NCBI GenBank assembly: GCA_003663295.1
Contig: QMZS01000002.1
Coordinates: 1-37,361, forward strand
Source of the DNA: Candidatus Aenigmatarchaeota archaeon
Lineage (GTDB): Archaea > Aenigmatarchaeota > Aenigmatarchaeia > QMZS01
Direction of reading: 5' to 3'
Length of the DNA: 37,361 bases
Shown: piece by piece, positions 1 to 37,361 of the stretch
How positions within the stretch are numbered: the stretch's first letter is position 1
Layout of the letters: each line of letters starts with the position of its first letter
Program-made: the position numbers and the translations under genes
Notes under the pieces: model-generated
What the model was told of the DNA's origin: nothing
Databases searched by the model: none
The model's input: the letters and a program-made list of their open reading frames with translations, nothing else

Positions 1-2324
1 CATAATAATTCCCCCTTTGTTGGCGCAGTTGAGTCTGTGTGTCCTGTGTTGTTTAAGTTGTGCTGGAACATTGACCAGGTGTCGTTGTAGCCGTCTACTT
101 GATACCACATATCTGAGGTTTCTATAGATGTTGCATTTAGCAGTGGTGTGTTGTCATTTGTGTAAGTGTTGTTTTTTGGGAGGTTTATTGTTGCTATTGG
201 GGTTGTTGTATCTATTACGAATTTATAAATCTCGGAGGTGTTCGCTAAAATACTGTCGTTGCAGGTGACTTTCCAGTAATATATTGTTTCGTTCAGGTTT
301 GTCCAGTTGAAAGTATATAATGTTCCGTTCTGGCAGTTTGTTGTTGTGTTTATCAGGGTGGTTGGGTTGATTGTGTTGTCTGCGTAGATGTAGGCTGTCA
401 TGTTATCTCCATCAGGGTCTGTGCAAGTCCAGTTTAATAAAATATAATTTGTGTTTATGTAAGAATTGTTGTCCGGGGAGTTTAGGGTTGATTTGTTTGG
501 GGGATTATTTCCATCTCCTGAGTATTCCCAGATTGTTAAATTGTGTTCAGAACCCAAAATTAATGTAAAGTTCAATTCACCGCTGATTTGGGTGAAACTG
601 CAGTTTGAGTTATTGCAATTATTCCCATCATAGATTGCAGTGTAATTAATTGATGTGTTTGGCATCTGCACTGTCAGATTTGTGGAACCTGTACCCCCAA
701 GGTATATAGTTGCATTGTTCAAATTGGTATGCGGTGAAGTTGCTGACAATATAATTACATCTGCATTTGACATTGATTTTATTTCAGGGGTTATTGTATA
801 ATCATAAGTTATATTTACATAAGATGGGTGTGTGGAATTTGTTTTCCAGAAGGGGTCTCCAGTATTGCCAGTAATTCCTTCTGTTAATTTTAAAGCGAAC
901 CAATACCAACTCATTGCATAATCCATTGTCCAATTCAAATCAGTAAAATTCAGATTAATCCAGGAATAGTTTGTGGCTTCCGCAACAGTCTGATTATAAT
1001 CTACAATTTTATTATATGAAAGATATTTTTGAACACCTATATAAGAATCTGTGCGTCCTACTTCATACCAGACAGAAATATTTATATCTTTGATTAGGTT
1101 TGGAGTAAAAACCAATAAATTATCCGGGGATGCCTGAATCCATTCTAAACAAGTCCAGTTTTCTTCTGTTGCAGGCGGTGTTGAAATCAATGATTTCGCA
1201 TCACTGTAAACTGGCTGACCATGAACAGGCTCAATACCCCTAAAATAATAATCTGCTTTTCCTGTTGTTGCATTAACAAGAAATGCATAGCTTCTCTTAA
1301 CGGTATTGTTTTTATTATCTGTTATATTTACCAACAAAGAATAAAGACCTGATCTTGTTACTGTAAAATTTCCTGTAATATTGTTTCCAATTGCTGAAAT
1401 GTTTACTATTTCTGCTGGTCTTGTAGAAATATCTGATGTGAAATTACTGCATTTAGTTCCGTTTAGATAATAAACAGAAATATTAAATTTAACCAAATCA
1501 TCCATATTTACAATCTGCGTGTTTACTGAAACATTAATCATTTTGTTTTGAAGATTGTGAAGATATTTATTGGATATATGTGTCTGATTATCACCTCCAT
1601 CGTAAATGTCATTAAGATTATCCGAGATTATATTGCTTGTTAATGTGTTGTTGTAAGCTGAACTTGTGAGATAACCACCATTCCTATTAGAGTATATAAT
1701 ATTATTGGTTAAATTATTGTAAGCTGAAGTGGTTAGATAAACACCATAATACCAGCTGGTGTTTACAGTATTATCTCTGATATTATTGCTCTCAGAATGA
1801 TCCGCATAAATACCGTACCTGTTGTTGTACAACTTATTATCAGTTACTTTATTGTTGTCAAAATAAGAAAATTTTAAACCATATCTATTGTTATTCACAA
1901 TATTTCCTGTAATATTGTTGTTATCACTTAAAACAGCATAAAAACCATTTGTATTTGAATTTAATATATTGTCAACAAAAGTTATATTATTTGAATACGC
2001 TGCGTAAAGACTATAACCCCAGTCAGTTAAAGTGCAGTTTTTTATTGTTATATCTACGTTTATCTGAGGATTCCGGTAGATATAGATTCCATGCGCTGAG
2101 CCTGTATCAATCCCGTCTATTGTATTTCCCTGGCAGTCAAGTGTGATATTATTTATAGAAATATTCATACAATAAGATAATCCTGAATTTGAAATAGAAT
2201 TATTTAAATAATAAATTTCTCCAGAAACATTTAAATCTGCGCATGAAGATATATTTATCTCAGCGAATGAAACCTGAATAAACAACACAAAAATCAGGCA
2301 TGGAATTAAAAAAATTCGTTTCAT
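1..2324 (-). CDS. Secreted surface protein with right-handed parallel beta-helix (PbH1/NosD-like) repeats; N-terminus complete, C-terminus runs off the window
   Basis: Absent from the ORF track because it is edge-truncated. I read every codon of this minus frame from ATG (2324-2322) down to position 3 and found no stop; the upstream in-frame stop is at 2330-2328. N-terminus MKRIFLIPCLIFVLFIQVSFA is signal-peptide like. It is followed by ~22-aa repeats (e.g. NNITGNIVNNNRYGLKFSYFDNNKVTDNKLYNNRYGIYADHSESNNIRDNTV) typical of beta-helix/NosD-type repeats. N-x-S/T sequons are very dense. Confidence 0.8.
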   Translation of the reverse strand, partial: MKRIFLIPCLIFVLFIQVSFAEINISSCADLNVSGEIYYLNNSISNSGLSYCMNISINNITLDCQGNTIDGIDTGSAHGIYIYRNPQINVDITIKNCTLTDWGYSLYAAYSNNITFVDNILNSNTNGFYAVLSDNNNITGNIVNNNRYGLKFSYFDNNKVTDNKLYNNRYGIYADHSESNNIRDNTVNTSWYYGVYLTTSAYNNLTNNIIYSNRNGGYLTSSAYNNTLTSNIISDNLNDIYDGGDNQTHISNKYLHNLQNKMINVSVNTQIVNMDDLVKFNISVYYLNGTKCSNFTSDISTRPAEIVNISAIGNNITGNFTVTRSGLYSLLVNITDNKNNTVKRSYAFLVNATTGKADYYFRGIEPVHGQPVYSDAKSLISTPPATEENWTCLEWIQASPDNLLVFTPNLIKDINISVWYEVGRTDSYIGVQKYLSYNKIVDYNQTVAEATNYSWINLNFTDLNWTMDYAMSWYWFALKLTEGITGNTGDPFWKTNSTHPSYVNITYDYTITPEIKSMSNADVIILSATSPHTNLNNATIYLGGTGSTNLTVQMPNTSINYTAIYDGNNCNNSNCSFTQISGELNFTLILGSEHNLTIWEYSGDGNNPPNKSTLNSPDNNSYINTNYILLNWTCTDPDGDNMTAYIYADNTINPTTLINTTTNCQNGTLYTFNWTNLNETIYYWKVTCNDSILANTSEIYKFVIDTTTPIATINLPKNNTYTNDNTPLLNATSIETSDMWYQVDGYNDTWSMFQHNLNNTGHTDSTAPTKGELL

Positions 2325-2514
2325 AATTCAAACCATTTATCGCAAATCAAATCCGCAAAATAGAATAATTCACAATACATAATTAATAGGTCTTTTGTTA
2401 TTTACGGCTATAAACCTTGCTTAAATATAGAATGAAACCTCATCCAGATTATAAATAAACAAAAAAGAATTCTTTAAAAATCATTATCTAAAATTTAAGA
2501 AATAAGCTAATTAT

Positions 2515-2643
2515 GCGGGGGTAGCCAAGTGGTCAAAGGCGCAGGGCTTAGGACTCTGTCTGTTAGTCAGTTCGGGAGTTCGAATAACCTTTATTCATTT
2601 TATCTGTGATGGATTAAAGAGAACGAGTATCTCCCCTCCCGCA
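2515..2643 (+). tRNA. tRNA-Leu(UAG) with a ~45-nt intron inside the T-loop
   Basis: Acceptor GCGGGGG (2515-2521) pairs with CTCCCGC (2636-2642, one G-U); discriminator A at 2643. D-arm GCC/GGC. Anticodon stem CAGGG/CTCTG with loop CTTAGGA, anticodon TAG (2549-2551). Long variable arm TCTGTTAGTCAGTTC (class II). T-stem GGGAG (2574-2578) plus TTCGAAT; its partner CTCCC occurs only at 2631-2635, so ~2586-2630 must be spliced out. No encoded CCA. Confidence 0.8.
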
Positions 2644-2695
2644 CACCTAAAATTAACCAGCAGATGACTTAAATTATTTTATTTGTAAAGTGTTT

Positions 2696-3184
2696 ATGAC
2701 AGAAAACAAAATGAAGGAAATTAAAATTGAGAAAATCGTGCTTAATATAGGCACAGGAGAGCCAGGAGAGAAACTGGAGCACGCAAAAACAATTCTTGAG
2801 AGAATAACCAATAAAAAGCCGGTTTACTGCAAAACCAAGAAAAGAAGCACTTTTGGTGTTGCAAAAGGCAGAGATATAGGTGTTGTTGTGACAATTAGAG
2901 GTAAAGAAACAAAAGAGTTCCTGACAAGGTTTTTTAAGGCAAAAGAAGGAAAATTGAATAAAAGATGCTTTTCAGGAAGAACATTTTCATTTGGAATCTC
3001 TGAATATATTGAAATACCTGGAACAGAATATGACCCTAAAATAGGAATTTTCGGGCTTGATGTGTGCGTAACCTTAAAAAGAGCTGGGGGATTCACAGGC
3101 AATAAAATAGGTAAAAAACACATGATTTCCTCTGAAGAATCTGTTAATTTTATAAAGGATAATTTTGAGATTGAAATTGTTTAA
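2696..3184 (+). CDS. rpl5: 50S ribosomal protein uL5 (L5P)
   Basis: KEIKIEKIVLNIGTGEPGEKLEHAKTILERIT...FGVAKGRDIGVVVTIRG...FSFGISEYIEIPG matches the archaeal L5 pattern. The track ORF starts at GTG 2690; ATG at 2696 is preferred. Confidence 0.9.
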   Translation: MTENKMKEIKIEKIVLNIGTGEPGEKLEHAKTILERITNKKPVYCKTKKRSTFGVAKGRDIGVVVTIRGKETKEFLTRFFKAKEGKLNKRCFSGRTFSFGISEYIEIPGTEYDPKIGIFGLDVCVTLKRAGGFTGNKIGKKHMISSEESVNFIKDNFEIEIV

Positions 3185-3227
3185 TTATTAACCGCAAAAT
3201 CACTCTAATTATTTAGGTAAACTAATT

Positions 3228-4322
3228 ATGCTCCTGAAAAGACAAAAATCCGAAATTAATTTAAATCCAATCCAAAGAGGTGGGATTCTGACAAAAGAAG
3301 GCAGAGAAGCTCTCATAGAATTCGGAGATGGCTATGCAACTTATGACCTAAGTCCTGGGCTAGAAATAGAAGATATGCCCATAATCAAAAATTTCATTGA
3401 AAAAGAATTGCCTGAATTTCTTGAATCTGATATCGCAAAATTTACTCTTGGGGCAAGAGAAGGAATATTTAATGTTATGCACTGCATCACAAAACCCGGG
3501 GACACAATAATTGTTGACGGGAATCGGCACTATTCCACAATCACCGCAGCGGAGAGATGCAAGTTAAATATTGTTGAGGTTAAAAATTCAGGGAAACCAG
3601 AATACAAAATAAATATTGAGGATTATGAAAACCTGATTAAAAAACACAAACCATCGATGATTTTACTTACCTATCCTGATGGAAATTATGGCAATATTCC
3701 GGATGCAAAAAAACTCGGAACAATTGCAAAAAAATATGAAGTTCCTTATTTAATTAATGGGGCTTATTCTGTTGGACGGATGCCAATATCAATGAAAAAA
3801 CTCGGGGCTGATTTTATAATTGGTTCATGCCACAAATCAATGGCTTCTTCAGGACCCTTGGGTATTTTAGGAGCAAATAAAAAATGGGAAAAAATACTTT
3901 TTAAAAAATCAGAATTGGTAAATAAACAAATTGAATTTATTGGTTCTGAATCCAGAGGAACTGCGGTAGCAACATTAATTGCTTCATTCCCAAAAGTAAA
4001 AAAAAGAATTGAAAACTGGGATGAAGAAGTCGAAAAAGCAAAATATTTTTCATCTGAAATAGAAAAACTTGGGATAATGCAACTCGGAGAAAAACCTCAT
4101 AACCATGATTTGCTTTTTTTTGAAGCTCCTGTTTTATATGAAATTTCGCAGAAACATAAAAAGAGAGGTTACTTCCTGCATCAGGAACTTAAGAAAAGAG
4201 GCATTTCAGGAATAAAGGCGGGGCTTACAAAAAACTTTAAAATATCCACATATCAACTCACAAAAAAAGAGCTTGATAAAGTTGTGTCTGCTTTTAAAGA
4301 AATTATTGATGAAAATTTATAG
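3228..4322 (+). CDS. SepCysS-like PLP-dependent enzyme (O-phosphoseryl-tRNA:Cys-tRNA synthase family) lacking the conserved catalytic cysteines
   Basis: Family resemblance runs along the full length: INLNPIQRGGILTKEGREALIEFGDGY, TYPDGNYGNIPD, VPYLINGAYSVGRMP, PLP-lysine motif GSCHKSMASSGP, WDEEVEKAKYF, PHNHDLLFFEAPVLYEIS. There is no Cys where the family normally has three (see finding). Confidence 0.7.
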   Translation: MLLKRQKSEINLNPIQRGGILTKEGREALIEFGDGYATYDLSPGLEIEDMPIIKNFIEKELPEFLESDIAKFTLGAREGIFNVMHCITKPGDTIIVDGNRHYSTITAAERCKLNIVEVKNSGKPEYKINIEDYENLIKKHKPSMILLTYPDGNYGNIPDAKKLGTIAKKYEVPYLINGAYSVGRMPISMKKLGADFIIGSCHKSMASSGPLGILGANKKWEKILFKKSELVNKQIEFIGSESRGTAVATLIASFPKVKKRIENWDEEVEKAKYFSSEIEKLGIMQLGEKPHNHDLLFFEAPVLYEISQKHKKRGYFLHQELKKRGISGIKAGLTKNFKISTYQLTKKELDKVVSAFKEIIDENL

Positions 4323-4415
4323 ATATTGAATTTCACCCACCAAAAATAATTTGATTGTCCGATAACAACAAATAAATTAAAAACGTGCTAATTATCTAAT
4401 TAATCAAGATAAATT

Positions 4416-6659
4416 ATGCCAAAGACATATACATTTAAAAATGATGTGCTTAAAATAGATTGCATGAATTGCATCTATGGTTCATCCGTGGAAGACTTCC
4501 CAGAATGTATGAGTGAAGTTATAAATGACTTAATGTCTGTAAAAAACGCAAAATCAACAATTCTTGCAAAAGAAAGAGAATATGAATATGGTTTTGAACA
4601 AACTCGAATGCTGCTGGAAATTGCGAAACTCATAGAGAAAATAACGGTAAATAAATGGTTCTCATATAAAAATTTGGTTACAGAAAAATGCGACAGGTGT
4701 GTATCTTATAGAACTGATTTTTTAAACAATCTAATATCACAGAAATTAAGAACTGATCCAATTGGGGCTTATGTAATGTTAATCCGAAGAATCAGGCACA
4801 CAAAAGTGCTTACTGAAAGAACAAAAGGAATATGCCAAGGATGTTATAATCATTATCTAAAAAAAACACTCGGCCCTTTAAAAAAAAGACTTGAAGAAAC
4901 AACACTTATTAAAAAATCCCTGGACTTTTTGCCGGGCTATAAAATTGGAGATAGATCAATATACCGTCAAATTTTTATTCCTTCAGTCAGACCTAATTTT
5001 ACTTACACAAAATATCTGGCAACCCCACCAGACAAAGCCGAAATGGTCGACAGTTATCAGGTTAATGATGCAAAAGTTGAAATTTATAAAGTGCCCGGTG
5101 AAGTCAGAAGGCTGTATCAATTAATTCCTCTCGAATTCGGACTTGAAGAAAGAGAATATGAATTGCTGGATCGAGCAAAAAGATATATGGCGAGCCACAG
5201 ACCTCTTGAAAAAGAAGAATTTGCATCCTCGGAAGTGAGAAAAAATTTCTATAATATTGGTCTGGATATGCTCAGGGATTTGGCGGGTTCCGCAAATATT
5301 TCAGAAGATAGATTAAAAATTATTGCATCCATCCTTGTAAGATATACCGCCGGAATAGGTATTCTTGAGATAATATTATCGGATGATCATGTCCAGGATG
5401 TGTTTGTTAATTCTCCGCCAGGCACCTCCCCGATTTACCTCATCCACAGCAATTATGGTGAATGTTCAACAAATATAGTCCAGACAAAAGAAGATGCGGA
5501 ATTGCTTGCAACAAGACTTAGATTAAGTTCTGGAAGACCTCTTGACGAAGCCAACCCAGTCCTTGATGCTGAAGCAGATGTTCCTGGGGGAAGGGCAAGG
5601 GTTTGTGCCATCATGGAAACTTTATCTCCCGGCGGTCTTGGTTTCGCTCTTAGAAGACACAGAGAAAGACCCTGGACATTCCCTCTTTTCATTTCACAAC
5701 ATATGTTTAATCCTCTTGCCGGAGGATTGTTATGGTTTATCATCGATGGAGGTAGATCAATGCTTATTGGAGGGACCAGAAGTTCTGGAAAATCCTCCTT
5801 GCTTGGGTCAATAATATCACAAATAATGAAAAATAAAAGAATTATTTCAGTTGAAGATACTCTTGAACTTCCTCTAACAAAATTCAGGGAACTTGGATTT
5901 AATGTAACAAGACTAAAATCAAGGTCGGTTATCACAATGGTTGAAACCGAACTTCCAACAGAAGAAGCATTAAGAGTTTCATTAAGGCTTGGAGATTCCT
6001 GTTTGATAATTGGTGAAGTGAGAAGCACAGAAGCATTGGCTCTTTACGAAGCCATGCGTATTGGGGCTATGGCAAATGTTGTTGCAGGAACAATCCACGG
6101 TGACAGCGCCTACGGTTTATTTGACAGGGTTGTGAATGACCTTAATGTTCCGCCAACCAGTTTCAAAGCAACCGACCTTGTAGTGATTAACAATACTCTA
6201 AAAAGCGCTGATGGTTTGCATTCATTTAGAAGAACAATTGAATTCACAGAAATTAGAAAACACTGGAAAAAAGATCCTTCAGAAGAAAAAGGTTTTGTTG
6301 ATTTAATGACTTACAACGCAAAAAAAGATGAACTGGAACCGAGTTCAACTCTGCTCGCGGGTGAAAGCGAAATATTGAATTCCATCGCAAGAAATGTTAA
6401 AGAATGGAAAGGTAATTGGGATGCGGTATGGAACAATATTAATCTGAGAGCAAAAATTCTGGAAACAATTGTGAAACTTTCCCAGGAAGCAAAAAATCCC
6501 GAACTTCTTGAAGCCACCACAATAGTGCAATCAAACTCGCAATTCCATATACTTTCAGAAGATGTGAGGGAAGAAGTAGGATTTATGGACACAGAAGAAA
6601 TTTACAAAAGATGGCTTGTATGGTTTAAACAACACATAAAAGAACTGACAGAAGCTTAA
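4416..6659 (+). CDS. Type IV pilus/archaellum-type secretion ATPase (PilB/ArlI/VirB11 superfamily) with a long N-terminal extension
   Basis: Walker A GGTRSSGKSSLLGSI, Walker B/Asp box SCLIIGEVRSTEA, His box AGTIHGDSA. The N-terminal ~330 aa carries three CxxC pairs (CMNC, CDRC, CQGC). Confidence 0.8.
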   Translation: MPKTYTFKNDVLKIDCMNCIYGSSVEDFPECMSEVINDLMSVKNAKSTILAKEREYEYGFEQTRMLLEIAKLIEKITVNKWFSYKNLVTEKCDRCVSYRTDFLNNLISQKLRTDPIGAYVMLIRRIRHTKVLTERTKGICQGCYNHYLKKTLGPLKKRLEETTLIKKSLDFLPGYKIGDRSIYRQIFIPSVRPNFTYTKYLATPPDKAEMVDSYQVNDAKVEIYKVPGEVRRLYQLIPLEFGLEEREYELLDRAKRYMASHRPLEKEEFASSEVRKNFYNIGLDMLRDLAGSANISEDRLKIIASILVRYTAGIGILEIILSDDHVQDVFVNSPPGTSPIYLIHSNYGECSTNIVQTKEDAELLATRLRLSSGRPLDEANPVLDAEADVPGGRARVCAIMETLSPGGLGFALRRHRERPWTFPLFISQHMFNPLAGGLLWFIIDGGRSMLIGGTRSSGKSSLLGSIISQIMKNKRIISVEDTLELPLTKFRELGFNVTRLKSRSVITMVETELPTEEALRVSLRLGDSCLIIGEVRSTEALALYEAMRIGAMANVVAGTIHGDSAYGLFDRVVNDLNVPPTSFKATDLVVINNTLKSADGLHSFRRTIEFTEIRKHWKKDPSEEKGFVDLMTYNAKKDELEPSSTLLAGESEILNSIARNVKEWKGNWDAVWNNINLRAKILETIVKLSQEAKNPELLEATTIVQSNSQFHILSEDVREEVGFMDTEEIYKRWLVWFKQHIKELTEA

Positions 6660-6660
6660 T

Positions 6661-7525
6661 TTATAACTTAACTTTTGCGGTATAAATACTATTTATGTTG
6701 CCAATAATATAGTTTCCAAAAGTTGTGAAGTGGTTCGGGGATTCTTTTAATGATGTTTTTTCTTCCGCCAACTGCGAAGATTCCAGCAATATATCATAGG
6801 TTTGATTACAAACGAAAACAAAACCATTGCGGGAATCCCAATATTTGTCTAGGTCTTTGATTTCTAGTTCCTGTGCAGGGTATTTGCGGAATGCATTGAA
6901 TCATATGGAAATAACTAGGTTTCAAGGCTCAAATCAAACAGGATTATTTTTGTTGGCGGGAAGAGAATGAATGTGTACGAATTTAAGAAAACAATACTCA
7001 AAGAAAAATTCAAAGAAATTGAAGTCGGGGATAAAACCTATTGGACATTCACAAAGGTTGTTGACTTAAGCAAACTGAATAAACTCCGTTTGGTTATTTC
7101 TTATGACCACAAAAAGTTGGAATGAAATCCAGTATATTTAATTACAAATTGCAATTACTGGAATGCAAAGAGGGTTGTTTATTGTTATTCACTGCGTTTT
7201 TCAATAGAGGCTTTTTATAAAGATACGAAACAGAATCTGAGTTTGGGGTGTTGTCAACTGAGGTCGCTTGAAGGAACCAAGAGATACTGGTCTCTTGTGA
7301 ACTCGGCTTATTCTCTTCTGAAAATGGATATCTGCAAGAGTAAAGTTCATAAGAGTTTGGAATCTGATATGGCTATCGGAACGCAATGTAAAGAAACGAG
7401 TAAAGATCTTCTCAAATCCCTTGTGTTGTGGATGTATAGGAATGCGTCAAAGAATATGGGTGTGAATCGGATATTATGGGTATTATTGGGGTGAGGGTTT
7501 AAATACCGCAAAAGTTAAATTATAA
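6661..7525. mobile_element. Degenerate IS4-like insertion sequence remnant (865 bp) with intact terminal inverted repeats
   Basis: Left end TTATAACTTAACTTTTGCGGTAT (6661-6683). The reverse complement of the right end (7503-7525) is TTATAATTTAACTTTTGCGGTAT, a 22/23 match. The interior holds only broken transposase fragments. Confidence 0.7.
6967..7494 (+). pseudogene. DDE transposase C-terminal remnant (IS4-family Y-2-R-3-E-6-K signature), interrupted by an in-frame TGA
   Basis: Reads MNVYEFKK...KLRLVISYDHKKLE, then TGA (7123-7125), then NPVYLITNCNYWNAKRVVYCYSLRFSIEAFYKDTKQNLSLGCCQLRSLEGTKRYWSLVNSAYSLL. YSLRFSIEAFYKDTK fits YREK spacing exactly. The N-terminal catalytic part survives only as frame-broken scraps at 6720-6966. 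Confidence 0.65.
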
Positions 7526-7533
7526 GTACTATT

Positions 7534-7857
7534 ATGGCAATTAAATTCAAAGACTTTGAAAAACTTGAGATAAAAATAGGGGAAATTTTGTCAGCGGAAA
7601 AAGTAGAAGATTCCGATAAACTGCTTAAACTTGAAGTAAATCTTGGTGATGAAAAAAGACAGATTGTGGCCGGAATCGCTGAAAGTTTTGAACCTGAAAA
7701 TCTAATTGGAAAAGAAATTCCAATTATTGCGAATCTTGAACCTCGAAAAATCCGGGGTGTTGAAAGTCAGGGAATGATTCTTGTAGTTGACGCAAAAGAT
7801 AAAATGGTTCTATTAAATCCTGAAGAAGAAGTTCCTCCAGGGAGCGTTGTTGGATAA
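7534..7857 (+). CDS. tRNA-binding domain protein (Trbp111/CsaA-like OB fold)
   Basis: DFEKLEIKIGEILSAEKVEDSDKLLKLEVNLGDEKRQIVAGIA...LEPRKIRGVESQGMIL is the typical MetRS-C/EMAP-like tRNA-binding domain pattern. Confidence 0.8.
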   Translation: MAIKFKDFEKLEIKIGEILSAEKVEDSDKLLKLEVNLGDEKRQIVAGIAESFEPENLIGKEIPIIANLEPRKIRGVESQGMILVVDAKDKMVLLNPEEEVPPGSVVG

Positions 7858-7885
7858 TATCCATATATAAATATCTTACAATCTA

Positions 7886-8539
7886 TTGATAAACAATCTA
7901 ATTATAAAAATATCTGAAATTCCATTTTACAAAAGTCCTGATGAATATCATGCGGGGAGGCATCACTTCGCACTGCGCTTAAGTATTTCTTTCTGGATAA
8001 AAAATTCTCCTATCGATAACTGGATAAATTTACTGAACATAATTACGGAAGTTTTAGCCCCCTTATTGCAAAAATATTGCATGATTTCGGATTAAAAGTA
8101 ATTCTATATAAAAAGATTGTTCCTGAAAAAACATTAATGGAAAAATATGCCTGATTGGAAAATAGCATCTTTTTTGATGAAGATAAAAAACATGATGCAA
8201 AATCTATTACTCCTTACTTGAAATATTGTGTTGGTTTTCTCACAAAAAAAGTAGGCTCATATATCAAAATCTTTCAATTAAGAAAATTCAACAATTTTTA
8301 GATGAAGGAGTTCTCTTGATTACTTATCTCAACTATTTCAAAATTTATCCCAAAGAAAAAAAGAACCTCCTTCAGGACATGTGGTTGTATTAACAGGACC
8401 TGATAAGACCCATATTTATATTCATGAAAATAATCCCTTGCATGCAGAACCAAATAAAAAAATAACAAATAATTTATTTCTTAAAAGTTGGTGTGATGAC
8501 AAAGAATTTTTTGAAAGTTTAATTGTTTGTAAATCTTAA
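7886..8539 (+). pseudogene. Frame-shifted remnant of a C39-like (papain-fold) cysteine peptidase
   Basis: The pieces sit in at least three different frames. They read IKISEIPFYKSPDEY / CGEASLRTALKYFFLDKKFS / GSFSPLIAKILHDFGLKVILYKKIVPEKTLMEKY / PPSGHVVVLTGPDKTHIYIHENNPLHAEPNKKITNNLFLKSWCDDKEFFESLIVCKS-stop. The catalytic-looking Cys (CGEASL) and His (GHVVVL) lie on separate frames. Confidence 0.5.
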
Positions 8540-8740
8540 AATAAAATTTGAGTATAAATATTTTCCAGGAAAAAATAAATTAAAAAGATGCTGGACAAAG
8601 CAAAAACCATCAATTTAATCGAGAATAAAATTGTTGAACTTGCTGTGAAGATAAAATTAATAGAATGTGATAATATAAAAAATAGCGGGAATTTCTTATG
8701 CACAGATTTATGGATTTTAATTGAATAAATATAATTTATT

Positions 8741-9019
8741 ATGGACAAAAAAATATTTATTAAAGAATTTTTTAAATTGGACTTGAAAAAGATTCTAATA
8801 CTCTTTATTTTTAATCTCACCACAATATTACGGTTATATATTTTATTTAAACTTGGTGGATATTCCGCTATATGCGACCCTTTACCTTGCCCAGACATAA
8901 CACTATTTGCACACTGGCTTGCTTATGAAATTGGCTTAACTATAGCCATAATTCTGATATTTATTGATTATATATTTGTAAGTCTAACTAAAACATATCT
9001 TGATAAACTAAAAAAATGA
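8741..9019 (+). CDS. Small membrane protein with N-terminal FIKEFFKL motif
   Basis: 92 aa with two hydrophobic helices. Its stop overlaps the next start (ATGA at 9016-9019), suggesting translational coupling to the pilin-like gene. Confidence 0.5.
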   Translation: MDKKIFIKEFFKLDLKKILILFIFNLTTILRLYILFKLGGYSAICDPLPCPDITLFAHWLAYEIGLTIAIILIFIDYIFVSLTKTYLDKLKK

Positions 9020-9363
9020 AAGGACAATGGTTTATTGTTGCGGCGGTTTTATTTTCATTCTCCCTCTTAAGTGTATTTAATATATTTGAAAGTTATTCGG
9101 AAATGGATTTTACTTCTGTTCTAAAAAATGACGAGGATGTAATTTCATCAAATATAATCAGGGAACTGAAACAAATTGAAAAAAATTCAACCAATGCAGG
9201 CAATCTTGAAGCTGATGTTTCCGAATTCCTTGAAATGACAGAAGCAAATTTAATCGGTAAAGGCTATTATTTTGAATATAATTTTTCGGCAAGTTCTCCA
9301 AACGATTTGAATTACAATCTAACAATTAAAGGGAGAAATATGGAAATAAAATATAAATCATAA
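9016..9363 (+). CDS. Class III (type IV pilin-like) signal peptide protein
   Basis: N-terminus MKGQWFIVAAVLFSFSLLSVF: a short basic leader, KG-Q, then a hydrophobic helix, as in archaeal prepilins. The remainder is soluble. Confidence 0.55.
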   Translation: MKGQWFIVAAVLFSFSLLSVFNIFESYSEMDFTSVLKNDEDVISSNIIRELKQIEKNSTNAGNLEADVSEFLEMTEANLIGKGYYFEYNFSASSPNDLNYNLTIKGRNMEIKYKS

Positions 9364-9364
9364 A

Positions 9365-10159
9365 TTAATTAAAAATCATAATCTGGAATAAATCCCTTGT
9401 TCCAAGAGCAATTCCAAGAAGAATTACTACAAGTTTGAGCCAGTTGCTGAAACCCTTGTCATCCAGATAATTATCTATTGCCTGAATAAGAAGTAAAGAA
9501 ACCACCAATTTCATTATGAAAAAAATACCTACATTGCCAGCCCATTCAAAGATTAAATTTGGGAGAACATGCTGTTCCAAATGTCCATAAAACTCCATAC
9601 CAATAAATGTTGAACTTGCGTCCGCCAACTGCGAGAAAATAACGGCTTTATTCCAAAAACTTTTTGTTAATTTTGTAAAATTTCCCAGACCAAACACCAA
9701 CAGGAAAATCAATAAATCAAGACCTAATATCTGAACCGCGGGCATAAAATTTGAAAAGGGCAATTGCGTGAAAAATATTCCCACAAGAATAAAACCAAAT
9801 GAAAAGAAATAACTCTGGAAAGGCACCTGGGTTCTCTTTTCAAGGAAACGCGAGAAAATCAGCAAAACCAAAGTAAAAGAAAATATAAACACATAAATCG
9901 AAGGAGTAACAAACAACCTGGAAGTTAAAAACCCAGAATCTTTGAGAGCCCTTAAAACAGATCCAAGAAGAATATAAGGCAACAAAGCCAGGGCAAATTT
10001 CCCATCAATCTTTATTTTAAGAGGTTTAAAGAATTTATAATAAACTAAAAAAACCGCAGAAACAAAAAGGATTGCGTAAATAAGGGTATTTATCCAGGTA
10101 TAACCAGAGGCATTAAGGATTAGAGCCACAATATAAGTCTGAAAAATATCATACCACAT
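9365..10159 (-). CDS. Polytopic membrane protein, DUF63-like
   Basis: 264 aa with ~7 predicted TM helices. The conserved-looking FYGHLEQHVLPN segment resembles the archaeal DUF63 family as I recall it. Confidence 0.5.
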   Translation of the reverse strand: MWYDIFQTYIVALILNASGYTWINTLIYAILFVSAVFLVYYKFFKPLKIKIDGKFALALLPYILLGSVLRALKDSGFLTSRLFVTPSIYVFIFSFTLVLLIFSRFLEKRTQVPFQSYFFSFGFILVGIFFTQLPFSNFMPAVQILGLDLLIFLLVFGLGNFTKLTKSFWNKAVIFSQLADASSTFIGMEFYGHLEQHVLPNLIFEWAGNVGIFFIMKLVVSLLLIQAIDNYLDDKGFSNWLKLVVILLGIALGTRDLFQIMIFN

Positions 10160-10181
10160 TATTTAATATGTGAATTTAATT

Positions 10182-12074
10182 ATGAGGGGCACAATATTAA
10201 TTATTTTATGTTTGATTTCTGTACTATTTATATCCGGTTGCACAGTTAATCCGGAACTTGAAAAAAAATATTTTTCTGTAATTGGTGAAGGGACTATTGA
10301 AGAAAAAGAAGTGGAAATACCTGATGTTATTGTTATAGATAACATTAAAATCCCGGCTCTTGCAGGCGGAAAAGTAAAACCAAGCAGAGAAGTGGATATT
10401 ATTGTTACTTTGAAAAACCGGGATGTTAATAAACCAATTACTTTAACTTATGCGGGCATCTCAGACCCTGGAATTTTTACCTGTATTGATTGCGGAAGGA
10501 ACGGCGAAACATCAATAAGCCCTGGACAATTAAAAACATTTAGTTTTACTGTAAAAGCTCCTTCTAATGATGGCACAATTGCTTATTCAGGACATCTTGA
10601 ATTTTCCGCAAAATATAGATATAAATCAACAAGACTTGCCACAATCACATTTATTGGAAAAGATGATTATATGGATTATCTTGAATCCGGGGGAAAGGTT
10701 TCTGTTTCTATTATTAATATTCCTTCAGACGGTCCAGTTGAACTTGATTTGGATATCTCAAATATTCACCAGCCTGTTGTTGTGGATGGTGGGGTGATGT
10801 CCTCAAAATTACAAAGTAGCGAAAAGAATTCTGAATTAGTAAATAAAATTACGGATTCCTTTTTTGGGAAAATTGTTTTTGCCGCTGATTGTTCTGCGGG
10901 AGATACAAATTGGGGTAAAGCCTCAAATTATGGATGTGCTGGTAATGATAAAAGATGTTTTGGCGGAAATTGCATTCAATGTGATGGAAAAATGGTGAAT
11001 GGGCTTTGCTGGTATGAAGGTCTTAATTCAAATAACGATTGTGATCAAATCTGTTTAAATGAAGGTGGGGTATATAATAATTGTAACTGGGTTGATAGTA
11101 ACAGTTGTGTGGCTTGTAAAAATTTCCATCCAAGTGCCTCATGTGCTAGCGGAAGCTGGAAATATGCCCCATTTTATGATCCTGTTACAAATTTCTGCCA
11201 TAATGCCATTCCTGATTGCGGTGCAGAAATACCTGACCCTTTCGATAAAAATTCAGCCAGAATTTGCGCCTGTAATGGGGATAAAATTGTTTCAAGCGAC
11301 CCAGAAAAATGTTCTTATGAATGCCTAACAATATCTGATTGTCTTGCGAAATTCGGCACTAATGAAGGACAAAAGAATTGCAATATTGGATATATTTGTT
11401 GCAATACACCATGTCTTCATGACTGCGTAACAACTTATAGCTGTGCCGCAAAATTAGGCACTAATGAAGGATCTCACGGCTGTACTGGAAGCAATATTTG
11501 TTGTAAACCTTTGGGTGATGGTACGGGATGTAAATGTTCTGATGGAACTTCCTGCAATCAATGCACTTCATCTAAGCCACGATATTGTGACTCTACTGGA
11601 AATATAATTGACAAATGTGGAACCTGTGAGTGTCCAAGCGATAAACCAAATTGTCAATCAGATGGAAGTTGTACTTCTTCTGGAGGGGGTTCTGGTGGTG
11701 GCGGTAATCCTTCATCTTCTTATGAAGATAAAGGAGAACACCAAATTTATATGGAAGTACTTAATAAAGGCAGCGGGGAAATTGATGTAATAGATACAGG
11801 AAATCTGGATATTTCCTTTGAGGATATGACTCTTGAAGTGTGTTCAGAAGAATTCGGGGGCGAGGGTTGCGGCGGAACAGCTACATTTAATAATGAACCT
11901 ATTGTTGTAAGAGGTTCTAATCCTTTTAGGTATTATTTTAGTTTTACCCCAAACACCAATATTATTGGAAGCAACAGCATAACAACCACAAAAAAAGTAG
12001 AGATCTCCGCAGAATATATCTATAGGCTGCCTCAAACAATAGAGATCCTAGTTTCACCAAGAGCTGAGATTTAA
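10182..12074 (+). CDS. Secreted lipoprotein-like surface protein with a ~260-aa cysteine-rich insert
   Basis: MRGTILIILCLISVLFISGC is a signal peptide with a lipobox-like SGC. Beta-sandwich-like N- and C-terminal parts flank ~38 Cys between nt 10890 and 11671, followed by a Gly/Ser linker SSGGGSGGGGNPSSS. The track start GTG 10170 is replaced by ATG 10182. Confidence 0.75.
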   Translation: MRGTILIILCLISVLFISGCTVNPELEKKYFSVIGEGTIEEKEVEIPDVIVIDNIKIPALAGGKVKPSREVDIIVTLKNRDVNKPITLTYAGISDPGIFTCIDCGRNGETSISPGQLKTFSFTVKAPSNDGTIAYSGHLEFSAKYRYKSTRLATITFIGKDDYMDYLESGGKVSVSIINIPSDGPVELDLDISNIHQPVVVDGGVMSSKLQSSEKNSELVNKITDSFFGKIVFAADCSAGDTNWGKASNYGCAGNDKRCFGGNCIQCDGKMVNGLCWYEGLNSNNDCDQICLNEGGVYNNCNWVDSNSCVACKNFHPSASCASGSWKYAPFYDPVTNFCHNAIPDCGAEIPDPFDKNSARICACNGDKIVSSDPEKCSYECLTISDCLAKFGTNEGQKNCNIGYICCNTPCLHDCVTTYSCAAKLGTNEGSHGCTGSNICCKPLGDGTGCKCSDGTSCNQCTSSKPRYCDSTGNIIDKCGTCECPSDKPNCQSDGSCTSSGGGSGGGGNPSSSYEDKGEHQIYMEVLNKGSGEIDVIDTGNLDISFEDMTLEVCSEEFGGEGCGGTATFNNEPIVVRGSNPFRYYFSFTPNTNIIGSNSITTTKKVEISAEYIYRLPQTIEILVSPRAEI

Positions 12075-12141
12075 GGATTAATAATATTTTAAAAGAATCT
12101 CAATATACAAACCAATATAAAATTTAAAATAAAAGATAATT

Positions 12142-12714
12142 ATGGAAGAATTCCTTGAAAAAACCTTTATTGCGGTTAAACATGATGGTGTGCAAAGAGG
12201 TCTGGTTGGCGAAATTATAAAACGATTTGAACAAAGAGGACTTCGATTATGCGCAATAAAAATGATCCTGCCTGATGAAGAACTTGCGAAAAAACACTAT
12301 CCATTAACTGAAAAATGGATAAAAAATAATGCTTCAAATACAAGAAAAGCATGGGCAAAAAAAGGAATTGCTCTGGATAAAACTGATGAAGAACTGGCAT
12401 CACAGGTAAATTCCTGGCTTAAAGGTTATTTGATGGAAGGTCCTGTTGTTGCAATGGTGTGGGAAGGTATGCACGCAATAGAAATTGGAAGAAAACTTGT
12501 CGGAGCTGCAAATACAAAAGAAGCTCCGCCTGGAACAATAAGAGGAGATTTCACTGTAGATTCTTATGAAATTGCGGACAAAAAACAGAGACCTGTAAGA
12601 AATATTATTCATGCCTCAGGAAATATTGAAGAATCTAATAATGAGGTTCACTTATGGTTTAAACCAGAAGAAATTCAGGAATGGACAAAAAAAGAATGGG
12701 ATATAATGCATTAA
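12142..12714 (+). CDS. ndk: Nucleoside diphosphate kinase (with internal insertions)
   Basis: TFIAVKHDGVQRGLVGEIIKRFEQRGL, GPVVAMVWEG, APPGTIRGDF, NIIHASG (active-site His). Confidence 0.9.
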   Translation: MEEFLEKTFIAVKHDGVQRGLVGEIIKRFEQRGLRLCAIKMILPDEELAKKHYPLTEKWIKNNASNTRKAWAKKGIALDKTDEELASQVNSWLKGYLMEGPVVAMVWEGMHAIEIGRKLVGAANTKEAPPGTIRGDFTVDSYEIADKKQRPVRNIIHASGNIEESNNEVHLWFKPEEIQEWTKKEWDIMH

Positions 12715-12715
12715 G

Positions 12716-13384
12716 ATGAAATTATTATTTTTAGGATCCCCTGGCGTTGGAAAAGGAACTTATGCTCAAGTAATTACTGAAGCACTTAATATACCTCATA
12801 TATCTACAGGAGATTTGTTAAGAAATGAAACGCAAAAAGACACTGGATTAGGAAAAAAAATAGAAGAAACAATGAATCAAGGCGGATTGGTTTCTGATGA
12901 AATATTGATTCAATTAATTAAAACCAGAATTAAAGATAAAGATTGTGAAAATGGATTTATTCTGGATGGATTTCCGCGAACAAAAAATCAGGCTGAAAAT
13001 TTAGAGAAATTAACTGGAATAACCCATGTGCTTAATTTCAAAGCAAATGATGAAGTGATTATTGAAAGATTATCGGGGAGAATTGTGTGCAAAAAATGCA
13101 AAACAATATTTCACAAAACAGGTAATAAACCAAAAATTGAAAATATCTGCGATAAATGCGGTTCAGAGTTGCATCAACGTGAAGATGACAAACCGGATTC
13201 CGTTAAAAAAAGATTAAAAATATACAAAGAAAAAACAGAGCCTTTGATAGCCCATTATGACAGCAAAGGATTATTAGTGGAAATAACCATAAACAAACCA
13301 ATAAGCGAAATAAGAGATAAGGTTATTTTAAAAATAAAATCTTATCTCGAAGGCAAGACTGATAAAATTGGGGAAATTAAATAG
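12716..13384 (+). CDS. adk: Adenylate kinase, long form with Zn-lid
   Basis: P-loop LGSPGVGKGT, FILDGFPRT, lid CKKCKTIFH...CDKCGSEL. Confidence 0.9.
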   Translation: MKLLFLGSPGVGKGTYAQVITEALNIPHISTGDLLRNETQKDTGLGKKIEETMNQGGLVSDEILIQLIKTRIKDKDCENGFILDGFPRTKNQAENLEKLTGITHVLNFKANDEVIIERLSGRIVCKKCKTIFHKTGNKPKIENICDKCGSELHQREDDKPDSVKKRLKIYKEKTEPLIAHYDSKGLLVEITINKPISEIRDKVILKIKSYLEGKTDKIGEIK

Positions 13385-13580
13385 AATTAATTTGGTCATT
13401 AATATAAATTACAGAACTAATCAACCTATTTAAAATTTTCATTATCTTTTTATGGTAACTAAAAATGAAATTATGGATTTAATGACGGGTCAATATCATA
13501 ATTTAACTGTTGGTGATTAATACCCAACCACACTTAAAACTGATTATATAGAATTAAAAATTCTTCCGAAAGGTTCAATA

Positions 13581-13817
13581 ATGAAAGACCTTAAAAATAT
13601 TTTCAAGTTAAAATGTAAAAAACCTGTTGAAGATTATGAAGTAAGGGACATTCAGATAAAGGGCTTATCTTTGGATGAAAAAGATATGTATCCGGTTAAT
13701 ATATATTCTACTTTCTCTGTTAATGAATCATTTGATCCAAATCTGCTTTTACCTGCTACCGATTCTATGACCGACATACAGAGATATTTAAAAGATTACG
13801 AACCAAAAAGCAGATAA
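13581..13817 (+). CDS. Hypothetical protein
   Basis: 78-aa ORF in an otherwise unoccupied gap, with no recognisable motifs. Confidence 0.35.
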   Translation: MKDLKNIFKLKCKKPVEDYEVRDIQIKGLSLDEKDMYPVNIYSTFSVNESFDPNLLLPATDSMTDIQRYLKDYEPKSR

Positions 13818-13837
13818 TAACCAACTACAAAATTCAT

Positions 13838-14485
13838 CTATTGTTCTTCTAAAAAATTTATCATATTTTTTATTAATCCATTTACCCCTCCTTTTTTGAA
13901 ATTTCCGTGTCCCGGCAACAGAAGTTCTGTATCCAGTTTCTGTAATTTCTTCAGGGAGTTTATTAATTCGGTTTCATTGCCTCCTGTTAAATCCGCCCTC
14001 CCAACAGAATCAGAGAATAAAGTATCACCGGAAATCAATATTTTCTTTTTAGGTTCATATAGACAGATACTTCCCTTGGTATGTCCTGGGGTATGAATTA
14101 CTCTAAAAGAATAATTTTTAGTTTTGATTATCTCTCCGTCTTTTAATTTTCTATCAATTTTGGAAGAAATAAAATTATTCCCGAAAAGTTCATAAAAAGT
14201 ATTCTTCCCTGTTTCAATATTTTCAGCATCTATTTCAAGAGCATAAACATCCGCATTAGTCAATTTTTTAAACAAATTATTTCCCCCTATATGGTCATAA
14301 TGGCAATGCGTGTTCAAGATGATTTTTATTTTTTCTGGTTGCAATCCCGCTTCCTTTATCTCTCCAATAATTCTTTCAAAAGAAATCCCAAGACCTGTGT
14401 CAACAAGCAACTGGTTATCCATCAAATAAAGATTGCTTGAATTTCCGATCCCATCAAACAAAAAAATATTATCGGCAATTCTCAT
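13838..14485 (-). CDS. MBL-fold metallo-hydrolase (glyoxalase II-like)
   Basis: HxHxDH motif NTHCHYDHIGG, later HTPGHTKGS and GDTLF. Confidence 0.85.
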   Translation of the reverse strand: MRIADNIFLFDGIGNSSNLYLMDNQLLVDTGLGISFERIIGEIKEAGLQPEKIKIILNTHCHYDHIGGNNLFKKLTNADVYALEIDAENIETGKNTFYELFGNNFISSKIDRKLKDGEIIKTKNYSFRVIHTPGHTKGSICLYEPKKKILISGDTLFSDSVGRADLTGGNETELINSLKKLQKLDTELLLPGHGNFKKGGVNGLIKNMINFLEEQ

Positions 14486-14489
14486 TTTA

Positions 14490-15035
14490 TTAAACGCATA
14501 TTTTTATAATCACCTCTTCAAAACCATCTCCAGATAATACCAAAATAGTTTTCATATTGCAGAAATCCCCTCCCGCAGTATCAGGAAGTTCAACAAAAAA
14601 TTCCTCATAAATTGGAGTTGAAATATCTTCTGAAAGAAAATCATTAAATGCTGTTATCTCGCAGGTTTCTTTGTTTATTCTTGCCTGGGTGGAATAAAGA
14701 TAAAATTTGCTGTTTGAAACATTTGCAATAAATCCTTCCAAATCAGAATCAAAACAGACAACTTCATTATCCTCATCCAGAATTAAATCAATATCATAAT
14801 CAGAAAGATTGACAAATTCATTTGTTGAATTTCCTGAAACCACAATAATTTTTTTTAAAACTTCCTCCCTTTGCATTGAATTAAACAGGTATTCTGTTTT
14901 TAACTCAGACACCTGCAACAGTTCATTCTGGGTTTTATAAGAAATCTCCGAATCAAAATAATAGAAAACCGAAGCAAATGCAAAAACAAACAGAGAAGTC
15001 GCAATTGCAAAATCTATGTATATATCGCCTTTCAT
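14490..15035 (-). CDS. Class III (pilin-like) signal peptide protein
   Basis: N-terminus MKGDIYIDFAIATSLFVFAFASVFYYF: a short basic leader ending in KG, then a hydrophobic helix. The rest is an acidic soluble domain. Confidence 0.5.
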   Translation of the reverse strand: MKGDIYIDFAIATSLFVFAFASVFYYFDSEISYKTQNELLQVSELKTEYLFNSMQREEVLKKIIVVSGNSTNEFVNLSDYDIDLILDEDNEVVCFDSDLEGFIANVSNSKFYLYSTQARINKETCEITAFNDFLSEDISTPIYEEFFVELPDTAGGDFCNMKTILVLSGDGFEEVIIKICV

Positions 15036-15113
15036 AATAGTTCTTGATAAGATATTAATTAATAATTATTTCAAGATTGATTCAAAACCATGAATTAAAT
15101 GTCTGTTAAAAAA

Positions 15114-15440
15114 TTAATTTAATTCCCTAATAATTGCTTTGGAAGAACCTAAAACCACCACATTCTCAAAATTTAATTTCTTTACAAGTCCAAGGTCATA
15201 AGTTGCAACAGGCCATTTATATTTTTTGCCCGCTTCGATTATTGATTTATCCGCAATTTTTTCTTTTGTCTCAATAACTTTTACGCTATCAATCATCTCA
15301 CTTAAAATTTTGTCTTTTTTCTCTTCTGAAAATTTCTTCACTTCAACCAGACAAGGTCTCGTAATCGCGAGTTCATTTGTGCTGAAAAAAAGTTTCAGTT
15401 TTTTGTACTCCAAAAATACATTTGTATCCACCAATATCAT
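15114..15440 (-). CDS. Small PIN-domain protein (Fcf1-like)
   Basis: MILVDTNVFLEY (first acidic residue) and a C-terminal VATYDLGLVKKL...VVVLG pattern. It lies 3 nt downstream of RNase Z on the same strand. Confidence 0.6.
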   Translation of the reverse strand: MILVDTNVFLEYKKLKLFFSTNELAITRPCLVEVKKFSEEKKDKILSEMIDSVKVIETKEKIADKSIIEAGKKYKWPVATYDLGLVKKLNFENVVVLGSSKAIIRELN

Positions 15441-15443
15441 AAT

Positions 15444-16325
15444 TTAAAATTTCACCTTTTTCAAATCTTTTGCAACAAAAATATTTTTATATTTTTTGAC
15501 TTTTTTCTCAAGTTCAGTCTGGCTTAAATATTTCCTTCCAATATGGGTAAGATATATTTTCTCAGCCGAGGTTCTAAATTTCAGAACATCCTGCAAACAG
15601 GAATGCTGTTTATGTTTAATATCCTTCTTGTCAAAATAAGTGCATTCATGAACTAGAATGCAGTCTTTACAGAAATTTTCCATTTTTTTCAGGTAAATTG
15701 TATCTCCAGAATAAACAAATTTTTTCCCTGTAACCACATAAGAAACATCCTTTAGTTTTATCAATTTTTTATCCTTTTTAATTTTAGTATTTTCTTTCAA
15801 ATCCTTGCATTCCTGCCCGGTCAATTTTAATTTCTTGATTATTTTTTTATCCAGTTTTATTTTATCTTTCTCTTTGAATCTGTAAGCCACCGCAGGAATT
15901 GTGTGTTTGACTGGCATGGACTCGACAATTAGCTCATCATCCTCAAACACAATCCCTTTTTTTCCTGAATCGACAAAATTTATCTTAAATGAAAAATTGA
16001 AAAATTTCAAAAGTTGTGGTCCAATTTTATCCGCTCCAGGTCCCGCAATTAATAATTCTTTTTCTCTCTTCTCAAAACTCATAGACATCAACAAACCAAA
16101 CATTCCAAGAAAATGGTCGGCGTGCCAGTGAGATATAAAAATATTATCTATTAACATGAAATTTATTTTTGATTTCTGCAACTGGATTTGCGCTCCTTCC
16201 CCGCAATCAAAAAGCATTGAATGAGCATTTTTTGACTGGTGCAGCAAATGCACTCCTGGATGGTTTCTTCTTAAAGTTGGGACTGCGGTCCCGGTCCCTA
16301 GAAAAGTTAATTCTATGGTTGCCAT
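15444..16325 (-). CDS. rnz: Ribonuclease Z (tRNA 3' endonuclease)
   Basis: IELTFLGTGTAVPTLRRNHPGV and HWHADHFLG (HxHxDH). Confidence 0.85.
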   Translation of the reverse strand: MATIELTFLGTGTAVPTLRRNHPGVHLLHQSKNAHSMLFDCGEGAQIQLQKSKINFMLIDNIFISHWHADHFLGMFGLLMSMSFEKREKELLIAGPGADKIGPQLLKFFNFSFKINFVDSGKKGIVFEDDELIVESMPVKHTIPAVAYRFKEKDKIKLDKKIIKKLKLTGQECKDLKENTKIKKDKKLIKLKDVSYVVTGKKFVYSGDTIYLKKMENFCKDCILVHECTYFDKKDIKHKQHSCLQDVLKFRTSAEKIYLTHIGRKYLSQTELEKKVKKYKNIFVAKDLKKVKF

Positions 16326-16346
16326 AAATTAATAGATTATTAACTT

Positions 16347-16985
16347 ATGGAAAATCCGATTGTAAAAACAGATAAAAGAGAATTAAAAAGCGGAATCACC
16401 CGTTATTTAAAAAATTTTGGGTGTATTGTTGAAGAAGAACAACTTGAAATAGGGGATTATATCCTATCTGACCGAACTGCAATTGAAAGAAAGAGTTTCT
16501 CTGATTTAATCTCCTCCATTCAGGACTTGCGATTATTCTCGCAATTAAAACATTTATGCAAATTTGAAAAACCTATTTTGCTGGTTGAAGGATTTGAATA
16601 TTTTGGAAACCTGAATAATAATTCCCTTTTTGGCGCGCTTGCCAGCATAATTCTCGATTTTGGTGTTCCGGTAATCTGGACAAAAGATAAAAGAGACAGC
16701 GCCAACTTTATTTATTCTGCGGCAAAAAGAGAACAATTTAAAAATAACCGGGAAATTGCAATAAGAATCAGGAAGAGATCAAAAAATCTTGAAGACGAAC
16801 AGAAATATTTAATTGCAGGACTTCCGTCAGTAAGTTCAGTTCTCGCAAAAAGACTTCTTGAAAAATTCAAAACACCCCACAAAATATTTCATGCAAAAAA
16901 AGAAAAATTAATTGAAGTAAAAGGTATGGGCGAAAAAAAAGCCCAGAGGATTATTGATGTTCTTGAAACAAAAGTTGCTGATTAA
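16347..16985 (+). CDS. Short archaeal XPF/ERCC4-type structure-specific nuclease with C-terminal HhH2
   Basis: ERCC4 motif GDYILSDRTAIERKSFSDL; C-terminal LIAGLPSVSSVLAKRLLEKF...EVKGMGEKKAQRI (two helix-hairpin-helix motifs). Confidence 0.8.
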   Translation: MENPIVKTDKRELKSGITRYLKNFGCIVEEEQLEIGDYILSDRTAIERKSFSDLISSIQDLRLFSQLKHLCKFEKPILLVEGFEYFGNLNNNSLFGALASIILDFGVPVIWTKDKRDSANFIYSAAKREQFKNNREIAIRIRKRSKNLEDEQKYLIAGLPSVSSVLAKRLLEKFKTPHKIFHAKKEKLIEVKGMGEKKAQRIIDVLETKVAD

Positions 16986-17041
16986 TTTCAAATAAAGGAA
17001 AATATTTCTTAAGGTAATTCATTTGATTCAACATTTCTTAT

Positions 17042-18154
17042 TTATTCCAACCACTCTTTCCTGGCAATCTTTTCAGGCAAGTAAGTTTCGGTTATAAAAC
17101 TTATATCTTTTGCGCTCAGGGCTTCAAGTTCAAGTTTGACTCCTTTCTCAACCATATGATTGAGTTCGTCCCTCCAGCTCTTTTTGTGGAACCATTTATA
17201 ATTAAGAATTTCCTTTATCCTCTTTTTATCCCCTTCATTCAATTTAATCGTTACCTCTTTTGGAAGATTATATTTATCCTGATCAAAAGAACTCAATCCA
17301 ATGAACTTTGCATCAGGCACAGCCATCCTCACAGATTCATAGGCGAGATTTATTGAACCCTGTTTAACAACAGAGTAAATATAAAACCCCCAAGGATCAT
17401 TGTCCACAAGCACATATATAGGCAATTTCAATTCATCATGCATTCTTCTCAATAATCTCCTTACGCCTCTCGGAGGCTGACCTCCGCCATGAATAATCAT
17501 ACAATTGTGTTTCTCCCAGAATTTATCCTCATTGAAACGACCCCACACAGTATCTTTTTCTATAAATAATATAAATTTAGCGTCGCATTTTTTAAATTTA
17601 ATTATGTCAGCTTCCACTATGGAAGGCACAGCCCAGCCGCCGGAACCCATTTTTCTTAAATCAATCTCATCTCCGGAATCCTCTATTGTGAGATTGCCAA
17701 TCATCACCCCTTTGCTATTTGCCCTTAAATGCAACTCTTCTCTCAAAGCATTTATACTAACCTCCACATCTTCAATTATTGGGTCTGACTCAACCTGGTC
17801 CTCAAAAGTGTTTTCTTTGGAATCGCCTATAGTGTGTTTAGTATTATAATACAAACTCCTTATTGATGTTGTCTTTCCAGATTTTACCAAATTCTGACAG
17901 GCATCCGCAACAATTAAAGTCTGCATAAATTTTCTTGCCTGATCAATGCTGAAAAAATTCCTTTTTTGCGTTTTATTTCCCAAAGTAATCAACTGCTCTT
18001 TTTCATCAAAAAGCACATTGCTCAATGTTCTTATGATTATATCTAAAGACAATTCATTGCCTTTTTCCAAATCCTTTAAAACTTCGTTTCCATACATATC
18101 TCTTAATTTTTTAATTATTAAATCCGACTTTTCTTTAGATATCATATTATTCAT
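17042..18154 (-). CDS. top6A: DNA topoisomerase VI subunit A
   Basis: Spo11/Top6A pattern: SIRSLYY (catalytic Tyr region), Toprim FILFIEKDTVW and VLVDNDPWG. Overlaps top6B by 8 nt. Confidence 0.9.
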   Translation of the reverse strand: MNNMISKEKSDLIIKKLRDMYGNEVLKDLEKGNELSLDIIIRTLSNVLFDEKEQLITLGNKTQKRNFFSIDQARKFMQTLIVADACQNLVKSGKTTSIRSLYYNTKHTIGDSKENTFEDQVESDPIIEDVEVSINALREELHLRANSKGVMIGNLTIEDSGDEIDLRKMGSGGWAVPSIVEADIIKFKKCDAKFILFIEKDTVWGRFNEDKFWEKHNCMIIHGGGQPPRGVRRLLRRMHDELKLPIYVLVDNDPWGFYIYSVVKQGSINLAYESVRMAVPDAKFIGLSSFDQDKYNLPKEVTIKLNEGDKKRIKEILNYKWFHKKSWRDELNHMVEKGVKLELEALSAKDISFITETYLPEKIARKEWLE

Positions 18155-19667
18155 TCCTTTTTACAACCTCCTTCTTAATCAAGGCCATAATATATTCTTT
18201 ATTTTTACCTGTTAAATTTGCAATTGACTGGGCAACTTCCTCGCTGTACCTGTCAAATATTTTCCTCCTTCTCTCCTTTGCGTATTTTCTCTGTTCAGCG
18301 GAAATATAACTTCCTAGTTTTCTCCCTATATCCAACAAACCTAGTTTAATTTCTTTGATAATCTCATCATAAGAAGCAATAGCTTGTTTACCCTCTGAAA
18401 TAAATGGAACCCACACAGATTCCACATCAACAAGAATAACCATTGGTCCCACAGGCAGACTGCCGCCTGGTTGAGATAAACCATATCTTTTCCATTGTGT
18501 TTTTGCGACGGCCTTGTAAATTCCGCATTCAGATTGCTGGTAAAATAAAGGAACTTTATTTGCAAATCTTATTAAGGTTATCTGTTTATCAGAAGGAAGT
18601 TCTTTTGAATAAACTAAACCCACTTCTACCTGAAAAGGTATTGAATTATAAACTGCCACAGGTCTTGTGCATGCGGCAACAAAATCCGCATTATATTCTT
18701 TGTTAAGTCCCTTAATGATATTATCTTCCCCTATTGGAGATAAACAGTCTGTTGGAGGTCTCTGCAATTTTACCTGTTGCATTGCTTCCATCAAATCTGA
18801 AGATTTGTCTCTTGCAATGGCATTTGGTCTTGTATGTGGATCCAATTTTGACAACTTGCATATGTCTTTTGCGCCTATGCTACCAACCTTTGAAAAATCA
18901 TTCATAAGAAATGATTGAACTGTTTTTGAATTTGTCCTTACCAGCATTTTCATCAAAGTCCCGAGTTCAACTCCATGAGGGTGTGGCGCAACTTTCTTTG
19001 GTTTCTTTGGCAATTTATCAGTAACTCTTTTAAATATTATTTTCTTTTTCTCAGGATTGACAAATATGATCTGTGCATGAGGGTTTGCAATAGCCGTATA
19101 TTTTATATAATCATAAGGTCCCTTGGTTTTTCTGAAAAGACCTTTTAATTTCATTGTTATTTTTGTTCCATGATCTTTCACAGTTTCGAGTTTTTTCTCA
19201 TCTTCAATCACAGGCATATTGGTTGCAGTGTCTATGGACAGTTTGCAAGAATAATGAACTTTGCCTTTTACCTTGGATTCTATGGCTGCTGGTTCTCCAG
19301 TTGTTAACTGCGAATATAAAATGGAAGCGGAAATTCCAATTCCCTGTTGTCCCCTTGACTGCATCCCAGCTTCCCCAAGTGATTTAAATTTAGACCCAAA
19401 TAAAAGTTTTCCAAAAACATCTTTTACATATTTCTCCTCAATCCCCGGACCATTGTCTTCAACACTCAATTGAAATATATCTTTTTCAGTATTTTTGATT
19501 TTAACAATAATATGCGGCAAAATATTGGCTTCTTCGCAGGCATCCAAAGAATTATCAACTGCTTCTTTAAGAACTGTTATAAGTGCCTTTGTGGGGCTGT
19601 CAAATCCCAATAAATGCTTGTTTTTCTCAAAAAACTCCGAGATTGCAACCGCCTTATACTCCGCCAT
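18147..19667 (-). CDS. top6B: DNA topoisomerase VI subunit B
   Basis: GHKL ATPase motifs EAVDNSLDA, DNGPGI and GQQGIGISA. Confidence 0.9.
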   Translation of the reverse strand: MAEYKAVAISEFFEKNKHLLGFDSPTKALITVLKEAVDNSLDACEEANILPHIIVKIKNTEKDIFQLSVEDNGPGIEEKYVKDVFGKLLFGSKFKSLGEAGMQSRGQQGIGISASILYSQLTTGEPAAIESKVKGKVHYSCKLSIDTATNMPVIEDEKKLETVKDHGTKITMKLKGLFRKTKGPYDYIKYTAIANPHAQIIFVNPEKKKIIFKRVTDKLPKKPKKVAPHPHGVELGTLMKMLVRTNSKTVQSFLMNDFSKVGSIGAKDICKLSKLDPHTRPNAIARDKSSDLMEAMQQVKLQRPPTDCLSPIGEDNIIKGLNKEYNADFVAACTRPVAVYNSIPFQVEVGLVYSKELPSDKQITLIRFANKVPLFYQQSECGIYKAVAKTQWKRYGLSQPGGSLPVGPMVILVDVESVWVPFISEGKQAIASYDEIIKEIKLGLLDIGRKLGSYISAEQRKYAKERRRKIFDRYSEEVAQSIANLTGKNKEYIMALIKKEVVKRNE

Positions 19668-19818
19668 TATATTATTTCAGAGAAAGTTTTAAAAGTGGTG
19701 TGATTGAAAAATAAAGTTTCTGCTCAAAAATAGTTATATAATTACCAAATAAAGTAATTATGGATTTGAAATCTATTAAAGAATTTTTTAAATTCACAAC
19801 AAACAAAATAATCTTTTT

Positions 19819-20247
19819 TTGATGTTTCTGATTACTTTTTGGATTATTCCAGTTTCACCAACCATAAATCATCTTTTTGGATTTTTATGTCCTATAATAG
19901 CATATCCATTAAGCTGTCTCCTTGCAGACAATGCTGAAAGAAGTTTAATAATTATCTTAATAAGCCTATTCTTAATTTATTTCATTCCAATAATTATATA
20001 TAATTCATATTATGAACCAAATATCGGTAATTATGGGGGAGATTTAAAAATAAAAAAATTTATTGAGAACTGTGAAGGTTATTGTAAAAAAGATTTAAGT
20101 CTTAAATATTGCACTAATTATTTTAAAAAAAATAATCTGATCGTAAAAATTGATTGGGGTGAAGGTGGGGGAGAAAATGAATTAATAAAATTAGGTATAA
20201 AACAATGGAATGTCTGTGAACCTAAACATATTTCTTTGACTTTTTGA
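19819..20247 (+). CDS. Hypothetical membrane protein, possibly frame-shifted from an upstream ATG at 19760
   Basis: The track ORF starts at TTG. An ATG at 19760 encodes MDLKSIKEFFKFTTNKIIFF and then stops after a T8 run (19813-19820). A 1-nt shift there joins it to this ORF. The 3' end overlaps the peptidase-gene fragment on the other strand. Confidence 0.4.
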   Translation: MMFLITFWIIPVSPTINHLFGFLCPIIAYPLSCLLADNAERSLIIILISLFLIYFIPIIIYNSYYEPNIGNYGGDLKIKKFIENCEGYCKKDLSLKYCTNYFKKNNLIVKIDWGEGGGENELIKLGIKQWNVCEPKHISLTF

Positions 20248-20300
20248 GATTTTCTACTTCTTCTTTCTTAAGCCCGCAAATTTCTCCTTCAACAACAATA
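20205..20300 (-). pseudogene. Decayed duplicate of the 3' part of the prepilin peptidase gene
   Basis: 20241-20287 matches 21634-21680 at 46/47 nt, with weaker similarity on both flanks. Translates GEICGLKKEEVENLKKSKKYV-stop versus GEICGLKKEEVEKLKKTKKYVDVQEG in the intact gene. Confidence 0.7.
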
Positions 20301-20823
20301 TTTATTTATAGATATTTTAAATTATGGTAAACATATCCAAAATTACAAAAGAAATAAAAACAAAAAATTCTCTCTTGAATTTGAAAGAGAACTTCTTGAA
20401 TTGCTAAACAAAAAGATGCCGGGGATTAATAGATTGAGAATTAATTTTAATTCAAATAGAAATTTAAAACATTTTATATATCTTAAACGAAAATTTCCTT
20501 TATTTAATGACTATCTCATCAACCTTAAAAAAATATGAAGCTTGTCCAAATCCAACTCTCTGCATACTTATGATCTGACTAATAAAAAAAATATGCCTGT
20601 TTTTTACAGAAAATTGACTAAAAAATATTCCATCTAAATATTTATCTAAAAAATGGAAAAAATGAAGATGGTATAAAAATATATGAATCTTTGTTAAAAA
20701 ATGGAAGGCCTGGAATTAATCAAAAAAATTTGGTTGATGAATTAAATATCCTATTAAAAATCCCTATTTTGAATTGAAGGATTATGAAAATGAAACAGAT
20801 GCTTATTCCAACAGGAATATTAA

Positions 20824-21492
20824 AAAACAGGATTAATAACAAACGATGCTATTAAATGTCTTGAGGATTTTAAAGGCAAAACATTTCCATTTCTAAGGAC
20901 TATTTGTTTGCAGATAAAACCAAAGATAAATATTTTAGAGGTTGGTGCTGGTATTCTTTCTATTGCATCAATTCTTGCGGAAGCGAAAAAAGTTGCTGGT
21001 GTTGAATTAAATCCAATAACCTATATTTTAACGGATATAATTATCAAAGATATGGAAGAAAACAAAATCTTGCCCAAAAATTCAATAGAACTTCTGTGGG
21101 GCGATACATTAATATTTAGCACAGAAGAATATAAAGAATTCAAATGAAAAACATTTGATGCAATAATCTCAGAAAATATTTATACTGGAATGTTTTTTGA
21201 ACTTCAAATGAAAATGTTAGATCATATATTAAAAAATTGTTTAAATGTGAAAAAAGATTGGCAGATGGTTTTTAGCGTAAATGAAAATTGTGATTCAATT
21301 TTAAATATAACCAAAAAGTTACACGAAAAAAATTTAAGAAAGTTCAAAAAAAGAAATAACTGCAAACAACCAATTAATTTGAGCCAAATGGGGGATTTTG
21401 AGATAACTGGAAGTTATGGTTTTGAAACTGGTTACGAAAAAATCTGGTTATCTACAACAGAGTATATAAATCTAAAAGGTTGTGGTATTTAA
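20824..21492 (+). pseudogene. Class I SAM-dependent methyltransferase remnant (in-frame TGA plus upstream frameshifts)
   Basis: Motif I ILEVGAGILS, motif II VAGVELNP, then EEYKEFK-TGA(21145-21147)-KTFDAIISENIYTGMFFELQ in the same frame. Upstream coding sense (20330-20823) is scattered over all three frames, broken at A-runs. Confidence 0.6.
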
Positions 21493-21521
21493 GTTATTTT
21501 TTCGTATTTCTTAAATTCTAT

Positions 21522-22301
21522 CTAAAGCAACAACAATCCAAAAAATCCCCCAAAATAATACAAAAAAAGCAAAGTGAGGGGGAATACCATTGTGAACCTG
21601 ACTCCTTCCTGAACATCAACATATTTTTTCGTCTTTTTGAGTTTTTCTACTTCTTCTTTCTTAAGCCCGCAAATTTCTCCCCCAACAAGAACATCCCCTT
21701 CTCTCAGTTCAGAAACTTTTATCTTTCTCTTCATACCTTTCTCAACAACTTTTGTATAAACATATATTAAAGGGAACCATCCGACCATGAAAAAGAACTG
21801 CATATAATAAGAAATTAAAACGCAGGCAAAGATAAATCCAAAATATATCAAAAGGTGTTTCTTAATTTCAGAAACAAAAATCTCCCTTACTTTCTTATTT
21901 ATAACCCCATATCCAATTATATAAATCATGGAATAAACCCCCCCAACGATCAGAACATTAAACACAAATGAAATTGGATAAAGCAAAAAAGGGGTTGGGA
22001 GGAAAGGTGTGAGAAAACCAATACCTCCAAGAACCCAGGCATCACCATCACCCCAGACTTTTAACTGATACAATAATAGTCCGAGAGCCAAAAAAAAGGA
22101 ACCAATTAAAATTGAATTTAAGAAAAATGCAAAGTTTCCGCTCATCAAAGAAACTATGAACCAGTAAAATAATCCAAAAGAAATTAAAATAGCAGGAACC
22201 TCTTCATGAACATCTGAAGTCTTCAAATCGTATAATCCCGCATATAAGGTTATCAAAAAACATAAGATAAACGAAAAAAATATGAAAGACATTTCTATCA
22301 T
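21522..22301 (-). CDS. Archaeal prepilin/preflagellin peptidase (A24 family)
   Basis: Polytopic. First catalytic Asp region LYAGLYDLKTSDV, second in VWGDGDAWVLGG (GxGD-type). A soluble ~45-aa segment (KVSELREGDVLVGGEICGLKKEEVEKLKK...) precedes the last helix. Confidence 0.75.
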   Translation of the reverse strand: MIEMSFIFFSFILCFLITLYAGLYDLKTSDVHEEVPAILISFGLFYWFIVSLMSGNFAFFLNSILIGSFFLALGLLLYQLKVWGDGDAWVLGGIGFLTPFLPTPFLLYPISFVFNVLIVGGVYSMIYIIGYGVINKKVREIFVSEIKKHLLIYFGFIFACVLISYYMQFFFMVGWFPLIYVYTKVVEKGMKRKIKVSELREGDVLVGGEICGLKKEEVEKLKKTKKYVDVQEGVRFTMVFPLTLLFLYYFGGFFGLLLL

Positions 22302-22357
22302 TAATTAATTAAATTTTATAAAATTAAGGTATAATTTAGAATTTTAGTTAGATTATT

Positions 22358-23029
22358 ATGCTCAAACACTTAGCAATTATACCCGACGGAAACCGCAGAT
22401 ACGCAAAAAAAGCAAAAATTCAGATGAGAAATAATTATAAGAATTCTATTGAGAAAACTTTTGATATTGTGGGATGGTGTGTTGAATCAAAAATATCTGT
22501 TTTAACAATATGGGGATTTTCAACAGAGAACTGGAAAAGGTCAAATTCAGAGAAAAAAGTTTTATTCAAGTTATTTGAAGAAAAAGCAACAGAACTCCTT
22601 TTAGATGAAAGACTTGTAACCGGAGGAATACAGATAAAAGTGATTGGTGATAAAAAACAGTTTTCAAAAAAACTTCAAAGCCTGTTTTGCGATATAGAAG
22701 AAAAAACAAAAAAGAATAAAAAATTAAAATTAAATCTACTTCTTAATTATGGGGGAAGATATGAAATATTATCTGCGATAAATAATCTACTTAAAGAAAG
22801 CAAAAAGAATGTGGATGAAAAAACATTTAAGAAGTATTTGTGGTTGTCTGAAGAACCTGATTTAATAATTAGAACCTCAGGGGAACACAGGCTTAGCGGA
22901 CTGCTTCCTTTCCAGTCTGTTTATTCTGAACTTTATTTTGAGCCAAAATATTTCCCTGAATTTGAGAAAAAAGATTTTAACAAAGCAATAAAAAGTTTCA
23001 ATAATCAATCAAGGAGATTTGGAAAATAG
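22358..23029 (+). CDS. uppS: Undecaprenyl/di-trans,poly-cis-prenyl diphosphate synthase (cis-prenyltransferase)
   Basis: HLAIIPDGNRRYAKK, WGFSTENWKRS, IRTSGEHRLSGLLPFQSVYSELYF. Confidence 0.9.
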   Translation: MLKHLAIIPDGNRRYAKKAKIQMRNNYKNSIEKTFDIVGWCVESKISVLTIWGFSTENWKRSNSEKKVLFKLFEEKATELLLDERLVTGGIQIKVIGDKKQFSKKLQSLFCDIEEKTKKNKKLKLNLLLNYGGRYEILSAINNLLKESKKNVDEKTFKKYLWLSEEPDLIIRTSGEHRLSGLLPFQSVYSELYFEPKYFPEFEKKDFNKAIKSFNNQSRRFGK

Positions 23030-23121
23030 ATTCAACTGGATTTAGAAATAATTTTTATAACTGCTGTAATCTTCATCATTAAAACAAACAAAAATTATTT
23101 TTTCCAAATCTGATAATTTAA

Positions 23122-23559
23122 CTATTTTTTCTTCTCAATTAATCTTATAACATTTATTGACAAAGTCAGTGGAATTGAAACCACAGCCTCAAGCAATTCT
23201 ATAGTTACTTCTTTCTTTGCATCATTAAGTCTTGTGATTTTTCCTTTTTCTCCTTTAAAAGGTCCGCTCAAAACTTCAATAACATCACCAATATTCAATT
23301 CAATGGCTTTTTGTTCTCTTACAAGATATCTTTTTAATTCAGCCACAGTAACAGGTTTTTTGATAATACCTCTTACATGAGGAGCTCCGTATATAGCCCT
23401 GTTTATATCCTCCTCTTCACCTTCAAGGAATAAATAGCCTTTCAACTCTTCAAGATAAATTATTGATTTTAAATCCAATTCTCTTAATTTTACCTCTTTT
23501 GCTATGTAATCAAGAGCCATTCTCTCCCTGCCGATTACCACTCTTATTGGTGTTATCAT
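23122..23559 (-). CDS. spt5: Transcription elongation factor Spt5 (NusG)
   Basis: NGN domain followed by KOW motif GDVIEVLSGPFKGEKGKITRL. Confidence 0.85.
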   Translation of the reverse strand: MITPIRVVIGRERMALDYIAKEVKLRELDLKSIIYLEELKGYLFLEGEEEDINRAIYGAPHVRGIIKKPVTVAELKRYLVREQKAIELNIGDVIEVLSGPFKGEKGKITRLNDAKKEVTIELLEAVVSIPLTLSINVIRLIEKKK

Positions 23560-23612
23560 AATATAGAAAGTTTTTAAAAAAGGGATAAGATTTAACCAAT
23601 TAAATTATAGTT

Positions 23613-24950
23613 TCACTCAAAAAACTTCCTCATAGCCGGGTTCATATCTTCCATATACTGAGTAGACAATCTCTCATAAAAATTATGCAAAATCATCACA
23701 GTAAGCAAAATTCCAGTTCCTGTTCCCAAAGCTCCTGTAATATCTGCAAGTGCTGCAAGAAGACCAACCGCAATTCCGCCCATCACAGTAAGAGGATAAA
23801 TATATTTGCTCAATACTTTCACTAAAACCCTTCGATCCTTCCTAAACCCTGGAATCTGCATCCCAACCCCTGAAATCTGGTCTGCAACAGCTCCAGGACC
23901 CATATTTGCGGTTTCCACCCAGAATAAAGCAAATACAACACAAAGAATTGAAAGGAATGCTATATAAGTAATTATCCTCACAGGATCAACTGGACCAAGA
24001 CCAAACAAAGCATTCTGAAGAGTGTTGTGGGGAGCTGATAAATAATAACCAAGACCACTCACAGCATGCCCGTTATCACCATATTCCCCAAGAATTCCAA
24101 TACCTTTGCTGTCAAGCATAGCACCCATCATAGTCACATTAATAAGAAAAGCGGCTGCAAGAATTACCGGAAGGTTTGAAGTATAAAAGAAATTTAAAGG
24201 CCACCTTCTTCCAAAACCTCTTAATTGAGACAAAGCCAAAGGAATCTCCACTTTAATTGATTGCACATACAAACAGATTGCAAAAATTGCAAAGGTTGCA
24301 ATAATTGTGGTCATAGCCATTCCAATTAAAGTGAAGTTTGCAGTTGAAAAACCATATAATATCTGCGGAATCGCGCCTGCAGGAGTTTCTCCAAAAGGCG
24401 AGAAAAGTCCTATAAAAATTACTCTTGAAACACCTGCGGCAATAAACAAAGAAACGCCCGAACCAATACCCCATTTAGTTATAACTTCGTCTAAAAACAG
24501 AATTATCAATCCACCTAAAGCAATCTGGAAAGCCACTATAGGGATTAAAGCCGGAATCTGGGCAGGAACAGCCCCAAACATAACAAATGCAAAACCTTCC
24601 ACAAAACATAAAAATATTGTAAGCAATTTCTGAGTTCCCTGGAATTTTGCCCTCCCCTCCATGGAATTCATATCCCAAGTCAATATTTTTGAACCAACTA
24701 AAACCTGAAGTAAAATCGAAGAAGTGACAATTGGACCAATACCTAAAGTTGCAAGAGTCCCAAATTCAGAACCCATCAATACAGAAATCTGCCTGAATCT
24801 TTCATAAACGCCAGGCATGGCCCCAAAAACATGAATTCCGCCCATCAAGAAGAATAATAAAAGTGAAACGCCCGTCCATTTTAATCTATCCTTAAAATTC
24901 AATCTTGATTTCGGGTTAATAACCCCAGGTAATTTATTTAACAAGTTCAT
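23613..24950 (-). CDS. secY: Protein translocase subunit SecY
   Basis: 445 aa with 10 TM-like segments. Contains GIGPIVTSSILLQVL and sits directly downstream of uL15. Ends in TGA. Confidence 0.9.
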   Translation of the reverse strand: MNLLNKLPGVINPKSRLNFKDRLKWTGVSLLLFFLMGGIHVFGAMPGVYERFRQISVLMGSEFGTLATLGIGPIVTSSILLQVLVGSKILTWDMNSMEGRAKFQGTQKLLTIFLCFVEGFAFVMFGAVPAQIPALIPIVAFQIALGGLIILFLDEVITKWGIGSGVSLFIAAGVSRVIFIGLFSPFGETPAGAIPQILYGFSTANFTLIGMAMTTIIATFAIFAICLYVQSIKVEIPLALSQLRGFGRRWPLNFFYTSNLPVILAAAFLINVTMMGAMLDSKGIGILGEYGDNGHAVSGLGYYLSAPHNTLQNALFGLGPVDPVRIITYIAFLSILCVVFALFWVETANMGPGAVADQISGVGMQIPGFRKDRRVLVKVLSKYIYPLTVMGGIAVGLLAALADITGALGTGTGILLTVMILHNFYERLSTQYMEDMNPAMRKFFE

Positions 24951-24990
24951 TAAATTATTCGGTTAAAATTAATAATTACTGAGATATTTG

Positions 24991-25530
24991 TTATTTTGTG
25001 TTTTCTTTGGTTTTTGGGTTTTTTGTTTCTTTTGCTGGTTTATCTTTCTTATCTTCTTTGGATTTAACGTCTTTAACAGGTTTATCTTTCTTGTCTTCTT
25101 TGTCTTCAGGCTTAAATTCTTTATTGTTTTTGATTGCATCTTCTTTAACTTTTCTTCCAGATTCGATTTTTCCCCCGGCTTTCTTTATTTTCTCTTCTGC
25201 CTGTTTACTCCACTTATTTACAATTATTTCCAGTTTTTTTGTAGTTTCGCCGTTTCCAAGCAATTTTGTGTAACCGGCTTCTTTTAAATTGATTCTGGTT
25301 TCTTTGAAAGACCCCAAATCCTTTATGTTTATTACAGCACCTTCTGATTTTTTCTTTAAGTTTATATGAACAAAATGTTCCGGCATTTCCTTCCAAACCT
25401 TGAATTTATTGTGTTTTTTTGAACCTGCTAATCCGCAACCTCCTTTTGAACCATGACCTCTGTGCTTTTTCTTAGAACCATATCCAAAGGATTTCTGCCC
25501 ATGCATCTTCTTGGTTGTTGTCTTTCCCAT
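24991..25530 (-). CDS. rpl15: 50S ribosomal protein uL15 with Lys-rich C-terminal extension
   Basis: GYGSKKKHRGHGSKGGCGLAGSKKH is a typical L15 N-terminus. The C-terminal ~45 aa contains a repeated KEDKKDKP(V/A)K. Confidence 0.85.
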   Translation of the reverse strand: MGKTTTKKMHGQKSFGYGSKKKHRGHGSKGGCGLAGSKKHNKFKVWKEMPEHFVHINLKKKSEGAVINIKDLGSFKETRINLKEAGYTKLLGNGETTKKLEIIVNKWSKQAEEKIKKAGGKIESGRKVKEDAIKNNKEFKPEDKEDKKDKPVKDVKSKEDKKDKPAKETKNPKTKENTK

Positions 25531-25610
25531 AAGGTTTTCTCTTTAAAAAAAAGAAATACCCTATTATTGGGGTATCGGATAAGGGTGTTTTTTGGGTTAT
25601 TCGATATTTT

Positions 25611-26357
25611 TCATTTAACCTCAAAAAACCTCTGCAAATAAGCTTCTGCCAAACCCCTGTATTTTCCCCACAATTTAATGCTTGCTTCCTCAAAATTCTC
25701 AGTTATTTTATAATTTTCCCTCATTATTTTCTCTGTGAGGCAGTCCATGTAAAAATAGTTATAATCCCTTTTCTGGAAAATATTAAACAAATTTATCGAA
25801 TAATTCCCGATTCCGTGGATATTCTTTAATTCCATTTTTTCAAAGTTCTTTGCCAAATCCAGCAGATAATTTGCTTTATAGCCTAATTTCAGTTCACAGA
25901 GATTTTTCTCTTTATAAGCTTCTCTGGTAAAATTTAACTTTTCGTAAACCCTATGCATCTGAATCCTGTAATTCCTATATGAATTATTCTGTGAGATGAT
26001 TGCCCCTACAAGAGCCTCAAAATCAGAGAAAGCTGAGATAACCCTTGTATCCCTTATCTTTTCAAGATGATTTTTAAGAATAATATCCTTTTTGCATATA
26101 TTATAAAATTCTGACAAATCTTCCTCAAGACCAAGACAATATTTGATCCTGTTGATTAAATTGGTTTTTTTGTCTTTTTCAATTTCTTCAGAATAAGAAA
26201 TTATTAATTGATTTCCCGTTTGTTTAAATTTTAAGGTTATTGGTTTTCCTCCAATAATAATTTTCCTCACGGGTTCTGGGTCGTAAAAGAAATAGAATAG
26301 CCCTGAATTGAAGGTTTTAAGGAAATTAAAATTTGTTGTTTTTAGTTTTAGATGCAT
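25611..26357 (-). CDS. HhH-GPD superfamily DNA glycosylase (AlkA/Ogg-like)
   Basis: Helix-hairpin-helix LKNIHGIGNYSINLF followed by an Asp-containing segment FYMDCL. N-terminal AlkA-like beta domain. Confidence 0.6.
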   Translation of the reverse strand: MHLKLKTTNFNFLKTFNSGLFYFFYDPEPVRKIIIGGKPITLKFKQTGNQLIISYSEEIEKDKKTNLINRIKYCLGLEEDLSEFYNICKKDIILKNHLEKIRDTRVISAFSDFEALVGAIISQNNSYRNYRIQMHRVYEKLNFTREAYKEKNLCELKLGYKANYLLDLAKNFEKMELKNIHGIGNYSINLFNIFQKRDYNYFYMDCLTEKIMRENYKITENFEEASIKLWGKYRGLAEAYLQRFFEVK

Positions 26358-26404
26358 TATAGAATTTTAAAATGTGTTTAATTAATCAATAAAATTGGCA
26401 AATT

Positions 26405-26803
26405 TTAAACAACAATTGAAGCGATTTTACCCAAATGAAGGAATCTCTCAACAACTTCTTTTGCCATTGGTCCTTTTACTTCCGACCCCATTGGATTTAT
26501 TTTCTGGTCTACAAGAATAACCGCATTATCCTCAAAACACACCCTAATACCATTATTCCTCTTATATTCCTTTTTCTGCCTTACCACAACTCCATACTGG
26601 ACTTTGTGCCTTAATTTAAAATCTCCTTTCTTAACAACACAAATTACAACATCTCCAACACCACCTCTTGGGAATCTTCTTTTTCTCCCTTTATAGGTTT
26701 TAAATGAAATTATCTGTATTTTCTTGGCTCCGCTGTTATCTGCGCAGTTCACCATACTCTCTGAATTCAGGCTTTTCACCACATTACTCGTTAAGGCTTT
26801 CAT
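26405..26803 (-). CDS. rpl14: 50S ribosomal protein uL14
   Basis: CADNSGAKKIQIISFK...GDVVICVVKKG...AVILVD pattern. Confidence 0.9.
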   Translation of the reverse strand: MKALTSNVVKSLNSESMVNCADNSGAKKIQIISFKTYKGRKRRFPRGGVGDVVICVVKKGDFKLRHKVQYGVVVRQKKEYKRNNGIRVCFEDNAVILVDQKINPMGSEVKGPMAKEVVERFLHLGKIASIVV

Positions 26804-26874
26804 TTTACTATTTAGTTAAAAATTTTAAACTATCAAAAAACAGCTCATTTATCATTCTTTTTTAATGAAGAATT

Positions 26875-28314
26875 ATGGATAGTTTAGAAGGAATTACTGT
26901 GACAAAAGAAGATAATTTTAGTGGATGGTACCAGCAATTAATCTTAAAATCGGACTTGGCAGAATATAGCTCTGTTTCAGGTTGCATCATATTTAAACCA
27001 ACCTCCTATGCAATATGGGAAAAAATAAGGGACGAAGTGGATAAAAGAATAAAAAAATTAAGCGTGAAAAATGTTTATTTTCCAATGCTCATCCCGGAAG
27101 CTCTTTTGGAAAAAGAAAAAGATCATGTGGAGGGGTTTAGTCCTGAAGTTGCCTGGGTAACTCACGCGGGGAATCATGAACTGGAAGAAAAACTCGCAAT
27201 CAGACCAACTTCCGAAGCAATAATGTATGAATTTTATTCAAAAGAAATTCGGTCCTGGAGGGACCTGCCATTAAAATATAATCAATGGAATAATGTTGTC
27301 AGATGGGAATTCAATAACCCAGTTCCTTTTTTCAGAACAAGAGAATTTTTATGGAATGAAGGGCACACAGTTTTTGCAACAGAAAAAGAAGCTTTGGATG
27401 AAGCAAAAGAAATAAGAAAAGTTTACGAAGAAGTTATCGAAGAATTTCTCGCATTGCCTGGAATTTACGGGAGGAAAACAGAAAAAGAAAAATTCGCGGG
27501 AGCGGTATTCTCAGAAAAAATTCATTATTATGTTCCTGGGGGGAAAATAATTGAGGGTCCTTGTTTCCATCACGACGGGCAGAATTTCGCAAAAGCCTAT
27601 GATATAAAATTTTTAGACAAAGATGAAAAAGAAATTTATGTGTGGCAGAACACCTGGGCAATTTCCACAAGAATGCTTGGAACTATGTTTACAATACATT
27701 CTGACAATAAAGGTCTTGTGTTGCCTCCAAAACTCGCAGTAAACAAAATTGTAATAGTTCCAATTATGTTTAATAAAGACAAAGAAAAAATCATAGAATC
27801 TTCAAAAAAAGTTGAAGAGATGCTGAAAGAATATTATCCCCTTCTGGATTTAAGAGAAGAGGTCTCCCCGGGATGGAAATATAATGAATATGAACTCAAA
27901 GGAATTCCTTTAAGAATTGAAATTGGTCCGAGAGATTTAAAAAATGATTCTGTGATTGTTGCAAAAAGGATTGATGGGGAAAAGATTGAAATCAAAATGA
28001 ATGACCTTGAAAAAGAGATTCCAAAACTTCTTGAAAAAATGCAAAAAACTTTGTTTGATAGGGCTAAAAAAATTATGACTGAAAATACAACAAAAACAGA
28101 AAATAAAGAAGAATTGCTCAACATGATTAAGGATAAAAAAATGGTGATGGTTCCTTTATGCAATTCTTTTGAATGCGAAGAGAACTTAAAAACAGAGACA
28201 AGCGGCGCAAAGACCTTATTCATAGACCCTAAAAATACATCTGTAGAAAATAAAAAATGTGTTCTGTGCGGAAAAAAAGCGGATTATTGGGTCTATACCG
28301 GTAAAACCTATTAA
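26875..28314 (+). CDS. proS: Prolyl-tRNA synthetase, archaeal/eukaryotic type
   Basis: FSGWYQQLILKSDL, class II motifs (IRPTSE, FRTREFLWNEGH), C-terminal Zn-binding domain ending ...YTGKTY. Confidence 0.9.
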   Translation: MDSLEGITVTKEDNFSGWYQQLILKSDLAEYSSVSGCIIFKPTSYAIWEKIRDEVDKRIKKLSVKNVYFPMLIPEALLEKEKDHVEGFSPEVAWVTHAGNHELEEKLAIRPTSEAIMYEFYSKEIRSWRDLPLKYNQWNNVVRWEFNNPVPFFRTREFLWNEGHTVFATEKEALDEAKEIRKVYEEVIEEFLALPGIYGRKTEKEKFAGAVFSEKIHYYVPGGKIIEGPCFHHDGQNFAKAYDIKFLDKDEKEIYVWQNTWAISTRMLGTMFTIHSDNKGLVLPPKLAVNKIVIVPIMFNKDKEKIIESSKKVEEMLKEYYPLLDLREEVSPGWKYNEYELKGIPLRIEIGPRDLKNDSVIVAKRIDGEKIEIKMNDLEKEIPKLLEKMQKTLFDRAKKIMTENTTKTENKEELLNMIKDKKMVMVPLCNSFECEENLKTETSGAKTLFIDPKNTSVENKKCVLCGKKADYWVYTGKTY

Positions 28315-28390
28315 ATTATAAATCGCAGCACAACCAGATAAAGGGCTTGTAAGCCATTATGAGAGCTATATATATTTTACTTATTATTTT

Positions 28391-28645
28391 ATGGACGCAA
28401 TGTGTAGAGATATTATCGGCAAAACAATTGTTTCAGAGGAAACCGGAAGAAAATTCGGACTGGTTGGAAATCTTGATTTTATTATTGAAAGTGGTGAACT
28501 CCTAAGTTTAGTTATCGAAGCCCCAACAAAAGCAGTAGAACAGATAAATCTTGAGACCGACAATAAAGGAAGTTTTTTGATTCCTTTTTCAACAGTCAAA
28601 AGTGTTGGAGATTTTATAATCGTCTCTGAAAAAGAGATAATTTAA
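28391..28645 (+). CDS. PRC-barrel domain protein
   Basis: 84 aa; DIIGKTIVSEETGRKFGLVGNLDFIIESGELLSLVIE and a terminal VGDFIIVSEKE are typical of the archaeal PRC barrel. Confidence 0.6.
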   Translation: MDAMCRDIIGKTIVSEETGRKFGLVGNLDFIIESGELLSLVIEAPTKAVEQINLETDNKGSFLIPFSTVKSVGDFIIVSEKEII

Positions 28646-28774
28646 CTGTTTTATTTGATTTTTCGAAATATGGTTTTTTTATAGATTTGAAAATATCTAA
28701 AATATTCTTTTATTTACAATGAGTTATATTACCAGCATTTGATTTGCAATTAATTTGCCCACCAAGAATTCAGT

Positions 28775-29566
28775 TTAAACAAACATCACTTCCACCCCGG
28801 CGCCAACAAGGATAACAACAGCTCCAATAAAAAGGAGCAATAAAGAATCCTCAAGAACAAAATTAAAATGCCTTTTACTCTCTTTATGTCTTGCTAAAGC
28901 AATTGACAACAGACCGCCCGCGATTCCCGCAAGAATATACCCAAGGAATTCAAAAACACCATGGGGCATATATGAGAACAATAACAAAGGTATCGCTGAC
29001 ATACTCATCATTGTTTTTGCGGTTTGTCCCACAACAACACCCAAAACACTTGCATTCCAGGCAATCAAAAGAACAGCGCCGGAAGAATAAAATAATGAGA
29101 ACACAAAACAAACCAGCATCACTCCAAGATTATTAAATAATATTTTTGAAAAAATCTCTCCGGTAGTTATTTCTCCAGTAATTTGAGAAATCACTTTTGT
29201 CTGATCAGAAAATATAACTGAATTTGCTTCCGCGGGAAGAACAAAATAAGCCCCCGCAATTACAAGAGAAATCCCGAAAATCATGCAAAAATAACTTATA
29301 ATCAAATCCCCATGTCTTTCAAAAAAACCCAAAGAATAACAATAGTCCCAGAAATGATCATATTCCTTCCTGCCCTCCTCATATCTTATATATCCAATCA
29401 TTATTGGCAAAAGGCACAGGGTTATTAGAAAAGTGAGAAAAAGCCCGCTTAGATTTAAAAAATGCGAGATTATTACAGCAATAACAGTCCCAATAATAGA
29501 AAGTATGAATATGTTCATTGGATTTTCCCTCACGGTGTTTAAACTAAATAAAGATTCCAAAACCAT
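28775..29566 (-). CDS. SpoIIM/DUF95-like membrane protein
   Basis: Polytopic; FNNLGVMLVCF...LLIAWNASVLG...PHGVFEFLGYILAGIAG matches the stage II sporulation protein M family pattern. Confidence 0.6.
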   Translation of the reverse strand: MVLESLFSLNTVRENPMNIFILSIIGTVIAVIISHFLNLSGLFLTFLITLCLLPIMIGYIRYEEGRKEYDHFWDYCYSLGFFERHGDLIISYFCMIFGISLVIAGAYFVLPAEANSVIFSDQTKVISQITGEITTGEIFSKILFNNLGVMLVCFVFSLFYSSGAVLLIAWNASVLGVVVGQTAKTMMSMSAIPLLLFSYMPHGVFEFLGYILAGIAGGLLSIALARHKESKRHFNFVLEDSLLLLFIGAVVILVGAGVEVMFV

Positions 29567-29708
29567 AACTTATTTAATCTATTTGTAAAATAACAAGGTC
29601 TTTGTTAATTAAATATCTGGATAAAGCCTAAACTATTTGTCCTTACCAATTAACAAGCTTAACAGCTACTTAAATCATTGCTAATTAAATATTTATATAG
29701 AATAAATA

Positions 29709-32135
29709 ATGGATATTTCAAAAGTTAAAAAAAGAAATGGCCAAATAGTATCATTTAGCAGGGACAAAATAAGAAATGTCATTTACAAAGCCTTCCTATC
29801 TGTTGGGAAAAATGAACTGGTGGATAAAATCGCCGAAGAAGTTATTCTTGAATTAAAAAATATTGAAAGAATTATAAATGTTGAAGAAATACAGGATATT
29901 GTTGAACATATCTTGATTAAAAATAACCTCCCCGAAGTTGCAAAAAGTTACATTTTATACAGAAAAAAAATGGAAGAGCTCAGGGAAGAAAAAGAGAGAA
30001 TTTTAAATAAAGATGAAATTGATGAAATTGATAAAAAATTTGACCTCAATGCCCTCCGGGTTATGGTTGCAAGATATCTTGAAAAAGATGAAAAAGGAAA
30101 AACAAAAGAAACTCCGAAAGATTTATTCAAAAGAGTTGCCATCCATGCAACACTCCCTTCAATTTTATATGATGAAAAAATATTTGACAAAAGCACGCAG
30201 TCAAAAGAAAACCCTTTTGAAGAATTCAGCCCGGAACAATCTGAAGGAAAACTAAAAATTGGAGAATATAATTTAAACAGATACCATCTCGAAGCATTGA
30301 AAAGACTTTATGATAGATTTAACAGGGACCATCAGATGAAAATTAGTTTTGCTGAGTTAATAGGATTAATTAAAAAAGAAGAATTCAAAGAACACGGAAA
30401 CGAAATAAAATATTATTTTGATTTAATGACTGAAAAAAGATTTTTGCCAAACACGCCGGCTCTTGCAAATTTCGGAAGGGTGCTTGGAATGGGGAGCGCC
30501 TGTTTTGTAATTCCTGTGGAAGATTCCATAGAAAGCATCATGGAAGCCTTGAAAGAAGCCGCAATTATTTTTAAATCCGGAGGCGGAGTTGGTTATAATT
30601 TCTCACATTTAAGACCTGAAGGAGATCCTGTAAGAAGCACTTCCGGGGTTGCATCAGGACCAATCTCATTTATTTCATTATTTGACAAAATGACTGATGT
30701 TATTAAACAAGGAGGTATCAGGAGAGGAGCTAACATGGGAATACTTAATATAGACCACCCTGACATTGAAAAATTTATTGTGGCAAAAAAGAAAAATCAG
30801 GGACTTACCAATTTTAACATTTCAGTATTCATAAAGCCTGAATTTTGGGGATATTATAATTCAGGAAAACCTTATCCTTTGTTAAATCCAAAAACCAAAG
30901 AAATTGTGAAATATGCGGATCCAAGAAATATTATTGAATTAATTACCTATCAAGGTTGGGAATCCGCAGAGCCTGGTGTAATATTCGGGGATAATATTAA
31001 TGACAACAACCCTTTCCTTGAATCCCTTGGACCAATCGAAACAACCAACCCCTGCGGAGAAGTCCTTCTTTATCCTTATGAATCCTGCAATCTCGGAAGT
31101 ATCAACATCGGAAATTTTATAAAAGAAGGTGAAAAACCGGAATTTGATTTTGAAAGTTTCAGGGAAGTAATTAACAGAACAACAAGATTCCTTGACAATG
31201 TGCTTGATATAAATAATTATCCTCTACCTAAAATAGAAGAAATGAGTTTAAACACAAGAAAAATCGGGTTGGGTATAATGGGTCTTGCGGACGCAATGTT
31301 TGAATTGGGAATTGCATATAATTCAGAAGAAGGAATTAAATTCATAGAAAAAATAATGGAAGAGTTAAACTATTATTCAAAAGTCGCTTCAGTGGAACTC
31401 GCAAAAGAAAGGGGGAAATTCCCATACTATGAAAAAAGCAGTTACCCAAAAGGAAAACTTCCAATCAAAGTTGATGAAACTGACGCGAAATGGAAAGAAC
31501 TTATTGAAGATATAAAAAAATATGGAATCCGTCACGGGTTCACAATAGTCTGCGCTCCAACAGGTTCCATTTCAATGATGGCTGGATGTTCATCCGGAGT
31601 TGAACCTTCATTCGCTCTCGTTTATGAAAAAAAAGTTGTTATTGGAACCTTTTATTATGTAAATCCAGTTTTTGAAAAAATAATGAAATCAAAAAAATTA
31701 TTCGGCGACAGATTAATAAGAAATATCTGCGAAAATAAGGGTGGCATCCAAAGACTGGATTTGCCTGATGAAATTAAAAAAACATTTGTTACCGCAACCG
31801 ACATTAATACAGAAGGTCACATTAAAGCTTTGGCTGCTGTAACAAAATGGACAGATTCCTCGGTGTCAAAAACAATCAACCTGCCTGAAAATGCAAGCGT
31901 TGAAGATGTTAAAAATACGATTTTGATGGCTCATAAACTTGGGTGCAAAGATATGACTGTGTTTAGACAGAATTCAATTAAAGGTGTTTATGAATCTAAC
32001 CCTGAGCCAAAAAAAGAAACAACATCCTATGAAGCAACCAAAAAAAAAGATATGTGCCCGAAATGCAAAACAAAACTTGTAATGGAAGAAGGATGCAAAA
32101 TCTGCAAAAGTTGCGGGTATTCTGTTTGCGGGTAA
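29709..32135 (+). CDS. nrdJ: Class II (adenosylcobalamin-dependent) ribonucleotide reductase with N-terminal ATP-cone and C-terminal zinc ribbon
   Basis: ATP-cone VKKRNGQIVSFSRDKI; thiyl-radical loop TTNPCGEVLL; SACFV, GGGVGYNFS; C-terminal CPKC...CKICKSCG. Confidence 0.85.
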   Translation: MDISKVKKRNGQIVSFSRDKIRNVIYKAFLSVGKNELVDKIAEEVILELKNIERIINVEEIQDIVEHILIKNNLPEVAKSYILYRKKMEELREEKERILNKDEIDEIDKKFDLNALRVMVARYLEKDEKGKTKETPKDLFKRVAIHATLPSILYDEKIFDKSTQSKENPFEEFSPEQSEGKLKIGEYNLNRYHLEALKRLYDRFNRDHQMKISFAELIGLIKKEEFKEHGNEIKYYFDLMTEKRFLPNTPALANFGRVLGMGSACFVIPVEDSIESIMEALKEAAIIFKSGGGVGYNFSHLRPEGDPVRSTSGVASGPISFISLFDKMTDVIKQGGIRRGANMGILNIDHPDIEKFIVAKKKNQGLTNFNISVFIKPEFWGYYNSGKPYPLLNPKTKEIVKYADPRNIIELITYQGWESAEPGVIFGDNINDNNPFLESLGPIETTNPCGEVLLYPYESCNLGSINIGNFIKEGEKPEFDFESFREVINRTTRFLDNVLDINNYPLPKIEEMSLNTRKIGLGIMGLADAMFELGIAYNSEEGIKFIEKIMEELNYYSKVASVELAKERGKFPYYEKSSYPKGKLPIKVDETDAKWKELIEDIKKYGIRHGFTIVCAPTGSISMMAGCSSGVEPSFALVYEKKVVIGTFYYVNPVFEKIMKSKKLFGDRLIRNICENKGGIQRLDLPDEIKKTFVTATDINTEGHIKALAAVTKWTDSSVSKTINLPENASVEDVKNTILMAHKLGCKDMTVFRQNSIKGVYESNPEPKKETTSYEATKKKDMCPKCKTKLVMEEGCKICKSCGYSVCG

Positions 32136-32137
32136 TT

Positions 32138-32488
32138 TTAGAAAGAAGGTTCTTTTTTAAGACTTTTTAATTCATTTCTTCTCGCTTCTAAATGAGCCTC
32201 TTCGAGATTTATTTTATAATGTTCAGAAATTCTTATCAGACAATATAATATATCCGCAAGTTCATCTCCAATATCTTCTTTCGTTGTTTTATAATTAGGA
32301 TTTTCTTCCCGTTCCTTCAAATAATATTTTTCAAACACCATTATATGTTTTGCCAAATCGCCAATTTGTTTTGACAGTTCCATCATCGTCACTTCTACAG
32401 TCCAGGGTCTCTGTTCCACTTTTTCAAATTCTCTAAATACTCCTTTTGTAATCTCAATTAATTCCTGAAACGTATGTTCTTTACCCAT
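32138..32488 (-). CDS. MazG-like nucleotide pyrophosphohydrolase
   Basis: All-alpha, 116 aa, with ELSKQIGDLAKHI and IGDELADILYCLIRISEHYKINLEEA (EExxD/E metal-binding helices). Confidence 0.75.
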   Translation of the reverse strand: MGKEHTFQELIEITKGVFREFEKVEQRPWTVEVTMMELSKQIGDLAKHIMVFEKYYLKEREENPNYKTTKEDIGDELADILYCLIRISEHYKINLEEAHLEARRNELKSLKKEPSF

Positions 32489-32556
32489 AATCTTATTATC
32501 TAAAAGATAGATTCTTGCTTAAAACCAGGTTAATAATTCTTTTAACAATTATTATT

Positions 32557-32830
32557 GTGCGGAGCTAGACTGGGCTGTTAGGCGGAGCCTGTAACCCGAA
32601 ATCGTCTTAGCGGGAGTTGAAAACCCTGGAAGGTATTTAAAACGGTAAAAGCCTCTTTGATTTGACTGCGAAGTCCAGCCTTGAAAGGTGGTTTTTATTG
32701 TGAATCCCCCAGATTCGGAAGAAAGCAAGGGTAAGCAGTGGAGATTATGCTTTTGAGTTCACTGGATGGAGAAGAATCAGGGAGTAAACTTTTGCTGTTT
32801 TGTTTATCGACTGGGGGGTGCTCTGCACGC
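32557..32830 (+). ncRNA. ffs: Signal recognition particle RNA (archaeal 7S RNA)
   Basis: 5' GTGCGGAGC (32557-32565) pairs fully with GCTCTGCAC (32820-32828), forming helix 1. Alu-domain-like GGGCTGTTAGGCGGAGCCTGTAACCCGAAA. S-domain helix-8-like CCCCAGATTCGGAAGAAAGCAAGGGTAAGC resembles the conserved ...CCGGAAGGGAGCAACGGTAGG... of archaeal SRP RNAs (from memory). Confidence 0.75.
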
Positions 32831-32878
32831 TTAAAATCATCTTTTATTCACCAATATTTTAATTTTAATAAATTATGG
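32783..32878 (+). repeat. Left copy of a ~96-nt imperfect direct repeat (SRP RNA 3' end plus A/T-rich promoter spacer)
   Basis: Hand alignment with 36427-36524 gives ~82/98 identical. Perfect blocks are TGTTTTGTTTATC, TTAAAATCATC and AATATTTTAATTTTAATAAATTATGG. Confidence 0.8.
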
Positions 32879-33012
32879 TAACTACAGGAGAAAAACCGGG
32901 TAAAGGCACTTATATTTGCAATAATTGCGGAACCGAAATAATACTTGATGATAACTCAGATACAATGCCTCCTTGCCCTAAATGTAATGAAACAGAATTT
33001 AATAGGAAATAA
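32875..33012 (+). CDS. 45-aa zinc-ribbon protein
   Basis: MVTTGEKPGKGTYICNNCGTEIILDDNSDTMPPCPKCNETEFNRK has two CxxC knuckles. It is below the ORF-track size cutoff. Its ATG lies inside the left repeat, exactly where tRNA-Pro begins in the right copy. Confidence 0.6.
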   Translation: MVTTGEKPGKGTYICNNCGTEIILDDNSDTMPPCPKCNETEFNRK

Positions 33013-33056
33013 AACAAGCAGATAAAATAATTTCTTAGTAAAAATCAGTTTAATAT

Positions 33057-33392
33057 TTATTTAATTTTTTTAGTAAACTCAAGAATTTTTGGATTTAACA
33101 TACTCTTTAAACAATTAACAGCTTCATCATAACAATCCTTTAATTCTCTTAAATTTTGAATTTTATCTTCCGAATCATAAGATTTTTTATTTAGATAACA
33201 TTCTTCATCAGGTAAATTTAAGACTAAAGCCGTAGTTAGTTGTCTAAATGCCGCTAAGACTTCAGATAAAATTTCATCTGCACCTTCATCTAAATAAATT
33301 AAAGCTCTTATTTTAGCTTGCAGAAAATCCTCTTCCTTAGATTGAATATTATTTTCAAATTCTTTAAAAAGTGGCTGGAGGATTGACCCCAT
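33057..33392 (-). CDS. Hypothetical all-alpha protein
   Basis: 111-aa ORF, predicted helical and acidic, with no His and no known catalytic motif. Frame-broken coding-like scraps follow upstream at 33393-33560. Confidence 0.4.
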   Translation of the reverse strand: MGSILQPLFKEFENNIQSKEEDFLQAKIRALIYLDEGADEILSEVLAAFRQLTTALVLNLPDEECYLNKKSYDSEDKIQNLRELKDCYDEAVNCLKSMLNPKILEFTKKIK

Positions 33393-33865
33393 ATCTTCTT
33401 AGATTATATTTAAAGGCAACAAGGGTCACATACAAATTACCTAATGTATCAACTTTTCTGCTTAAGAAATAATCCGCATATCATCTTTTTTCCTCAGATT
33501 CTCGTTTTTTTAACTCATAATATCGGGTTATCAAAACAGTAAATAAAGCACTCAGGGGTTTATTATATTACTCACAATTATTGTTTCTATCATCTTATCT
33601 AATATTATAAATCTAATATTATATTTATATTAAGTCAAAATACCTATAAAGACTTGATATAACTACCATATATACATATTTTTATGGTCTACTGATTTTA
33701 TTTTCAAAAGATTTATTATTATTGCTATCAGATAATTTCTAAATAAATTATGGACAGTAACGAAGAAAAGATTCAAGTATATAAAAAAGACTTAAAAAAA
33801 TATACAAAAATATTATAGGTTTAAAAAAGCCAGAACAAAGTGTATCAATTAAAGAATTTTTTGAA

Positions 33866-35071
33866 TTGATTCTGAGTCTTTTCCTTGGTTATCCCATCCT
33901 TACCGGGATTATATTTTTTATGATTTTATTTTTAATTATAATGCCCTTAGATTTAATATTTGATGCTGGTATTGCAGCACAAGGAGGACCTTTAAGCAAT
34001 GATATAGTTCCATTACTCATTATCTGGCCGTGGAAATATTGGAATTTTGTTATTCCAATCTTATTTATTATTTTTTTATGTGGTAAATTTAATGATTATA
34101 CTGATAAAAAAGAATTCAAAGAAAAAAGAAAATCTTTATTCCAAAAAGGGGAACTTATTGAAAATAAACTTAATAAACTCTTAAAAAAATATGAAAAGGA
34201 ACAAGAAATAAAACAGAAAAAGCAAGCAGAACAAATATTGCAAAAATTTTCTGAACTTACTGTAAAACCAAAAATTAAAGAAATTCAGGAGATTTATGAA
34301 AAAGCGCAAGAATATTTTGAATCTGGTGAATATGGAAAATTAGATAAACTGATTGATGACGCAACTGAACTTCGCAGCAATATTTTGTTTGAAAGGAAAC
34401 AAAAAGCAAAAGAAAAAAGGAAAGCAGAACAAATATTATTGGAAATTTCTGAACTTGCTATAAAACCAAAAATTAAAGAAATTCAGGAAATTTATGAAAA
34501 AGCGCAAGAATGTTTTGAATCTGGTGAATATGGAAAATTAGATAAACTGATTGATGACGCAACTGAACTTCGCAGCAATATTTTGTTTGAAAGGAAACAA
34601 AAAGCAAAAGGTTTGGTTAAATTCACAGAGGATTCTGGAAAGGAAATATGGGGAACGCCAACACAAGTTAAAAAATGGAAAGAGATTGATATTGATTTAA
34701 ACAACAATTTTGTAAATTTAAATGGTTATCAATTTGAGGAATTCGTAGCCAAATTATTTAAGAAAATGGGCTACAAAGTAACAGTAACTCCAAAATCAAG
34801 AGATTATGGAATTGATGTTATTGCGGAAGATAAAGAGGATATTATCGCAATACAATGCAAAAAATTAAAAGCTGGTAGTAATGTTAGTAATAGGGATATT
34901 CAAAGAGCGAGAGGTTCAATGGATTTCTATGACGCAAATAAATGTATAATTATAACAAATCAGGATTTCACAATTCAGGCTAAAGAACAGGCAAGGAGAA
35001 CAAAAAACACAGAAATCTGGAATAAACATATTTTACATCAGATGGTTAGAAGATATTTCATAGATGCTTAA
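33866..35071 (+). CDS. Membrane-anchored, coiled-coil protein with C-terminal Mrr-type restriction endonuclease (PD-(D/E)xK) domain
   Basis: Two N-terminal TM helices and two 66-aa near-identical helical repeats. C-terminus NGYQFEEFVAKLFKKMGYKVTVTPKSRDYGIDVIAEDKEDIIAIQCKK... fits the Mrr_cat pattern (D ... QxK). The start is uncertain: TTG at 33866, and the frame is open back to 33785. Confidence 0.75.
   Translation: MILSLFLGYPILTGIIFFMILFLIIMPLDLIFDAGIAAQGGPLSNDIVPLLIIWPWKYWNFVIPILFIIFLCGKFNDYTDKKEFKEKRKSLFQKGELIENKLNKLLKKYEKEQEIKQKKQAEQILQKFSELTVKPKIKEIQEIYEKAQEYFESGEYGKLDKLIDDATELRSNILFERKQKAKEKRKAEQILLEISELAIKPKIKEIQEIYEKAQECFESGEYGKLDKLIDDATELRSNILFERKQKAKGLVKFTEDSGKEIWGTPTQVKKWKEIDIDLNNNFVNLNGYQFEEFVAKLFKKMGYKVTVTPKSRDYGIDVIAEDKEDIIAIQCKKLKAGSNVSNRDIQRARGSMDFYDANKCIIITNQDFTIQAKEQARRTKNTEIWNKHILHQMVRRYFIDA
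34226..34610 (+). repeat. Two tandem copies of a 198-bp (66-codon) unit inside the Mrr-like gene
   Basis: Unit 1 starts GCAGAACAAATATT at 34226 and unit 2 at 34424. Only a handful of substitutions separate them (e.g. QKF/LEI, TV/AI, EY/EC at protein level). Confidence 0.9.
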
Positions 35072-35086
35072 ATTTATTGTAGAGAA

Positions 35087-37361: not shown

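Follow-up and report, generated by a model that had tools for sequence, protein, structure and literature searches.

A predicted Sep-tRNA:Cys-tRNA synthase without the three catalytic cysteines from a Candidatus Aenigmatarchaeota archaeon

Introduction

[quoted passage not shown] The question is raised by a gene in the window, by which we mean the whole stretch of 37,361 nucleotides of the Candidatus Aenigmatarchaeota contig QMZS01000002.1 (GCA_003663295.1) that was analyzed. In the canonical enzymes, C39, C42 and C247 (Archaeoglobus fulgidus, Af, numbering) are both persulfide carriers and Fe-S cluster ligands, according to work cited by Mukai et al. 2017 (mBio; PMC5424206). It is still debated where SepCysS gets its sulfur in vivo and whether its three cysteines work as a persulfide relay or hold an Fe-S cluster, and a natural, strongly conserved clade that lacks them, and often every other cysteine as well, is a ready-made test case. 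Single Cys mutants of the canonical Methanocaldococcus jannaschii (Mj) enzyme have reportedly lost activity in vivo, so loss of these residues is not trivially tolerated.

A sequence-only reading of the locus had proposed that the protein is SepCysS-like from end to end and lacks the catalytic cysteines, and had offered three options: a different sulfur donor or route, possibly involving the Cys adjacent to the PLP lysine; action on a free substrate or formation of another product; or a repurposed or decaying paralogue.

Results

Judged from its sequence, the window gene is a full-length SepCysS homologue, as had been claimed, and the ORF and motifs quoted for it were exact. The ORF matched TIGR02539, the NCBIfam equivalog for SepCysS, at 484.4 bits (trusted cutoff 365.25), with protein residues 5-363 aligned to model positions 4-369, and NF006810 at 462 (cutoff 301). 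In phmmer comparisons the Af enzyme (2e7i) was matched at E=1.5e-122 and the Mj enzyme (3wkr) at E=1.9e-107, and structure-aligned identity to the canonical proteins (AF0028, 2e7i/2e7j; MJ1678, 3wkr/5x6b) was ~49% over the full length. The AF2 model (pLDDT 93.6) predicts a fold-type I PLP protein whose nearest solved structures are those of SepCysS: it superposed on 2e7i with TM 0.91/0.96 and an rmsd of 1.2 Å, and its top Foldseek matches were 3wks/5x6b/2e7i (E ~1e-47, TM 0.90-0.96, rmsd 1.2-2.3), the next-best family being the cysteine desulfurases (E ~1e-22). Identity as a cysteine desulfurase (IscS/NifS/SufS/CsdA) was rejected, the best score being 40.8 bits to TIGR01979 against a cutoff of 475 and no conserved Cys being present to match the catalytic one on the mobile loop of that family. 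SepSecS was likewise rejected, based on a Pfam PF05889 match restricted to residues 100-360 (122 bits), a match to PDB 2z67 at E=0.0028 with 90 residues aligned, and the presence of Ser240/Glu241 in place of Arg.

Alignment to the characterized enzymes bore out the claim that the protein has only three cysteines, none of them at a catalytic position. The complete list is C86, C111 and C201, and Af C39/C42/C247 (Mj C64/C67/C272) align with Tyr39, Ser42 and Ser240; no cysteine was restored to these sites by the alignment. The relevant segments are GDGYATYDLSPG at residues 33-44, GSCHKSMASSGP at 199-210 and FIGSESRGTA at 237-246. The best 120 matches include 97 canonical sequences, of which 96-97 have Cys in these three columns, as do all 64 canonical sequences of a second set; given this near-universal occupancy, the triple loss is neither chance nor an alignment artefact. 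The same triple replacement is also present in independent assemblies. Further changes accompany it, including a one-residue deletion after Gly44 relative to the canonical enzymes, Glu46 where those enzymes carry Cys or Asp, and Glu241 for the canonical Thr248, while Arg243 of the later segment is invariant.

The residues expected to bind cofactor and substrate were retained (Table 1), in agreement with the claim that the PLP-lysine motif is kept. In addition to Lys203, residues N177, D195, S200, S204 and H101 were invariant across 131 sequences. The counterparts of Af Arg79, His103 and Tyr104 are also present, residues reported (Fukunaga and Yokoyama 2007) to bind the phosphate of phosphoserine. 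Mj Arg345-Gly346-Phe347 and Gly364, which have roles in recognition of U73 in tRNA-Cys (PMC5688128), map to R313-G314-Y315 and G332. The window protein therefore shares with canonical SepCysS its fold (TM 0.91-0.96), PLP lysine, Sep-phosphate triad and U73 motif. The active site of SepCysS sits at the dimer interface.

Table 1. Positions in the window of the SepCysS-family gene and of its diagnostic residues
Feature	Position	Strand	Basis or remark
SepCysS-family CDS, member of the Cys-less clade	3228..4322	+	ATG to TAG ORF, 364 aa + stop; TIGR02539; 2e7i; AF2 model; dN/dS
N-terminal motif GDGYATYDLSPGLE, residues 33-46	3324..3365	+	replaces canonical GDGYSVCDFCxGRLD
Tyr39 (TAT) for Af Cys39	3342-3344	+	alignments, codon reading
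Ser42 (AGT) for Af Cys42	3351-3353	+	alignments, codon reading
Arg77 = Af Arg79, presumed phosphoserine-phosphate site	3456..3458	+	invariant in clade and canonical enzymes
His101-Tyr102 = Af His103/Tyr104, presumed phosphoserine-phosphate site	3528..3533	+	invariant in clade and canonical enzymes
PLP-lysine motif GSCHKSMASSGP, residues 199-210	3822..3857	+	alignment
Cys201, not conserved	3828-3830	+	position 201: Gly 89, Ala 22, Cys 7 (120 sequences)
Lys203, Schiff-base lysine	3834-3836	+	aligns with Af K209 and Mj K234; invariant in 120/120
Segment FIGSESRGTA, residues 237-246	3936..3965	+	alignments
Ser240 (TCT) for Af Cys247 / Mj Cys272	3945-3947	+	alignments, codon reading
Glu241 for canonical Thr (Af Thr248)	3948-3950	+	22/23 clade members versus 0 canonical
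Helix-loop-helix with U73 discriminator residues Arg313-Gly314-Tyr315, Gly332	4164..4223	+	mapped to Mj

In a neighbour-joining tree, the Cys-less proteins fell into a single clade sister to the canonical enzymes, comprising at least 26 sequence clusters from DPANN archaea and CPR bacteria. The window protein belongs to this Cys-less group, a probably derived sub-clade within clade-I-type SepCysS. The substituted residues, too, are conserved: all 26 members have Tyr39, and all have either Ser or Ala at position 42. An equivalent of Cys247 is retained within the clade only by one sub-branch (P0005-8/P0018). Loss of cysteine extends beyond the active site, as the median number of non-catalytic cysteines is 0 in the clade versus 3 in canonical enzymes, and 12 of the first 23 clade members, or 13 of the full 26, are entirely devoid of cysteine. 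None of C86, C111 and C201 is conserved across the clade. Since Cys201 occurs in just 7/23 members and so many have no cysteine, we rejected the suggestion that the Cys beside the PLP lysine acts as donor or replacement nucleophile. A pseudogene or decaying copy was also rejected, because dN/dS between the window gene and three orthologues was 0.06-0.10 and the replacement residues are conserved; on the same observations the repurposed paralogue of the sequence-only reading was rejected too. With three active-site cysteines missing and no compensating conserved Cys, the window protein is best regarded as a family homologue outside the canonical sulfur-relay class.

The gene had also been described as sitting beside uL5 and a tRNA gene. 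The uL5 gene lies directly upstream (2690-3184, ending 43 bp before the ORF) and the tRNA gene is real, but manual reading and in-silico removal of a T-loop intron identified it as tRNA-Leu(UAG) rather than tRNA-Cys, and it is therefore irrelevant to the SepCysS pathway. ARAGORN and Rfam (at gathering thresholds and at E<=1) reported no tRNA in the window, missing this intron-bearing gene. The proposed search for SepRS, SepCysE, CysRS and tRNA-Cys gave a divided result. No SepRS, CysRS or tRNA-Cys was found within the window, nor SepRS or CysRS in the orthologous loci L001-L003, and the pathway linkage for this genome consequently rests on relatives, which do carry SepRS and tRNA-Cys. The gene order is tRNA-Cys(GCA)-SepRS-SepCysS in CPR loci of the clade (L006/7, L009/10) and SepCysS-SepRS-tRNA-Cys in L024/L025, with the SepRS neighbours of L009 and L024 passing TIGR00470; in L011, tRNA-Cys lies ~860 bp upstream. 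A MAG from a close relative (GCA_030631635.1) encodes the orthologous SepCysS beside uL5 as well as SepRS. Partnership with SepRS and tRNA-Cys, likewise a trait of canonical SepCysS, is thus seen in the clade relatives of the window protein.

In contrast to the canonical enzymes, no SepCysE or SepCysSn/SepCysSN partner was found upstream of or fused to the window gene, which has no N-terminal extension. Some relatives carry a 112-aa ORF in the gap separating uL5 from SepCysS, which might have been a SepCysSn-like partner; we rejected this, as the ORF is missing in the window and in L001 and L002, is not conserved and matched no family. A SepCysE/SepCysSn partner is not a defining feature of clade-I-type SepCysS. 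The host makes normal use of cysteine: Cys makes up ~1.7% of residues in the window ORFs, and Cys codons are present in ordinary number in the window's B12-dependent ribonucleotide reductase, an enzyme in which catalytic cysteines are essential. The idea that the partner SepRS is specially depleted in Cys was rejected, since SepRS is generally Cys-poor (median 2 Cys).

Discussion

The Cys-lacking state of this lineage is already known, and what is new is the picture at the level of the clade. Mukai et al. 2017 (PMC5424206) listed the SepCysS of 'GB archaeon No. 4' as one of two exceptions without the persulfide cysteines, paired with its own SepRS (Data Set S1), and gave it one sentence, with no clade, selection or context analysis and no assay. 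That protein (P0002/L003), from a Guaymas Basin metagenome and thus a different metagenome and species, is an 88% identical orthologue of the window protein with the same motifs (GDGYATYDISPG, GSCHKS and FIGSESRG). The other exception in that study is the 'Ca. Parcubacteria' DG_74_2 SepCysS (KPJ56533), which lacks two of the three cysteines, is colourless with no Fe-S, is active in E. coli, and converted 95-99% of Sep-tRNACys at 40 mM Na2S, a sulfide concentration far beyond physiological levels. Like the window protein, the DG_74_2 enzyme (~90% identical to P0047) is of clade-I type, and it is encoded in a SepRS-SepCysS operon. It differs in belonging to a separate lineage outside the Tyr39 clade (NJ tree) and in keeping Cys39, with Tyr and His at the other two sites (CDIWYS..., GHYQKG).

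We propose, with a probability of roughly 0.6, that the window gene encodes a functional Sep-tRNA:Cys-tRNA synthase that uses neither an enzyme persulfide nor an Fe-S cluster to insert sulfur and probably takes it from free sulfide. A different sulfur route was the best supported of the three options of the sequence-only reading, once the part that invoked Cys201 is set aside. In the predicted reaction, tRNA-Cys would be charged with O-phosphoserine by a SepRS encoded elsewhere in the genome, and the acceptor end of Sep-tRNA-Cys would be bound via the conserved U73 motif. The amino group of Sep would then form an external aldimine with the PLP held on Lys203, and its phosphate would be placed on Arg77/His101/Tyr102, residues whose conservation in alignments is consistent with these assignments. 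Based on the established SepCysS/SepSecS mechanism, beta-elimination of the phosphate would yield a PLP-bound dehydroalanyl-tRNA. Sulfur would join this intermediate with no enzyme-bound persulfide or cluster, because the ligand and carrier cysteines are gone and half of the clade is entirely Cys-free. The most likely nucleophile would be free hydrosulfide from a sulfidic, anoxic habitat, entering a pocket remodelled by Tyr39 and Glu241, which may serve as hydrogen-bond donor and general base. The resulting Cys-tRNA-Cys would pass to translation and, after deacylation, to the free cysteine pool.

Our preference for hydrosulfide draws on analogy with CysK and O-phosphoserine sulfhydrylase (OPSS) and on the Na2S-driven in vitro activity of the partly Cys-less SepCysS. 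In CysK, CysM and archaeal OPSS, a PLP aminoacrylate reacts with free HS- (or a thiocarboxylate) to give cysteine without an enzyme persulfide. The analogy is functional only, as these are fold-type II enzymes of free amino acids with no homology to the window protein. A further parallel in chemistry is archaeal SepSecS (M. maripaludis, 2z67), which also depends on PLP, acts on tRNA-bound phosphoserine via a dehydroalanyl intermediate and has no active-site Cys (PMC2275076), though it is tetrameric and only distantly related (phmmer E=0.003).

The most serious rival, which we consider unlikely, retains substrate and product but draws sulfur from a separate carrier, whether a persulfide on another protein, a thiocarboxylate of the ThiS/MoaD/CysO kind or an activated small molecule, for example thiophosphate. 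Such carriers have parallels in M. tuberculosis CysM, which uses O-phosphoserine and CysO-thiocarboxylate, and in SepSecS, which uses selenophosphate. Canonical SepCysS is thought not to take free sulfide in vivo, and a serine-dehydratase-alpha/cysteine-desulfidase-like gene precedes the SepCysS-SepRS-tRNA-Cys cluster of L024. However, no neighbouring carrier gene was shared by the five context types (window, two CPR, Altiarchaeota and L024), and no rhodanese, TusA, ThiS, IscS or SufS was found in the window. The small ORFs downstream in CPR loci are mutually unrelated; one ends in Gly-Gly and resembles a membrane protein. CPR and DPANN genomes are, moreover, minimal. The Cys-free active site of SepSecS does accept an activated, phosphate-type donor, but it holds selenophosphate by Arg residues, one at the site equivalent to Cys247 (PMC2275076), where the window protein has Ser240 followed by the acidic Glu241, which would disfavour an anionic donor of that type.

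It is much less probable that the product has changed, with the phosphate of Sep-tRNA eliminated and another nucleophile (selenium, water or another thiol) added, or with free O-phosphoserine as substrate. The loss of every sulfur-handling cysteine and the remodelled pocket (Tyr39, Glu241) would fit such a change, but the claim found no support against the intact Sep-phosphate triad and U73 motif, the close operon linkage to tRNA-Cys(GCA) and a genuine SepRS, and the ordinary Cys codon numbers of the window proteins, reductase included; nor was Sec machinery seen in any examined locus or the SepSecS-marking Arg at Ser240/Glu241. Least probable of all is a catalytically dead or regulatory paralogue, binding Sep-tRNA or acting as a scaffold alongside a canonical SepCysS, or a CysRS, encoded at another locus: some archaea have two SepCysS copies (Mukai 2017, PMC5424206) and other Aenigmatarchaeota have canonical, Cys-rich enzymes (P0061, P0063, P0071, P0076), but a scaffold would need neither the invariant PLP and substrate-binding residues nor strong purifying selection, CPR operons couple the Cys-less gene itself to SepRS and tRNA-Cys, and the Parcubacteria enzyme has full activity despite its partial loss of the cysteines.

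Returning to a sulfide-dependent synthase, we see even odds that the Tyr39/Glu241 clade as a whole carries out a second, mechanistically distinct form of tRNA-dependent Cys synthesis, Cys-free and Fe-S-free, in which hydrosulfide would be added directly to PLP-bound dehydroalanyl-tRNA. On the same reading, Cys39 and Cys42 would have been the first to go, with Cys247 following in at least two sub-lineages; such an order would imply that the three cysteines function together as a set of cluster ligands, which can be dispensed with only as a whole. The system may then have moved horizontally between DPANN archaea and CPR bacteria, travelling as a compact module of tRNA-Cys, SepRS and SepCysS.

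The value of these observations is tempered by the fact that the Söll laboratory noted the lineage in 2017 and showed a partly Cys-less relative to be active. If Cys-tRNA is indeed made from sulfide alone, the cysteine and cluster apparatus of SepCysS would be an add-on and not a chemical necessity, and oxygen-tolerant, cluster-free Sep-to-Cys tools would become available for genetic-code engineering. It would also explain how CPR and DPANN organisms with reduced genomes are supplied with cysteine where their habitats are sulfidic, and would mean that the machinery inserting Cys into proteins can itself be Cys-free.

Family membership and the missing cysteines

The open reading frame under study encodes a SepCysS homologue in every respect that we tested bar three cysteines. 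It scored 484 bits over its full length against the curated SepCysS equivalog model TIGR02539 (cutoff 365) and aligned end to end with the enzymes of A. fulgidus (PDB 2e7i, E=1.5e-122) and M. jannaschii (PDB 3wkr, E=1.9e-107). Its AlphaFold2 model (mean pLDDT 93.6) superimposed on 2e7i with TM scores of 0.91/0.96 and an rmsd of 1.2 Å, and the second-ranked fold family, the cysteine desulfurases, matched with an E-value 25 orders of magnitude weaker.

The sequence-only reading had proposed that no catalytic cysteine is present, and alignments by both HMMER and MAFFT confirmed this: C39, C42 and C247 of the A. fulgidus enzyme (C64, C67 and C272 in M. jannaschii) correspond to Tyr39, Ser42 and Ser240, in columns that are Cys in 96-97 of 97 canonical homologues in one set and in 64 of 64 in a second. 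Its placement of GDGYATYDLSPG (residues 33-44), GSCHKSMASSGP (199-210) and FIGSESRGTA (237-246) was accurate, as was its count of only three cysteines (C86, C111 and C201). Each replacement codon is one substitution from the Cys codon TGT.

The PLP lysine K203, N177, D195, S200 and R243 are invariant in the query, its clade and the canonical enzymes, as are R77, H101 and Y102, equivalent to the A. fulgidus R79, H103 and Y104 that hold the phosphoserine phosphate in that structure. Also present are R313-G314-Y315 and G332, the counterparts of M. jannaschii R345-G346-F347 and G364, which in the SepCysS-tRNA complex recognise U73, the discriminator base of tRNA-Cys (PMC5688128). Since the PLP, Sep-phosphate and U73 residues are all kept, the substrate-handling half of the enzyme looks untouched. 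Because all tested features match except the three cysteines, we place the protein within the SepCysS family and outside its canonical persulfide/Fe-S mechanistic class.

A conserved clade without the catalytic cysteines

Among the top matches of a search of 5.8 billion proteins, 23 clusters carried the signature GDGY[SA]xYD[IL][SA]xG-xE plus G[SC]ExRG, and a second search seeded with the most divergent member yielded three further clade clusters. In a neighbour-joining tree the signature-bearing sequences formed a single clade whose sister group was a set of canonical enzymes, which indicates that the Cys-less state is derived and not ancestral. The replacements are themselves conserved: position 39 is Tyr in 26/26 members and position 42 is Ser or Ala in 26/26 (both Cys in canonical enzymes), while position 241 is Glu in 22/23 (canonical: Thr, never Glu). 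A C247 equivalent is kept solely in one Altiarchaeota-like sub-branch (clusters P0005-8 and P0018), implying at least two losses of the third cysteine, later than the loss of the first two.

Twelve of the 23 first-found members have no cysteine in the whole protein, and the median number of non-catalytic cysteines is 0 in the clade versus 3 in canonical enzymes, a comparison uncorrected for phylogeny. None of the query's own cysteines is conserved across the clade; Cys201, beside the PLP lysine, had been suggested as a stand-in for those lost, an idea ruled out by its occurrence in only 7/23 members. Comparison with three orthologues, two kinds of source being represented (Aenigmatarchaeota MAGs and an uncultured archaeon) and identity being 88-91%, gave dN/dS values of 0.06-0.10, and this, with the conserved clade, led us to reject an isolated oddity or decaying copy.

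Association with SepRS and tRNA-Cys

In the MAG GCA_030631635.1, an orthologue of the query lies beside uL5 on one contig and a SepRS, from a cluster about 92% identical to the SepRS of 'GB archaeon No. 4', on a different one. Two zero-Cys members from CPR bacteria (P0012 and P0019) belong to compact tRNA-Cys(GCA)-SepRS-SepCysS operons in which SepRS starts a few bases past the tRNA; in L006 (P0012's locus) the end of SepRS and the beginning of SepCysS share 8 bp, and a 7-bp gap separates the two genes in locus L009. The deepest sub-branch (P0422) has the order SepCysS-SepRS-tRNA-Cys, and another CPR locus has tRNA-Cys 860 bp upstream. When run against TIGR00470, the sepS equivalog model, the SepRS neighbours in L009 and L024 passed. 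From the operon and MAG evidence, the clade spans DPANN archaea and CPR bacteria, travelling with SepRS and tRNA-Cys. SepRS proteins are generally Cys-poor (median 2 in about 510 aa).

In one lineage only (L024/L025), a serine-dehydratase-alpha family gene lies directly upstream of the SepCysS-SepRS-tRNA-Cys cluster; its N-terminal GCTEPIA is reminiscent of archaeal L-cysteine desulfidase, which suggests a possible tie of cysteine breakdown or sulfide to the pathway. The Altiarchaeota-like loci with the third cysteine (L012/L013/L022/L023) share a neighbourhood of divergent ThrRS upstream and, downstream, a PAC2 protein, a phosphoserine-phosphatase-like HAD hydrolase (TIGR01491, 138 bits, below the cutoff of 152) and LL-diaminopimelate aminotransferase, with an extra 280-aa ORF between the PAC2 and hydrolase genes in L012/L013. 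In Aenigmatarchaeota loci L015-L017/L020/L021, the gene divergently paired with SepRS always encodes a geranylgeranyl-reductase-family FAD protein of 347 aa (TIGR02032, 142 bits, below cutoff), and the gene after SepRS a very large protein, secreted or S8-peptidase-like.

Genomic surroundings

The window is archaeal by content (an archaeal SRP RNA, both subunits A and B of topoisomerase VI, SecY, an archaeal-type ProRS, a B12-dependent ribonucleotide reductase, Spt5, uL5, uL14 and uL15) and has Candidatus Aenigmatarchaeota (DPANN) MAGs as its nearest relatives. SepRS, CysRS, tRNA-Cys, SepCysE/SepCysSn and sulfur-relay genes were not found within it. The uL5 gene reported next to SepCysS is indeed there, ending 43 bp upstream. 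The neighbouring tRNA is also a real gene, identified here as tRNA-Leu(UAG); ARAGORN and Rfam both missed it in the window, and it was recognised only once its insert was removed in silico. The leftmost ORF probably encodes a large secreted or surface protein, as its N-terminus resembles a signal peptide. A 112-aa ORF between uL5 and SepCysS in some close relatives has no Pfam match and its copies are only 39% identical to one another; the window, L001 and L002 lack it.

Features of the window and of related loci (L-numbers)
Feature	Sequence	Coordinates	Strand	Remarks
Large ORF	window	3-2327	-	>775 aa, continues past left edge
tRNA-Leu(UAG)	window	about 2515-2647	+	T-loop insert of about 41-49 nt after GTTCGAAT at about 2582
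SepCysS	window	3228-4322	+	intact, ATG to TAG, 364 aa
Tyr39 codon	window	3342-3344		TAT
Ser42 codon	window	3351-3353		AGT
Ser240 codon	window	3945-3947		TCT
FlaI/VirB11/TadA-type secretion ATPase	window	4416-6659	+	747 aa, follows SepCysS; ~290-residue N-terminal extension that has several Cys at its start and no family-model match
tRNA-binding domain protein	window	7534-7857	+	stand-alone, 107 aa, PF01588, Trbp111/CsaA-like, ~3 kb downstream of SepCysS
Cys-rich protein	window	10170-12074	+	634 aa, 44 Cys (7%), no Pfam/NCBIfam match
Archaeal SRP RNA	window	32558-32827	+	RF01857, 123.8 bits; sole Rfam match in window
tRNA-Leu(UAG)	L002	5272-5356		orthologous position, no intron
112-aa ORF	L018	9644-9982
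112-aa ORF	L019	808-1146
112-aa ORF	L003	about 4625-4945
Serine-dehydratase-alpha family protein	L024	1079-2506		PF03313, 475 aa
Serine-dehydratase-alpha family protein	L025	1068-2495		PF03313, 475 aa

Source of the sulfur

Two SepCysS exceptions lacking the persulfide cysteines were described by Mukai et al. (2017, mBio, PMC5424206). According to the alignment file of that study, one of them belongs to 'GB archaeon No. 4' (Guaymas Basin) and is an 88%-identical orthologue of the query, sharing GDGYATYDISPG..., GSCHKS and FIGSESRG and paired with its own SepRS. The second, from Parcubacteria DG_74_2, is an independent lineage that retains Cys39; it was colourless on purification, hence without an Fe-S cluster, turned 95-99% of Sep-tRNACys into Cys-tRNACys when given 40 mM Na2S, and was active in E. 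coli (Mukai et al. 2017). Archaeal SepSecS catalyses an analogous reaction in an active site without Cys, where arginines bind selenophosphate, one of them at the C247-equivalent position (Araiso et al. 2008, PMC2275076).

The best-supported reading is that the query is a working SepCysS that would insert sulfur with neither a persulfide on the enzyme nor an Fe-S cluster, its product very probably being Cys-tRNACys. Free hydrosulfide would directly attack the PLP-bound dehydroalanyl-tRNA, the likeliest route, to which we give a combined confidence of about 0.6. This route is favoured because no carrier gene is conserved over five different genomic contexts, an enzyme that is partly Cys-less is active with sulfide, the hosts inhabit sulfidic anoxic settings (Guaymas Basin sediments, subsurface groundwater), and Glu241, being acidic, would work against selenophosphate- or thiophosphate-type anionic donors. 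The roles proposed for Tyr39 and Glu241 are ones that we only infer. Delivery by an external carrier is, given the same lack of a conserved carrier gene, unlikely. A changed product or use of a free substrate is improbable for an enzyme with its Sep-phosphate and U73 residues in place, and an inactive or regulatory paralogue, under such low dN/dS, slightly more so.

Significance

Since the query's lineage was already flagged explicitly in 2017, and activity has been demonstrated for a related exception, the bare observation would not surprise a specialist; the 2022 follow-up surveys and other searchable SepCysS literature contained nothing further on Cys-less forms. As far as that literature shows, what is new is the size, monophyly and DPANN-CPR distribution of the clade, its conserved Tyr39/Glu241 signature, the order in which the cysteines were lost step by step, the fact that many members have no cysteine whatever, the strong purifying selection and the operon evidence. 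The Cys-less SepCysS is a good and cheap biochemical test case, not a discovery.
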